Below the pieces are notes generated by a model that was not told the origin of the DNA, ran no database searches, and worked only from the letters and a program-made list of their open reading frames with translations. The position numbers and the translations under genes are program-made. Positions 1-64,000 of a DNA stretch of 64,000 nucleotides are shown piece by piece. Where the stretch lies: IMG/VR virus record IMGVR_UViG_3300033463_006479, positions 128,464-192,463 of that record. One strand, written 5' to 3'. Positions within the stretch are counted from its first letter, which is position 1, and every line of letters begins with the position of its first letter. The stretch comes from a virus. Taxonomy: Duplodnaviria; Caudoviricetes.

Positions 1-45
1 GAAGGTTTTTGAGACCTTTGCGTCTACCAGTTCCGCCACTCGACC
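1..45 (-). tRNA. trnL: tRNA-Leu(CAA), truncated by window edge
   Basis: Anticodon arm AAGGT-CTCAAAA-ACCTT, D arm and 5' acceptor GGTCGAG on minus strand. Confidence 0.85.
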
Positions 46-120
46 AAAAAACCAACAGCGGTTATTCATCATTGATGGATTTGTATCCCTACCTGCTTTC
101 TACAAAGTGCAGGACGAGGC

Positions 121-318
121 TCATTCGCCGCAGCCCCTCGTTTTGGCAATATGCTGGTTCGTTTCATTTCGCCGTTGAATTTCATCAACAAGTTCAAGAT
201 ATTCTTCAGCTGATGGTGATGTGTTGTGAAGATGCTTGTACTTTGAAAGTTTTTCATCAAGTTCTTCACGGCTCATATTTTCAAGTTTTTGTTTAAGGAT
301 TTCCGTTGTTTTATCCAT
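121..318 (-). CDS. small hypothetical protein (MDKTTEILKQ..., 65 aa)
   Basis: ATG at 318 after AT-rich leader, between tRNAs; helical charged composition. Confidence 0.55.
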   Translation of the reverse strand: MDKTTEILKQKLENMSREELDEKLSKYKHLHNTSPSAEEYLELVDEIQRRNETNQHIAKTRGCGE

Positions 319-348
319 ATATGTTATGTTTTTGTTTTCTGATATGTG

Positions 349-433
349 TGGCTTGGGCGGGACTCGAACCCGCACGCCCGCAATGGGCAACAGATTTTAA
401 GTCTGTCGTGTCTACCAATTCCACCACCAAGCC
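349..433 (-). tRNA. trnL: tRNA-Leu(TAA)
   Basis: Cloverleaf, loop CTTAAAA, long variable arm, GTTCGAG T-loop. Confidence 0.95.
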
Positions 434-444
434 AGACAATCAAG

Positions 445-528
445 TCGGCGAGGCGGGGGTCGAACCCGCACGCCCTTTCGGGCACTTGCTCCTAAAACAA
501 GCACGTCTGCCAATTCCGCCACTCACCG
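445..528 (-). tRNA. trnL: tRNA-Leu(TAG)
   Basis: Loop TTTAGGA, long variable arm, acceptor CGGTGAG/CTCGCCG. Confidence 0.9.
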
Positions 529-538
529 CAATATAATG

Positions 539-612
539 TCGATAAGGTGGGATTCGAACCCACAATAACACGAATCTGAATCGTGTGCGTCTGCCAGTTG
601 CGCCACTCATCG
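539..612 (-). tRNA. trnL: tRNA-Leu(CAG), short variable loop
   Basis: Loop TTCAGAT in CACGA/TCGTG stem; only about 4 nt of variable region. Confidence 0.8.
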
Positions 613-633
613 TTTGATATTCATATTCGTTTG

Positions 634-717
634 TGGTCGAGGCGGGATTTGAACCCGCATACCCTTTCGGGCAACAGTCCCTCAAACTGCCGTGTCTGCC
701 AATTCCACCACTCGACC
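634..717 (-). tRNA. trnL: tRNA-Leu(GAG)
   Basis: Loop TTGAGGG, long variable arm. Confidence 0.92.
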
Positions 718-885
718 ATTTTGTCAGTTCTTCCATCGGACGATTATACTGACAACCCAATCCACCGATTTTCGTACACTTTCCAAGTATGTCGGCAACT
801 TCCAGCCGCTCACACGGACTGGTTACGGTACGTGACCGTGAGAATGTGCGGATAATAACACACTTTCTTCCTTGCCAGGTCGGAG

Positions 886-957
886 AGCAGGTGATGGGAA
901 TCGAACCCACATTTCCAGCTTGGAAGGCTGAAGCACTAACCGTTGTGCTACACCTGC
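886..957 (-). tRNA. trnG: tRNA-Gly(TCC)
   Basis: Loop CTTCCAA, U73 discriminator. Confidence 0.95.
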
Positions 958-1175
958 ATAAAGAAAGATGGCTGGTTTGTCGTTATGCCAGCAAAGCACG
1001 CTTCCGCCATACTTCAAACGGGGTTTCACACCTCGTTACATCTTTTTAGCCACCGAGCGTTTGACCGATTTCGCCATCGCCATACCAATATAGTATGCAC
1101 GAGCAGGACTTGAACCTGCATTCATCGCAAACCACTGCGACCGTCCGAGTTGAACGGAACTGATTCGGTGTTCTG

Positions 1176-1247
1176 TAGCGGAGGACGGAATCGAACCGCC
1201 GACCTCAAGGTTATGAGCCTTACGAGCTACCTCTGCTCCACTCCGCA
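1176..1247 (-). tRNA. trnM: tRNA-Met(CAT), initiator-like
   Basis: Loop CTCATAA; GGAGCAG..GGTAGCTCG D arm and 1:72 mismatch typical of fMet. Confidence 0.9.
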
Positions 1248-1420
1248 CTATTAAAAACTGGCGGCGGCGTTGTGGCTTATACGTAAATCACCACACCTTT
1301 GATTTCAGATTTTAGGCCAGTTCGGATTTTCGTGTTTATATCAAAAACAAGAAATGCGAAACAGACTTCACATCATCCTATAACCATTAAGTCAAAAGAA
1401 CAACGTTTGACACCAGTTTG

Positions 1421-1496
1421 TTGAACCGATTGGATTCGAACCAACGCAGCACAAAGTTAATTGTGTCGTGCTACCGAAATGTTACACCACGGTTCA
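1421..1496 (-). tRNA. atypical tRNA, 6-nt anticodon loop (TTAACT), identity undetermined
   Basis: Acceptor TGAACCG/CGGTTCA, D and T arms present; anticodon loop non-canonical. Confidence 0.6.
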
Positions 1497-1524
1497 TCCG
1501 TTTGTATGGAAATGAAAAAAATTG

Positions 1525-1640
1525 ATTGGCAGGCAGGAGTCGAACCCACACATCGGTCTTGGACAAGATTAAATACTGCTGATAATTTCTTTGGCCAAGA
1601 AACATTTTCTTACCGTGCTCTACCTTTAAGCTACTGCCAA
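1525..1640 (-). ncRNA. tRNA scaffold with ~44-nt insertion in anticodon arm (hairpin + ATCAGCAG)
   Basis: Acceptor TTGGCAG/CTGCCAA, D arm, T arm; CGGT/ACCG stem encloses TTTCTTG-GCC-AAAGAAA-TTATCAGCAG. Confidence 0.75.
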
Positions 1641-1744
1641 ATGTCCGTTTTCGTTTTGTCCTCCTTGCAAATAATGAGCTCCTCATCCAAGGCTGGTTGT
1701 TGCACTATGTCGAAATACGGTAAAGAACACTACAACCTTTCACG

Positions 1745-1829
1745 TGGGGGAGGAGGGATTCGAACCCCCTGTGTTTCTATGTAACGGATTTACAGTCCGC
1801 CGCCCTTCCACCATCAGAGCAGCTCCCCC
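1745..1829 (-). tRNA. trnY: tRNA-Tyr(GTA)
   Basis: Loop CTGTAAA, long variable arm. Confidence 0.95.
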
Positions 1830-1840
1830 ATTTACGCCAA

Positions 1841-2344
1841 CTATTTGCTGGCGATTTCTTTTACTGCATTTGCGATAACACCATTGTTCGCATTAGGATA
1901 TTTAACCTTCACTCTTGCGATAATATCTTTGGTATATCGTTGCAGTTGTTTAGTGTCAAACGTTTCACCATTGTTGTTTTTTTCAGAAACAAGTATATCA
2001 ACTTGCTTTTCGGTTTCATTGCGAACTTCCTCAACGCTCGGCTCTTTCGGCAAGAGTTTTTCAAGTTCAGAAGCCTCAAATTCGTTCACCTTTCTGTTTT
2101 CAACGGCTATTTTGTTGTCATCACCAGCCTTGGCAAACTCCTGCGCAGCCGTGCGGCAACGTTTCAGCATAGAACGGAGAATTTCAGTTTCCTTTTCGTC
2201 ATTAGGAAGTTTTGTTCCGTTATGCACGGCGTTCACCATTTCGGTCTTGACACCTTTCCAGAAATTCGTTTTTAATTTCACGGCGCAGTCTTTTTCTTCA
2301 AACATAGCGTCCGCAATGTGTTTGTCAAGCGTTTCAAAAATCAT
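1841..2344 (-). CDS. GatB/YqeY domain protein
   Basis: 167 aa helical protein with YqeY-like pattern (IADAM...LRSMLKR..AAQEF...E...LEKLLPKEPS.EEV). Confidence 0.75.
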   Translation of the reverse strand: MIFETLDKHIADAMFEEKDCAVKLKTNFWKGVKTEMVNAVHNGTKLPNDEKETEILRSMLKRCRTAAQEFAKAGDDNKIAVENRKVNEFEASELEKLLPKEPSVEEVRNETEKQVDILVSEKNNNGETFDTKQLQRYTKDIIARVKVKYPNANNGVIANAVKEIASK

Positions 2345-2371
2345 AACTTTGTGTTTTTATTGTTGTTTTTG

Positions 2372-2444
<73 letters not shown>

Positions 2445-2606
2445 ATTCAGATAAAGGACATTTGAATATTTTAACCAATAAACTATACAGCCTTGTTAGA
2501 CCATAACACGGACTCGAACCGCTCGGTTGCTTTGTCGTGCACAACTCCGCAACCAATTTCTTCCAAACCACACGATATTTGCAACTATCACGTGTTGTCT
2601 TTATCT

Positions 2607-2683
2607 TGGTGGACACTGGTGGGACTTGAACCCACGACATCCTGCTTGCAAGGCAGGCGTTCTTCCAACTGAACTACAGGCCC
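2607..2683 (-). tRNA. trnA: tRNA-Ala(TGC), CCA encoded
   Basis: Loop CTTGCAA, G3:U70. Confidence 0.92.
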
Positions 2684-2689
2684 AAAAGT

Positions 2690-2975
2690 GCAGCATACCG
2701 AAGTTTTTGCAATGTGCATCGGCCTCTATCGCTGCTGCGGCGAAAAAGCCTCTTTAGTTATTCGGTGAGGCTTGATTTCCGTTCACGCTCGTTTTGCTGC
2801 GGAAGTTTACTCGCATCGTGGAATTGTCACCACGCTCTCCCGCTTTGTGGCGGGAATGTCACTTGACACTTATACGCCTCAACTTTCCAATGCCGTCCGT
2901 TTTCGAAAATTATAATTTCGGTTTCGGCATATCAGCACAAGTCAGCGATGCTTGAACACCAGTCTGCAAGCACTG
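2690..2975 (-). ncRNA. structured ncRNA with RNase P-like or group II intron-like motifs
   Basis: Multiple hairpins; GGAAAGTTGAGGC, GTGGTGACAATTCCAC, GAGTAAACTTCCGCAGCAA, GCAAAAACTTCGGTAT; no ORF. Confidence 0.4.
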
Positions 2976-2980
2976 TGTTG

Positions 2981-3052
2981 TTGTCCCGACCAGAATCGAA
3001 CTGATATTACTTGTGCCAAAAACAAGTGTAATAGCCATTATACCACAGGACA
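2981..3052 (-). tRNA. trnQ: tRNA-Gln(TTG)
   Basis: Loop TTTTGGC in CTTGT/ACAAG stem. Confidence 0.88.
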
Positions 3053-3183
3053 TTACAAGCAACCGTTTTTATCTCTCGGATAGGTTGCTCACCTGCACCG
3101 CTTCCTTTTTTATGTTTCCGTGGCACTGCGGTTTTGACACGGCGAAACGAGGTTTTACACAAAAATTGTTAAAGTCAAAGAAA

Positions 3184-3250
3184 ACAAGGTGCATATGGAA
3201 ATAACAAATTTAGGTGTTGTTTGGAATAATGTTGCTGTACGCACCTTTTG
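3184..3250 (-). ncRNA. stem-TACAGCAA small RNA, copy 1
   Basis: AAGGTGC-GTACAGCAA...GCACCTT-G. Confidence 0.75.
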
Positions 3251-3288
3251 AACTATAAATTAACTATGAATGAAAAATGCCATAAAAA

Positions 3289-3355
3289 ACAAGACACACA
3301 AAAAAGATTCAAAGTGACAGTTTGATTTTTTTATGAATTGCTGTATGTGTCTTTG
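3289..3355 (-). ncRNA. stem-TACAGCAA small RNA, copy 2, with Asp(GTC)-like anticodon stem-loop
   Basis: AAGACAC-ATACAGCAA...TCAAA-CTGTCAC-TTTGA...GTGTCTT-G. Confidence 0.8.
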
Positions 3356-3457
3356 CGTATCTGGCAGGAGTCGAACCTGCGCCCTTGAGGATATGCCTCA
3401 CGTTCTTACCGACATCTCCACGTTGGAATCCCACCAACGCTTCACCACTACAGATAC
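3356..3457 (-). ncRNA. tRNA-like RNA with expanded D region and aberrant anticodon loop
   Basis: Acceptor GTATCTG/CAGATAC, T arm GCAGG-TTCGACT-CCTGC; extra hairpin CGTTGG/CCAACG in D region. Confidence 0.65.
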
Positions 3458-3537
3458 TGACAGAGGATAGGTTTGTTAAAACTATATGTGATTTGCAACT
3501 CAACATAAAGCTGTAACAATTAACATCATTCTGTTTG

Positions 3538-3611
3538 CGGTGTGTACGGGACTTAAACCCGTGACCTCCGCCGTGACAGGGCGGCATTCTAATCAACTGA
3601 ACTAACACACC
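3538..3611 (-). tRNA. trnD: tRNA-Asp(GTC)
   Basis: Loop CTGTCAC, G73. Confidence 0.92.
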
Positions 3612-3617
3612 ATTTTG

Positions 3618-3742
3618 TCGGGGGTGGTGGATTCGAACCACCATAACGGCTACCCAAAAGCAAAATTGAAATAAAATTGCTGTCCAATTCTCATACAAGA
3701 ATCGTCAAAAAAATACGTGTCCTACCATTAGACGAACCCCCG
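3618..3742 (-). tRNA. trnP: tRNA-Pro(TGG) interrupted by a 54-nt insertion (3662-3715) in the 5' anticodon stem
   Basis: Removing 3662-3715 restores CGGCT-TTTGGGT-AGCCG in a 71-nt cloverleaf with C1:G72, A73; insert holds a hairpin + ACAGCAA. Confidence 0.75.
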
Positions 3743-3750
3743 TTAAAAAA

Positions 3751-3821
3751 ACAAGATACTAAAAATGTAGCGATTTCAAATTACGAGTTTGATGCTTTTG
3801 TTTTTGCTGTATGTATCTTTG
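3751..3821 (-). ncRNA. stem-TACAGCAA small RNA, copy 3, with Thr(CGT)-like anticodon stem-loop
   Basis: AAGATAC-ATACAGCAA...AGCA-TCAAA-CTCGTAA-TTTGA...GTATCTT-G. Confidence 0.8.
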
Positions 3822-3850
3822 GTTTTCATAATGATATATACTGACTGTTG

Positions 3851-4050
3851 CAGACGGCAAAGGAATCGAACCTTTGAATCTTCACCATATCAAGAGCCTA
3901 CTTTGTCGGTTAGTTGACTGACAACCGTGATGATAACTATAAACCGATTGTTTCGGAACTTATACCCGTTCATATTCCAGAACGGTGACGTGTCGCCACG
4001 CCCCACATCTTGATACGGAATTGACGCATTTCCGTTTATGCTATCCGTCT
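3851..4050 (-). ncRNA. tRNA scaffold carrying a ~130-nt structured insert in place of the anticodon arm
   Basis: Acceptor AGACGG/CCGTCT, D stem GCAT/ATGC, T arm AAAGG-TTCGATT-CCTTT; TATCAAGA/TCTTGATA helix encloses the insert. Confidence 0.7.
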
Positions 4051-4184
4051 ATTAAAAAGTGCAGGAAACCATTGTTTGCTGGGATTGGTCTGACTATGAG
4101 TAAAGTAATGATGGAAATGACCAGTCGCCACAAATGTTTGTGTTTATTACTGATGTCTAAAACTGCACTTATATTTTAATGATG

Positions 4185-4595
4185 TTATTTCTTTTTCCAA
4201 TGTGATTTAATCCCTCCGCATTTTCTACTGCAACAAGGATTTGGGTGCGTTGATAAATTACGTTTATCAAAAATGAATTTCTCACCACAAACTGGACAAA
4301 CACATTCAATAAAAGTTTTTGATTGTTTCTTTTTTGAATTATTTTGTCTTTTTGATATAACTTGTAAGTTCTCTATCCTATCATCCATTCTATCACCATT
4401 TATGTGGTCAACTTCATCATCATTTGCCACATCACAACTATAATATGAAGTATAAAGATATTTTGCATAAGACATTGAATGTTTTTCGCCATTTGCATAT
4501 TTCATAGTTGCAACTCTTCTGGGTTCTTTGTTTATATTTACATAAACACTGGTTACACCTTTATTTTTATAGTATTCACTAACATCAATTTTCAT
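4185..4595 (-). CDS. HNH homing endonuclease with C-terminal Zn finger
   Basis: VDHINGDRMDDRIENLQ HNH_3 motif; CPVCG...CCSRKC. Confidence 0.9.
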   Translation of the reverse strand: MKIDVSEYYKNKGVTSVYVNINKEPRRVATMKYANGEKHSMSYAKYLYTSYYSCDVANDDEVDHINGDRMDDRIENLQVISKRQNNSKKKQSKTFIECVCPVCGEKFIFDKRNLSTHPNPCCSRKCGGIKSHWKKK

Positions 4596-4614
4596 AACAA
4601 GTTTAATTTGCTTG

Positions 4615-4688
4615 TAGCGATGGCGGGACTTGAACCCGCAACCTCCTGCTTATAAGGCAGGTCCTCTAACCATTAAGGATACACCGCT
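4615..4688 (-). tRNA. trnI: tRNA-Ile(TAT)
   Basis: Loop CTTATAA in CCTGC/GCAGG stem, A73. Confidence 0.88.
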
Positions 4689-4733
4689 ATCTTGTCGTTC
4701 TATAAATTATGTATAAACGAACAATCAAGGAAA

Positions 4734-4810
4734 ACAAGACACTTTGAAATAGCGTATTCATATTAAAAGTATGGTGCTTGTTCATTTAAGGATTGCTGTA
4801 AGTGTCTTTG
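4734..4810 (-). ncRNA. stem-TACAGCAA small RNA, copy 4, with Lys(TTT)-like anticodon stem-loop
   Basis: AAGACAC-TTACAGCAA...AGCAC-CATA-CTTTTAA-TATG...GTGTCTT-G. Confidence 0.8.
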
Positions 4811-4883
4811 TCCACCCGCAGGGATTCGAACCCCAATCTTGAGTTCCGTAGACTCACGTTCTAATCCGTTGAACTACGGGTGG
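4811..4883 (-). tRNA. trnR: tRNA-Arg(ACG)
   Basis: Loop CTACGGA. Confidence 0.93.
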
Positions 4884-4888
4884 TTTTG

Positions 4889-4963
4889 CGGGGGAGGTGA
4901 GACTCGAACTCACAACCATCGGCTTAACAGGCCGCCGCTCTGACCGATTGAAGCTACTCCCCC
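4889..4963 (-). tRNA. trnN: tRNA-Asn(GTT)
   Basis: Loop CTGTTAA, G73. Confidence 0.93.
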
Positions 4964-4969
4964 GTTTTG

Positions 4970-5041
4970 TAGTCCCAGCGGGAATCGAACCTGCATTTAG
5001 AGTTTAGGAAACTCTCGTTCTGTCCGTTGAACTATAGGACT
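4970..5041 (-). tRNA. trnR: tRNA-Arg(CCT)
   Basis: Loop TTCCTAA. Confidence 0.92.
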
Positions 5042-5046
5042 GGATT

Positions 5047-5129
5047 ACAAGGTGCTGGGTAACGAATAACAAAAATGAAACAGAATTTTAATTGTAAATG
5101 CTATGATATTTTTGCTGTATGCACCTTTG
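5047..5129 (-). ncRNA. stem-TACAGCAA small RNA, copy 5
   Basis: AAGGTGC-ATACAGCAA...GCACCTT-G. Confidence 0.75.
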
Positions 5130-5203
5130 TGGATACTGGTGGGACTTGAACCCACGACATCCTGCTTGCAGGGCAGGCGTTCTCCCAACTGAACTACAGA
5201 CCC
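5130..5203 (-). tRNA. trnA: tRNA-Ala(TGC), second near-identical copy with C33
   Basis: Near duplicate of 2607-2683; loop CCTGCAA. Confidence 0.85.
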
Positions 5204-5410
5204 AGAAATACAAGGTTTATGTTCTGACCAGCGTCTTCACCGCCAAGCCAATTTCATCTGTTTACGTCCTCGCAAACCTTGCAAAACAAAGGAGTGTGGC
5301 GCAGTTCACCATCAGCCACATTTAGGGCTTTTTTCTTATGGATAGAATTAAAGCGTAAAAACCTTTCCATATACCGAGCAGAAGTGAAGATTCTGGCGGG
5401 TAATGAAATG

Positions 5411-5483
5411 TCGTCCCAACGGGATTCGAACCCGTGACTCCACCGTGAAAGGGTGGCGACTTAAACCACTTGTCGATAGGACG
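5411..5483 (-). tRNA. trnE: tRNA-Glu(TTC)
   Basis: Loop CTTTCAC. Confidence 0.93.
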
Positions 5484-5848
5484 GTGCGTATATGCCATTC
5501 CATTCGGACACTATCGCATTATAGCAAACGTGCGGTAATGTAGAACGTGGATGCGATTGTGTCGCCGCAGCAGTTTTTACATTTTCTTATTGCTTCTCGC
5601 TGAACTGTGGCCAATCCAAACCAAACGGCATATAAGGAAACCGCAGGTAAGTATAGTTGTCTTGCATCGGCGGGCGGTTTCGTATGACCGACACAAATGT
5701 CTCTTGGACGTTATGTTCGCCGCACATTGCGGCATTGCTTGACTGACGGGCGGTTTGACACCTACCGTTCCGACAGCTGCAACCAGTATATATCATTTCA
5801 ACTGGATTTAGAAAACTATGATTTACAAAGGTTTAAAGACTTCCTTAA

Positions 5849-6603
5849 CCTACCACACTATGTTACCATAGCCAAATAATATCACCAAAACAGTCTGAAA
5901 CAAATCAGTTTTCATACATTTGTTACACACTTTGTATCAGGTGTGCAGCCGTGACAGCTCTGTTTTATTATCTGTTGTGGTCTGGAGCACATTATAGCCA
6001 TATCGGAAATTCTGCGCAGTTATAATAACATTTTAAATTTAATGAATTGTTGAGGGTCATACCCGCTCTACCGTATAGAATAATCAAGTAAATAGACCAT
6101 TCTTTCTTGTTTCATCCTGCCACTACTTTTTAAGTCTGTTGTCAGACAGTCATCCATAGTTGGGCAGTCCGCAAGCGTAAATTTGGTGTTACGGACACCT
6201 ATTATTAAAAATTCCGACTGTAGGCTCGTCCTCTATGCTCTCTACACATTTATGATAATGTTTTTCAATCAAAGAATTGCCATCATCTGATTGAAAACAA
6301 GGCAGCAAAAGGGGATTCTACGCAGGCAATTTATTCTCATAGCCCGATTCTCTTTTGCCGCACATTATCATTTTAGCACGGTATTGTCCCCGCACGTTAT
6401 TGGTTAGTGCTGCCGCAGACATCACAAACAAATTCGCTTATGACGGCTGCTGGCGGTATGATGATAAAATGTGTACGGTGTTGCGATTTGGCCATAAGCC
6501 AGAACGGAACTGCACAACACGTTATCGTCAATGGGGATGTCCACCGTTTTAGGGACGTTCTACTACGGGTTGTTCACGCCGTAGCACTCCAAATATAAAT
6601 TCA
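5849..6603 (-). ncRNA. ORF-less group I intron
   Basis: P1 CGCTTTGAAT/ATTTGGAGTG with U.G; P2 CTACGG/CCGTAG; P3 CGTCC/GGACG; P AACGGTGGACATCCC; Q GACAATACCGTGCTAA; R AAATGTGTAGAGAGCAT; S ATAATGTGCTCC; P8 AGCC..TCGGAA/TTCCGA..GGCT; P9 ACCAC...GTGGT then terminal G. Splice sites approximate. Confidence 0.85.
6071..6201 (-). ncRNA. orphan TnpB omegaRNA-like module (IS607/RAGATH-18-type) in intron P8 loop
   Basis: Hairpin GGTGT-CCGTA-ACACC; TACG-CTTG-CGGA-CTGCC...GGCAG-GATGAAA-CAAG; terminal hairpin + ATACGG complementary to loop CCGTA. Confidence 0.7.
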
Positions 6604-6667
6604 AAGCGGGTTGGTGAGCATCTTGCAGAAATTCTGGAAGATGCCGCACACTCCCGTCTGATACGTT

Positions 6668-6788
6668 TCGTATGGAGAAACGGGTTTCTCCTTCTTGTTT
6701 CCACCTGCCGACACTTCTTGGATTCATTTCTGAACGCAATATGTAATCTGGCAGTCCGCAAGCGTTACTTCGGCGGTACGTCCGCCTA
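6668..6788 (-). ncRNA. orphan TnpB omegaRNA-like module, upstream copy
   Basis: Hairpin GGCGG-ACGTA-CCGCC; AACG-CTTG-CGGA-CTGCC...GGCAG-GTGGAAA-CAAG; hairpin GGAGAAA/TTTCTCC + ATACG. Confidence 0.65.
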
Positions 6789-6861
6789 CCATCCGATTGT
6801 CGCATCTGTTTTGGCAACGCCTCCACAGAGCATCGGAATTTCCTTATAGTGCCTTTCGCCA

Positions 6862-7380
6862 ATATGTCAAAGAACTTTGTTCTTATTCCAATATAATAAA
6901 AAATTCGAGAAATCGTGAAATGTTTTTGTCAAATGACCGCCTCTCGGTTTTCATCATATTTTCAAAGAACGCTGCGTATTTAATATAATAAAAATTTTCG
7001 GAATATGCAAAATGTTTTTGCAAAAACTTCAGTTTTCATCATATCAAAGAGCCGCATTTTAGTTTCGCAGTTGTTATCAAAAACAACGCTGCAAAAATAC
7101 AACTTTTTTTAATGCTGTCAACAATTTCGTAAAAAAGTTTTCAACAAAGTTATCAACAGCCGTTGTGTTTCATATCTTCAAAGAACGTTACTCAATCAAT
7201 ATAATAAAAATTTTGAAAAATGGAGAAAACATTGCAACATTTTTCGTTTATCATATCAAAGAGCGTTTTGCCGTTTTTTAGTGTCGGCGCATCACTGTCA
7301 TAATGACTTTGCAAAGATACAACCTTTTCTAATAGTGTCAATACATTTTTCAATAAACTTATCAACAGAGTTATCAACAA
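6862..7380 (-). promoter_or_regulatory. five tandem promoters, each followed by a boxA antiterminator
   Basis: TTGACA..TAnnTTTGC at 7341-7311 and 7121-7091; TTTTTATTATATT at 7198, 6982, 6890; G(T/C)TCTTTGA at ~7264, 7186, 7052, 6970, 6875. Confidence 0.8.
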
Positions 7381-7436
7381 TCTTATTTAATTCAACATTC
7401 ACAATATCAGCAATTTCAATTATCAAAACAAACAGC

Positions 7437-7471
7437 AAAAAAATTGGCGGCATATTTTTGATATACCGCCA
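7437..7471 (-). terminator. intrinsic terminator
   Basis: TTGGCGG/CCGCCAA hairpin followed by T-run on minus strand. Confidence 0.7.
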
Positions 7472-7600
7472 ACCGAATATTTTTTGTACGATATATCGCA
7501 TCACGAACCATATTCGTCATTATAGTTCGCCCAAAAGAGTTGTGATTTACTTGGTCGGATATCGTATAGCTTTGTCATAGTTACTATCGTTTTTTCTTTT

Positions 7601-7684
7601 TTTATTTATACGAGCGATTTTTCGCTTTTTTCTGTTTTTATTTATACGAGCGATTTTTCGCTTTTTTCTGTTTTTATTTATACG
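7601..7684 (-). repeat. 36-bp tandem repeat, each unit with a TATAAATA late promoter
   Basis: Units start at 7601, 7637, 7673; related copy at ~7905-7926. Confidence 0.85.
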
Positions 7685-7960
7685 GATTGATGTCGGTTTA
7701 TTGATATTCTAATTAGTTTTGGCTGATAACAGACTCACCTGCAATTTGCTCAACTTCCCTTTGCGTATAGGTTTTGCCGTTACACTCATAAAGTTTCTGA
7801 CCATTGTTATATCCGTTGAAATGGTAGGTTATTTCATTTATAATTATGTCGTTTCCGTCTTTTACTACATTTGTGTCACTCATATACATCCTATGTTTTT
7901 CGTCTTTTTCTGTTTTTATTTATACGAACAGCTTTTTTATTTTTTTACAGATGAAATATG

Positions 7961-8809
7961 TTAAAGTGAAAGTATTGTTTTTCTGACAGCATCACGGACT
8001 TTTCGTTTTTCGTTTGTATTCAATTCATTGAATTTGAACACAACTTGTTCTTCACTATATCCATTGGTGTCTGGCTCTGAATATCCGATAAGATACATAT
8101 TGCCATAGTAATCACTTTCTTCGTGAGGATATATTTGGAACAATATGGAATCGTTCATTCCATCAAATTTACGAATATGCAAATCAGATTGCGATAGCCA
8201 TAAGTTATACATACCAGCCCCAGCGTCTTCAAGTTTTGACAGATTTTTTCTTGCAATATCGCACAAATCTTCAACATACAATTTGTTTTGGAATGAGGTA
8301 TCATTTGACAAATCAGACAATCTGTCTTTTGTTACTGGCTTTATGTTCAGTTTTTCATCAACTTTTGATATTGTGTTGATAACTGCAATGGCTGTTGGAA
8401 AATCGTCAATTATTTTGTCAAACTGGAACGGCAGTGAGTCTATCAGATTTTCTTCCAAGCCGATTATGTCACACGTGTTTATATATGGGCTTTTCACGCA
8501 TTTGACAAAGATATGCTTTGTTCTGTTTTTTTCCAATGAGTGAACATTGACAGAATAGCCGCTCTCCATCGCTTCTTTTATAGTGTCGGTAAGATGTTCA
8601 TACGAAAACACCTCAACAAAATCGTTCTCACCAAATGCGCCGATTGAACGCATAAACTGCGTTAATTGTGCGTATGACATATTTTCAAGTTTGGCACGAA
8701 GGACATTAATGTCTTTGGCTTCATTTGATATGCCTTGCATTCTGGTTTTCGTCATTGGCTTGACGTTCAGTTTTTCGGAAATATATTTGTTTGTGTTGAG
8801 TATTTTCAT
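7961..8809 (-). CDS. hypothetical virion internal protein with two EKLNxKPxTK motifs
   Basis: MKILNTNKYISEKLNVKPMTK and internal DEKLNIKPVTK. Confidence 0.75.
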   Translation of the reverse strand: MKILNTNKYISEKLNVKPMTKTRMQGISNEAKDINVLRAKLENMSYAQLTQFMRSIGAFGENDFVEVFSYEHLTDTIKEAMESGYSVNVHSLEKNRTKHIFVKCVKSPYINTCDIIGLEENLIDSLPFQFDKIIDDFPTAIAVINTISKVDEKLNIKPVTKDRLSDLSNDTSFQNKLYVEDLCDIARKNLSKLEDAGAGMYNLWLSQSDLHIRKFDGMNDSILFQIYPHEESDYYGNMYLIGYSEPDTNGYSEEQVVFKFNELNTNEKRKVRDAVRKTILSL

Positions 8810-8817
8810 ATTGTTGT

Positions 8818-10044
8818 TTAAATTCTTTTAGGTTGTTTTGATTTTTTTCTTGCGATTGGAGTTTTGCTGAATGCGTTTGCTGTATTGCAAATAACAGAAA
8901 TATCCCAGCCAGACAAATCACAATCAAATTGTGAACATCCGAAAAACATATCCTCTATTGTTTCAACACTGCTGACATCCCACAATGATATGTCACCATT
9001 GAAATCCGAATAGGCGAACATAGCATTCATATCCTTTACATTTCCGACATTCCAATTTGATATGTCGCCATTGAAAGATGAGCCATAGAACATTTTTGTC
9101 ATTTTTTCAACATTTCCAACATCCCATTTTGATATGTCATTATTAAATCTTGAAAGGTTGAACATCTGCTCCATATTTTCAACTCTGGAGACATTCCATT
9201 TGGAAATATCGCCATTGAACGTTGTCCTGCTGAACATATACGACATATACTTGACTTTTGACACATTCCACGCCGTAAGATTCTGGTTGAAATCAAGATT
9301 GTTATGAAACATTGATGTCATATTCTCAACATTGCCGACATTCCATTTGGAAATGTCTCCATTGAAATATCCGCTTTTTGAATTGCCGTTCTCGCAACAG
9401 AACATACTTGACATATTTTCCACCTTGCCGACATTCCATTTTGATATGTCCCCGTGAAATTTAGTGAATGCGAACATAAAACTCATATTCTCCACATTGC
9501 TTACATTCCATTTTGATATGTCCCCGTCAAATTCACATTCACAGAACATAGCACTCATATCCACAGCACTGGAAACATTCCATTTTGAAATATCGCCATT
9601 GAATATTGAATCGGCAAACGCCCTATTGAAATTGGTTACATTTGATACATCCCATTCTGATATGTTTCCGTTGAATTTTGAACTGTCAAAAATATACTGC
9701 ATATTCGTAACATTGGAAACATTCCATTTGGATATGTCGCCATTGAATTTCGTATTGTAGAAAAGCCAGCCCATATCCGTAACATTGGAAACATTCCATT
9801 TGGATATGTCAATGTTTTCAATATCCATTCCCCAAAACAATGCGTTCATATCAGTTATTTTTGAAACATCAATGTCATTCAAATCATAATTTGAACAGTC
9901 TATGTGTTCCTTTATGGCCGCAATAAGTTCATCTTTTGTTTTTGGATGATATTTGTATGGACGCAGTTCAGTAAGCCTTGCTTTTGAAACTGGCCTTATG
10001 TTTAATTTTTCTGAAATGTATTCCTCGGAATCAAGTATGTGCAT
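8818..10044 (-). CDS. BspA/DUF285 repeat protein with capsid-targeting-like leader
   Basis: Many F(N)GDISKWNVSNVxNM..MF repeats. Confidence 0.92.
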   Translation of the reverse strand: MHILDSEEYISEKLNIRPVSKARLTELRPYKYHPKTKDELIAAIKEHIDCSNYDLNDIDVSKITDMNALFWGMDIENIDISKWNVSNVTDMGWLFYNTKFNGDISKWNVSNVTNMQYIFDSSKFNGNISEWDVSNVTNFNRAFADSIFNGDISKWNVSSAVDMSAMFCECEFDGDISKWNVSNVENMSFMFAFTKFHGDISKWNVGKVENMSSMFCCENGNSKSGYFNGDISKWNVGNVENMTSMFHNNLDFNQNLTAWNVSKVKYMSYMFSRTTFNGDISKWNVSRVENMEQMFNLSRFNNDISKWDVGNVEKMTKMFYGSSFNGDISNWNVGNVKDMNAMFAYSDFNGDISLWDVSSVETIEDMFFGCSQFDCDLSGWDISVICNTANAFSKTPIARKKSKQPKRI

Positions 10045-10052
10045 AAGTCAGA

Positions 10053-10598
10053 TTATTGTTCCGTGATGGCATTCTTGCTTTCCATATCGGCAAGAAAATC
10101 GTTGAGGTTTTTAAGATGTTCTTCCTCGTCAGCAAGAATATGAACAACCATATCATAAGTGGTTGTATCCTTGTCACGCAAGAAATCAAGCGTTTTCTGA
10201 TAGCCGTCAATGGCACATTGCTCGTGAGTTATGTTCATATGCACGAGTGCTTTCGTGTCATACGGCTTTTGTGGCATAGTGTAATGGCATTCGCTTAAAG
10301 TAACGAGATACGTTATGTCTTTCAAGCGTTCAATGTCGCCGCCAAGTTCAGAAATGCGTTTCAATATCTTTTCGGCGTGGTCGTTCAGCTCGTCATCGGC
10401 CATTTCCTTGAATGTCTTTTCAATGTTCGGTCTTTCACTTCCAACGAGAAAATCAGCAACGGTATTGTAATGATACCACTGCAAAACTTCTTCTGCATAG
10501 CGTTTTTCAAGGATTGCTATAACTTCCTGCACATCTATTCTGTCACTAACAGATTCATTTACTCTTTTGAAATTGAAATAATTGCTTAATTGCTTCAT
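10053..10598 (-). CDS. ferritin-like (DpsL/bacterioferritin) protein
   Basis: DDELNDHAEKILKRISELGG, EQCAIDGY, ILADEEEH di-iron motifs. Confidence 0.88.
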   Translation of the reverse strand: MKQLSNYFNFKRVNESVSDRIDVQEVIAILEKRYAEEVLQWYHYNTVADFLVGSERPNIEKTFKEMADDELNDHAEKILKRISELGGDIERLKDITYLVTLSECHYTMPQKPYDTKALVHMNITHEQCAIDGYQKTLDFLRDKDTTTYDMVVHILADEEEHLKNLNDFLADMESKNAITEQ

Positions 10599-10670
10599 TG
10601 GTTTCTATATATTATTCCGAATATATTTATAAACAAAAAAGCCAGCAAACCGCTGGCCTTAATCATATTG

Positions 10671-12974
10671 TCAATCTCCATAATCGTCTTTTTTGGCATT
10701 CTCGTCAAGCTCTATGTAACATCGTTTCAGCTGGTCAAGTGCTGGATTGACACACCATTTCAAATGTTTCTTGAACTGCTTTCTTATGTTGTGGTTGTAA
10801 ATAAGGAACAGTATCTTCTTTTTCCAAGTGAGCAGTTTTCCTAATGTTCTGCCACTGAACTCTCCATCAGTAAGAAACAACCACACGGAGTTTCTGTCGC
10901 TCTCTATGGTTTTTATAATATAATTGACACACTTGCCTATATTTGTTCCACTACCAGCAGCATTATCTTGGCACATATTTATTATCTGTGTAACAACGCT
11001 ATCGTGATGTTCTTTCACATAGTCGGCTTCAAAATGAAGCATTGCATCAAAGTCAATGTTTGTTGCAAAAGGTATCAATGTTATTCCAGAATAAGCGAGT
11101 TTGTCGCAACAATTAACTATTGTATTTGCAAACAGTTCAATAATGCTATAATTTACACTTATTGACGTATCTACAAATATGTTTATGTATTGCGGTGCTG
11201 CATCGTTTTTCGGATGGTAGGGGCGTATCATATCGTGTGCGATTGTTCTTCTGTCACCCCAACGAACCCTATGTTTGTCTGGAATTTTATGGCGTTTGCC
11301 TGCATAAAGCGTGTTGTCTTCCAGAAACGTCTTGATTATCTCTTGCCACAACTCGTCCATAACAGCATCCTTCATTTTTATGCTTGTGCATATTTTTTCA
11401 AGTGTACTATTTGGCTTGTTCTTGATTATTTCATCACGGAGTTTGCTTACGGATTCGGTATCAATGGAATCCTTGCTCTGTATGCTGCTCATTATCTTGC
11501 TTGCCGTTGCATCGTCAAACCCGCTTCGTCTTAAACTATCTCCAAGTTTTCCGTTAACTTCACTTTGTTTGATTATCTCGCCGACAAATCTGTTTTTTCC
11601 ACCAGAACCGTTTTCACTATATCTTATTTCTGGTATATTGTCATTTTTGTTCTGCTTCCTTTTTCTGTTCTTTTCCTTTCTTATGTTGTCATCATATTCG
11701 GAATATCCGTGCTGCTTTTCAATACTTCTTTGCTGGTTGCCGTCATTGCCACCTGCATTGTTTTGGTCTGATTGGTTTTTATCACCATTTTTCCCGTTTT
11801 GCGAGTTACTGGAGCTGCTGTTTTTTCCGTTCATTTGATTGTCAGCAGCATCAACAGCATTGTCTGCCGCATCTTGTGCCTTGTTGTTTTCTTCTTGCGC
11901 TTTCTTTGCATTTTCTCTTGCACCTTTTGTATCTCCTTTTGCTGCGGATTCATTTGCTTTGTCTGCCGCCTCTTGTGCATCGTTTGCTGCATCTTGTGCA
12001 TCGTTTGCGTGTTCTTGCGCCTTATCTGCCGCTTGTTGTGCTTTGTCGGCTTCATCCTTTGCTGATTTGTATTTATCTGAACCAGTTCCGTATTTTTGTC
12101 TTGCTTTTTCTGCGGCATCAGACAATTCATCAGCGTTTTCTTGTGCGTCATTTGCGGCTTCCTGCGCATCGTTGGCTGCGTCTTGTGCGGCATCAGCGGC
12201 ATTTTGTGCTTCTTCTGCCGCTTCGTCAGCAGACATATTTGAAGTATCGTTCTTTGATTTTCCGTGAGATGATTTTCTGTTGTTTTCTTTGGACTCTTTC
12301 GCTGCATCATCGGAAAACCAAGAGTTCATTTTTGAATCGGCATTTGCATTTTCAGCATCCTCGGAATGTTTTTTTGCGTTTTCCGCTTCACGTCTTGCCG
12401 TTTCCATATCACCTTTTTCTGCGGCTGACTTTGAGTTGTCTGCTGCTGTTTGTGCTTTGTCAGCAGATTTCTTTGCGTCTTCTGCTGCTTTTCTCGCATC
12501 GTTTGCTGCATCTTGTGCTTCATTTGCCAAATCCTTTGCTTCAGAATACTCGTTTGAGTTTTCACCAAATTTGGATTTTGCTTTATCAGCCTCCGACTTT
12601 GCATTGTCTGCTGATTTTTGTGCTTTATTGGCGGACTGTTCTGCACTTTCAGCAGAACGCTTTGCTTTATCGGCGAATTTCTGTGCACGTTCAGACACTT
12701 GCGATGGTGTCATATCAGACATATCTTCATCATCCGAAAATTCCATATCATTATCATCAGACGAAGAATCACCACCGCCATTGTTCTTTTGCGGAACAAT
12801 GCGTTTTTCCTTATACGTTTCTGGTTTTTCTTCATCATTGTCTTGGCCACCAAAAGGCGGAGCATCCATAAGGGACTGCTGAATTTCACCTATACTGTCG
12901 CCAATACCTTGTATGAGGCCGTCCTCATATCTTTGATATTCATTTGGTATCAATATGTTATCCGTGTTTGCCAT
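10671..12974 (-). CDS. Ala-rich coiled-coil protein with C-terminal VWA domain
   Basis: Duplicated A/Q/D-rich helical block; IFVDTSIS MIDAS, GSGT, FLTDG. Confidence 0.8.
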   Translation of the reverse strand: MANTDNILIPNEYQRYEDGLIQGIGDSIGEIQQSLMDAPPFGGQDNDEEKPETYKEKRIVPQKNNGGGDSSSDDNDMEFSDDEDMSDMTPSQVSERAQKFADKAKRSAESAEQSANKAQKSADNAKSEADKAKSKFGENSNEYSEAKDLANEAQDAANDARKAAEDAKKSADKAQTAADNSKSAAEKGDMETARREAENAKKHSEDAENANADSKMNSWFSDDAAKESKENNRKSSHGKSKNDTSNMSADEAAEEAQNAADAAQDAANDAQEAANDAQENADELSDAAEKARQKYGTGSDKYKSAKDEADKAQQAADKAQEHANDAQDAANDAQEAADKANESAAKGDTKGARENAKKAQEENNKAQDAADNAVDAADNQMNGKNSSSSNSQNGKNGDKNQSDQNNAGGNDGNQQRSIEKQHGYSEYDDNIRKEKNRKRKQNKNDNIPEIRYSENGSGGKNRFVGEIIKQSEVNGKLGDSLRRSGFDDATASKIMSSIQSKDSIDTESVSKLRDEIIKNKPNSTLEKICTSIKMKDAVMDELWQEIIKTFLEDNTLYAGKRHKIPDKHRVRWGDRRTIAHDMIRPYHPKNDAAPQYINIFVDTSISVNYSIIELFANTIVNCCDKLAYSGITLIPFATNIDFDAMLHFEADYVKEHHDSVVTQIINMCQDNAAGSGTNIGKCVNYIIKTIESDRNSVWLFLTDGEFSGRTLGKLLTWKKKILFLIYNHNIRKQFKKHLKWCVNPALDQLKRCYIELDENAKKDDYGD

Positions 12975-12976
12975 TG

Positions 12977-13831
12977 TTAGTTATTTGAAAATCTCCTTTT
13001 TAATTCATCAGCAACTTTTGTCATATCACCGCCATATTTTTCCATCATTTTTTCAATGTCGTTGATTGTTGCGATAGCGTTTCTGTTATTGGCGACATAC
13101 AATTTTCTGATAAGTTCCCTGCCGTCACGATGCCCGTTTTTCCATTCAGAACTTGTCGGTATCTTTTCCTTTTTCTTATTTTGCCGTTTTGCTTGCGGTT
13201 GCGGATTCTTTTTGCACTGTTCTACCACATTCTTGTACCTTTTCATAATTGTTTCCATAGGCAATCCTGCAACATCCTTGCTGTAACAACCACCGATTTG
13301 TTTCCAAAAATCTGGCGGGCATATATTATCGCCTACCATTATACCATTAACCTCCAAATCGCCAGCAATGTTCAAATCTTTCCAATTTGCTTTTATTTCT
13401 TGGTTTTCATTATAAGATAACATTCTTGGTATATGGGCAAGCATAGAGTGCATAGCCTCGTGGTACAATATTCTAAAAACGGCAAGTGCGTTCATTCCAA
13501 GGCCGTGCGGAGGATTGTCATATAAGAAACCGACATTTATATAATACACCATTTTTGAATCCACACACATAGTATCTGTTATCGTGTCATCAAGCAAATA
13601 AATTATTGAACAATTTTTAATATATTTGTATTCATAGGGCTGCGTATTCTTGAAATATGCGATTGCACTATTTACAAGGTCAACAAACTCTATGCCATCA
13701 ACAAGATTGCCATCAGACATACGGATTTTGCCAAGTGCGGCAAGCTCATCGGCATTGCCGCCATTTGTATTTCCATAACTCTCAAGAATGATGGAATAAT
13801 GTGATGTATTATATACGTATTCCTTATCCAT
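12977..13831 (-). CDS. putative metallopeptidase (DUF2201 N-terminal-like)
   Basis: TMCVD, ILYHEAMH (HExxH), NIAGDLEVN. Confidence 0.8.
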   Translation of the reverse strand: MDKEYVYNTSHYSIILESYGNTNGGNADELAALGKIRMSDGNLVDGIEFVDLVNSAIAYFKNTQPYEYKYIKNCSIIYLLDDTITDTMCVDSKMVYYINVGFLYDNPPHGLGMNALAVFRILYHEAMHSMLAHIPRMLSYNENQEIKANWKDLNIAGDLEVNGIMVGDNICPPDFWKQIGGCYSKDVAGLPMETIMKRYKNVVEQCKKNPQPQAKRQNKKKEKIPTSSEWKNGHRDGRELIRKLYVANNRNAIATINDIEKMMEKYGGDMTKVADELKRRFSNN

Positions 13832-13834
13832 AAA

Positions 13835-16726
13835 TTAGTCTATCATAGAATTTCCTATACTGTCAAACAAAGTGTCCAAATCAACATTCGGATGGCTTTG
13901 TTCATAATCACCGATTATGCGTGCATATTCATTGAAGTTCGGGTCAGTATTGTCAAGAAGGTTGCAGTATTTACAAATTCTTGCAATAAGGTCTGGAACT
14001 GGTGATGAAGATTGTGTATCAAAATTGTCGTTCAAGAAATGGATTATGGTTTCCAAATCTTTTGGCGGTATTTTATCAGAAGCATCAAACATTGATTGTA
14101 TTTCACGTTTCAAGTGGTTTGTAACCGCAACCGCATTCACATTGGTATCAACTTTAAGATTTGGATTGTTTACAATACGGTCGTATGTGTATCTGAATGA
14201 ATCAGAGCCGCCATTTTCAATGTATTCCTCAACATATTCTTGAGCAATGTCATCTGGAAGGAAACCAGCCACATAAGTCAAGAATGTATCATAACCGAGG
14301 TCGGCATAGGATTTAACGCCTTCAATCTTGCACACCTTATTCAATTCCGAGATAGCCCTCGACCATTGTCTTGGTGAAATGCTTCTTGTTTCCATATCGT
14401 CTTCCGTTGCATCGGGGTCAATGTTATGCCATCTTGAATTTGGCGTGTCTTCACCTCTCGCACCAATGAACTCAATCGTAAAATCATCAAATCCGCCTTT
14501 GTCTTTAGCCCATTTAGACCAATCCTTGAATGTAGGAACAAAGTTATATGATTTCAACCTCTGTTTAAGTGCTGGCGGAGCATCACTCCAACTTCTTTTG
14601 ACACGAACATCGTCTGTCGGACGGTTTGAACAAGCCATACAATACCACTTGCTTCCAAGTCTGTATCCGCCAGTTGTTTGGCGTGTCATCATAATTTGTG
14701 CGATACCGAACAATGTGTCTGGGTCGGCACGCAAAAACTCGTCAAACATAAGGATACCTCCGCCGCCGTGCGTTTCGGTATCTTCCATATATCCTTCTTT
14801 GTCATATATAACGCTGACGTGTCCGTTAGCAACAGCGTTTCTTGCTTTGTCAAGTTCTTTATCTCCAGTAGGCAGCCACATAGGAAGCCAACTTTTAGGA
14901 ACGTCTGATGAATGCGCTGTGATAAATTTCTCACAGTCTTTGTCTGTCATATTATGTGCCGCCATATATTCCTTGACAAACGGGATATTCTTTACTCGTT
15001 CAATATCGTCTTGTGTTATCTTGACTGGCATAGGCATAAACAAGTCGCCAGCCTGCAATATTGAACAATCAACAACTATAATTGAGAATTTGTCGTTATT
15101 GCTTCCGCCACTTTCCGCAACGACATCGTTGGCCGCATCAACAATATCTTTCGGTATGGTAGTCTTACCAATACCAGGCGCACCCCATATCACCATAGGT
15201 TCAAATATGATTGGCTTGTCACCTTTCATACCTTTCAATATGGTGTTCAGCATACTTTTGAGCGTTTCGCTTTTTATGTCTTTAGCACCGATGTTCTTAT
15301 ATGTCTGTCCTCCGATTTTCTCAACACTTTTCAGACCGACACGGCGTTCATTGACTTCAAGGGATTCGCTTATTGCGCTGCTTGACAATTTGGAAGTGTA
15401 TTCCATAAACTTGAAGTAATTGTCAAACTCTTGGCTGTTCTCTGGTATTTCGTCATAATACCCAGACTTCTGCGGATAATTGACTGGTTTCCCACATTCA
15501 GCATAAACACCAGCAACACGATATTTCTTCAAGAAATCAACAATGTTCTGCGGGAGATTAGCACCGAACATATCAAGTGTTTTCCCCACAACAAACGTGA
15601 ATCCGTCTTTGAGTTTTACACCGACCGTTTCAAAAGCGTCCTTTATTTTGCTGAAAGACCTTTGGGCAAAATCTCTGATAACGCCTTCATTCATACCATA
15701 TTGTTCGTTGATGAACTCCATAGTATCCAACACATATTTCTTTTCATTAGTTGTATCCATAATGGCCTGCATTCTGTATTTTTTAATATCACTTGTTTTT
15801 CGCTTAATGTCATCTGCACTGCCAATCCAAGCACCCATACGTTTTTTGACGGATTCCGTATCATCGGCGGAAGTCCTTCCGATAACTGGGAGATAACCGA
15901 GTTCTTGGTTTATAGTCAAAGCCCATCTTCTCAAAACATCCTTCTTGTCAAAGTCAGAACCGATAAACATATTCTTTATATTCTGTGCCTTTTTAAGTTC
16001 CCAGTCCTTTATGGAATCGTTGTTGAATGTGGATTTGTAGAACATACCTTCAAAGCAAGTTCCGTTTGAAACATTCCAGTTGCTCAAATCAACATTCGGC
16101 AAATCCTTGAATGCGAACACAGCCGTAAAATCACGGACATCTGTCACATTGAAGAACGAATATGGAAGTTCAACATCCTGCGTTGTAACAGCATCACCCC
16201 AAGGGCTGTCTTTCGGGTTTGTGATAAGATGATAAACCAAATCCGATGCGAAGTTTATATCGTGCAAGTTCTGGTCAACATAAGCATCGCCCTTTACATT
16301 GGTAAGGGTTATCTCTTGATGGCTCATCCAGTCGTTGAGTTCGTCCTTCAGTTTTTTCTCCTTTGCCTTTATTTCCTCTTGCTTGTTTCTTTTTCTGACT
16401 TGTTCGGCTTCCAAATCGCTCATTGACCTTATTTTGCTATAATCGGTATCATCGTCTGGTATGCTATCTTCGTCAGTTTCTTCTTTTGATTTAACTCTGT
16501 CAAATAAGCCCTCATTGACAACACGGCCTTCAGTAAGAAAAGATGCGGTCTTTGTCTTTTCAAGAAGTTCATTGACGGATTCATTGATTGCCGCCTCGTT
16601 CTCCTTATAAAACTGTTCATAGAGTTTTCGTTTTTCGGAAATTGAAAGGCTCTTATCCACGTTTTTCCAGAAGTTCTCATAAGCGAACTTCGACATTATT
16701 CCTATATTGTAATTGAATGCTCCCAT
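13835..16726 (-). CDS. MoxR-type AAA+ ATPase with N-terminal DUF285 repeats
   Basis: IWGAPGIGKT, LMFDEFLRA, ACSNRP, PALKQR, SPRQW; LSNWNVSN repeats. Confidence 0.85.
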   Translation of the reverse strand: MGAFNYNIGIMSKFAYENFWKNVDKSLSISEKRKLYEQFYKENEAAINESVNELLEKTKTASFLTEGRVVNEGLFDRVKSKEETDEDSIPDDDTDYSKIRSMSDLEAEQVRKRNKQEEIKAKEKKLKDELNDWMSHQEITLTNVKGDAYVDQNLHDINFASDLVYHLITNPKDSPWGDAVTTQDVELPYSFFNVTDVRDFTAVFAFKDLPNVDLSNWNVSNGTCFEGMFYKSTFNNDSIKDWELKKAQNIKNMFIGSDFDKKDVLRRWALTINQELGYLPVIGRTSADDTESVKKRMGAWIGSADDIKRKTSDIKKYRMQAIMDTTNEKKYVLDTMEFINEQYGMNEGVIRDFAQRSFSKIKDAFETVGVKLKDGFTFVVGKTLDMFGANLPQNIVDFLKKYRVAGVYAECGKPVNYPQKSGYYDEIPENSQEFDNYFKFMEYTSKLSSSAISESLEVNERRVGLKSVEKIGGQTYKNIGAKDIKSETLKSMLNTILKGMKGDKPIIFEPMVIWGAPGIGKTTIPKDIVDAANDVVAESGGSNNDKFSIIVVDCSILQAGDLFMPMPVKITQDDIERVKNIPFVKEYMAAHNMTDKDCEKFITAHSSDVPKSWLPMWLPTGDKELDKARNAVANGHVSVIYDKEGYMEDTETHGGGGILMFDEFLRADPDTLFGIAQIMMTRQTTGGYRLGSKWYCMACSNRPTDDVRVKRSWSDAPPALKQRLKSYNFVPTFKDWSKWAKDKGGFDDFTIEFIGARGEDTPNSRWHNIDPDATEDDMETRSISPRQWSRAISELNKVCKIEGVKSYADLGYDTFLTYVAGFLPDDIAQEYVEEYIENGGSDSFRYTYDRIVNNPNLKVDTNVNAVAVTNHLKREIQSMFDASDKIPPKDLETIIHFLNDNFDTQSSSPVPDLIARICKYCNLLDNTDPNFNEYARIIGDYEQSHPNVDLDTLFDSIGNSMID

Positions 16727-16747
16727 TATAATGCTATTATATTTGTA

Positions 16748-18733
16748 CTATTTCGTTTCCATTTTTCTTCTCAATGACTTTCTCCAGTCCTCACCATATA
16801 TAAAGTCTGATTTGAGTACGCCGTTTGTGAATGTACGCCAAGAAATCTTGCAGTCGCCGTTTTTCTTTATCTCGTTTTCAACAAACTCAATAACCTCATC
16901 AACATATTGCGGTGGAACATCCCAAGTTTCATCGTTTTCAGCTTTCACTTGAAGCAGTTTCTCTTTGATTTTAGCCCAAAGTACCAATGAAGGCGGTGCA
17001 AATTCAAAGAAAAGGCTTCGGCCTTCAACCGCATCCCAAGAGTTCTTACCCATAATCTTTGCCAACGCTTCTGGTGTTTCATTTGTAATAATGAGAAAAC
17101 GGCTCATAACACGCATTTTGTCTGGAAGGTATCTGACTTGGGTTTTTAGTTTTTCAATCTCATCCTCCTTTTCCTCTTGCTTTTTGGCTTTCGCTATTGC
17201 TTTTCTGTTTGCTGTTTCTGGACATTCCTTTTCATACATCTTGCGGTAATTCACAATGTCGCCAACTGTGCAGTCGGTTATGCCGTAGTAATTTCCACGA
17301 GGCCCCTCGCCAGTTGCAGTTCCTCTCGGTGCTTCTATCTGTGGGAACACACCAGCATCGACTTCAAGAACGTGTTTCCAGAATGCACGCTGGAATCCAG
17401 TATCAAACAAGTTCGGTGTATCATCAAACACAAGCAATTTTCCGTTATTGTCATAAACAAAATCGTAAAGCTGCGATGCGTTACAAGTTGAAGTTCCACG
17501 CTGTGCATAATCAATGTTGTCTTTCAATCGCATTTCATTACGCACATCTTTCCAAGCCTCCGATTTTCCGACACCGCCCTTACCAGATATGAATATGCAA
17601 GGTGCGCCAATTTTGTTGTTTTTTAGTTTTTCGCTTTTTGACGATTTGCAATATTCAACCATTCTTCTGATATTGCGTTTCAAATAATCCATATCGTCAA
17701 AATACTTGTCGCACAATTCATAGAATTTTTCCATATTGCCGCCATACACATATTGAGCAACAGTAACATCAAGACCACGATATATGAGTTTTTCACTCAT
17801 AGGTGCTGGAGTTTTTACGGTAACACCTTCGTTTGTTGTAACTTTGACATCAATACCAAATCTTTCACTTGTGCAAATGATTTTCACAATGGCACAATAG
17901 GTTTCAACAGATGCGGTTGATGTGCTGCCGCTTCCGTTTGATAAAATCTCACGATACTTTTGGCCGTTTGCCGTATTGTTACGCAAGTCAAACACGATTT
18001 GGATTGGACTGAAATTTGAGTTTAGTTTTTTGAGTTCGTCAGCAAATTTGAATATGCCTTCACGGGACAGATTCTTGCCGACATTATGCTTCATTTTATT
18101 CTCATCGTCAAATATGAAATTCTTTATGACACGATAACGCTCTGTAGCTTCAACCATATCATAGGTTCTCAAAATGTCATCGTGTGAAGTAACACCCTCG
18201 TTCAATGCGGCATAACCCGTACCAGCATTTCGGCCTTCATACATACCGCCTTTATATGCGGATGGGTTCTTGATTATGTCAAAGAGAAGTCCGAGCATTT
18301 TAACCAAGCCCATATTTTTTGCACTTATCGTATAGTCAGCCGTTTGATGGTCGCTTTCCAAATCATAATTAAGATAATATCGGATTACCGAATTATCGCC
18401 AATGCCGATAGGTGTTACAGTTACAGCAAGACCTTTTCTGATTCCGCTCAAAATGAGTATTGTACTGATACCGTCAATCACCTTGAAATATGTGTGATAA
18501 TACGCTTTCCATCCGCAATTCTTGTTAAGCATACTGACAACAAGTTCCGCCATTTTTTTCATCTTCTTGTTATCTGAAACGACAATGTTCGGGTTTGTCA
18601 TAGTTGCGGATGCGTTGAGTTCATCGGCAAGTATTGATGTGCCGTTTATAATCTCACTTCCGTTTTGTCTGATTATGCCAGTGGATTCAAGAACTGGTGC
18701 TGGCCTATTTGTATAATCTGATAGTTTTTTCAT
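16748..18733 (-). CDS. P-loop ATPase
   Basis: ISGKGGVGKS Walker A, LLVFDD Walker B, LIITN sensor. Confidence 0.8.
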   Translation of the reverse strand: MKKLSDYTNRPAPVLESTGIIRQNGSEIINGTSILADELNASATMTNPNIVVSDNKKMKKMAELVVSMLNKNCGWKAYYHTYFKVIDGISTILILSGIRKGLAVTVTPIGIGDNSVIRYYLNYDLESDHQTADYTISAKNMGLVKMLGLLFDIIKNPSAYKGGMYEGRNAGTGYAALNEGVTSHDDILRTYDMVEATERYRVIKNFIFDDENKMKHNVGKNLSREGIFKFADELKKLNSNFSPIQIVFDLRNNTANGQKYREILSNGSGSTSTASVETYCAIVKIICTSERFGIDVKVTTNEGVTVKTPAPMSEKLIYRGLDVTVAQYVYGGNMEKFYELCDKYFDDMDYLKRNIRRMVEYCKSSKSEKLKNNKIGAPCIFISGKGGVGKSEAWKDVRNEMRLKDNIDYAQRGTSTCNASQLYDFVYDNNGKLLVFDDTPNLFDTGFQRAFWKHVLEVDAGVFPQIEAPRGTATGEGPRGNYYGITDCTVGDIVNYRKMYEKECPETANRKAIAKAKKQEEKEDEIEKLKTQVRYLPDKMRVMSRFLIITNETPEALAKIMGKNSWDAVEGRSLFFEFAPPSLVLWAKIKEKLLQVKAENDETWDVPPQYVDEVIEFVENEIKKNGDCKISWRTFTNGVLKSDFIYGEDWRKSLRRKMETK

Positions 18734-18771
18734 TTTTTATAATTTTCCGATATTATTTATATGTATTGGCA

Positions 18772-19545
18772 TTATTTCCGTTTTCCAAATTCAGATATTT
18801 GTATGACATCTGTATGACTTAAAGTGGTTTCGCCCTTTTTAATCATATCTGTACAAATATACCATTTTTTATCCCCTTGATGCCAGTTAAGCATTGCATA
18901 TTTTATTTCATTGCCGTTTATGTCGTGTGACGGATATTTGAAAGGATATTTGCTGTCGCTTGCTATCTCCGAATGAAAGCAGCAGTATTCGTATTTTTTA
19001 GGAACATAATCACTTCGTATATATAGCGAAACAGATTTGCCGAATAATGAAAGGTCATCCAATCGTTCTTCTACATTTTCATAATTCCAAATGTGAGGGT
19101 CATCATAACGCCTTGGCTTATTAATCAATAAAGCTGCTGGCATAAGAGCATTCATATTATTCCTTTTTCCTATGACATATCGGTTTTCCATAAGCAACTG
19201 AATAGCATATGGATATATGTTTTTTTCAATATCAACAAACCATTCGGAATCTGTATGGTATTCCTTTTGCTGGTCAATGTAACATCTGTTGGTTATTGAA
19301 GACTTGACAACGCAAAAATAATCAATTTCAAAATTGTATGGATACCAAACACTTTGTGTGATTAAAGCAGCAGCAACGGCCTTTATCAAATCGTGCTGCG
19401 TTTTTGGATATTGCATATTGCATACGTCATCATACGATATGCGTCTTTTGTCCAATATGTTACGAACATTGCCAAGATTTGTTTTTGTGATTGGCCTTAT
19501 GTCAAGTTTTTCGTTTATGAAATTTGATGCGTTGAGTATCTCCAT
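18772..19545 (-). CDS. hypothetical protein, EKLDIRPITK leader family
   Basis: MEILNASNFINEKLDIRPITK. Confidence 0.75.
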   Translation of the reverse strand: MEILNASNFINEKLDIRPITKTNLGNVRNILDKRRISYDDVCNMQYPKTQHDLIKAVAAALITQSVWYPYNFEIDYFCVVKSSITNRCYIDQQKEYHTDSEWFVDIEKNIYPYAIQLLMENRYVIGKRNNMNALMPAALLINKPRRYDDPHIWNYENVEERLDDLSLFGKSVSLYIRSDYVPKKYEYCCFHSEIASDSKYPFKYPSHDINGNEIKYAMLNWHQGDKKWYICTDMIKKGETTLSHTDVIQISEFGKRK

Positions 19546-19553
19546 ACAGCATA

Positions 19554-20105
19554 TTATATTGCAAGTTTAACAACAACTTCCTGCGCACGGAATGTGCAGT
19601 TAAATGTTTTCATATCTATCATATTGCTTGAGAAGTTGAAATCCAATCCGTCTATGGCCGTGAACAAAACATTCTTGTATTCTATCGTGAACACCTCATA
19701 TCCGTTGCCGTCAAAAATTCTGACAAAAGGAACGCCGTTTATAAACTTGTCTTCGGATGACGAATAATAGTAATAGAACAAATCTAACATAAGAAAATAG
19801 TTCACATAGCCGTCATACAACTGCTGTGTTACGGTAAATTCTTTTGGCATAAGTCTTTCTGGTGAATATGCAGAACGATAGATTCTTGAATACGGGGTTT
19901 TTCTGTCGTATTGTTCAACAACATCAAACTGCACATTTTGCATATTGAATCCCTGCACCCCGTAATTGACATAATCAATGCAGCGGTCAAAGACGTTGCC
20001 TGGGATGCGTTGGAGATAGGGCATATACTTGTCGTTTATCTCGTCTGGTATGAGTGTCTTCGCAAAGAAGAACTCAAACATATTGTTTCTTGCTGGAAGT
20101 AACAT
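19554..20105 (-). CDS. tail tube-fold protein (T4 gp3/gp19-like)
   Basis: 183 aa beta-rich tube-like pattern (FTVT..DG..NY, I.YKNV..TAI.GLDF, TF.CTF); late promoter at 20121-20128. Confidence 0.55.
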   Translation of the reverse strand: MLLPARNNMFEFFFAKTLIPDEINDKYMPYLQRIPGNVFDRCIDYVNYGVQGFNMQNVQFDVVEQYDRKTPYSRIYRSAYSPERLMPKEFTVTQQLYDGYVNYFLMLDLFYYYYSSSEDKFINGVPFVRIFDGNGYEVFTIEYKNVLFTAIDGLDFNFSSNMIDMKTFNCTFRAQEVVVKLAI

Positions 20106-20150
20106 TTGAGTCTTTTTCTTTATTTATAAATATACGGAAAAGCAATCCGA

Positions 20151-21209
20151 TTGATGAAGATATTAAGTTCAAAAGATTTCGCAAGTTTACACGAAAAACT
20201 CGACATACGTCCAATCACAAAGGATATGCTTTCCGATATGTCAGATGAACGCATATTGAAAGAGAAAATGCACGCAAGGAAAGACACGAAAGAATATGCT
20301 GAATTTATCTGGTACACATATGCAAAGATACAGAAAAGAATAATTGAAGGGAACTATAAAGTTGAGGTATCTGGCAAATTGACATTAAAAGGCGAACTTG
20401 GATATACTCACAACCAAGAAAATATATGGATTGTCGAATTGCCGTTAATATCAAGCAATGTGTATAAAATAAAAGATTTGACGGATTACGAATGTTCTCC
20501 GTATTGGCCGAAACCGCCATATCATATTTGGATAACATCAGCAGAAAACGCATATTCCGATGAGGTAAAAAAGGATGTGTGGAAAAAAATCGGAATGGAA
20601 CTGAAACCAATATATGAACTCGTTGCAGACAAAAATGGGTTATACAACAAAAAAATAACAGATGCTATAACATTAAAATTCAATAAAGCAAACTGGGGGA
20701 TAAATGCGCATCAAGAATTGATAGATGGACTTGAAAATGCGATAGGTGACGTGAATGTGAAATTGCAATATACAGTCAGAGGTTTGGGTGATAACACAAT
20801 AGAGCCAATTGTATATATATGTTTGAATAAAAACGAAAAGGGTATAGATAGGCATAGCAGCAATGTCTTTTGGTTCGATTTAAGTTATGGTAAAATAGAA
20901 TGCAGAAATATGCCGCATTTGTATCTGTCGCCGTTTGACAAAAGCGGAAATAATCCATTTAATCCGAGTTTGAAATATTTGGCTATGCGAAGTTCTGATA
21001 ATTTGCTGAAAGAATGTGGTATGAAACCTTGGAGAAAGGTATCTTACAAAACACCGCAAGATGTCATAAACAAAATATCAAGATATGTGAACGACAGCAT
21101 ACGTCTTATGGACATATATTGTGGAACGAATGTCAAATTGTTAGGCGGAAAAGATATGATTGGCGTTTTGGACATATCAATCGCTGATGCGAATATGGAA
21201 AATATATAA
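20151..21209 (+). CDS. hypothetical protein, EKLDIRPITK leader family
   Basis: MMKILSSKDFASLHEKLDIRPITK; TATAAATA at 20125. Confidence 0.75.
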   Translation: MMKILSSKDFASLHEKLDIRPITKDMLSDMSDERILKEKMHARKDTKEYAEFIWYTYAKIQKRIIEGNYKVEVSGKLTLKGELGYTHNQENIWIVELPLISSNVYKIKDLTDYECSPYWPKPPYHIWITSAENAYSDEVKKDVWKKIGMELKPIYELVADKNGLYNKKITDAITLKFNKANWGINAHQELIDGLENAIGDVNVKLQYTVRGLGDNTIEPIVYICLNKNEKGIDRHSSNVFWFDLSYGKIECRNMPHLYLSPFDKSGNNPFNPSLKYLAMRSSDNLLKECGMKPWRKVSYKTPQDVINKISRYVNDSIRLMDIYCGTNVKLLGGKDMIGVLDISIADANMENI

Positions 21210-21214
21210 TAAAA

Positions 21215-21448
21215 ATGAGTACGATACTTGCACTTGAAGAATTTATAGTGGAAAACGACAATGAACTTTTTTTGGAAGTTCTCGAACACTTCAAAAAACA
21301 ATATCCGAGAAGAAGGATTGAAGTCAAAAGATACGGCTATGGAAACATAGTGAGCATTGACGGTGAGGACAAATTCAATACGAGCGGTTACAACCTGCTC
21401 TATAATATTAAACGTCTGTGCGATTGCCTTGAAGATGAATTGATTTAA
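21215..21448 (+). CDS. small hypothetical protein
   Basis: Tight operon packing; LEEFIVE leader. Confidence 0.65.
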   Translation: MSTILALEEFIVENDNELFLEVLEHFKKQYPRRRIEVKRYGYGNIVSIDGEDKFNTSGYNLLYNIKRLCDCLEDELI

Positions 21449-21450
21449 TT

Positions 21451-21963
21451 ATGATGAAGATATTGAAAGCAGCCGATTACATTGGTGAGAAACTCACAAT
21501 AAAGCCAGTTACAAAAACGAGATTGTCGGATATAAAGAAAGCCAACAGCGAGCGGCACACATATAGGATAGCCGAATGTGAGGTTATTATGGCTGAAGAT
21601 AATTATGTCAATGGCGAGGATGAGGGTATATCTTTTCCATTTGTGATAACTCATATTAAAACAGCAAACAGTTTGGAAAACCTTTTGCGCAACTTCAATG
21701 ATGATGTTTGCCGTGGTCACGCATTTGATATTGAAGATTTTGTTTATGACACAGAAACTGACGGTAGAGTTGATATGTCTGTTACAAGTATGTTGATAAC
21801 AACAAATTTCAATTTCAAAGAACCTACACAAAATGATTGGGAAAGATTCAAAGAAGGCAAAATCAATATGACATCGCTAATATTCCAACTTCTCATAGAG
21901 AAAGACGAATTTGTTGATGACATATCAGAAGATTGTGAAAAAATAGGTATTATAAGTAGGTAG
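21451..21963 (+). CDS. hypothetical protein, EKLTIKPVTK leader family
   Basis: MMKILKAADYIGEKLTIKPVTKTRL. Confidence 0.75.
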   Translation: MMKILKAADYIGEKLTIKPVTKTRLSDIKKANSERHTYRIAECEVIMAEDNYVNGEDEGISFPFVITHIKTANSLENLLRNFNDDVCRGHAFDIEDFVYDTETDGRVDMSVTSMLITTNFNFKEPTQNDWERFKEGKINMTSLIFQLLIEKDEFVDDISEDCEKIGIISR

Positions 21964-21987
21964 TGTTTTATACATTGCAAAAAATAA

Positions 21988-22459
21988 CGGAATTATCCCT
22001 TTTAGTCTTGTAACACGCTTTTATAAATATACAAGAAAAATATAAACTTGAATTATGACACATATTAAAAGAATCAATGAAATGAACCAACAAATTTTTC
22101 TAAAAAATTTGGATGATTTCAAAATACATATCACAAGTGTTGATGTTTATGATAAACATATCAAAACCGACATTAAAAATGGAGATATGATGGATTTTGA
22201 TACATTTTCTGTAAAATGCAACAATATAGATAAATATGGCGGTCATTATAGTGTTGAAATTGACAAAAAGGATGAAAATACTTATGTTGTTGTTTGTATT
22301 GATGATGAAGGTAGTGTTTCTTGCGAAATTGCATTTACAATTATTTACTTTAATCCAAATTCGGCAGATGACATTTTTACTTGTATGATAAATCGTTCAA
22401 ATGTTTTACGTTAATCGTATAACAAGAATTGCATTACAAGACTAAAAGGGATAATTCCG
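21988..22459 (+). mobile_element. non-autonomous cassette bounded by a perfect 26-bp inverted repeat shared with the tnpB element
   Basis: CGGAATTATCCCTTTTAGTCTTGTAA (21988-22013) and its exact reverse complement (22434-22459). Confidence 0.8.
22055..22414 (+). CDS. hypothetical cargo protein (HIKRINE leader)
   Basis: 119-aa ORF after TATAAATA at 22022. Confidence 0.75.
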   Translation: MTHIKRINEMNQQIFLKNLDDFKIHITSVDVYDKHIKTDIKNGDMMDFDTFSVKCNNIDKYGGHYSVEIDKKDENTYVVVCIDDEGSVSCEIAFTIIYFNPNSADDIFTCMINRSNVLR

Positions 22460-22521
22460 AAAAAGAATAACCGACCTGGCAAGGAAACAAAATTTCCATT
22501 GGTGAGCGTATCACCGAAAAG

Positions 22522-22548
22522 AAAAAGCCTCCGATTTGGAGGCTTTTT
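22522..22548. terminator. bidirectional intrinsic terminator
   Basis: AAAAAGCCTCC-GATTT-GGAGGCTTTTT between convergent genes. Confidence 0.88.
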
Positions 22549-22580
22549 CAATTAATGGAAAGATTTGAAAAATTCAGAAA

Positions 22581-22769
22581 TTAGTTTTCTTTATTCTCTT
22601 GTTTTTCTTCTTCCGCAGCATTCTCATTATTGAAGAACTCTGGGGACAGTTTTGTGATGGCGGCATAAACCAAGGATGCGTCCTTTAACGTATATGCACC
22701 AGCCTTCTGTCCAATTACGGCTGCTTGGATAAGCACGTTGATTGCTTCTTTTTCGTTCATATTACTCAA
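22581..22769 (-). CDS. small hypothetical protein
   Basis: Coupled to hsp20, ends before terminator. Confidence 0.65.
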   Translation of the reverse strand: MSNMNEKEAINVLIQAAVIGQKAGAYTLKDASLVYAAITKLSPEFFNNENAAEEEKQENKEN

Positions 22770-23208
22770 TGTTTATTTGTTTATTAATCGTTTTCTGTTC
22801 TCGTTTCGGCATAACAACCGTCAGAACGCCATTTTCAAGATGTGCTCTGATTTTGCTTTCATCAACACAATCGTCAAACGGGATTTTGATTTTTTCGTCT
22901 TTTCCCATCTTCAAAAATGTACGGTCAAAGCCTTCACCTTTAACGCCAACGCTGACATAGTTTTCTCCGTTGTTTGTACATTCAATAGACATACAAAGTT
23001 CGGACTTGTCAACCTCTGGCATAAGAAGTTTCACGATGACCGCCTTGTCGTTTTCTTCTCTTTTGCAATTACTCATAGCGCAAAAATGGAAGAAATCCTT
23101 GTTGCCATTCTTTTTTTCTGGAAACGTTTTCTTGAAAGCGGAATCCATTTTTTCAAAATCAACGCCCATTGCGTCAAATAAATTTGTCAAATCTGTAATG
23201 TAACTCAT
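22762..23208 (-). CDS. Hsp20 small heat-shock protein
   Basis: LLMPEVDKSEL, VDESKIRAHLENGVLTVVMPK. Confidence 0.88.
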   Translation of the reverse strand: MSYITDLTNLFDAMGVDFEKMDSAFKKTFPEKKNGNKDFFHFCAMSNCKREENDKAVIVKLLMPEVDKSELCMSIECTNNGENYVSVGVKGEGFDRTFLKMGKDEKIKIPFDDCVDESKIRAHLENGVLTVVMPKREQKTINKQINIE

Positions 23209-23322
23209 AACTTTGCTTTATATTAAATAATAAAAATTTTTGTTTTATGAACAAAATATGATTTTTTTGTTTCAGATTAATGAATACAATTTGCGTGCCA
23301 AACACGTCTGTCTGACATTTTG

Positions 23323-24669
23323 TCAGTTTTTCAATGATTTTTTCAGTGATTTCAAGTCATCAAGGTACATATCGGCAGGAACTCGCTTCTTCATAATTTC
23401 AAGTTCCAGTTTCTTGGCATCGTATTCTTTGAGCAATTCGGCATAGCGTTCTTTTGTGAGCGAGTATATCGGCATATTTATGAGATAGTCAAATGAATTT
23501 GAAACCTTGTCAAACTTTTTGTTTTCAAGCCAATCGCAAATTTCTTTTTTAGGAACATTGCTGACTTTAAGTTTTTTGTCAATTATTGCCTTTATGAATT
23601 TTGCACGATTTCCGAGAATAAGGATTTCCTTCATAAGCATATCTATAATATGTTTCTTCCGTTTCTCGTACCAAGAAAGTCTGAACTTGCAGAAATACGG
23701 TATGATATCCTCGGCTCTTTCAAACTGCAAAAGTCTGTCATTTTCATCAACCGATATTATGATTTCTGTTTCAGAGCTGTTTACACGCAAAACCGATTCC
23801 AGTTTGTTTGTGTCTATAAGTTCTTTCAATGCGGCTCGTGTGAATTTGAGAACATAATCAACGCCAGACGAACTGTTGTTCTCATAATCAACAATCACTT
23901 TTTTGTCAATCAAAGAATCAAGGTATTCTTCATATTTCTCAAAAGTTATCGCTGGCGGCAAATCGGTTACACGGACAGTTGTCGTATTGACAATTTTATA
24001 AATGCCAGATATATTCCACTTGTTAGGGTTGTCATTGTCACGAACAAATGTGCCGCCAAATTCAGAAAGCCAAGGTTTCAGTTCCTTTACTTTTTTATTG
24101 TTGAGAAATGCTATGCAGGCATCAACAACATCCTCTGGGTTTCTGTTGAGAATATTTGTTGAAAAGCCTACAGCAATTCCAGAACTGCCGTTCAACAATA
24201 TTGTCGGTATGATTGGAAGAAAGAACAATGGTTCAATTTCATAACCTTCTTCCATTCGTTTTTCAAGCAATTCAAAATCCTTATAAAGAAGTCTGAAGTT
24301 TTTTGAAAGTTTAGTTCCTATATATCTCGGAGCACCAGCATCTGGAACACGCAGGCTTCCGTATTGGCCGTGGCCTTCAAGAAGCGGTAGGCTGTTCTTG
24401 AATGTCTGTCCCATATTGGTTATGGCATCGTTCATACTTTTGTCGCCGTGAGCGTAAAGGGCAAGCGAAGAAACCTCACCGCCAAGCTGATAAACCTTCA
24501 TTGGTTTCTCATTGCCAGTTTTCCATATTTTGTTGGCGATGAAAATTATCTTTCGCTGAACTGGTTTTAACCCATCAATGCAACTTGGTATGGCACGGTC
24601 TTCAATGACCGACTTTGCAAAAAGAAGTTGGTCAACGTCAAGAAAGTTGTCTATTGTTCGTGTTCTCAT
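23323..24669 (-). CDS. DNA topoisomerase II medium subunit (T4 gp52-like)
   Basis: RAIPSCIDGLKPVQRK, YAHGD, GAPRY catalytic Tyr, NGSSGIAVGF. Confidence 0.95.
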   Translation of the reverse strand: MRTRTIDNFLDVDQLLFAKSVIEDRAIPSCIDGLKPVQRKIIFIANKIWKTGNEKPMKVYQLGGEVSSLALYAHGDKSMNDAITNMGQTFKNSLPLLEGHGQYGSLRVPDAGAPRYIGTKLSKNFRLLYKDFELLEKRMEEGYEIEPLFFLPIIPTILLNGSSGIAVGFSTNILNRNPEDVVDACIAFLNNKKVKELKPWLSEFGGTFVRDNDNPNKWNISGIYKIVNTTTVRVTDLPPAITFEKYEEYLDSLIDKKVIVDYENNSSSGVDYVLKFTRAALKELIDTNKLESVLRVNSSETEIIISVDENDRLLQFERAEDIIPYFCKFRLSWYEKRKKHIIDMLMKEILILGNRAKFIKAIIDKKLKVSNVPKKEICDWLENKKFDKVSNSFDYLINMPIYSLTKERYAELLKEYDAKKLELEIMKKRVPADMYLDDLKSLKKSLKN

Positions 24670-24673
24670 CTGA

Positions 24674-25237
24674 TTATGCTGAAAGTCTTTTTGAGAAAAT
24701 CAAGTTACGTAATTCCATAAGTCGCAAATATTCATCAACATCACAACCAAAATGTTCAGACACAAAATCTTCAATTTCTGGAACTTTATAATTTTCAACT
24801 TCAGTTGTTGTATATGCTTTCGGAAACAAATCTATTGTGTTGTGCTCATTAACACTAAATAAACGGTATTGGTCGTAAGACGGATATGCCTCTGTGTTAT
24901 ATACCCGTTCATCAGCAAGAAAGCATACAGCGGTCGGCAAACCGTTCAAATCTTCCTCATAGAAAGCGCAGTTCGGTACTTTAAGCTGGTCAAGTGCCGA
25001 CATAGCATCAATCAAATCTATATACACGCCAGCATCAAGCACAATCATTGTCTTGAAAATGTTAGCCCAGTCATTATAAGCATCACGGTCACAGACATTG
25101 TATTTGTGTTCGTCTTTGATTTTTTCGGAATACTCCACAACAGCGTGAAGCGATTGTATTCCTTTCTGCATAGGATTCAACTGGCGTAGAACCATTGAAT
25201 ACATACGCTGTTCAAGTTTTTTATCGTTGTCTTGCAT
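24674..25237 (-). CDS. PTH2-like (peptidyl-tRNA hydrolase fold) phage protein
   Basis: IQSLHAVVE, KTMIVL, FYEEDLNG.PTAVC. Confidence 0.5.
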   Translation of the reverse strand: MQDNDKKLEQRMYSMVLRQLNPMQKGIQSLHAVVEYSEKIKDEHKYNVCDRDAYNDWANIFKTMIVLDAGVYIDLIDAMSALDQLKVPNCAFYEEDLNGLPTAVCFLADERVYNTEAYPSYDQYRLFSVNEHNTIDLFPKAYTTTEVENYKVPEIEDFVSEHFGCDVDEYLRLMELRNLIFSKRLSA

Positions 25238-25255
25238 TAAAAATAAAATTAAAAG

Positions 25256-25831
25256 TTAAACAATTTTTGCGTCCTTAACGTCCTCTTTGGTTGAATTTCT
25301 GAATATAGTGTCAAACACGCCGCCATAATAACCAGTTTTCGCCATAATTCTCAATGCTTCATCAGAGTTCCATTCCCCTATTGAATAATAATCATCAAAA
25401 CTGATGTCTTTCAAAACAAGTTCGGCGGTAACATCAAAATAATAGTCGCCTATTTTGTTAAAAGCGTGGTCTATTGGAAAACTTCCGTACAATGTCATAT
25501 AGCCTTCCACATATTTTATATCTTCCCAGCCATATGTTTTCCCGTCTATGTTCAATGTGATTTCATCAAACGATTCAAGTATTTGAGCCGTATGCAATGC
25601 GTTGGAATAACATTCTTTTTTCTTGAATTTGCCGTTGCGTTTTAGAATATTTATTGTAGATGCATCAAATAGTTCATATACCGAAGTACACTTAACGTGC
25701 TTAACAGATTCAAGTTTCTTATTAAAGTAATCACGCTGATAGCCAGATGATTGTTCCGCAAAAAAACGAAGCATATCAACTATCGAATTGCTGCTTGATT
25801 CCGTTATGAACTCAATATATGATTTAACCAT
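25256..25831 (-). CDS. hypothetical protein with Cys-His-Asp (papain/transglutaminase-like) motifs
   Basis: MVKSYIEFITES leader; ECYSNA, YVEGY, IDHAFN, YFDVT. Confidence 0.6.
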   Translation of the reverse strand: MVKSYIEFITESSSNSIVDMLRFFAEQSSGYQRDYFNKKLESVKHVKCTSVYELFDASTINILKRNGKFKKKECYSNALHTAQILESFDEITLNIDGKTYGWEDIKYVEGYMTLYGSFPIDHAFNKIGDYYFDVTAELVLKDISFDDYYSIGEWNSDEALRIMAKTGYYGGVFDTIFRNSTKEDVKDAKIV

Positions 25832-25857
25832 TTTTCAAAAATATGTTTCCTTATTTA

Positions 25858-27182
25858 CGAAATTATCCCTTTTATTCTTGTATTATTTATAAGACTTCAA
25901 GTTCAATAGTCGCTTCGTTGCTGTCCGATTGTTCACCAGTTTTATTGGGTCTTGCAAACGGTTGGTACACAGCTCCACGACCGTACTCGGCATTCCTTGC
26001 CGAGATATGTCTCTGCCATTCGTCTGGTTCATATTGTTCGTTGTTCTTCGCCGCATTGATGTCTCTGTCGTGATGAGCACCACAGTTCGGACAAGTCCAA
26101 TATCTTACTGCCAGATTTTTGACTTTCTTGTTTATATAACCGCACTCGCTGCACATCTGGCTTGACGGATAATATCTGTCAACTTTCATCATAGTCTTGC
26201 CGTTCCAAGCACATTTGTATTCAAGTGTCTGAACGAACTGATACCAGTTGCATTCGGATATGGATTCAGCAAGTTTGTGATTTTTCATCATACCTTTTAC
26301 ATTCAAATCCTCAACTTTTATCAAGTCATAAGTTTTGACCAGTTCTGCGGTTATCTTATGTATGTAGTCAGTTTTGATGTCTGTGATTTTCTGGTAGATT
26401 CGGTTGCATTTCAATACTTGGTTTTCATATCTCTTGCTTCCATAGACCTTCCTTGCCAGACATCTCTGATATTTTTTCAGTTTTCTTTTGTAATATCTGA
26501 TTATGCTTCGTTTGCTTGCATATTTGAATCCCTTGCTTGTGATTATAAGTTCCTTTATTCCGAGGTCAAGACCTACACGTTCATAAGTTTTGTTTCTTGG
26601 TGTGTAGTCCTGCTTGACCGTTATCGCTATGTAGTATCTGCCAGCCTTGTTTTTTGATATTGTGGCAAAGCAGATTTTACCTACAATTCCACGCTCCATA
26701 ACTATGTCTATTCCGCTTTTGAGCTTCGGAATGTATAGTTTGTTATCCTTGATATGAAATGTGTTAGGCTGTGCAATCTTGAACGACTGCTTGTCTCTTC
26801 TGTTCTTGAACTTCGGATAGGAGCTTCTGTGCTTGTAGAAATTGTCATACGCAGTATGCATATTCTTCAAACTGCATTGCAAAGACTGCAAAGGAACAAT
26901 GTTCAAGAACTCAAATCCTTCAAACTTGCGGATTTCTGTTAATTTACCAGACTGCACATTGTATGAATCACTTGTCTTTGCTTCATCATACTGTTTTTTT
27001 TTCTCGTTTAGAAAATGGTTGTACACAAACCTGCAACATCCGAACACATTGGCAAGATAAACTTGCTGCTCCTTGTTCGGATACAACCTAAACTTGTACG
27101 TGTACATTCTCTCCATCTGATTAAAACACTATACCATATTTATATTACTCACATTTTTACAAGACTGAAATGGATAATTCCA
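25858..27182 (-). mobile_element. tnpB-only IS607/IS1341-like element with imperfect 26-bp inverted ends
   Basis: Ends at 25858-25883 and 27157-27182, each 3 mismatches from the 21988 repeat; no tnpA inside. Confidence 0.82.
25887..27116 (-). CDS. tnpB: TnpB RNA-guided endonuclease
   Basis: YKFRLYPNKEQ HTH, GLDLG (D), VEDL (E), CSECG/CPNCG Zn ribbon, DRDINAAKN (D). Confidence 0.96.
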   Translation of the reverse strand: MERMYTYKFRLYPNKEQQVYLANVFGCCRFVYNHFLNEKKKQYDEAKTSDSYNVQSGKLTEIRKFEGFEFLNIVPLQSLQCSLKNMHTAYDNFYKHRSSYPKFKNRRDKQSFKIAQPNTFHIKDNKLYIPKLKSGIDIVMERGIVGKICFATISKNKAGRYYIAITVKQDYTPRNKTYERVGLDLGIKELIITSKGFKYASKRSIIRYYKRKLKKYQRCLARKVYGSKRYENQVLKCNRIYQKITDIKTDYIHKITAELVKTYDLIKVEDLNVKGMMKNHKLAESISECNWYQFVQTLEYKCAWNGKTMMKVDRYYPSSQMCSECGYINKKVKNLAVRYWTCPNCGAHHDRDINAAKNNEQYEPDEWQRHISARNAEYGRGAVYQPFARPNKTGEQSDSNEATIELEVL

Positions 27183-27193
27183 TTTATATGTGC

Positions 27194-28180
27194 CTATTTG
27201 ACATCAGCAACAGTATAGTACACATTGCTGATAAACATTTTCGGGATTGCAGTGAACGTATAGCACGCATTTTTTATTTCTGGTGCGGCGTTGTCACGCC
27301 AAAAATCAATGACAATATCATCATCGCCTTGTTTGCCACGTGGGTCAATTTCAATTATAGCATAGTTATGAATATGTTTCATATCTATAATTTTTCGCAA
27401 ATTGGAGATTGTATCTTCTTTTGTATCACATCTTCCACACAAGAAAATCTTTTCTGGAAAATACCTGTAACCAGTTTGCGATTTAGAATCTGATTGCGAC
27501 CTAACACGACCGACTTTTGGTCGGAGTCCAACACGCATTATGCTGTTAATGTTTTTTATATCTGTTATATGATAGACATATTGGTTTCTTTTTATTTCGT
27601 CATTTATACATTCAGTATAATATGGCTCAATAAAAACTGTAAGTTTCCCATTAACTGATTCTATAATAGTTATATAATAAAGATACAACTCCAATAAATC
27701 ATATAATTTATCGGACATTGGTGATGACAACAACATATTTGTTCCAACACAAGTATCATCTACAATAGAACAATTTGAACTGAACGATATGCTTATTGTA
27801 TCTATATCATTAGCTACATTATCGTCATAACCGCACACAGCATTATATTCGGAAACAAGTAAGTTTATTTTGTCAATAAGGGGTTTTGCGTTATGTGTGC
27901 GTAACGATTCATTAATATTAATTATGTGATTTATATGCCCGCACATAGGCCGTTCCCGTATTCCAGACCATTGCCAGTTTTTACTGTAGTAATAACCAAG
28001 AGCATAATCAACAATCTCGTCATCTGAATTTTTTTCATCAATATGGCTTAAATCAAAAAACTCTTCAATTGTACGGAAATCATAACCCTCTTGTATTGAA
28101 GATAGTCGCAACGGTATATTTGAATATTTTTCGTAATCCGTTTTCATAATAAATTTCATTTGATTTTTTATCCATATCAT
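27194..28180 (-). CDS. hypothetical protein with C-terminal ADP-ribosyltransferase-like motif
   Basis: YVYHITD..NINSIMRVGLRPK...KIFL. Confidence 0.5.
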   Translation of the reverse strand: MIWIKNQMKFIMKTDYEKYSNIPLRLSSIQEGYDFRTIEEFFDLSHIDEKNSDDEIVDYALGYYYSKNWQWSGIRERPMCGHINHIININESLRTHNAKPLIDKINLLVSEYNAVCGYDDNVANDIDTISISFSSNCSIVDDTCVGTNMLLSSPMSDKLYDLLELYLYYITIIESVNGKLTVFIEPYYTECINDEIKRNQYVYHITDIKNINSIMRVGLRPKVGRVRSQSDSKSQTGYRYFPEKIFLCGRCDTKEDTISNLRKIIDMKHIHNYAIIEIDPRGKQGDDDIVIDFWRDNAAPEIKNACYTFTAIPKMFISNVYYTVADVK

Positions 28181-29751
28181 TTTTGTTTTGAAGCATCTGT
28201 GAACAAATCAAACTTGATTGCTGGATATGATTCATAATCCTCAATACGTATATCTTCTGGCGTTATCTGGTCATAACGCAAAACCGTTTGAGGAAGAACA
28301 AGTTTGGCCGCACCGAACAAATGGGGGTTTCGTTCAAGCATTTCAAGAACGCCGTCCGTGTGGTTTTTGTAAATGTGTGCGTTTCCAAGAGAACCAGCAA
28401 GCATCTTCGGGCACATATTGACTGTCTTTGCTATGATTGACAGAAGTATGGCATAACTCAATATATTGAACGGAATACCCAATGCCATATCACAAGAACG
28501 CTGTATCCAACGCATACTCAAATAGTATTCTGGTATGTTGTATGTTTTCAGCACATACTCCATATTCATACCTTTTGTATCAAGACCTATTGTGTTGTAA
28601 TACAATTCAACTCTTTCGTCAAAAGGTATGGGTTCTGCATAGAACTCCATAGCATAATGACAAGGCGGCAATGCCATTTTATCCATAAAAGCAGGATTCC
28701 AAGCAGACACAACAAGCCGTCTATTGTTCGGGTCTGTTTTTAATTTTTCAACAACGGCATCCAACTGGTTCACACCAGAATGACCGAAGTCTGTCCATTG
28801 TGAGCCGTAGATTGGACCGACATCGCCAAAAGTATAATTCTCTCCATCAATGTCAATACTTGTTTCGTTTTTAACACCATCCAAAAAAGTATCAAAATCA
28901 ACTGGTTCGATATTCGCTGATTTGGCAATTTTCACATAATGGGCATACGCATCCTTATCCCATATATGAACATTTCTGTCAACCAGATATTTAATGTTCT
29001 TGCATCCGTTAAGAAACCAAACAAGTTCCACAACAACAGCATTTAAAGCCATTTTCTTTGTTGTGAGAACTGGCAGACCTTTGCGTAAATCAAAATGCAG
29101 ATGTGCATCAAATATACTGCGGGCAGTTCCTACCCTTGTGGGTGTATCAACACCATTTTCAAGAATATCACGCAGCAGGTTCAGATATTGTATGTCGCAA
29201 TGTGATTCGTGTCGTTTTCTGAACATTGTGAAAAACGTATGGTCATCGACATCTTCAATCATACGGACATCATATTTTTTCTGAAATCTTCCGCCATTTG
29301 TGGCATTGCCTATAGTGTACCAGAATTTTGGAAAATATGTGTCAAATTTTTCAATGCTGCAATTCTTGATGACACTGCAATAAATGGTATCGGCCAAGTC
29401 ATTGTCCATAACATATTTGTAAACCTGCGCCCCGCCAATATAATACACTTGTTTATAGCCCAACGTTTCAGCAATACTTTCAGCCTCATCAAACGATGAG
29501 GCATAAGCAAGCCAAGTTTTGTCAGAAGGCTGCGACACGCCATTGGTGTCGGCCTTTGAAGTAACCACTATATTCACTCTGTTTTTTAGCGGATGACCAA
29601 TGGATTCAAATGTGGTTCTACCCATAATGACAGCTTGCCCTTTTGTAAGACGGACAAACCTTCTCATATCGCTTTTGTTTTCCCAAGGCATTTTGCCGTT
29701 AAGTCCGATACCGCCATTCTGACTGACGGCAACAACAACATTTCTAATCAT
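28177..29751 (-). CDS. bifunctional dihydrofolate reductase-thymidylate synthase
   Basis: GIGLNGKMPW, VIMGRTTFESI, IGGAQVY; then GPIYGSQW, MALPPCH, QRSCD, IPFN, GNAHIY. Confidence 0.95.
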   Translation of the reverse strand: MIRNVVVAVSQNGGIGLNGKMPWENKSDMRRFVRLTKGQAVIMGRTTFESIGHPLKNRVNIVVTSKADTNGVSQPSDKTWLAYASSFDEAESIAETLGYKQVYYIGGAQVYKYVMDNDLADTIYCSVIKNCSIEKFDTYFPKFWYTIGNATNGGRFQKKYDVRMIEDVDDHTFFTMFRKRHESHCDIQYLNLLRDILENGVDTPTRVGTARSIFDAHLHFDLRKGLPVLTTKKMALNAVVVELVWFLNGCKNIKYLVDRNVHIWDKDAYAHYVKIAKSANIEPVDFDTFLDGVKNETSIDIDGENYTFGDVGPIYGSQWTDFGHSGVNQLDAVVEKLKTDPNNRRLVVSAWNPAFMDKMALPPCHYAMEFYAEPIPFDERVELYYNTIGLDTKGMNMEYVLKTYNIPEYYLSMRWIQRSCDMALGIPFNILSYAILLSIIAKTVNMCPKMLAGSLGNAHIYKNHTDGVLEMLERNPHLFGAAKLVLPQTVLRYDQITPEDIRIEDYESYPAIKFDLFTDASKQK

Positions 29752-30320
29752 TTCAAATTCTCCTTTAAATATTCATTAGCCTTTCTGAAAAGTTCCTTTG
29801 TCTTGGAAAGCGACATTCCCATAGTTTCGGAAATGCTTATGAAATCGGTTTTTCCGTTGTGTGTTTCCTTGAAACCATATTTCATATCAACAATGTCCCT
29901 GCTTTTTGAATCAAGACTTCCCACAAGACGTTTGTAATCCATAATGACTTCATTATAAATTGCATCATTGAACTGCACAAATTCCGTATCATCGCCATCA
30001 TCATAGGTAATGCCGACATAACTATGCGTGATATTATCGTATTTCTTGAAACCAGAATTAAGTCTATGATACGGGATATGAACGACATTACGCTGAAGGT
30101 TAATTTCGTTCTTTGCATATTCAGTCATAAGAGGTTTGCAGAAAACCCAGAAGTTAGGATTTTTTGCAGAATCGTATTTTTCCATACTTTTGACAACAGC
30201 AAGCGCACACACCTGCCGCACGTCATTTTGTGTTTCCTCGTTGAAACAGTTGAATTTGCAGAATATATAACTTACAATCCTGCTGAAATCCTTTGACTTG
30301 AGAAGTTCATTTATTTCCAT
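29748..30320 (-). CDS. sigma70-family RNA polymerase sigma factor-like protein
   Basis: Region 2-like (DVRQ..ALAVVKSMEKYD...F..F, VVHIP) and region 4 HTH (RDIVDMKYGF...ISETMGMS). Confidence 0.75.
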   Translation of the reverse strand: MEINELLKSKDFSRIVSYIFCKFNCFNEETQNDVRQVCALAVVKSMEKYDSAKNPNFWVFCKPLMTEYAKNEINLQRNVVHIPYHRLNSGFKKYDNITHSYVGITYDDGDDTEFVQFNDAIYNEVIMDYKRLVGSLDSKSRDIVDMKYGFKETHNGKTDFISISETMGMSLSKTKELFRKANEYLKENLK

Positions 30321-30601
30321 AGCACATCGATTTTTTTGTACATAGCGTTTTTGATAGTTTCAAGGCCGTTTTTTTCTTCAAATCTTGAATCACCGCTTGA
30401 CGAAAAAATCACAAAGTGCTGTTTTTTGGTATCCCAATAGGCAAGCCCGTAAACGCCATACTTGACGATTGCATTGTCTTTTTCGGAATTGGACTTGTTT
30501 GTGTCGGCAAACAAGTCAAGTTGTACATTTCTCTTCACGGCATACACTATGCCATAGCCGCCTTCTGACGGCTTTTCATTTCTCGAATCTTTCCAGTCCA
30601 T
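30311..30601 (-). CDS. hypothetical protein with QLDLF motif
   Basis: 96-aa ORF in operon. Confidence 0.65.
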   Translation of the reverse strand: MDWKDSRNEKPSEGGYGIVYAVKRNVQLDLFADTNKSNSEKDNAIVKYGVYGLAYWDTKKQHFVIFSSSGDSRFEEKNGLETIKNAMYKKIDVLWK

Positions 30602-30632
30602 ATATGTAAATTTTTAAAAGTTATCAAAAAAA

Positions 30633-31364
30633 TCAATCCTTAATAATCGTAACATTACTGTAATCAATCGGTGTGTAATATTTCCTATTGTCAATTATAG
30701 TTTTCGCTTCCATATAGTATGAATCATACTCATCTTTTCCAAGAGCCACAATCTCGTTATCCTTAAATCCCATAATAGGATTTGAATATATAGCGGTCTG
30801 CTCATAGTCAAATCGGTTTATCTTGACAAGGACACGGTTTCCATTATAATCAATGCCGAAAGCATCAGTGTACATAAGGTCTGTGCTCTTTTTCATAAAA
30901 TAATCTGGATAACCATCATTTGCGTGGACATCGTTTTTTGGCTCTGGCTGGACAGCTGATGTCTTTTTGTGCGGTTCTGGTGTCGCATAGTCGTTGGTTG
31001 AAATTACCACTCGTGTTTCCTCTGGAATTGCAGTTATGGTGTTTTGCGGTTTCACGCTTTTCCACACAAATCGGCCATCTATTTTTTTCAGATAATTATG
31101 GCGCAAAGAACAAAGTTCAAAATCCTTATCAGTTTCAATTTTTTCTATTAGATTGAACAGATTTTCCGCTATTGTTTCTGGACTATAATGCTTGCAATAC
31201 AATTCATACAACTTTGATACGCAAGACACTGCGTTATCACCGCCAGCATTATCATTGAACACGCCATCGTTATACGTAGCACACCACTCCCCGTTTGAGA
31301 ATTGTATGTTTATGTTTTTGCTGTCATCGCCGAACAAAGCGAGTTTTTTTGTCAAATCGTCCAT
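30633..31364 (-). CDS. hypothetical protein
   Basis: Long ORF; start probably MDDLTKK. Confidence 0.7.
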   Translation of the reverse strand: MDDLTKKLALFGDDSKNINIQFSNGEWCATYNDGVFNDNAGGDNAVSCVSKLYELYCKHYSPETIAENLFNLIEKIETDKDFELCSLRHNYLKKIDGRFVWKSVKPQNTITAIPEETRVVISTNDYATPEPHKKTSAVQPEPKNDVHANDGYPDYFMKKSTDLMYTDAFGIDYNGNRVLVKINRFDYEQTAIYSNPIMGFKDNEIVALGKDEYDSYYMEAKTIIDNRKYYTPIDYSNVTIIKD

Positions 31365-31366
31365 AG

Positions 31367-31923
31367 TTACACATTGAATATTTTTGTAAAATCTTTGAGA
31401 TAGTCGCAACGGATTATTTTCTCACATCCGCCAAGCGTGCGCAAATCAACAAACTGGTTGTATGTCGCATAGATGAGAACTCCGTATTCAGCATCAACAC
31501 CAGCGAATTTCTTGGGATTGTCATCAATGAAAAAATCAAGTCTGCCAAATCTGTTCTTGTCGTGCAGGAAACACAAGTCGTTGAACTTGAATCCGTTTTT
31601 AACAAGCCACTCAATCGTATATATTTTTTGTGATGAGTTTGGCTGTGTGGTCAATATGACAACATCGTTGCGTGATGCAAGTTCGTTGAACGCTTCTTTT
31701 GCACCATCAATTACTGGTGCGTCATAGAACAGTTCCTTGCAATGTTTGTTGAAAAAGAAATCGTCAGCGTCATCCAACATAGGAAACGACTTCTTCAAAT
31801 CATAGAAAACCATATCTTTTATGGTCTTGTTCTCATTAAATTCCTTATTGTAAACGTCAATGGCTGCGAGAGTGAAATCCCGCAGCACTCCATCAACATC
31901 TATGCCTATACGTTTTCTGCTCA
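31367..31923 (-). CDS. 5'(3')-deoxyribonucleotidase (HAD family)
   Basis: IGIDVDGVL, FFIDDNP; start MSRKR (approximate). Confidence 0.88.
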
Positions 31924-31988
31924 TTTTACCGAATTTTGAGTGTAATAATCCTAATAGTATATAATAAAAAACAGAATTTTTGTGACTG

Positions 31989-33131
31989 TTATTTGCAATA
32001 AATTTTTCGTTCAAGCAACTCACCGATTTCAGAATCATATACCACATAATACTGACAAGGTTCTTCATATGCAAATCCGTTTGTCATAGCAAATGTGTTA
32101 TACCCGATAATGCTTCCATTGACGGCTGCGTTTGTGATTGATGTGCAGCAATGAAAATGGCCGAGGAATATGCGGTCTTGATTGAACGTGTTGTTCCATT
32201 TCAAACTCAATCTGTTTAATGCTGGATAGATTCCGCAAACTGTTCCAGTTCCGCTGCCCCTAATCTGGAATCCGTGGCAGAAAATGAAACGCCTTCCATC
32301 ATCGGTATCCACAATGGCAAGTTCGCTGTCTGGAATATTGAATACAATCGGAAGTTTTGCCGTGCCACATTGCTGTTCAATGTTTTTATACATAAGCCAT
32401 TCATAACTCAACTTGTAACCGTTGGCGTGCTGTATCTTTTTTGTGGTACGGGAATGGTTTCCGACAATACCAATAAACTGGATTTGCTTCAACTTTGTAT
32501 TGTTACACAAAAAGCAAAGGCCGCTGTAAATCAGATTTTGAGCGAGCAATGTGGCTTCAAGCGGAGACATACCATTTGTCTGCGACAGCTCATCGTGTAT
32601 GTAACCAGAGATTGTGTCACCGAGGCTTGCAAAAATCAATCGTTCAACACCGTCCTTGTTAAGACAGCAGGCGAGGTTTGTAAAATATGTTTCAATCCTC
32701 TGCTTGGCAATGTCAATGTTATATTCATTCTTGCCGAGAACCGATGCAGCCGTTACCGTTTCCTCAATATGAGCATCAGAGAATAGTGCAATGGCATATT
32801 TGCTGCCTTCAGCCTTTTTCTTGAATTTGAAGTCATATTTTTCAAACGGCAGGGATTCAATGTTTTTCAATTTTTTGAAATTCTCGAACTCTGGGTCAAT
32901 AATGGGTTGTTCCTGCATTTCTTCATCCGAACCAGCGTTTTTCGGTATTGGGGATTTGAATGTATAGGTAACATTCCCGTTTTTATAATAGCCGTAGTTT
33001 TTGAGTGATTCGGCTATGTTGTCACGTTTTCTGTGAATGGTCTTTGCCATTTTGCGTATGCTCGGATATTCAGAGCCGTCACTGCCGACAATCGGGTTGC
33101 ATACGCTTGGTGTGATTTTAAAATTTGACAT
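31989..33131 (-). CDS. metallophosphoesterase
   Basis: SDAH, LGD, GNHSR, HG, GHFH. Confidence 0.85.
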   Translation of the reverse strand: MSNFKITPSVCNPIVGSDGSEYPSIRKMAKTIHRKRDNIAESLKNYGYYKNGNVTYTFKSPIPKNAGSDEEMQEQPIIDPEFENFKKLKNIESLPFEKYDFKFKKKAEGSKYAIALFSDAHIEETVTAASVLGKNEYNIDIAKQRIETYFTNLACCLNKDGVERLIFASLGDTISGYIHDELSQTNGMSPLEATLLAQNLIYSGLCFLCNNTKLKQIQFIGIVGNHSRTTKKIQHANGYKLSYEWLMYKNIEQQCGTAKLPIVFNIPDSELAIVDTDDGRRFIFCHGFQIRGSGTGTVCGIYPALNRLSLKWNNTFNQDRIFLGHFHCCTSITNAAVNGSIIGYNTFAMTNGFAYEEPCQYYVVYDSEIGELLERKIYCK

Positions 33132-33139
33132 AGTATATG

Positions 33140-34090
33140 TTATTTAGTTATTTTTCTGATAAGAATACGTTTATAGACACATTTGCCATTGACTATAAAC
33201 TGACCGCCAGCAACACCTTCGCCACCATTCCCATTAAGGTCGTGCTCGTGACCTATAAGTTCAAATTGATTGCTATTATACTTATCTATAAAAGTTACTG
33301 GAACACCCATAAGACCATCATAATCCAATGGTATGTCTTCAGTTTTGTCAATATTTATTGCATCAAAATTATCATATTTAGGATAAACCGATACTTCGTA
33401 TTGTTTTCCAGTATTCAGCATTTCTGGCTCGTATCCGTGTTTCAAATTTGTAAACCATCGGACACCTCTGACACGTATGGTCTTTCCACATTCTGTTGTT
33501 TTTCCACAAGCACCTTCATATGTACCATATTCATTTGGAACGCCAAATAAACAGCCACCACCACGTATTGTAACGCCAAGCCTTATGTTTCCATTTTTAA
33601 TATGTTGGAACAATTCTTTTGTGGTAACTGCGTTTACATTGCCTATTGCAAGAAACAGCTTGTTATATTGAATCATAAAACGCACAAATTCCCTAAACAT
33701 AGAAAATGGCGGGTTTGTGATAACAATATCACATTGTTCAAGTAATCTTATACATTCCATTGAACGAAAATCGCCATCACCATTAAAATATGTTACATTT
33801 GTATCTATACCATCATATTCTACATAAAACGCACGTTCATCATTGTTAAGGTCAAGCAAACTGCGTTTTTTATAACAACTTGCAATGAGTTTGCGTAGTC
33901 CAAATGTCTTGAAGTTGTTTTTCAAATATTTGTAAAAATTGCTAACACGATAATCATCGCAGTTGCAATATATCGTTTTTCCAACAAAAAACTTGGCATA
34001 ATGACACAACTCATTTTCGACTTCCACATATCTTGTGTAGAACTCGTCCATTTTGTCATTTTTTGCTATGTTAAGTCCCTTGTTGTTCAT
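33140..34090 (-). CDS. adenine DNA methyltransferase, EcoRI family
   Basis: DEFYT, YCNCDD, GDFRS, ITNPPFS. Confidence 0.9.
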   Translation of the reverse strand: MNNKGLNIAKNDKMDEFYTRYVEVENELCHYAKFFVGKTIYCNCDDYRVSNFYKYLKNNFKTFGLRKLIASCYKKRSLLDLNNDERAFYVEYDGIDTNVTYFNGDGDFRSMECIRLLEQCDIVITNPPFSMFREFVRFMIQYNKLFLAIGNVNAVTTKELFQHIKNGNIRLGVTIRGGGCLFGVPNEYGTYEGACGKTTECGKTIRVRGVRWFTNLKHGYEPEMLNTGKQYEVSVYPKYDNFDAINIDKTEDIPLDYDGLMGVPVTFIDKYNSNQFELIGHEHDLNGNGGEGVAGGQFIVNGKCVYKRILIRKITK

Positions 34091-34827
34091 TAAAAAAGTT
34101 TTTTACCAGATTCGTCTATACGTTTTTTGGCTATCTCAAAATATTTTTCTTCAATCTCAATACCTATGAAATTCCTATTGGTGTTCATACAAGCAACACC
34201 AGTAGAGCCGCTGCCCATACAGTTGTCAAGAACAACTCCATCCTCTGGGCAATACGACTTTACAAGAAACTCCATAAGTTCAACTGGCTTTTGTGTCGGA
34301 TGCACTTGGTCTTGCCTTCTCCATTTCTGCGGAAAGTCAAGTACAGTGGACGGATGGCGAGTGCCCTTGTTGTCGGTTTGCACACCCTTTATGCCATATT
34401 GCATATTGTTCACCTTATTGGGTGTATATTTCCTTTTATATGGTGTCCCCTTATGCATTTGTGGTTCATAATACGCAGCACTTTCACCAAACACCAAAAC
34501 CATCTCGTGTTTTTTTAGTGGCATATATTTAGCGGTAAGTGGTGAACCAGACTTTGACTTTTGCCATACCATATCATATCTGAACAGCCGCTCATTTGAC
34601 AAAGCAAGTTTGAAAGCAAACAGTCCAGCACCAAAAAGAACAATGTTTCCCTTTGGCTTTATAATTCTTTCGTATGCAGCCCACATATCATCAAAAGGTA
34701 TAACGGTGTCCCATCTGTTCGCCGTAGTGCCATACGGAAGGTCGCACAGAACAAGGTCAATGCTATGGTCTGGTATGTGTGCCATAACATCAAAGCAATC
34801 CCCGTTATACAAATTGAATGAGCTCAT
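34090..34827 (-). CDS. N4/N6 DNA methyltransferase (beta class)
   Basis: DLPYG, HPTQKP, DNCMGSGST. Confidence 0.93.
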   Translation of the reverse strand: MSSFNLYNGDCFDVMAHIPDHSIDLVLCDLPYGTTANRWDTVIPFDDMWAAYERIIKPKGNIVLFGAGLFAFKLALSNERLFRYDMVWQKSKSGSPLTAKYMPLKKHEMVLVFGESAAYYEPQMHKGTPYKRKYTPNKVNNMQYGIKGVQTDNKGTRHPSTVLDFPQKWRRQDQVHPTQKPVELMEFLVKSYCPEDGVVLDNCMGSGSTGVACMNTNRNFIGIEIEEKYFEIAKKRIDESGKKLF

Positions 34828-34830
34828 AAA

Positions 34831-35808
34831 TCAAAAAAGTTTCTTTGTATCTTTTGTATTATCTGTATTGTTTATTATAGTTCTAACCGAATTTGAAAAA
34901 TCATCACATTCAACAACACGCTCTTTCGGATATTCATATATTTTGTTTCTTTTTATAAATTCTTCTCGAAGTGATTTGGTTTCCTTTTTATCACGCCCAA
35001 GAACAAACGCATATTTATGCTTTGGCGGAAACTTCAATTTAACAGATTTTTCGTACATCTCATTTGAATAGTCACGAAGTTTGCGTTCAATATCATCTGG
35101 TATTCTTTCCCAAAAAATATGCTGGTCATCGTTCCATTCCTTTCTCCACACAATACCTAAATCTTTAGCATAGTGCTTATAAAAACTTCTTGTCCGAAAT
35201 GTTCTATCTGTTACAATTTTTGTTGGATTATATGGATTGATGCATCGTATGGATGTTCCGCTATTCTTTCCGAGATAGTAAAAATTAAGTGCTTGATAAA
35301 TAGACCCCTTTTCTTTCGCTTGTGTATCGCTATAACAAGTAAAAAGTCTATAATCAGTATTTGCAACCATCCATTTTATGCACCACATAAGAAACTTGCT
35401 CCCAAGATTAAATGGTGTCCAACTTGCACTTGCACCTCTTGATATAAGACGTTCAAGTTTTTTTGTTTTTTCGCCAAGCAAATTACTAAAAGCGTTTGGC
35501 ATAGACATTATTATGACACCGCCAAGAATACCTTTATATGTAGCACCAAACCAATGTGTCGGAAAACTTCCTATTGTTCCAAGCCATTCGTACCTTTTTA
35601 TAAATTCAGTGGCATTTGTCTTTTCCACATCGGTTATTATTGGATGAAATTCAAAATCGGACAATTTTATATTAGATATGTCATCATCACTCCAACCATA
35701 ACGTTTTTTATCATATTCCAACGTATCAAGCCGCCTCTGGTATTGATAACACCAATCTTTGTCAAAGCCAACAATTTTTTTCAACAAATCTAAATTACTC
35801 ATAAACAA
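34831..35808 (-). CDS. Mom-like (GNAT-fold) DNA modification enzyme
   Basis: FIKRYEWLG, LISR, CYSD..AKEKGSIYQALNFYYLG. Confidence 0.7.
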   Translation of the reverse strand: MFMSNLDLLKKIVGFDKDWCYQYQRRLDTLEYDKKRYGWSDDDISNIKLSDFEFHPIITDVEKTNATEFIKRYEWLGTIGSFPTHWFGATYKGILGGVIIMSMPNAFSNLLGEKTKKLERLISRGASASWTPFNLGSKFLMWCIKWMVANTDYRLFTCYSDTQAKEKGSIYQALNFYYLGKNSGTSIRCINPYNPTKIVTDRTFRTRSFYKHYAKDLGIVWRKEWNDDQHIFWERIPDDIERKLRDYSNEMYEKSVKLKFPPKHKYAFVLGRDKKETKSLREEFIKRNKIYEYPKERVVECDDFSNSVRTIINNTDNTKDTKKLF

Positions 35809-35833
35809 TTACCAAATTTATGTAATTTAATTA

Positions 35834-36640
35834 TTAAAAAAGCGATTTTGTTTTTTCTTCAAGTCCTTCTATGTTTTCAACCAAAGCGTTTATGATTTGA
35901 TATTGTTTTAGTCGTTTCATAGCAATACCTTTGGTGTATTCTTTCCAATCAAATGTCTTGAAAAACTCTATAATTTCATTTTTTCTCGGATGCGTTATTT
36001 TTATTTTGTATTCACCAGAATAGTGCTCGTTATCATTAGTGAGAATTTTGCCAACAGTCCCGTTACCCCAATAGCACATTCTAATATCGTAATCTTTTAT
36101 GGATTCATATCCTTGTTTGTCCTGCCTATAAAACACAATTCCGTTAATATGCTTTTTTTCGGTTTCATTTATGCCACGCAATGGTCTTTTGTATATATTG
36201 AAACAGCAATGCAGGTTTCTTCCAGAATAAGACATTTCACCCAAATCTTCAGAATAAATCAAATCAAACTTATATAATGAGTTTGTGTTGTTCAACTGGC
36301 TTATCGGAAGAACAAATGCTATGTAGTCAGCAATATCAACTGACTTGTTATAGAAATCTGTTGCAAGTTTCAGTTTTTCTCCATAAGGCGGGTTTCCAAT
36401 GACAAGTCTGCCTTTTTTATATGCTATGTCAATGGAAAGATAATCGCCCTTTTCTATTCCGTCTGCCTCTGGCTCTATATCAATGGCACGACAATCCAAC
36501 TGATTTGAAAATGAGCCATTACCAGCTGAAGGCTCAATTATATCAGTTATATTGCCATAACCTATGATTTCAAACGTTTTGTCTATAAGACGTTTCGCCA
36601 AATCAACTGGAGTATAGTATTTGTCTAATAGCAGTTTCAC
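35834..36640 (-). CDS. N6-adenine DNA methyltransferase
   Basis: DKYYTP, IEPSAGNGSF, IGNPPYG. Confidence 0.88.
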   Translation of the reverse strand: MKLLLDKYYTPVDLAKRLIDKTFEIIGYGNITDIIEPSAGNGSFSNQLDCRAIDIEPEADGIEKGDYLSIDIAYKKGRLVIGNPPYGEKLKLATDFYNKSVDIADYIAFVLPISQLNNTNSLYKFDLIYSEDLGEMSYSGRNLHCCFNIYKRPLRGINETEKKHINGIVFYRQDKQGYESIKDYDIRMCYWGNGTVGKILTNDNEHYSGEYKIKITHPRKNEIIEFFKTFDWKEYTKGIAMKRLKQYQIINALVENIEGLEEKTKSLF

Positions 36641-36648
36641 GATTAAAA

Positions 36649-37053
36649 TTAAAGTTCAAAGTATGAGCAAACTGTATCATAAATAGCAGCCATACAAGCA
36701 TCACGCTTGTCTGTATAAACAAATCGGCTGTCAATGTCAAATTTGGCATCTTTCCAAGAAATCCGATATGTGACAGAAGTTTCAATATGCGTACCTTCAA
36801 TCTTGAAGTTTTCATTCGGCTTGTTCATAACTTCATATTCATTTGTTATGATGCCAGTGATTTTTCCCTTTGAAACGGTAACGACATCGTTCACATCGTC
36901 ATAACATTTGAAATACACCGTATCTCCGATTGAAAGTTCGTGCCACCCGAACTTGTTGTTCGTCTTTGTGTCATTGATTGCGTGTCTGCCAGCATCCATA
37001 ATGACACGGAGAGCGTTCTCCATTTTCTCAAAATTGCGTTTGTTATTGCCCAT
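36649..37053 (-). CDS. hypothetical protein
   Basis: Coupled ORF. Confidence 0.7.
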   Translation of the reverse strand: MGNNKRNFEKMENALRVIMDAGRHAINDTKTNNKFGWHELSIGDTVYFKCYDDVNDVVTVSKGKITGIITNEYEVMNKPNENFKIEGTHIETSVTYRISWKDAKFDIDSRFVYTDKRDACMAAIYDTVCSYFEL

Positions 37054-38098
37054 TGCGTATAAGTTTTTTTGATATTTTCTTTATGTTGGCTTTTACCTTG
37101 TCATCATAATCCAGAACTGTATCAACATATCGGTCAAGCATATCCTCAATGCTCACACACTCGCTCATATTGACTTTTTGTGAAACAACCTCCAACTTGC
37201 TTTTCTCTGGTATGAATGTTATGTTTTTAATTTCCTTGCAGTTGTTTGTGTATGCGTAAATCTTATGGAAACAGAACTTTGACAAAAGGTCAGAATCCAC
37301 AGTAATTTCCATATACTTGTTTTTGCAAAATTCCTTGAACTCGTAAAGCGTAAGTTCTTTAACATCGTCATAATGGACACGTTTGAACTCTGGTGAAATT
37401 TCATTTTTATAAAATGTTTCAACGCCGTCTTCGGAAACGCAAAGCACGCCTCTGTCGTTCTCCCTATCGTTTTGCGACATTTGATATGGAGAGCCAATAT
37501 AACACACATTCTTGTATTTCTGTCTGTGATGTATATGACCAGAATAAATCCTGCAACCAAGACCGACATTTTCAACCTTAACGTCAGATTCGGATTTTGT
37601 TCCAGATGCGTTCATTGTTATGCCATTGAAGTCTGCGTGACAAACAACCATATTGACACCAGACATCTTATGCAATTCGGCAGTAAGATTTTCGCTGTCA
37701 TTTATCCAAGGTACAAAACCTATCGTGCGGTTTCCGACAGAAAATTTTTGTGGTGTCTTTATGACACGAACATTCGGAATGTATTTCAAGCAATCGGTTG
37801 AAGATATGTCATTACTGTTGTTTTCATAGGCATCGTGATTTCCGCAAATAACAATGATTTGTGAGAAGAAATCGCCAAGGCGTTCAAAAACGGACATAGC
37901 GAAGTTCAATGTGGACAATCCGACAGTCTGGCGATTGTCAAAGACATCCCCGCAATGGATTAGGACATCTCCACGTTGCACTTTTTCATCAAATAAAGGA
38001 TATAGGAAGTTCTCGAAACAATCCTTGAATTGTTCCTCCCATACCTTTGAATTGTTCTTCAAGCCGAAATGTGTGTCGGAAATAAACCAGACGTTCAT
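37043..38098 (-). CDS. recombination nuclease (T4 gp47/SbcD/Mre11)
   Basis: SDTHFG, GDVFDNR, GNHD, SGHIH, YIGSPY. Confidence 0.92.
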   Translation of the reverse strand: MNVWFISDTHFGLKNNSKVWEEQFKDCFENFLYPLFDEKVQRGDVLIHCGDVFDNRQTVGLSTLNFAMSVFERLGDFFSQIIVICGNHDAYENNSNDISSTDCLKYIPNVRVIKTPQKFSVGNRTIGFVPWINDSENLTAELHKMSGVNMVVCHADFNGITMNASGTKSESDVKVENVGLGCRIYSGHIHHRQKYKNVCYIGSPYQMSQNDRENDRGVLCVSEDGVETFYKNEISPEFKRVHYDDVKELTLYEFKEFCKNKYMEITVDSDLLSKFCFHKIYAYTNNCKEIKNITFIPEKSKLEVVSQKVNMSECVSIEDMLDRYVDTVLDYDDKVKANIKKISKKLIRNGQ

Positions 38099-38584
38099 TT
38101 AGAAAAGTTTTGTCCACCCGTCATCACAGACAAGCAGGTTGTTTAACATTGCCTTGTTTGTAGTATATTTTGAAAGCTCCTCATATAACTTGACTTTTGC
38201 ACCATTCGGTAGGTCTTTAATGACCATATCATATTTGAGGTTGAAATAGTCACAATAGATAAGGAGTATGTTGCTTAATGATGTTATGTTCTTGAATATG
38301 ACATATATTTTAAGAAGGTTCATCGGTATCTCCGCTATTCCAAGTTTTCTGGAATCCACATTGAATATGTCATTGCAGTCACGGATGTCCATAGTCTTGA
38401 TATAGTTCACGACACTTTCCTCAATCTCATCAACCACACCGCCATAGTCGTTCACCGCAAACACATCCATATCATCGGCCATAACACGCTTCATTGATGA
38501 TATGCTGTCCGCTTCAGCAAAGGTATCTTTATCGTTATTGTAATAGATACCACGAAGTTTGTTAACGTCAATTCTTTTGCCCAT
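38099..38584 (-). CDS. hypothetical protein ending in TKLF
   Basis: Coupled ORF between helicase and gp47. Confidence 0.7.
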   Translation of the reverse strand: MGKRIDVNKLRGIYYNNDKDTFAEADSISSMKRVMADDMDVFAVNDYGGVVDEIEESVVNYIKTMDIRDCNDIFNVDSRKLGIAEIPMNLLKIYVIFKNITSLSNILLIYCDYFNLKYDMVIKDLPNGAKVKLYEELSKYTTNKAMLNNLLVCDDGWTKLF

Positions 38585-39266
38585 TCTTTACCATTTTGAA
38601 AAAGTCACCGATGGCTATATTCATAGTTTCACCAGTTTTTTTGTTACGCACACAAATCTCGGATTCGGCGCAAACGCATTTTCCGATATTTGACTGGCCG
38701 ACATAACAGACAAGTGTTTTTTCGTCATATCCACCAGTGAGCGAATCTATATATTTATAACCGCTTGGTATTTTCTTACTTGTGTCTTGATAATGGGATG
38801 ACGGCTCAAAAAAGTCAAGCCCCTCATCAAAATTAAAATTGACACCATTTGAAAGGCCGACCGTATCAACAATCTTCTGAACAACACTGTCAACATTGTC
38901 AATATTGACATTTGTCATTTTGGCAAACTCAATACTATCAACAAGGTTTTTCTGCAAATACTTCCATTTAATCCAAGCCTCCGCAGTCTTTTTCAACCAA
39001 TCGCTGTCATAGTTTTCCGTATCAATAGCATACACGGTATCAATGAGTTCATCATCAATGTCAATCTTCTCGCTGTCGTGTACGAGGGCTTTCATCTGAT
39101 TGGCCGTAGGTATTTCCTTATACTTGTCATAGAACCTTTTGGCAATGAGTATGAGTGCGGAAAGGGTCTTGTTTCCAAAAAAACTCTTGTCCACATTCCT
39201 ATAATATGTGGGGTTGTCCAAAATATATTTGAAAACAACGCTTTCGTTAGTCGTTACTTTCTCCAT
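38568..39266 (-). CDS. DnaB/gp41 helicase N-terminal half fused to a 36-aa N-intein (split gene)
   Basis: Walker A GQSNIGK followed directly by CVCAESEICVR...IGDFF and a stop (intein 38568-38678). Confidence 0.85.
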   Translation of the reverse strand: MEKVTTNESVVFKYILDNPTYYRNVDKSFFGNKTLSALILIAKRFYDKYKEIPTANQMKALVHDSEKIDIDDELIDTVYAIDTENYDSDWLKKTAEAWIKWKYLQKNLVDSIEFAKMTNVNIDNVDSVVQKIVDTVGLSNGVNFNFDEGLDFFEPSSHYQDTSKKIPSGYKYIDSLTGGYDEKTLVCYVGQSNIGKCVCAESEICVRNKKTGETMNIAIGDFFKMVKNGQKN

Positions 39267-39519
39267 CCCAAGGTGTCTTTATTATGGTTATTGTACCATT
39301 GTTCATTTTTATATAACCGTCATCCTGCAAAATTCCAAGGAGGTCTTGGATTGTTTCTTCCTCAACTTTTACAGCATCAAGCAATTTTTCATATTTGAAT
39401 TTAGAGCCGCATATAGTGGCCATTTCAAACAACAAATCGTTTGTTGTCGGGTATGATTCTTCGTATTGAAAAGTCCCCGTTATATATTTCACGGGGACTT
39501 TGTTATAGTTGATAGCCAT
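39247..39519 (-). CDS. small hypothetical (winged-helix-like) protein
   Basis: Coupled between recA-C and helicase. Confidence 0.65.
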   Translation of the reverse strand: MAINYNKVPVKYITGTFQYEESYPTTNDLLFEMATICGSKFKYEKLLDAVKVEEETIQDLLGILQDDGYIKMNNGTITIIKTPWDGESND

Positions 39520-40211
39520 TAGTCTTCAAGTTGGTCTTTGATGAGGTTATTGACATTGGTTTCGGAATCGTTCATACCTTCGTCATCGTCAAGTATGTTC
39601 TCAATGTCATCATTGTTCTTGCTATCGCTGTAAGCGAACAATTTTTTGATAACATTTTCGTCAAGGCGTTTCAACGCATTCTCATTCCACACCTTTGCCG
39701 AACATACTTCAGCCCATTTGAAAGGCTCGGTTTGAAAATCGGTACAAATGTATCTGCCAGCATCAGACGGATAGAAATACAAGTTTTCATCAAGCGGATG
39801 CTGTCTGCATTTTTCCTTTTCAACATCTGGAAGTTTTGAATAATCTTTGGTGTTGATAAATTTGCCACGACCGATTCCACAAGCATCCCAACTCATATAC
39901 TCCTGCAACCCAACATATTTGTTCATACCTTTCTGAAATGAAATGTGGAACTTGACAGGTCTCGGAACACAGAAGCGGTTTTTCTGCGGTTTGGCTGTAA
40001 CAATGATACCAGTCTGTTCAGTACCGCCATCCTCTTTGAGTTTGGCCTTTGACATATTCAAAATGATTGACGAACCATACAAAAGACCTGTATTATGATT
40101 AATAGCACCATTATCTGTAATATAATGTTGTACATCGGCAACAGTCAAATCATTTACTTTCGTACAAAAGTTTTCTTTTACACTTTTTACTTTTAATGTC
40201 TTTAATTGCAT
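39519..40211 (-). CDS. uvsX: C-intein (40 aa) + RecA/UvsX C-terminal extein
   Basis: VNDLTVADVQHYITDNGAINHN|TGLLYGSSII; KNRF. Confidence 0.9.
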   Translation of the reverse strand: MQLKTLKVKSVKENFCTKVNDLTVADVQHYITDNGAINHNTGLLYGSSIILNMSKAKLKEDGGTEQTGIIVTAKPQKNRFCVPRPVKFHISFQKGMNKYVGLQEYMSWDACGIGRGKFINTKDYSKLPDVEKEKCRQHPLDENLYFYPSDAGRYICTDFQTEPFKWAEVCSAKVWNENALKRLDENVIKKLFAYSDSKNNDDIENILDDDEGMNDSETNVNNLIKDQLED

Positions 40212-41163
40212 AATCAACTTCTTTTTTAATTGTTTGTATATTATTATTCTTAACAAATATATCATTTATTCGTATAATCCCCAAAATATCATCACGCAAA
40301 TTAAATATAACAGAATCTCGCAATTCATCATAATCTGAATTATGCCAATATGTTCCATCATATTCTAATATAATAATGCCGTCATCGTCAATTATATACC
40401 CATCACATACAATATATTGCTTATTATATTTAATAGATAATTCTGTATTTTGAACATTAATACCAAAATGAAGATGTTTAACCTCGAACATCAAAGAAGA
40501 TAAATTATCAAAAAAAGCATTCTCTTCTTTTGACGTATAAGGTGTCCGTTTATGCCAAAATTTATCTGGATTGTCTTTATATATTTTCTTTTTTTTATCA
40601 GATAATTCTTGAATATGTTTATAATAATCGTCTTCATTGGCATAACATTCTTTGCAAGAACAGTTGTACCTTTTTATCATTTGTTTAGCCTCGTCTTCAT
40701 TAAAACCAAGTTTTGTCCAGTAAGCAATAGACCAAGCAGACATTTTTGACAATTCTTCGTGCGTATATTTTTTATATTTTAATTCAGTAAATAATTTTTG
40801 AAATTCACTAACTTTTTCATTAGATTCCTTTTCAGAATACCCACGTGAGATATAATATTCTGGACATCGTTTACTATTTTTACGTTGTTGGATTGAAATA
40901 CGTTGTATTATATCACAATCGTCCGTCCAACCCATAGATTTCCAATAATCTACAGACACCAAACTTGAACCTTTTCCGCCACGTAAAGATTTCATATAAT
41001 TTGACATATTATCATACACGCTTCTCATACGTTTGGTTTTTGACTTTTTGAATATATCATATAAATGGTATATAAGTTCAATGTTGTTTATATTGATATT
41101 TGGAAATGCTTCAGATATGTATTTTTGAAAATCATTAAAATTTTTTATGTCATCGTATTTCAT
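40150..41163 (-). CDS. free-standing homing endonuclease (Vsr/DUF559-like)
   Basis: TSKEE, CDG, ILEYDGTYWH, D..RD; late promoter at 41178-41185; AT-rich. Confidence 0.8.
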   Translation of the reverse strand: MKYDDIKNFNDFQKYISEAFPNININNIELIYHLYDIFKKSKTKRMRSVYDNMSNYMKSLRGGKGSSLVSVDYWKSMGWTDDCDIIQRISIQQRKNSKRCPEYYISRGYSEKESNEKVSEFQKLFTELKYKKYTHEELSKMSAWSIAYWTKLGFNEDEAKQMIKRYNCSCKECYANEDDYYKHIQELSDKKKKIYKDNPDKFWHKRTPYTSKEENAFFDNLSSLMFEVKHLHFGINVQNTELSIKYNKQYIVCDGYIIDDDGIIILEYDGTYWHNSDYDELRDSVIFNLRDDILGIIRINDIFVKNNNIQTIKKEVDYAIKDIKSKKCKRKLLYESK

Positions 41164-41206
41164 CACACTTTTTATTTTATTTATAAAGTGCAATGCGGTG
41201 GGTTAT

Positions 41207-42175
41207 TTATGGAACAAATTGTTTTATTTCATCACCTTCAACTAAATCTTTTGCGTATATCCAATTTTTTTCATCATTAACATCACCATTTTCATCTCCA
41301 ATATAAAAACGATGGTCTTTAGAACAAGTAATAGCACTACCGTCCTCAAATTCAACAGTATATGTTGGCTTATTAAATTCCCAAGTATTTAAAATTTCAC
41401 GATTTCCACACAATGTCATAACACTATCGCCAACCTTAATATCTTCTATATTTTTATATAAACCATCAGACATTAAAACTTTTGAACCTGGAACCAAACA
41501 ACCACCAGATTGAATATCGGATGAATACAAGTCGAGTGATTTGTATGTATGGTTTGTGAAAATGAAACTGCCGCCAATGATACCGAGTTTGGACATCATA
41601 ATTCTGAATATGGATTTCATCATCTTGGCTCGGCTCATATCAGCCTTGTCAGAATATGCCTTGGCATCGTCAATCTCTTTTTGAGATGCGAGGTTTCCAG
41701 CACTATCAAGAGCAATGAAAAGTTTTGGTATTTCATTTCCGTTTTCTTTCTGCTCAACAAGCATATCAATAACATTTGTAACATTACTTCTAAACTCTTG
41801 AACTGTTTGCACTGGTTCATAACGAAACATAGATAAATCAATTCCGAATTTTTCAGCAAGGTCTCCATCAACTGCATTTTCACTATCGTAAAAAATGATA
41901 AAATATCCGAGTTTCTGTGCTTCACGGCACATATTCAGCAAAAGATACGTTTTGCCAGTTGAGTTCTCACCTGAAAGGCATACGCTTCTGTTGTTCGGAA
42001 TACCTTTCAGAAGGCTTCCGCTCATACAAGCGTTGAGCAGATAGTTTCCAGTTGATATGTACTCGGTTATTTTTGATGTGCCGCCGCCCTCGGAGAGCAG
42101 AGCACCGAACTTTGAATTTTTGCTCATTGCCTTGTTTAAGTCGGCAATGGAAAATACACCAGATTGTTTTGCCAT
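41207..42175 (-). CDS. uvsX: RecA/UvsX N-terminal extein + 97-aa N-intein
   Basis: ISTG, GENSTGKT, YDSE, LDS, FTNH, QSGG|CLVPGSKV...TCSKDHRF. Confidence 0.93.
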   Translation of the reverse strand: MAKQSGVFSIADLNKAMSKNSKFGALLSEGGGTSKITEYISTGNYLLNACMSGSLLKGIPNNRSVCLSGENSTGKTYLLLNMCREAQKLGYFIIFYDSENAVDGDLAEKFGIDLSMFRYEPVQTVQEFRSNVTNVIDMLVEQKENGNEIPKLFIALDSAGNLASQKEIDDAKAYSDKADMSRAKMMKSIFRIMMSKLGIIGGSFIFTNHTYKSLDLYSSDIQSGGCLVPGSKVLMSDGLYKNIEDIKVGDSVMTLCGNREILNTWEFNKPTYTVEFEDGSAITCSKDHRFYIGDENGDVNDEKNWIYAKDLVEGDEIKQFVP

Positions 42176-42204
42176 AATAAACTTTTTTCTAAATTTTACA
42201 AATA

Positions 42205-42540
42205 TTAAAAATCATAATCGCATTCTTCGTCTTCATCATCTTTGTCATCTTCCACTTCTTCATATTCATTGTCAGATGTCAAATCAACAACGCCGTCATT
42301 GACATAACCTATATATTTAAAAATCCCATTATAGCATTGAACTATATAATCTTCACTTCCGCTGAACGTATAGTTATTTCCGACTGTTGTGTCAATATGC
42401 AGACACAACTCAATTTTAGATTCATCAGAACCAGATTGTTTCGTTTCTGATTTGGTGATATATATACTTTCTATCGTTGGAAGTTCAAGCTGTATGAGTT
42501 TCCCATACGGAAATTCCTTTGATGCAACATTTATCCACAT
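42205..42540 (-). CDS. hypothetical protein, acidic C-terminus
   Basis: ORF after TTTTTATTATATT promoter at 42566. Confidence 0.7.
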   Translation of the reverse strand: MWINVASKEFPYGKLIQLELPTIESIYITKSETKQSGSDESKIELCLHIDTTVGNNYTFSGSEDYIVQCYNGIFKYIGYVNDGVVDLTSDNEYEEVEDDKDDEDEECDYDF

Positions 42541-42591
42541 AGTATTTAATTTTTTGGTACAATCTAATATAATAAAAAAATCGCAAAAATG

Positions 42592-43440
42592 TCAGAACAA
42601 TGTCTTCTTTTTGCAACCTTTCAGATATAAACTTTCATAAACAACACTGTCTTTCTTCCCGACAAACAACCTATTGAATGAACTATTGCCGCTTTGCAGA
42701 TATTCGTGGCTATCATACAAATGCTGTGGTACTTCATATGTGTTATCATCATCACCACTAACTCCATCAAAAGACAAAGCATAAGCACAATTCAAGCCGC
42801 TCATCCATTTCCACAAGGCATCGCAATCAATAGCACCATAATACATTCCTTTAGTTTTTGCATACGGAGGGTCAAGATAAACGAAATCATCTGGATTCGG
42901 ATTTATGTTAGAATATGGACAACATATAAATTCAACATTTTTATCATTTAACACACCATTCCATTCAATAAGAATATCACGCAATCCGTCTGGTACTATA
43001 CCGCATCGTGTAACGTGAAATGAATTGTTGAAATCCCCATCTGAATTGTATCTCGGCATACCATTTGTTACGGTACGCATTATGAACATAAAATCAAGCG
43101 GGTCGTGCATCTTATTGTAGCGTTCACGGATAGAATAGTAATATTCTTTTTTTTCTTCCAAATCTTTTTTGGAATTGAGTTCATTCCACAAACGGGTATA
43201 ATGTTCAAGTATGTCGTAAGGTCTGTACTTTATACAATTCCACAAGTCAATAAGCCCTTGGTTTATGTCACTGCATACATAATGTTTCACACGGATATCG
43301 CTTGACAACAATCTGCGCATAACAGAAGCACCTCCGCAGAACGGCTCGTAATAGGTTTCTATGTTTTTAGGAAAGAAACTTATTATGCTTTCCGCTTGGC
43401 TTCTTTTGCTGCCGCTCCATTTTATAACTGGTTCAAACAT
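42592..43440 (-). CDS. dam: Dam-family DNA adenine methyltransferase
   Basis: IKWSGSK, EPFCGGASV, YLDPPY. Confidence 0.92.
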   Translation of the reverse strand: MFEPVIKWSGSKRSQAESIISFFPKNIETYYEPFCGGASVMRRLLSSDIRVKHYVCSDINQGLIDLWNCIKYRPYDILEHYTRLWNELNSKKDLEEKKEYYYSIRERYNKMHDPLDFMFIMRTVTNGMPRYNSDGDFNNSFHVTRCGIVPDGLRDILIEWNGVLNDKNVEFICCPYSNINPNPDDFVYLDPPYAKTKGMYYGAIDCDALWKWMSGLNCAYALSFDGVSGDDDNTYEVPQHLYDSHEYLQSGNSSFNRLFVGKKDSVVYESLYLKGCKKKTLF

Positions 43441-43468
43441 TGTTTTCTTGATAAATGTTTCAATTCAA

Positions 43469-44089
43469 TCACCATACGTATTTGCTGAATTTAGGCAATT
43501 TGTTTTCTTTCAATTCTATTGGTGCGCCTTTTGCAAAATCTGTATTTCGTTTAACATTGGAAACATTCCAAGTGGATATGTTGCCGTCAAAATCTTTGGC
43601 ATTGTATAGCATCATATACATATTTCTAACATTGCTCACATCCCAACTTGAAATATCTTGATTGAACTTCTTTGTTTCGTAAAACATATAAGACATATTT
43701 CTGACCTTGCTTACATTCCATTTTGATATGTCGCCATTAAAACATCTGCATTGGTTAAACATCGCCTCCATATTCTCCACATTCCCAACATCCCATCCAG
43801 ACAAGTCCCCGTCAAACGGAGTTCGCTGAAACATACAGAACATATTTTTGACGTTGGAAACATCCCATTTTGAAACATCTCCGCAGAAATGTGTGCCAGC
43901 AAACAAGTTTGACATATCATCAATAGCGGAAACATCAATGTCATTCAAATCGCAGTTATAGCCATACTCTTTCATTCTCTTGAATGCCAGCTCAAACAAT
44001 TCATTCTTTGTTCTTGGGTAGAATTTGCCGTTGCGGTGAATCCGCATACTATCAAGTCTGGCTTTCGTTATTGGAGTTATATTTAACAT
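43469..44089 (-). CDS. BspA/DUF285 repeat protein
   Basis: DLNDIDVS, F.GDISKWNVS repeats; LNITPITKARL leader. Confidence 0.92.
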   Translation of the reverse strand: MLNITPITKARLDSMRIHRNGKFYPRTKNELFELAFKRMKEYGYNCDLNDIDVSAIDDMSNLFAGTHFCGDVSKWDVSNVKNMFCMFQRTPFDGDLSGWDVGNVENMEAMFNQCRCFNGDISKWNVSKVRNMSYMFYETKKFNQDISSWDVSNVRNMYMMLYNAKDFDGNISTWNVSNVKRNTDFAKGAPIELKENKLPKFSKYVW

Positions 44090-44634
44090 ATTTCTTTTCC
44101 TGCTTCAATGTTTTCAAGTATGCTGTCAAATTTGAGTCCGTGCAAACGGCGTTGTTCACGCAGCATTTTTTTCAAATCATTGTCATACAATTCATTTGCC
44201 TTGGAATATTCGCTCTCCAACACATAATCTTCCATTCTGCCGATTATTGACACGCATCTTCTGCTCAAATCAAGCAATTCAGATTCGATGCCACAACGAA
44301 GTTCGTTTGATTTGAATCCGTCATTATGATATTCCTTTGCCTTATATGGGAACTCATATTTTAACTTTCCGTCATCGTCAATTACAGCATAGCAGGTAAA
44401 CTGAAATGTGTTATTCAACTGATTTACCATATTCTTGAACTCACCGTCAAGAACCAAATCACATAGCATAGGTTGTAACTTTTTCTCATATTCCACAATA
44501 CGAAGTTTCAATGTGATAATGTAGTTAAAAAGTTTTGTCACATACTTGATACGCTGTTTGACGATTAATCTGTCTTGGTTTACGATTTTCCAAGTTTTTT
44601 TGAATGTGTAAATTAGGTCTTTGATTTTTTTCAT
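44083..44634 (-). CDS. hypothetical protein
   Basis: ORF after promoter motif at 44654. Confidence 0.7.
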   Translation of the reverse strand: MKKIKDLIYTFKKTWKIVNQDRLIVKQRIKYVTKLFNYIITLKLRIVEYEKKLQPMLCDLVLDGEFKNMVNQLNNTFQFTCYAVIDDDGKLKYEFPYKAKEYHNDGFKSNELRCGIESELLDLSRRCVSIIGRMEDYVLESEYSKANELYDNDLKKMLREQRRLHGLKFDSILENIEAGKEIC

Positions 44635-44712
44635 CTGATTTTCGCTTTTTAGTAATATAATAAAAAAATCAAAAAAATGAAACTCATTATAAATATACTT
44701 TGAAGATTTTTT

Positions 44713-45642
44713 TTGAAAATGAAAATTTACACAACAGACGAACTTATAAGAATACTGGAAAACAAGGCCGCATTGTTCAACGGAATGACACTTGACGAGG
44801 TTGCCGACAAATATGAGAACTTCAAAGGTAGCGACAAAGCACTGTTGCGTTCAGTCGCACGCCTTTTCCAGAAAATAAATTATACCGAGGACTATCTTGA
44901 TGTATTGAACACACTTCTTGATGACAAACGTGTGCGTAACATTATGCGTAAAGGTTTTGGCGGAAATTGGGGTGACACGACAATTCGTGTTTCAAGGAAT
45001 ATCACAAAAAGAACGGATTCCGTGTTCCCGACACAAAGCGAGATTGATATGAACAAAAGTTTGAAATGGGGATTGATAAACTATAACGGAACTGTGGATA
45101 AGCAAATACACGCAGAGCCGCCTATGCTGAAAGGTATTCCGATTATAACATTTAACGGCAAATACATACTTGACGGACACCACAGATGGTCACAAATTTA
45201 TTGTTTCAACAAAGTTAGGGATGGTGAACCGACAAAATTCGCAGCCATAAATTTCATAAATAAGGATATGCGTCCGCTTGACATATTGAAAGTCATACAG
45301 ACAACAATAGGTCTGGATTTGCAACCAGAAAAAATTGAGCCGCACGTTGCCAGCGAAAACCCGAAAACGAACTTGTTGAATGATGCTTGTACGGAAACCG
45401 AAGTCAGAAGCCTTGTTGAAGAACTGATAACGGATGAAACTGTTGATATTATGATAAAATTCCACAGCAGGGACGGCGTGAAAAACAAGATTTCCGCTAT
45501 GGACTTCATTATTGGGAATTGTATGGATATGAAAAAATACAACAACTGCATACGGAATGCACCCAATCGTGGGGCTATGCCACAGACCGATGCCGATGAC
45601 CAACTCATAAAAAACATCAAACAAACAACCGATTTGTCCTAA
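44713..45642 (+). CDS. ParB/Srx-domain protein
   Basis: FPTQSEI, PIITFNGKYILDGHHRW; TATAAATA at 44688. Confidence 0.8.
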   Translation: MKMKIYTTDELIRILENKAALFNGMTLDEVADKYENFKGSDKALLRSVARLFQKINYTEDYLDVLNTLLDDKRVRNIMRKGFGGNWGDTTIRVSRNITKRTDSVFPTQSEIDMNKSLKWGLINYNGTVDKQIHAEPPMLKGIPIITFNGKYILDGHHRWSQIYCFNKVRDGEPTKFAAINFINKDMRPLDILKVIQTTIGLDLQPEKIEPHVASENPKTNLLNDACTETEVRSLVEELITDETVDIMIKFHSRDGVKNKISAMDFIIGNCMDMKKYNNCIRNAPNRGAMPQTDADDQLIKNIKQTTDLS

Positions 45643-45660
45643 AAATATAACGCCATTATA

Positions 45661-46074
45661 ATGAACATTCTGAAATACAAAAACTTCGTGAATGAGAAAC
45701 TTAACATAAAGCCCGTCACAAAAACTTTGCTTACTGCAATAAAGGACGGGAAAAAAGGAATCAAAATATATCAAGACCGATGGGGACAAGCGTTTATCAG
45801 CGAAGCACCATTGGAATCAAAAAAACTGACTCATATTGATACAAAGTATTCGTTAAGTGATGTGGATGATTTTCTTGATAATGAACTCGAACCAACCAGC
45901 AAACTATATTCAGCCGCAATGATTCAAACCTTGCTGGATTATTTTGGATTTGAAAACATTGACGATATGATTGACGCTAAAATTGGGATGTTTGACCCAG
46001 ACACGATAAACGACACAATTCCGAAATACATAGAAACAGCAACCGACTGCGTTAGGTGGATTTTGAAACATTAG
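45661..46074 (+). CDS. hypothetical protein, EKLNIKPVTK leader family
   Basis: MNILKYKNFVNEKLNIKPVTK. Confidence 0.75.
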   Translation: MNILKYKNFVNEKLNIKPVTKTLLTAIKDGKKGIKIYQDRWGQAFISEAPLESKKLTHIDTKYSLSDVDDFLDNELEPTSKLYSAAMIQTLLDYFGFENIDDMIDAKIGMFDPDTINDTIPKYIETATDCVRWILKH

Positions 46075-46081
46075 ACGATTT

Positions 46082-46531
46082 ATGAAAATTCTGCATTCTG
46101 AAGATTATGTGAACGAGAAACTTGCTATAAAGCCAGTTACTAAAAATATGCTTTCCAATCTAAAGCCATTGCATACTTTCAGAAAAAATATGTTTTGCAC
46201 TGGGGATGTGTGCGTCGCAAGCGGCAATAGGAATTATGTGTTCATATCAAATGATGATATGTTGAAATACGACTACAATTCCATTTTTGATTTCAGTACG
46301 ATATTCAACATAGAATCCACAAACAGAGAAGGTTTCTTAATTCGGTATTTTGAAGAAAGCGAATGGGTGTTTTTGAAAATGATTTATTTGGATGATGAAT
46401 TGTCGGCTAACGATGTGAACATACATATTTTGGAAATATACAGAAACAAGGTGAGACAGCCATTGAAAGATGACTATTTCAAAAACCCGCCAAAGACAAG
46501 ACTTATATTTCAGAGAATCATAGAATTATAA
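46082..46531 (+). CDS. hypothetical protein, EKLAIKPVTK leader family
   Basis: MKILHSEDYVNEKLAIKPVTK. Confidence 0.75.
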   Translation: MKILHSEDYVNEKLAIKPVTKNMLSNLKPLHTFRKNMFCTGDVCVASGNRNYVFISNDDMLKYDYNSIFDFSTIFNIESTNREGFLIRYFEESEWVFLKMIYLDDELSANDVNIHILEIYRNKVRQPLKDDYFKNPPKTRLIFQRIIEL

Positions 46532-47188
46532 CAGAACAACCTTCACGTACAAGTCCTGCCGTTTCCCATCACAATAATACCCAAATTCTGGAACACGCAG
46601 ATACATACCGCTTTTCACATTGCACGGAAGTTGCACATATCTACCCTCCCCGTTCACATTGACATAGAAAATGTCTGTATGGTCTTTTGGATGGCAATAT
46701 GTGTAGCATAGCATATATTTTCCGTTATGCTTGTTGAATGAAAACCTTTCTGGTGTGTCAATGATAACGGTAACAAACAGATTTGTTCTCACACCAAGTT
46801 CGTTCTTTCTTCCACGTCCAGAAAACGAAACCGTTTCCATATATCCGATATGCGGTTTTATTTTTATGTTTATATAGTCGCCATCGTCAAATGTTATCTT
46901 GCGGCTGCATCCGTTAAAAGCCTCGTCAAGTGTTATATGCACATCAACGCTGGTGTCGTACTCTGTTTTTGTCAAATTCCCATCGGTTTTGACAGAATTG
47001 ATATATTTTCTAACTACAAATCCATTGATTATTCGCTTGTATGCGTCTATGATAATTTTGTAAATTTCCTCATCCCCCCCTTTGTCTGGATGCATAGTAT
47101 GCGACAATTCACGAAACCTTTGTTTTACCTTTTTCAATTTCGTGTTGTCTGGCAAATCCAATATTTTATATGGATTATATTCCATCAT
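46526..47188 (-). CDS. dnaJ: DnaJ-domain protein
   Basis: NPYKIL, HPDKGG, ITLDEAFNG, DLYVKV. Confidence 0.9.
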   Translation of the reverse strand: MMEYNPYKILDLPDNTKLKKVKQRFRELSHTMHPDKGGDEEIYKIIIDAYKRIINGFVVRKYINSVKTDGNLTKTEYDTSVDVHITLDEAFNGCSRKITFDDGDYINIKIKPHIGYMETVSFSGRGRKNELGVRTNLFVTVIIDTPERFSFNKHNGKYMLCYTYCHPKDHTDIFYVNVNGEGRYVQLPCNVKSGMYLRVPEFGYYCDGKRQDLYVKVVLL

Positions 47189-48042
47189 AGCACATATTCA
47201 TTTCTCGGTTTTTTATAACCTATTTCTTCAAGCATTTCAGCATACTTGCTGCAAATATCATTGTATCGTTTTGATTTGTCAGACACTTTTCGTTCCTTGT
47301 TGCAACTGTTTGAAACTATGCCGCATTTGCTATAGCCGACATAAACATAGCCAACAAGGGGTATGTGCGTTTCAACAAAACTATGGCTTATGACACACCA
47401 CATCGGGTCATCAATTCTCTCCGTGTCATCAACAAAACGAAACCTATGGTCACGCATAGCCTTTTTTGAAATTATCTTTGGGTGAAGATTTGATTTGAAT
47501 GGATGGATATTGTCGTATATGTCTTGCTTGTTTTTAAAACGAAACCACATATCACCAATACTCACATATTCAGTTTTGTCACAAGGAGTTCCGCCAGCAA
47601 ATGTTTTAAGGTTTGTCATAAAGCATCCGTCACGATAGACAATACTCGTGTATCTCGTGGAAATCATTTCTGTATTCGGGTATTGCATTGATGCTTTCCT
47701 TATATGCTCAAGTATGTTTTCACCAAGAAAATCATCGTGGTCAAGAAATATGACAAAATCATCGTCCTGCACGCAGTTTGAAAAACCGAGATGCTTCATA
47801 ATGCCTGGAAATTGGCGGTTTTCCGATGCACGAACAATCCGAATTTTATTCATACGGTCTTTCTTTTTGGAAAGAACAGCGTTTGTTTCAAACTCATTCT
47901 TGCACGCTTCTTCAAAATATCCGTCATCGCTTGCATCCACAACTATAAACTCAAAGTCATCAAACTTCTGCGAAAACACGCTTATCAATGTTGCATACAA
48001 AAGCGGCGGTTTTTTATGCGTGGGCATTACTATCGAAATCAT
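47185..48042 (-). CDS. glycosyltransferase family 2
   Basis: ISIVMPT, FEFIVVD, FLDHDD. Confidence 0.88.
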   Translation of the reverse strand: MISIVMPTHKKPPLLYATLISVFSQKFDDFEFIVVDASDDGYFEEACKNEFETNAVLSKKKDRMNKIRIVRASENRQFPGIMKHLGFSNCVQDDDFVIFLDHDDFLGENILEHIRKASMQYPNTEMISTRYTSIVYRDGCFMTNLKTFAGGTPCDKTEYVSIGDMWFRFKNKQDIYDNIHPFKSNLHPKIISKKAMRDHRFRFVDDTERIDDPMWCVISHSFVETHIPLVGYVYVGYSKCGIVSNSCNKERKVSDKSKRYNDICSKYAEMLEEIGYKKPRNEYVL

Positions 48043-49985
48043 CAGAACAAAGATTTTACTTGTTTTCTCGTAACCTTGCCTTCCTTGTATTCACGCTTGG
48101 CGTTTCCCGCTTCAAGCAAAGCCTTTTTACGAAGTGAGGAATCACCGCCAAACCATACATTCAATTTATCATCGCTTGAATCCGTCATATCATAATAGTA
48201 CAATCTCGGATTTCTTATGATTTCAGCATATTCGGAATCGGTCAATGCGGCAAGACCTTTCTTATATGAAACATCCCACTTTGACACATCGTTCTTTTTC
48301 TGCCAATCATCCCATTCATCGTCATAGTAGAAATCAACACGTTTTCCAGTTTTCTTATTCTTTGCTATAATTACTGGTGTTTCGCAACGGGCAACCCTAT
48401 GTTCCTTGAACAGTTCTGGCCACCATCTTTCAAAAAGGTTTACAAGCAGGCTCGCACAACTTATTCCGTCCACATCGGCATCGCTGTATATGTGTATCTC
48501 TCCATAACGAAGGTTGTCCTCAATCATCATTCCGTTCTTGTCATACACAAACGGGCTTTTGCCGAATTGCAATCCCAATGCGCCAAGAATGCTTTTTATC
48601 TCTTGGTTTTCAATGGCCTTTTTTTCGCTGACTTCACGGACGTTCAGCGACTTGCCTTTTAACGGAAAAGCACCTTGCGTTTCTGGGTCTCTGTATTTTC
48701 TGAAACCAGCCATAGGGGAATCCCCCTCGCAAAGCATAAGCGTGCATTTCCGTCTGTTCTTACCCTTGGCCTCAACAAGTTTGTTTATTTTGACCTTGGT
48801 CAGCATTTTGTTTGCGTTGCGTACAGCAGCACGGTCATCGGCTTCAGCTTTCTTTGAAACCCAGTCCATAATGGATTGTGTTATCTCCGATGCGAATACC
48901 GCTTTCAGCGTTTTCTCGGAAACAGAATGGCTTGTTCCGAAATTTCTGACATCGGTTATGAGTTTTTCCTTTGTCTGCGAGCTGTATGCTGGATTATCAA
49001 CAGAGCAGGAAACGAACACCCATAATTTATTTTTGATGTCATTTGGTTTTAATTCAGTCTTATATTTTTTCTTTATGCGTTCACGCAGATACGCAACAAC
49101 TTGGTCTGCTATGTAATTGACGTGCGTGCCGCCGTCCTTTGTTTCGGCGGAATTGACCATTGATATATGCGTGAATGTGTCAGACGGGGCAAAACCGACT
49201 TCCCAACTTTTTCCTTTTTCAAATATAACGCCATCGCAATACATATTGCAATATGCTTCAAACGATTTGAATGAGAATGTTTCCCCGTTGAACTTTATCT
49301 TTAAGTTAGGATTTGTCGCAGCAGCATCAATGACACGTTTCTGCATCATAAGCAAATGCGCCTCGTCAATTTTTGATATCCCAAATCTTGACAAATCTGG
49401 TTCAAATATGATTTCGGTGTATTTCTTTTTTGATGCCTTGACTTTGGGCTTTGACTGCTTTGACATATTCTTTTCAAAAACCTGCACAAACTCGTTTTTT
49501 CCATCAGCGGTTTTTACAGTAAATTTGTTTGAGAATATGTTGGTCAATGTAGCACCAAGTCCGTTAGTACCAACCCAATCACGCTTTTCGTTATCGTCAA
49601 AATTCGACCCTGCTCGGAGGTTCGAAAAAATTAATGAGGGAACATACATCTTGGCTGTCTTGTGCATAACAACTGGTATGCCGCCATTATCATAAACAGA
49701 GATTGTGTTTTTCTCACAATCAACCGAAACATTTATCGTATTGAGTTTCTTGTTCCGTTTTGACTCATCCACAGAATTGCTGAAAATTTCGTCAAACAAC
49801 TTCAGCAACGCTGGCACATATTGGATATTTTTTTCAACGAACTTGCCTTCGGATTTGTCGTACACCCATTCGGTCGTAAGTTCGGTGAGAACGGTAGAAC
49901 CCACGTATGTGCCTGGCCTCAAGAGGACGTGTTCGGTCTCCGTGAGTTTCTTATATGTTTCCTCTATAGTCTTTGATTTTGCCAT
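48042..49985 (-). CDS. DNA topoisomerase II large subunit (T4 gp39+60 fused)
   Basis: HVLLRPGTYVGS, EIFSNSVD, GTNGLGA, EGDS, PLKGK, DADVDG, YKKGL. Confidence 0.95.
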   Translation of the reverse strand: MAKSKTIEETYKKLTETEHVLLRPGTYVGSTVLTELTTEWVYDKSEGKFVEKNIQYVPALLKLFDEIFSNSVDESKRNKKLNTINVSVDCEKNTISVYDNGGIPVVMHKTAKMYVPSLIFSNLRAGSNFDDNEKRDWVGTNGLGATLTNIFSNKFTVKTADGKNEFVQVFEKNMSKQSKPKVKASKKKYTEIIFEPDLSRFGISKIDEAHLLMMQKRVIDAAATNPNLKIKFNGETFSFKSFEAYCNMYCDGVIFEKGKSWEVGFAPSDTFTHISMVNSAETKDGGTHVNYIADQVVAYLRERIKKKYKTELKPNDIKNKLWVFVSCSVDNPAYSSQTKEKLITDVRNFGTSHSVSEKTLKAVFASEITQSIMDWVSKKAEADDRAAVRNANKMLTKVKINKLVEAKGKNRRKCTLMLCEGDSPMAGFRKYRDPETQGAFPLKGKSLNVREVSEKKAIENQEIKSILGALGLQFGKSPFVYDKNGMMIEDNLRYGEIHIYSDADVDGISCASLLVNLFERWWPELFKEHRVARCETPVIIAKNKKTGKRVDFYYDDEWDDWQKKNDVSKWDVSYKKGLAALTDSEYAEIIRNPRLYYYDMTDSSDDKLNVWFGGDSSLRKKALLEAGNAKREYKEGKVTRKQVKSLF

Positions 49986-50460
49986 CTAATTTGTCCAATG
50001 CTTCTTTTAATGTTATACCTGCCTGCAAAGCAATACCATCGCAACGATACTGGCTTTCCCGAACATAAACCCAAGCCGCACGGCCAGAGTTTATTTCCGC
50101 AGCACTCAACGAGTTATTGCCATATTCGCAAGGCATAAGTATATCGTCCCTATTTATAAGTGTGAGCGTTATCGTGTATATGTTATAACAGACTCTTGTT
50201 CCATTCTCATCCAGATAACTATCGTAAGGCTCACCAGCCTCCGAATCATAAGGATAGTCCGACCAGTCATCACCCCACTGATTTCTCATATAGGCTACGG
50301 TAAACCAAAGTTTGAGATAATGCTCTCCAGTTTCCTCATCTTCAAAGCAATCTGCAAAACACAATTTGGTTGCGTGATTTGAATCGCTTGATTCGAGGTC
50401 GTTCAAAAAATCTTCAAAGAACGCAACATCTTTTATGGCTTCGGTCAAATCAACATACAT
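49951..50460 (-). CDS. hypothetical protein
   Basis: QWGDDWSDYPYD.EAGEPY motif. Confidence 0.7.
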   Translation of the reverse strand: MYVDLTEAIKDVAFFEDFLNDLESSDSNHATKLCFADCFEDEETGEHYLKLWFTVAYMRNQWGDDWSDYPYDSEAGEPYDSYLDENGTRVCYNIYTITLTLINRDDILMPCEYGNNSLSAAEINSGRAAWVYVRESQYRCDGIALQAGITLKEALDKLDGKIKDYRGNI

Positions 50461-50463
50461 ACG

Positions 50464-51069
50464 CTATTCTCCGATAAGTTTTTCAAGCATTTCCTTATGT
50501 TCCTCCGTCTGCGGAGTTCCAGAAAAGTTATAATAGTTGAACAATACTATTTTGTCTTTGTCTGAAATACGGGCATAGGAATCCGAATAATAAACGGTTG
50601 CGACAAAACTGTTCACATATCTTCTGAACAGCGTTTTCAGCTCGGTATCAAAATCATCATAATAAACATCCTTACCGAAAACGGTTATAGGAAACTGGTT
50701 GTGTATGAATTTCCTTATGGTCATCAAACGCTGCTTGCCGTCAATAACGAACACAACCACATTGTTATCCGCATCCTCATCCTCAACGACAATGAACTCG
50801 TCAATGGGCTTTCCGAGAAGAACATTGACAATGAAGTTCTTTTGCTGGTGGGATTCCCAAACATACGGCCTTTGTAATTTCACATTGTAGTCTGGAAGAA
50901 AAACGTCAAAGTCGTATGTGCGTTTGCGATGGTTCAGACTTTCAGATGAAAGCGAATCAAACAGCTTCGGGTCAAGGATTATGCTTTTGTTAAGAGCCAA
51001 TTTGGTCGGTATGCTTGTAATCCCGCTGCTGGTGCGAATGTCATTAAATGTGATTTTCTGTCCGTTCAT
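50464..51069 (-). CDS. DUF262 (ParB-like, GmrS-type) protein
   Basis: LQRPYVWE, VIDGKQRL; host-type promoter at ~51090-51120. Confidence 0.82.
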   Translation of the reverse strand: MNGQKITFNDIRTSSGITSIPTKLALNKSIILDPKLFDSLSSESLNHRKRTYDFDVFLPDYNVKLQRPYVWESHQQKNFIVNVLLGKPIDEFIVVEDEDADNNVVVFVIDGKQRLMTIRKFIHNQFPITVFGKDVYYDDFDTELKTLFRRYVNSFVATVYYSDSYARISDKDKIVLFNYYNFSGTPQTEEHKEMLEKLIGE

Positions 51070-51148
51070 ATCATTTTTGTTTTTGTGCTGCAAAAATACA
51101 ATATTATTTCAAATTCGCAACACAAAAGATGAAAAAGTTATCAACAGC

Positions 51149-53149
51149 CTACTTGGTGCTTACGTTGAATTTGAGTTTGTTGTTTTTCTTGTCCATAGTT
51201 ATGCTGACCTTGTTCTTGTCTTCACCGCAGTTGATGATTAGGTCGGTAATCTCATCCGATATGTCGTGTTGTATGGCTCGTATCAATGCCCTTGCGCCCA
51301 TCTTCTCATCTGCGGATTTTTTGACAATATAGGATTTCGCATCGCCGCTTATGGAAAGTGAAAACCCCAAGTCTTTCAAGGATTCACGGACTTCCTCAAT
51401 CTCATTGCTGAATATTTTTTCAAGTTCCTTTTCTCCGAGTTCGTTGAAATAGCAGATGCAATCAATACGATTTAAAAACTCTGGGGAAAATATCCTATTG
51501 ACTGTGCTTTCAATTATCTTCCTTCGGTTTTCTTCATTCTTCTTTTCCATATCGGTTTTGGCTGATGCAAATCCGATAACACCACTTGCGTTTTTGGCTT
51601 CCTTTACGCCAGCGTTGCTTGTGAGGATTATGATTGTATTGACGGCAGAAATCTTAACTCCATTTGCGTCAGTTATATAACCCTCATCAAGTAATTGAAG
51701 TATTGTGTTGAATATGGACGGGTGCGCCTTTTCAATCTCGTCAAACAGAATTACCGAATACGGATTGTTCTTGATTGCGTTGCAGAGAACACCGCCTTCA
51801 CCATAACCAACGTAGCCTGGGGGTGCTCCGATGAGTTTGTTCACGCTGATTTCATCGGAATACTCGCTCATATCAAGCCTAATCATAGAATCTTCAGAGC
51901 CGAAAAGATATTCGGAAAGTTTCTTTGCAAGGAATGTCTTTCCGACACCAGTAGAGCCGAGGAATATGAAGTTTCCGACAGTATGGTTTTTCTTGCGAAG
52001 GCCAAGGCGGTTTCTTTTAACAGTCTTGCACACCATAGAAACGGCATCGTCCTGCCCGATTACCTTTTTGGATATGTCGCCTTCCATATTCTTCATCCTT
52101 GTCATATCGCTTTCCGTAAGTTTGGCTACTGGAACACCAGCCATATCGCTGATTGCAAGATAAACATCATCATCGGTAACAATGTTCGGCGTGTCGGATG
52201 CATCGGAAACAGTAACCGCTTCGTCAATATAGCATTTCAAATTGGAAACATCATCATTGAGTTTTAGCATACGTGCCAGTTTGTCCGTAAGGGAAATCTG
52301 GCCGTCATTGGCAAGTTTGTCAATCTCGGATTGTTTTTCGCCAAGGGATTTCGTTTTCTTAATAACGGAATGGTCTGGCATATGCTTTCTGTTGGAATAC
52401 CTTGCATAGATATGTTCCATAACAAGTATGCACTTTTTAGGCATCTGAAATCCGTTTTTCACATATTTGTCAGACAGCATAACAATCTTGTCTGCGGTCT
52501 GCTCGTCCATAACTGTTCTGAACATAAGGTTGTATTCTGGAAGCCTTTTCCGAAGTATGGCCTTCGTGTTGTCCGCAGACTGCGGCTTCACGTTTATTCT
52601 TGTAAAATGGCGAAGAAGGTCATACTTGTTCTCTATGCCTTTCATATCGTTGTTGTTGCAGCAGCATATAACTCTAACACCATATTTTATGGCACGCTCA
52701 ATATGCTGCCATATCATAATGTTCACGATATTGTCGTTGATTAGGGCGGCGATGTTGTCAATATAAAGTATTCGTTTCTCTGGTGCATCCATTATATATC
52801 CGAACACGCTGTTCAAGCGTTCCTCATAATCGGTTACGGATTTGATGCCATCGCTCAATTTCAACTGAAAAAGTTCCATAATCTCACAACTGAAAAATTG
52901 TGAAGGGCAGTTGTAAGTATCAAACAAATGTTGTATGTGCTTGACGAGCGATGTTTTTCCGACACCGTTACCGCCAGTAACTATGACATTGTTGTTCGGT
53001 ATCGCAAGAGCATCGAACACACGGCGTGAATAATCTTCAAAAAACATTGATTCTGCGGCCTCAACTTTTTTAAGGCACGGGTTTTCCTTATTGCTGTCCC
53101 CGTAGATTTTCACGGGTTCGCTTTCTGGCATTTCGACTTTCATCTTCAA
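51149..53149 (-). CDS. ClpA/ClpC-like AAA+ ATPase lacking the N-domain
   Basis: GNGVGKT; VIGQDDAV, GSTGVGKT, DMSEY, GAPPGYVGY, DEIEKAH, IGF loop, GARAL. Confidence 0.93.
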   Translation of the reverse strand: MKMKVEMPESEPVKIYGDSNKENPCLKKVEAAESMFFEDYSRRVFDALAIPNNNVIVTGGNGVGKTSLVKHIQHLFDTYNCPSQFFSCEIMELFQLKLSDGIKSVTDYEERLNSVFGYIMDAPEKRILYIDNIAALINDNIVNIMIWQHIERAIKYGVRVICCCNNNDMKGIENKYDLLRHFTRINVKPQSADNTKAILRKRLPEYNLMFRTVMDEQTADKIVMLSDKYVKNGFQMPKKCILVMEHIYARYSNRKHMPDHSVIKKTKSLGEKQSEIDKLANDGQISLTDKLARMLKLNDDVSNLKCYIDEAVTVSDASDTPNIVTDDDVYLAISDMAGVPVAKLTESDMTRMKNMEGDISKKVIGQDDAVSMVCKTVKRNRLGLRKKNHTVGNFIFLGSTGVGKTFLAKKLSEYLFGSEDSMIRLDMSEYSDEISVNKLIGAPPGYVGYGEGGVLCNAIKNNPYSVILFDEIEKAHPSIFNTILQLLDEGYITDANGVKISAVNTIIILTSNAGVKEAKNASGVIGFASAKTDMEKKNEENRRKIIESTVNRIFSPEFLNRIDCICYFNELGEKELEKIFSNEIEEVRESLKDLGFSLSISGDAKSYIVKKSADEKMGARALIRAIQHDISDEITDLIINCGEDKNKVSITMDKKNNKLKFNVSTK

Positions 53150-53180
53150 TCGGTTTAGATAAACAGAAATTTATATCGTT

Positions 53181-53804
53181 TTATGATTGCTTTTTGTACA
53201 GTTCCAAAAATTCTTCAACGCTGATTACGTGAAGAATGTTGTCTCGGTCTGCAATCATTTCATCATAAGTCAATTTTGATTTATTGGGAAACACTAAATC
53301 TTGTGGATTTTCGTGGTATTCAATAATGCAGCATCCGCAGTCGGTATCAACCGTCTTGAAATCAATGCCCTGCTCGTGCAGCATAGTTATAGCCTTCCAA
53401 ACGTCACCATTCCAACCGCCGACAATCCTCGGAACAAGTTGAGCCTCATAGTTGAGCGGTATGCAATCGTGTACTACAATACGCCCGCCCTTGTTCAAAT
53501 GTTTCAATCCGTTGATAATATCCCTTCCAGCAAAATCCTCTTTGTGCATACCATCAACAAAAATTATGTCAAACTTCTGCTCGGTCTGTGCAAACAGTTC
53601 GTCAGATGTCATACGCCAAGTCAGACAAGGCGGAATCATATCCTCGTTTTGTATCAAGTCTTTGAACTCTGTGAACGGGTCAACGCAGTATTTGTTCTCA
53701 CATTCAACAAAAACAAAACAGCGGCCATCATCCAATCCTATTTCAAGGTAACTATTGTAGTTGTTTTGTTTAATCAAATAGTTTATTATGTCTGTGTGAT
53801 TCAC
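53181..53804 (-). CDS. class I SAM-dependent methyltransferase (Methyltransf_24-like)
   Basis: SYLEIG, FDIIFVDGMH, IVVHDC; GTG start abuts element end. Confidence 0.85.
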   Translation of the reverse strand: MNHTDIINYLIKQNNYNSYLEIGLDDGRCFVFVECENKYCVDPFTEFKDLIQNEDMIPPCLTWRMTSDELFAQTEQKFDIIFVDGMHKEDFAGRDIINGLKHLNKGGRIVVHDCIPLNYEAQLVPRIVGGWNGDVWKAITMLHEQGIDFKTVDTDCGCCIIEYHENPQDLVFPNKSKLTYDEMIADRDNILHVISVEEFLELYKKQS

Positions 53805-54095
53805 GGAATTATCCCTTTTAATTTTGTTAAACTTCAAGTTCAATAGTCGCTTCATTGCTGTCCGTTTGTTCACCAGTTTTCTTGGGTTTTGCAAACGGTT
53901 GGTTTACAGCTCCACGACCGTACTCGGCATTCCTTGCCGAGATATATCTTTGCCATTCATCTGGTTCATATTGCTCGTTGTTCTTCGCCGCATTGATGTC
54001 TCTGTCGTGATGAGCACCGCAGTTCGGGCAAGTCCAATATCTTACACCCAGATTTTTGACTTTCTTGTTTATGTAACCACATTCGGAACACATTT
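53804..54095 (-). pseudogene. tnpB: tnpB 3' remnant retaining the omegaRNA and right end
   Basis: Near-identical to 25895-26160; 26-bp end at 53804-53829. Confidence 0.9.
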
Positions 54096-54142
54096 GATTT
54101 AAATTTTCATACTACAATATAATAAAAAAATCGGAAAATCGG

Positions 54143-54298
54143 CTATTTGTTGCCATCATTTCCGTTTTTTGCGTCTTCCCACATCTTTCTCAACATCTCA
54201 AGTTTGCGTTCACGTTCTTCTTCACGCTCCTTGTTTGTCTTTTTCTTAACTGGATTTACCGTATGTCTTATCTTAAATCTTCCGCAGTTGCAGCCCAT
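54143..54298 (-). CDS. small protein MGCNCGR... (51 aa)
   Basis: ATG at 54298, TAG at 54143, follows structural gene. Confidence 0.6.
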   Translation of the reverse strand: MGCNCGRFKIRHTVNPVKKKTNKEREEERERKLEMLRKMWEDAKNGNDGNK

Positions 54299-54314
54299 TT
54301 GTTTCTAATGTTTT

Positions 54315-56432
54315 TCATCGCAGAACGTCATAATCAAATGAATTGTCCGTCATAGTCGGGTTTATGCAGACGAACTCAATAATCGGATTGTCGTGGGTTA
54401 TGTCTGATGCTGGAACAACAACGCCGCAGCCCCAAGCTCCGTTGCCGCTCTTGTCGGATGCATCGGTTTTCAATACGATGTCCCTGCCGTTCAAATCATA
54501 GGTGCTCATATTCTTGAACACAACTCTCAATATTTGGCCTTCACGCCAAGAGTTGAAAGTATCGTCCACGAACAAATTTATGTCATAAGCGGACGGCGTG
54601 TTTTCAACCACCCATATACGAGCCATATTGGTTGCTTCCTTCAAATTGATGTGAATATCATTGTTATTTCTGTCATTGTCATTCAAATTGATTGCGTTGG
54701 TGCTGCTGATTGCATTGCCATCAACCATAACGGCAGGAAGATTGTAACCATTGTTGGCTGTGCTTATCGTTATCTCGTATGGAACGCTGTCATCAATGGA
54801 AACGCCATACCCCTTATGAATTACATCGGTGTTATATTGCAGCCTTGTGGTGAGCCTGCCGTTCACAATGGAATTGATGTCATCGCTGTTTCTTGCAATC
54901 AAATCAACCAGCGTGCTTCTGTCGGCAAACGCAAGGTTTGCATTTTCCACACTTCGTTCAAGCTCCCCTACCCTTCTGACAATATCATTGTAGTTGGTCA
55001 TAAACAAAAGCACATTCTCCAAATCAGTAAGCCTTGAATTGAGGTTGTTCACACTGCCGTTCATCCTTGTAAACATATCGGCAGATTGCAGCATACGTGT
55101 CATAGCATCGCTGAACAGACTCATAGAGAATGTGTTGTATTCGTTCACCATTGTAGTAACGCCCTGCTTGTTAGGCTCAATGTCAATACGCAGGTTGAGT
55201 TTGAATCCGTAACTGTTTCCATTCTGAACACCGCTAAACGGCTTATATTTCGGATACCTCTGGAAATAATCACAAATGTTTGTAACCTTTATATCGTCAA
55301 GGAACAAAATGCCGTACAAGTTTGAAGTCCTTTTTCCAGAACTTTTATCCACAATGTCATAATAAACGAGAACTGTGTTGAACTCAAAACTTCCACTCAA
55401 AGCAGACTTGTTGTAATCATCAATAGTGACCATACCTCCTTCAACAATGTCCTTGTATGAGTTCGCTTCAAAGTCAATGCACATACCATCAATTCCACTG
55501 CGATACAAATAATTGTCATAAGGGCTTCCGTCATTGAATATTGTGGTTTCTGGCACACTTGCCCCATTCAAAGCGTTTTCTATATTATATGAATAATTGT
55601 TATGGTCATCATACAACGCTTCATAAGCAATACCAGTCGGGTCTGTGTAATGCTGTCCGAGTATGAAATTATAATCATTCTGGCCGCTAACATTTGAAGC
55701 ACTATTAGTTGAACCAGCCGTAAAATTGCCGTCAAATTCTTCTTTGAAAAGAACTGTTGGCGTATAACCAGCCTCACTTGGGACGTGGACATAGACTTCT
55801 GTATAAGCCTCTTCCGCAATATCAACATTGTTTGTTATGTCAATCTGACCTATATAACGAACAACTGGTTTATAACTTTCATCACTTCCATTGAATAATG
55901 TACAACCTTCCATATAACGATGCTCGTGATGGTTGATTAAGGATTGTGCTGTCTGATTGTCACCATTCACCCAATTCATAGCACCCATCTCTTTCAAAAA
56001 ATGCCAGAATACACGTTCTGCAACTGAACGGTCAGTATCATTATCATCAGAAAGGGTTATCAAAAGTTCCTCCATATTGAAAAGATAATCCTGCATAAGT
56101 TCAGCAAATCTGGCTTTTGAAGGAACTTGGGTGCTTTGACTATTACATCTGTCAAGCATATCCTTTATGCCAACTAACTGCAAATAATTTTGTTTATAAT
56201 TTCCACTGTTTCTATTATAAGAACTGCTATCACCTTGATAACCAGTTTCTGGTTCAACGTCTCTGTCTGGATTTATAATATCTGGCAAATCAAGACATAC
56301 AAAATGTGAGAACACAAATTCCTTATCGCTATTGGCAAGACACTTTGAAAGGTCTCTTGCTGCACTGGAAAATGTGTAAAAAGTTGTTCCATTTTCATTC
56401 AATGGTTTTATGACTGGAGTAAATGCTGCCAT
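54315..56432 (-). CDS. probable virion structural protein
   Basis: 705 aa, TATAAATA at 56461-56468, N/D/S-rich with coiled coil. Confidence 0.6.
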   Translation of the reverse strand: MAAFTPVIKPLNENGTTFYTFSSAARDLSKCLANSDKEFVFSHFVCLDLPDIINPDRDVEPETGYQGDSSSYNRNSGNYKQNYLQLVGIKDMLDRCNSQSTQVPSKARFAELMQDYLFNMEELLITLSDDNDTDRSVAERVFWHFLKEMGAMNWVNGDNQTAQSLINHHEHRYMEGCTLFNGSDESYKPVVRYIGQIDITNNVDIAEEAYTEVYVHVPSEAGYTPTVLFKEEFDGNFTAGSTNSASNVSGQNDYNFILGQHYTDPTGIAYEALYDDHNNYSYNIENALNGASVPETTIFNDGSPYDNYLYRSGIDGMCIDFEANSYKDIVEGGMVTIDDYNKSALSGSFEFNTVLVYYDIVDKSSGKRTSNLYGILFLDDIKVTNICDYFQRYPKYKPFSGVQNGNSYGFKLNLRIDIEPNKQGVTTMVNEYNTFSMSLFSDAMTRMLQSADMFTRMNGSVNNLNSRLTDLENVLLFMTNYNDIVRRVGELERSVENANLAFADRSTLVDLIARNSDDINSIVNGRLTTRLQYNTDVIHKGYGVSIDDSVPYEITISTANNGYNLPAVMVDGNAISSTNAINLNDNDRNNNDIHINLKEATNMARIWVVENTPSAYDINLFVDDTFNSWREGQILRVVFKNMSTYDLNGRDIVLKTDASDKSGNGAWGCGVVVPASDITHDNPIIEFVCINPTMTDNSFDYDVLR

Positions 56433-56692
56433 AAGTTTTATAATTTCTTTTAACTGATTATATTTATAATTGGTTTTTAAAATGTACCAAAAACGAAATG
56501 AATATCAAAGACATTTCAAAACCAACTGGAATCCAAACGAAAAATCGCCTTTAAAACCTTTAAAATCCTTTAAAAAATCGTTTTCTTCTTCATATAATTA
56601 TTGATTTTGTTTTTTTGAGATAATTGGTTGATAATGTGTGAAATATAAAAACAGTTTTTTCGAGAGGTCTTGTTTTTGGCATTTTTTGGGGT

Positions 56693-56762
56693 GTTGATAA
56701 CTTTGTTGATAACTTTTTGAATTTTTTTGTTGACAATATGAAAATAAGTTGTATTTTTGCAG
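56693..56762 (+). promoter_or_regulatory. Bacteroidetes sigma-type promoter with upstream TGTTGATAA pair
   Basis: TTGACA...AAGTTGTATTTTTGCAGCG, same core as the promoter at 7087-7105. Confidence 0.75.
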
Positions 56763-56800
56763 CGTAATCAAAAACGAATAACAGATAAAATTACAGAGTT

Positions 56801-57583
56801 ATGAGAAGCAACAACAAGCACATCGTTTTCTTTGACCTTGAAACAACTGGTCTTAACAAGGAAATTGACAGAATCATTCAAATCGGTATGGTCAAGGTTG
56901 ATTATAACGGCAAGTACATCAACCGCATTGAGCGCAAGTTCAACCCTTGCGGTGTCAAGTCCACACCAGAGGCTTTGGAAAAACATCACATTTCAGATGA
57001 GAGCCTTGTGTTTGAACCTACGTTTGAGGAATGTGCGGATATGATTCTTGAATTTCTTGAAGGCTGCGACATCGGAGGTCATAACTGCATCAAGTTTGAT
57101 GTTCCGTTCCTTTTGGCGGAGTTTGAGCGTTGCGGTCGCACGTTCACCATTGAGAAACGCCGTATCATTGACACCCGCAGACTTTACCTGCACTATCACG
57201 AGAAACATCTTGAGGATATGTATCGTGAGTATTGCCCAGACGGGGAAACCTATGTCGCTCACGATGCGTTGAGCGATACCAATATGACAATCTGCTTGTT
57301 CAACGCTATGTGTAAGGAGCATAACACGACCATTGAGGAAATTGACGAGGTTTGCGGTAATGATACACGAATTGATGTTGATGGCTTCTTTGTTCTCAAC
57401 AAGGATTTCAAGGTATGTATGGGAAAGGGCAAGAATGTCGGTATGCTGGTTGAGGATGTTGACCCGTCCTATTTTGAGTGGATGATTGAAAAGGCTGACC
57501 ATATCTCTATGGAAACTAAAAACCTTGCGGCTCGTGTTCTCAAATATATTGAGAAAGTGAGACCGAAGAGTCCTTTGGTATAA
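56801..57583 (+). CDS. DEDDh 3'-5' exonuclease (DnaQ-like)
   Basis: FDLETTG, GHNCIKFD, AHDALSD. Confidence 0.93.
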   Translation: MRSNNKHIVFFDLETTGLNKEIDRIIQIGMVKVDYNGKYINRIERKFNPCGVKSTPEALEKHHISDESLVFEPTFEECADMILEFLEGCDIGGHNCIKFDVPFLLAEFERCGRTFTIEKRRIIDTRRLYLHYHEKHLEDMYREYCPDGETYVAHDALSDTNMTICLFNAMCKEHNTTIEEIDEVCGNDTRIDVDGFFVLNKDFKVCMGKGKNVGMLVEDVDPSYFEWMIEKADHISMETKNLAARVLKYIEKVRPKSPLV

Positions 57584-57600
57584 TGTTGTTTTTATAAATA

Positions 57601-58140
57601 ATGAAAATATACAAGTCTGATATGGCACACATAATGAGAATTGATGAGATGGCAAGCACATCCGATGCCCAAAGCAAAATGGAAAAATGGCATAAAGGGC
57701 AACGAAGGCAGAACGTAAAAGCGTGTTCGGATGAAAAACTTAAAGCATACTATATGATTTGCTTGGATAAGGGTTATGTGATGGAGGCAAGCACGCTCTA
57801 TAAAGAAATTGTGGACAGAGATATTCAAGATGATGTTCCCGAAATGGTGTTTGACAAAGTGGATGGAAAACTTGACACCGATAGCATCTGCAAGTACATT
57901 GAGAATTATGTGAACAAAATAGGAGATAGTGGTGAAGATTTGTTTAAGTCTGTTGAAGGAAACTGTGTGTATTACAGTTGGGGACGTGACAAGCGTTTGC
58001 CTGCAACAGAGGATTATGATTGTATGATTGACAAAGACAATATGGTTATGAAAATGTATGTAAATGATAGTTCACCGATTGACCTAAATGACACACTTGA
58101 AGTAATCAATACTATCAATGATGAACTGTTCGGGGCATAG
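57601..58140 (+). CDS. hypothetical late protein
   Basis: TATAAATA at 57593; HIMRIDE leader. Confidence 0.7.
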   Translation: MKIYKSDMAHIMRIDEMASTSDAQSKMEKWHKGQRRQNVKACSDEKLKAYYMICLDKGYVMEASTLYKEIVDRDIQDDVPEMVFDKVDGKLDTDSICKYIENYVNKIGDSGEDLFKSVEGNCVYYSWGRDKRLPATEDYDCMIDKDNMVMKMYVNDSSPIDLNDTLEVINTINDELFGA

Positions 58141-58238
58141 ATTTGAACGGAATTGTAAGATTAAGATTGCTAATTCTGTTATATTTTGAGGCGGCTTTGG
58201 TCGCCTTTTTTGTTTGTATAAATAAAGAAAAACTTTTT

Positions 58239-58805
58239 ATGAAAATACTTGACAGCAATTCGTTTATTAAAGAAGGCTATATGAATGTGACTTGTGTCGT
58301 GAATAATACGCTTGAACTTAATGCTATTGACACCACTTGCAAATGGGATGGCGAGCATTGGTATTTCTATGAGCGTGAAGGGAACGGCGACATTGACGAT
58401 TTTAGAAAACTTGATAACAACCGAAACACGAATTTTGAGGTTTATCTGAACTTTGATTTTTCGTTGAAAGGCGATGAAATGGGTGAAGTCGGAAAATGCC
58501 GTGTTTCAATGATGGTGAACGTCCATTATATGAATATGGCTGAAGATGACTATGAGATTGAAGTCAGAACCATTGACAATATGGACGAGTTTAATGGTAT
58601 GCTGTATGGCTATGACATTGACACCGATGAATTGAAAAAGGTTTTGTCTGAATCTTGGGATGAGTTCTATGTTTATGAGAAAATCGGTGATGAACTTGAA
58701 GACCGTATAGGTTTGAAACGTATTGGCGATAAATCGGAGAAACTTTGTGCTGAAATCAAGGATAAGGCTATTGATGGTTTCCTTGATGAGTACGCAAACG
58801 AATAA
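58239..58805 (+). CDS. hypothetical late protein (MKILDSNSFIKE leader)
   Basis: TATAAATA at 58217; terminators at 58188-58211 and 58831-58860. Confidence 0.75.
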   Translation: MKILDSNSFIKEGYMNVTCVVNNTLELNAIDTTCKWDGEHWYFYEREGNGDIDDFRKLDNNRNTNFEVYLNFDFSLKGDEMGEVGKCRVSMMVNVHYMNMAEDDYEIEVRTIDNMDEFNGMLYGYDIDTDELKKVLSESWDEFYVYEKIGDELEDRIGLKRIGDKSEKLCAEIKDKAIDGFLDEYANE

Positions 58806-58891
58806 TACCATAGTTTATTTTAACTCACATAGCGGAACTGAAACCAGTTCCGCTTTTTTGTTTTATAAATATAAAGGAAGATTATCGTTTG

Positions 58892-59377
58892 ATGAACATA
58901 AAGTCGTTGCAGCCGAGATATAACACGAAAACCCATTTCAAGCAGGGTTTTTATATTCCGTTGTTTCCAGCGAAGTATTGCGGGAAGATGCCCATAATAT
59001 ATCGTTCAAGCTGGGAGTATAAGGTGTGCAAGTTTCTTGATGAGTGTGCGACTGTGTTGAGGTGGGGTAGTGAGTGCATAAAGGTTTCGTATTTCAGTAT
59101 GATTGACGAGAGATACCACGAGTATTTTCCAGATTTCTATTTTGAATACAAGACGAATGATGGTGTTAGGAAAATAATTGCGGAAGTGAAGCCGAAAAAG
59201 GATTTGACTTCGCCAGAAAAACCGAAGCGTATGACGGAAAAGGCTGTGGAGAAATACCAGTATCAAGCCAAGGTCTATATACGCAATATGGAGAAGGCGA
59301 AAGCCTGCCGCAACTATTGCGACCTTCACGGAATGGAGTACAAGTTCATAACGGAGGATTCGAAGTTGTCCTTTTAG
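58892..59377 (+). CDS. head completion nuclease (T4 gp4-like)
   Basis: IIYRSSWE, WGSE, YFPDF, EVKP, FITE. Confidence 0.9.
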   Translation: MNIKSLQPRYNTKTHFKQGFYIPLFPAKYCGKMPIIYRSSWEYKVCKFLDECATVLRWGSECIKVSYFSMIDERYHEYFPDFYFEYKTNDGVRKIIAEVKPKKDLTSPEKPKRMTEKAVEKYQYQAKVYIRNMEKAKACRNYCDLHGMEYKFITEDSKLSF

Positions 59378-59389
59378 AAAAACAAATGA

Positions 59390-61264
59390 TTGCTGATGGC
59401 TGAAAATATTTCTGGAGCGTTTGCTGATATGTTTAACCCATATTCCGATGTGTGGGAAGTTTCTGGTACTGGAGCACCTGCTTGGGCTTGGAAAAGGTCT
59501 AACAAGGATGGAACTGATGTTGTCGGTGATGTCTATACAACTGTAAATGTTGATAGTAACGACAAAAAGGAGAAGAAAACTGTTGCAAAGGATTTTTATG
59601 ATATTCGCACGGAAAGTCTGTATGCTCCGTTCAGTATGTTCTCACGCCATATGCTTATGGATTATATCGGTATTCTCGGCATTATGCGTGGTGGTGATGA
59701 GTCTGTCTTATCGAAGAACTTTGATACTGGCCTTGCCCGTGCTGGACTTATGTGGTCTAACGTAGAGCCGACATACAAGAATATCATTGATGCTTTTCAG
59801 AACATACAAGCTGGAAAATACAAGATACAAGATTTCATATACAACAAGTATTATAAGATGATACCGACAAACTACCTTATTACATTGAGGCGTTATGGTA
59901 TTCCTTGTACTGACATTCCGTTCACTTTGGCATATCCAGAGGACATACACGCAGATATGAACACGAGGTCTGCGTTGCTTCCGATAGCGACCGCAACAAC
60001 ATATATGTCGGAGGTTGCTGGAAACAAAATGGATGATATTTTGAAATTTACTTGGGGAACAAACTGGAAAGAACAGACTTCTGAAATACAGACCATTACC
60101 AGCGGAACGCCAGGAGCCTCCAGTTTCGGCATTGGCGGTATGCTTTTTGACAAGTCGCAGCAGTTCGGCACTGTCGGTGCTGGTGTGGGTGCTACATTCT
60201 TCAGTATGCTTTCTGGTCATAATTATTCACCGCAGCAGATGACCATTGCTGGGCAGGCTGCGCAGATAAATCCGTGGGAGAAATACTCAAAGTACACGCA
60301 GGGACCAGTTGACGTGGTGATGAAAACCAATATTCGTGACCTTGGTCTTAATTTTGAAAACAACTTCAATTTGAAGTTTGAATATGAGTTGAAATCCCTT
60401 CATTATGTAAACCCGAAGATTGCTATGCTTGATATTATAGGCAATATGATTCTTATGGGAACTAACACTGGTACTTGGTGGGGTGGTGCTACCCGTTATT
60501 ACGGAAATGGCGGTGGTTTCGGCAAACAGCCAGGAGACCTTGGTGCATTTGCCCGTGGTGACTATGCCGCATACGGAAAGAGCCTTGTTGAGGACGCTAT
60601 GGGGCAGATTGAGAGTTGGAATGGCGGCGAGTTCCCGCAGAGCCTTGAAGAATGGGCTACCTTGGCGAAGAATGTAATCAAGGGTGGCTTGCAGAATATC
60701 ATTGGTGGTCTTATAAACGGAAAGCTCGGAAAACTTGGTGTTACGCAGCCAGCACACGCATTGTTGAGCGGTGAGGCTACTGGTATGTGGCACGTTACCG
60801 TTGGCAATCCGCTCAATCCGATAGCGATGATGGGCAATATGGTTTGTAACCAGATTGAAATGCAGATGGGTGAAGGTCTTGGTTATGATGATTTTCCAGT
60901 AAATGTGGCATTCACTTGCCAGATAAAGCACGGCAAGCCACGTGATGCTGGTGATATTGAATCAATGTTCAATGCTGGTAAGGGACGTTATTTCCACACC
61001 CCGTATCTTGGAAATCTTGACAAGGACAATCCAGAGCACGCTGAATTGATTGCGTATTACAACCAGATTGCTGCTGGTAGAGAGAATATACCAATGAATG
61101 TCTATGGTGGGAATGGCAAAGGTGGGAATGGCAAAGGTGGAAATGGCAAAGGTGTTTCGTCAAAAAGACCAGAAGGCAAATATGCTGAAAGAAACGAACC
61201 TGGCAGAAAGGTGCAGGGCTATATGAACAAGCAGATAGACAAAATTATAAGTCTGATACGATAG
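59390..61264 (+). CDS. probable baseplate/tail structural protein
   Basis: Late operon with gp4; tube-fold-like segments; GGNGK x3 tail. Confidence 0.5.
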   Translation: MLMAENISGAFADMFNPYSDVWEVSGTGAPAWAWKRSNKDGTDVVGDVYTTVNVDSNDKKEKKTVAKDFYDIRTESLYAPFSMFSRHMLMDYIGILGIMRGGDESVLSKNFDTGLARAGLMWSNVEPTYKNIIDAFQNIQAGKYKIQDFIYNKYYKMIPTNYLITLRRYGIPCTDIPFTLAYPEDIHADMNTRSALLPIATATTYMSEVAGNKMDDILKFTWGTNWKEQTSEIQTITSGTPGASSFGIGGMLFDKSQQFGTVGAGVGATFFSMLSGHNYSPQQMTIAGQAAQINPWEKYSKYTQGPVDVVMKTNIRDLGLNFENNFNLKFEYELKSLHYVNPKIAMLDIIGNMILMGTNTGTWWGGATRYYGNGGGFGKQPGDLGAFARGDYAAYGKSLVEDAMGQIESWNGGEFPQSLEEWATLAKNVIKGGLQNIIGGLINGKLGKLGVTQPAHALLSGEATGMWHVTVGNPLNPIAMMGNMVCNQIEMQMGEGLGYDDFPVNVAFTCQIKHGKPRDAGDIESMFNAGKGRYFHTPYLGNLDKDNPEHAELIAYYNQIAAGRENIPMNVYGGNGKGGNGKGGNGKGVSSKRPEGKYAERNEPGRKVQGYMNKQIDKIISLIR

Positions 61265-61328
61265 AAGAAGCGGCGCAGGCCGCTTTTTTGTTTGTATAAA
61301 TAAATCAGAACTTCAAAATCTTAATCTT

Positions 61329-63713
61329 ATGAATGTTGCGCTTTGTGCGATAGCGAAATGCGAGAACCTTTATATCAATGAATGGGCTGAATATCATTTG
61401 AATCTCGGTTTCGACCATATCTATGTTTATGACAATAATGAAATTGATGGGGAAAAAATATCTGACGTGCTTTCTGATGATAGGATAACCGTTGTCAATT
61501 ATAGAGGAAAACACCAGTCTTCTTGCGAGACGCAGGTGAAAGCGTACAATGAGTGTTATAATGGATATGGCAAAATGTACGACTGGATTATGTTTATTGA
61601 CATTGACGAGTTTTTGACATTGGAAAAATTCGGAAATATAAATGCTTTTTTAAGTCAGAAATGTTTTGCTGATGCAAAAGCCGTGCGTTTTCATTGGAAG
61701 TGTTATTCTGATTCTGACAAATTGAAATATGAAGCTGGTTCTGTGATTTCGAGGTTTACTGAATTGTGTGAGAATGGTGAGGTAAACAAGTATTATAAGC
61801 AGATTTATAGGACAAAAATCCCGAAGTTTAAAATGATGAATGTTCATTATTGCGACTTTATTGGCGGTATATGTTATCCAGATGGAAGTTCAGCGAAATA
61901 CGTTATGCAGACAACTGACCCGAATGTTAAGCACGAATGTGGTTGTGTTCGGCATTATGTTACGAAATCGTTGGAAGAATTTGTTGATATAAAATGGAAA
62001 CGCAGGGGTAAAGGAAGTTCCAAAACAAGATTGAATAAGGATTTTTATTTCAAATACAATAAGAAAACTGAAGAAAAATCAAGATATTTTGACGAATATT
62101 TCAACAATGTTTCTAATGGTATTCATCCTACTGGAAACGATAATTCGCAAAACGATACGATATTACATAAATTATTAAAACCCAAGATTATGCCATACCA
62201 ACAAGAACCTCCAATTAAAAGTCAGACGCAAAGCCTCGGTAATGTGGATTACAGAACGCCGCAGGAACGTGCCGTATGTCCAGGTGCAAATAAAACCAAT
62301 AACCCAGCCATAAAGCACGGACTTCCGCAAAAACCAGTGCAGAACAATCTATCCGTTTCCGAATATCCGTTTGGTATAAGTATATGTATATCGGCTTGGA
62401 AATCGGTTGATTATATAGAAGAATGTTTGGATTCAGTTGCTGCGCAGACTTGGTTTAAAAATAACGACAACTATGAGATATTGCTTGGTATTGATGGTTG
62501 CGAGGAAACTCTTATGAAGGTGAAGGAGATTATGGGCAAATATAAGAATCTCAAAGTGATGATGATGGACAAGAATGTCGGTACTTATGTCACCTGCAAT
62601 ACCATTATGAAAGAGGCGAGATATGAGTGGTTGTTGAGATTTGACAGCGATGATACTATGCCGAATGATATGGTTGCCAAAATTTTTGCCAATGATTTGA
62701 AAAATGTTTCTGCTGTTCGGTATGAAAACCATAATTTTGGTGAGAATGATGCTCGTGGTCTGGCGTGGGGTTCGCATATGGTTAAACACGACATTTTTGA
62801 TAAATTTGGCGGATATAGGGATTGGAGAATATCGGCGGATTTTGATTTGTTGTATAGGATAGAACCAAAAAGTAATATCTTAAAGTTGTCATCGGTGTTT
62901 TATAACAGAAGGGTTAGGTTAGACGGTTTGCAGTATTCACCAGATACCAATATGAAATCTGCCAAAAGATTGGAATTAAAAAAATTCATATTGGAAAAAT
63001 CAAGGAACGAATGTGTTATTCCTTGTATTACTGAAAAATTTACATATATTTTTGATAATGTTGTTTACGGCATAATTGGTCTGACTACTTGGAAAAAACG
63101 AATAAATTATGTTTATAAGACAATAGAAACATTGGAAAAGAATAAAGGTTTCAAGATTGTTATGACATTAAGTTCTGATGAGTTTGTGAATAAGGAGTTG
63201 GATTTGCCAAAATCATTGTATGATTATGTTGAACGGGGTATTGTTGAGATTATTTGGGTTGAAAAAAATTATAGGTCTTTTAAAAAGGTTTTGTTCGCTA
63301 TGGATAAGTATAGGACGTTGCCAGTTATAACGGCTGATGACGATGCTTTATATCCAAATGATTATTGTAAAAAATTGTATTTGAATTATAGTAATGACAG
63401 AAAAAATATATACTATAATTCATCTGGACAAGGAAGCGGTTTTGGTTACATTTTTCCTCCATATGTGTTTAAGTCATATCCTTTTGTTATACTTGACGCT
63501 ATTTGCGAAAAATACAATAATGATGACTTGCTGTATATAAGACTGGCTGACAAACTTGGCGTTAAGCGAATATGTTTGAATGATAAAAAAGGAATACAGT
63601 TTCATCATCAAATTGAACCCATAGATATTATTAAAAAATATGCTAATCCAAACTATAAAAAAGAAGAAAGCGATTTTTATACAAAAATGATAGATTCCAT
63701 ACACTATGAATAA
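61329..63713 (+). CDS. multi-domain glycosyltransferase
   Basis: Three GT-A-like modules with IDIDE, FDSDD and ADDD DxD motifs; TATAAATA at 61295. Confidence 0.85.
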   Translation: MNVALCAIAKCENLYINEWAEYHLNLGFDHIYVYDNNEIDGEKISDVLSDDRITVVNYRGKHQSSCETQVKAYNECYNGYGKMYDWIMFIDIDEFLTLEKFGNINAFLSQKCFADAKAVRFHWKCYSDSDKLKYEAGSVISRFTELCENGEVNKYYKQIYRTKIPKFKMMNVHYCDFIGGICYPDGSSAKYVMQTTDPNVKHECGCVRHYVTKSLEEFVDIKWKRRGKGSSKTRLNKDFYFKYNKKTEEKSRYFDEYFNNVSNGIHPTGNDNSQNDTILHKLLKPKIMPYQQEPPIKSQTQSLGNVDYRTPQERAVCPGANKTNNPAIKHGLPQKPVQNNLSVSEYPFGISICISAWKSVDYIEECLDSVAAQTWFKNNDNYEILLGIDGCEETLMKVKEIMGKYKNLKVMMMDKNVGTYVTCNTIMKEARYEWLLRFDSDDTMPNDMVAKIFANDLKNVSAVRYENHNFGENDARGLAWGSHMVKHDIFDKFGGYRDWRISADFDLLYRIEPKSNILKLSSVFYNRRVRLDGLQYSPDTNMKSAKRLELKKFILEKSRNECVIPCITEKFTYIFDNVVYGIIGLTTWKKRINYVYKTIETLEKNKGFKIVMTLSSDEFVNKELDLPKSLYDYVERGIVEIIWVEKNYRSFKKVLFAMDKYRTLPVITADDDALYPNDYCKKLYLNYSNDRKNIYYNSSGQGSGFGYIFPPYVFKSYPFVILDAICEKYNNDDLLYIRLADKLGVKRICLNDKKGIQFHHQIEPIDIIKKYANPNYKKEESDFYTKMIDSIHYE

Positions 63714-63783
63714 TATTAAACAAAATTACAGCAAAATATGAGTATTGACAAATGGACATTAAAAACAAAGGAGGAAATGTAAT

Positions 63784-64000
63784 ATGAAAACGTGTATTTG
63801 TGCCATAGCAAAAAATGAAAACCGTTACGTTAAAGAATGGTGTGAATATCATACAAGAATTGGATTTGATACAATTTACATATTTGATAACAACGACCAA
63901 TGTGGAGAAAAAATAAAAGACGCAATATACGATTTAGAAAATGTAATTGTAGATGAGCGTTACCGAGGGAAAAATGATAAATTATACCAAACAAACGCAT
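63784..64000 (+). CDS. glycosyltransferase, truncated by window edge
   Basis: MKTCICAIAKNENRYVKEWCEYH..IGFDTIYIFDNND, paralog of the 61329 N-terminus. Confidence 0.85.
   Translation, partial: MKTCICAIAKNENRYVKEWCEYHTRIGFDTIYIFDNNDQCGEKIKDAIYDLENVIVDERYRGKNDKLYQTNA

Follow-up and report, generated by a model that had tools for sequence, protein, structure and literature searches.

The window analysed here is 64 kb long and comprises the final part of a 192-kb IMG/VR contig, estimated to be 70% complete. It contains a 472-bp unit bracketed by a perfect 26-nt inverted repeat, the two arms of which are 100% complementary and separated by 420 nt (Table 1). From left to right, the unit consists of the repeat (26 nt), a spacer (8 nt), a promoter box (8 nt), a leader (25 nt), an ORF (360 nt), a second spacer (19 nt) and the opposite repeat (26 nt). 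The passenger between the repeats is one 119-aa ORF, and the ORF listing of the unit includes no transposase gene. The GC-rich hairpin that follows, as read from the sequence, is probably a two-way terminator serving both the cargo gene and a convergent 62-aa gene. A blastn comparison of the region of the unit with 50,697 phage records gave zero matches.

With up to three mismatches allowed, the 26-mer is found at five sites of the window (21988+, 22434-, 25858+, 27157- and 53804+), compared with 0.00 matches in shuffled sequence. The ten sites of the whole contig correspond to three full tnpB units of 1316–1325 bp, two right-end remnants and the 472-bp unit. An earlier sequence-only reading had described the perfect repeat around TATAAATA and the 119-aa gene, the occurrence of the same repeat with three mismatches per end around tnpB (25858-27182) and at the end of a remnant (53804), and the position of TATAAATA just inside the left end of both elements; all these descriptions hold. 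It had also considered that the 26-mer could occur unpaired as an ordinary operator, and the unpaired copies turn out to be truncated tnpB cassettes.

Table 1. Positions in the window of the 472-bp unit, the tnpB cassettes and their surroundings
Feature	Position	Strand	Basis
Block of 2.36 kb: three plus-strand genes, cassette and 57 bp	20154..22516	.	absent from L301-L303
Left target-site duplication copy, 8 bp (AAAAATAA)	21980..21987	.	7/8 match to 22460-22467
Left terminal inverted repeat, 26 bp	21988..22013	+	complementarity to right arm; same 26 bp ends IS1595-transposase elements
Putative T4-type late promoter box TATAAATA	22022..22029	+	sequence; 25 nt upstream of cargo ATG
Cargo gene, 119 aa, start MTHIKRINEM	22055..22414	+	ORF
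Right terminal inverted repeat, 26 bp	22434..22459	-	complementarity to left arm
Right target-site duplication copy (AAAAAGAA)	22460..22467	.	7/8 match to 21980-21987
GC-rich hairpin flanked by A and T runs	22523..22549	.	read from sequence; kept in cassette-free relatives
Right-end inverted repeat of tnpB cassette C, 3 mismatches	25858..25883	+	26-mer scan
Extra TATAAATA box pointing out through the right end of cassette C, toward a 191-aa gene	25884..25891	-	sequence
tnpB, 409 aa, ISDra2-like, RuvC D/E/D motifs present	25887..27116	-	Pfam, NCBIfam and PDB comparison
Putative tnpB late promoter box TATAAATA, just inside the left end	27137..27144	-	sequence
Left-end inverted repeat of tnpB cassette C, 3 mismatches, terminal base differs	27157..27182	-	26-mer scan
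Solo right-end inverted repeat, truncated tnpB cassette	53804..53829	+	26-mer scan
tnpB 3′ remnant, C-terminal 88 codons with the guide-RNA scaffold region	53827..54093	-	comparison with tnpB units

The 119-aa protein has no family in Pfam or NCBIfam and no relative in an IMG/VR search. Large collections of about 15 billion proteins yielded only five homologues, all of them small. Its AF2 model (pLDDT 73) has no significant fold match, and the ESM Atlas and Foldseek (PDB, BFVD) gave just weak matches, hot-dog-like or unnamed, with TM values below 0.5; no function is assigned on these grounds. Similarity of residues 41-104 to repeats of large DOMON or Big_6 proteins was too weak to be used.

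The octamer upstream of the cargo gene is distributed in this genome like a promoter box, with 33 of its 59 copies located 8–45 nt upstream of the first ATG of an ORF, compared with 3–7 copies before ORF starts for scrambled or reverse octamers. The cargo is predicted to be expressed late. The first ten residues and the 5′ leader of the cargo gene are common, at the DNA level, to unrelated cargo genes of 110–298 aa, which sit in other cassettes and inside autonomous elements. A role of MTHIKRINEM as a cassette-specific module was nevertheless ruled out. The start M-x-H-I-(K/R)-R-x-(N/D)-E is present on 23 genes, mostly outside cassettes, of a 388-kb relative (G001, IMGVR_UViG_3300031998_000001), with none in the control, and is therefore an ordinary N-terminal leader of that phage lineage. 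In the present genome the 119-aa cargo is the one gene with such a start, and other genes use a MKILK...IKPVT start. N-terminal leaders thus seem to be lineage-specific, and the 119-aa cargo looks, from its sequence, as if it had been imported from a lineage with MTHIKRINEM-type leaders.

The CTS-type internal proteins of T4 have an N-terminal leader, which is cut by the prohead protease after (L/I)-x-E, and are found in virions. The cargo leader, MTHIKRINE, ends in I-N-E and resembles such a site. A 177-aa ORF on the minus strand (G000:C1:104582-104821) has a weak, below-threshold match (E 1.2e-4) to S77, the family of the T4 prohead protease. Loading of the 119-aa protein into the capsid is possible.

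Ends shared with IS1595-family elements

The same 26 bp terminate three kinds of units in the 388-kb relative (93% complete): a tnpB unit, a 592-bp unit with a 163-aa gene, and a 3388-bp element. In the latter, the repeats extend to about 60 bp, a perfect duplication (ATTTTAAA) is present, and three other ORFs accompany the gene of a 319-aa protein with Zn_ribbon_IS1595 and DDE_Tnp_IS1595 domains. Its assignment as a transposase of the IS1595 family rests on Pfam (4.9e-33) and on NCBIfam NF033547 (181 bits, for a cut-off of 75). In another contig, the same ends bound a 1033-bp unit with a phosphoribosyltransferase gene. Transposase-bearing elements with these 26-bp ends were found at L058/L190, L149, L117, L110 and L098. 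The enzymes of the last four are 84–97% identical to the phage enzyme and are encoded just inside the ends. One MAG locus is a 2687-bp contig made of exactly one transposase element, and a 2396-bp transposase element, also from a MAG locus, has both perfect ends and a perfect duplication. Besides the transposase gene, more than one autonomous element (L058:4057-5267; L073; L294) has two further ORFs, of 158 and 229 aa and outside any Pfam family, which may be conserved accessory genes.

Five units from the 388-kb relative and related contigs are flanked by perfect 8-bp direct repeats of the surrounding DNA, and the tnpB units of relatives also have perfect 8-bp duplications. Perfect 8-bp duplications flank 33 of the 71 distinct end pairs compared, and a further seven pairs match at 7/8 positions, whereas two shifted controls gave no perfect duplication and at most one 7/8 match. 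None of the 33 perfect duplications reaches 9 bp, and the octamers are 95% A+T. Members of the IS1595 family usually bear 8-bp duplications, and their transposase combines a zinc finger with a DDE domain (PMC8101967). Since transposase-bearing elements share the ends, and since 8-bp duplications accompany them, the ends belong to an IS1595-family transposon and not to tnpB. It follows that the 119-aa gene and tnpB are both passengers of transposase-less cassettes, which reverses the earlier proposal that the ends of a tnpB element had been redeployed around an unrelated gene. The 472-bp unit, which has no transposase gene of its own, is a derivative of IS1595 and not an IS proper. Very probably it is a mobile insertion cassette with one phage gene, derived from a DDE transposon of the IS1595 family and not itself autonomous.

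The contents of these shells are varied. Besides tnpB, the 163-aa gene and the phosphoribosyltransferase gene, ORFs of 88–326 aa are found within the same ends, and empty miniature elements of 86–350 bp also exist, of which one of 118 bp is an internally deleted tnpB unit. A 2285-bp element (L186:3637-5921) with the same ends and a perfect duplication contains a different tnpB (37% identical) and two small ORFs, which suggests a second, independent tnpB capture. An apparent tendency of cassettes to abut the start or stop codons of their neighbours was abandoned after reading the flanks. The sequence-only reading of mobile cassettes that shuttle late-expressed cargo genes and are mobilised in trans is upheld in part: the cargo is interchangeable and lies behind late promoter boxes, the cassettes lack a transposase, and alternative cargoes, empty alleles and a second insertion of this cassette type were all found. 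Such cassettes would have to be moved in trans. The remark of the same reading that there was no clear target duplication is too cautious for the 472-bp unit, which retains a 7/8 match, and the duplication is clear in the family as a whole.

Scans of bacterial genomes and of metagenomes for the ends each returned at least 120 loci. Among the matches listed, most are MAGs of Bacteroidales, Paludibacteraceae and Prevotellaceae from rumen, horse faeces and gut. In true bacterial chromosomal DNA, cassettes with phage-type promoters and cargo adjoin typA, a DegT aminotransferase gene, dnaX and folD. These chromosomal loci show no similarity to the present phage, and the family is thus common to host chromosomes and phages.

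Proposed movement and age of the cassette

In the mechanism that we favour, an IS1595-family transposase made elsewhere would bind both 26-bp repeats, excise or copy the unit, and insert it at AT-rich sites through an 8-bp staggered cut. No IS1595 transposase was found in the 192-kb contig, which is 70% complete, nor in a 100%-complete 413-kb relative with five repeat copies. The source of the enzyme would therefore be an autonomous element, either of a co-infecting phage or of the Bacteroidales host. In this view, the tnpB units are sister cassettes that carry, as passenger, a tnpB of the IS200/IS605 type together with its guide-RNA scaffold. Transposition is suggested here by its footprints in the DNA; the identity of the acting enzyme is inferred, and this copy may still be able to move.

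Whether the 472-bp unit moved recently can be judged from its relatives. In the sister phage L309, which is 96.7% identical over 7.8 kb, the cassette is present at the identical site, and the insertion is thus older than the split of the two phages. The left repeat of L309 has decayed (84.6% identity, one indel), and the cassettes of the two phages are 91.5% identical, compared with 96–98% in their flanks. The perfect ends had been taken as a sign of recent movement, a view that these comparisons do not sustain: exchange or conversion is the more likely source of the perfect repeats than a recent jump. A cassette which was inserted once by an IS1595 enzyme, and which has since become fixed as an ordinary late gene with its repeats perfected by gene conversion, is an alternative. 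It bears on the activity of the unit and not on its identity, and we put it somewhat short of an even chance. Besides the shared site and the decayed repeat of L309, the missing transposase fits such a fossil, as does the fact that the duplication matches at 7/8 and not 8/8 positions. It also fits a cargo homologue (54% identical), which has kept the promoter and a decayed right repeat and has lost the left one. Against it, both repeats are intact and identical in the present genome, and the many autonomous copies in host genomes could provide the enzyme during infection. In addition, a cargo homologue (57% identical) occupies a cassette of this type at a different site, in contig L311, where this fresh-looking copy is flanked by a perfect duplication (AAATAAAT). 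The latter copy is direct evidence that the cassette type moves as a unit.

A point against the favoured reading is that comparison with more distant relatives does not reveal a clean insertion, since the cassette is part of a 2.36-kb block that is missing there. In L301-L303, whose topoisomerase is 79% identical, no repeat is present at this place and the terminator of the 62-aa gene directly precedes the promoter of a 183-aa gene. The three genes of the block have the MKILK-type leader, and the cassette lies at the block edge. This position at the edge of a variable block would also suit repeats acting as operators, as an RNA stem or as shuffling sites, with genes being swapped by homologous recombination and not by transposition. 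The non-coding ends, which diverge more than the flanks between the sister phages and suggest patchy exchange, would be in line with this, as would the tnpB copies without duplications. Such an account is nevertheless very unlikely, given the perfect 8-bp duplications of unrelated AT-rich sequence at 33 sites, and given that the same ends occur beside chromosomal housekeeping genes and around a DDE transposase. Moreover, the left repeat lies upstream of the promoter, and is thus absent from the cargo transcript and unable to pair with the right repeat as RNA. Recombination may still reshuffle existing copies.

The earlier suggestion that the ends are of the IS607 tnpB type, re-used around another gene and crossed over by a serine recombinase at a dinucleotide core, is scarcely credible: it could draw on the CG or TG at the termini, on the three tnpB cassettes without 8-bp duplications and on a serine recombinase gene in the contig, but the family makes the 8-bp duplications typical of DDE enzymes, unlike serine recombinases, the ends are symmetrical inverted repeats, the autonomous relatives encode a DDE enzyme and never a serine recombinase (none lies inside any end pair examined), TnpB scores 391 bits as IS200_TnpB (IS200/IS605 type) against 172 bits as IS607_TnpB, which is below the cut-off of 350 bits, and the only serine recombinase of the contig (320 aa, G000:C1:207-1169, at the contig start) has the resolvase topology, its catalytic domain preceding an HTH_7, is separated by about 10 kb from any repeat copy and has no tnpB beside it.

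Comparison with described elements

Elements of the IS200/IS605 group encode a Y1 TnpA, make no target duplication, and have asymmetric ends that contain subterminal hairpins but lack inverted repeats. The present family differs by its symmetrical 26-bp inverted repeats and its 8-bp duplications, only the tnpB passenger being of that type. IS607 elements encode a serine-recombinase TnpA and make no target duplication, unlike the cassettes described here. The promoter-stem-loop shuffling cassettes of T4-type phages, reportedly described by Arbiol and colleagues in 2010, are said to carry early promoters and to be exchanged by homologous recombination. They resemble the present cassettes in containing small novel genes, located in variable regions, with their own promoter and bounded by repeats. 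The late promoter, the transposase-type ends and the 8-bp duplications set the latter apart.

With the IS1595 family, the unit shares 26-bp terminal inverted repeats and, at the family level, 8-bp duplications; its autonomous relatives encode the zinc ribbon and DDE_Tnp_IS1595 domains, some with extra genes. Passenger-carrying members called 'transporter IS' are included in this family (Siguier, Gagnevin and Chandler 2009, as cited in PMC3129680). Unlike an IS proper, the present unit is without a transposase, its cargo has a putative phage late promoter, and its setting is a giant phage of lytic type. Its ends start with CGG, whereas a start with GG is quoted for Merlin, a related group of eukaryotic elements. 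Mobile insertion cassettes have been defined by IS ends, one or more passenger genes, the lack of a transposase and activation in trans (PMC3129680), the type example being MIC231 of IS231 in Bacillus cereus (De Palmenaer et al. 2004, as cited in PMC3129680). The IS-type inverted repeats around a passenger, the lack of a transposase and the presumed activation in trans by a cognate transposase are common to both. The differences from MIC231 lie in the IS family, in the single late phage genes, and in the copies common to phages and host chromosomes; for the phage cassettes, mobilisation in trans is suggested indirectly, by the second insertion with a perfect duplication and by the complete relative that has cassettes but no transposase.

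DDE-associated branches of TnpB, named DDE-1 to DDE-6, have been described together with solo TnpBs that lie within the same ends and whose movement is presumed to occur in trans (Altae-Tran et al. 2023, PMC10691335). The main text of this study names IS630, contains no occurrence of IS1595 and does not describe cargo other than tnpB in the same shells. The tnpB cassettes reported here match that description, tnpB being inside the inverted repeats of a DDE transposon with its 3′ end adjoining the transposon end; the non-tnpB cargo in the same shells goes beyond it. The Fanzor genes offer another case of a TnpB-like nuclease travelling in cut-and-paste transposons: eukaryotic DNA transposons belonging to unrelated superfamilies have taken them up, large viruses included (Bao and Jurka 2013, PMC3627910). 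Here, in contrast, the setting is a prokaryotic phage and its host, and the TnpB is an ordinary ISDra2-like one.

What is already known thus comprises DDE-borne TnpB between inverted repeats (2023), mobile insertion cassettes and IS1595 derivatives, while IS1595 cassettes that carry late genes and occur in phages as well as in hosts seem not to have been described. Lytic phage genomes are generally considered to contain few transposable elements. A single transposon family would here have given rise to minimal shells, each with a single late gene ready to be expressed, and such shells are spread over several rumen giant-phage lineages and over Bacteroidales host chromosomes. They would provide a tangible route by which huge phages exchange single genes in their variable regions, and would explain why tnpB is found between inverted repeats in these phages. 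Two 26-bp ends and one enzyme would also make a simple system, usable for gene delivery into such phages.

The tnpB cassettes of this genome

The TnpB of cassette C has the Pfam domains OrfB_IS605, Cas12f1-like TNB and HTH_OrfB_IS605, and matches the PDB entries 8bf8/8h1j with E 5e-75. In a search with a 10-nt seed, the loci of more distant TnpBs (at most about 46% identical) showed no comparable inverted repeats, and the ends are therefore specific to this clade. The absence of 8-bp duplications at all three tnpB cassettes of this genome counts against the favoured mechanism and implies either a non-canonical arrival of some copies or junctions that were later altered or recombined. For cassette C, an empty site is available in the sister phage L309 (window 25832-28176 versus L309:7760-7830). 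The filled site has only a 4–5-bp repeat (ATTTA) and an altered terminal base. As a conjecture, 4 bp across the right junction could have been lost after an 8-bp duplication had formed, which would also account for the altered base.

A conserved structured RNA, with compensatory pairs, overlaps the 3′ end of tnpB and abuts the right repeat. It corresponds to no Rfam family, only terminator look-alikes being matched. The guide-RNA scaffold meets the right inverted repeat directly, and length varies at that junction only. Because the conserved scaffold runs into the repeat in this way, the guide could perhaps be the shared repeat itself, in which case TnpB would cut the inner edge of sibling cassettes or of autonomous elements; we regard this as unlikely. 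If true, the nuclease cassettes would be competitors or converters of the other cargo cassettes, and not guards of their own empty site.

The truncated tnpB cassettes at 53804-54093 of the window and at G000:C1:24351-24480 retain, besides the right repeat, only about 100–270 nt of the conserved RNA region at the tnpB 3′ end. Either decay or a function as independent guide-RNA genes could account for them.

The outward-pointing TATAAATA box of cassette C arises from a 10–12-nt insertion seen at some right ends, namely in copies C and U1 and in the 118-bp miniature element only (25884-25891; G000:C1 about 24377-24390; L009:9340-9353). A promoter-out arrangement is possible at these ends. At its opposite side, cassette C is adjoined by an extra gene of 328 aa (27194-28180), similar to those of the 2.36-kb block.
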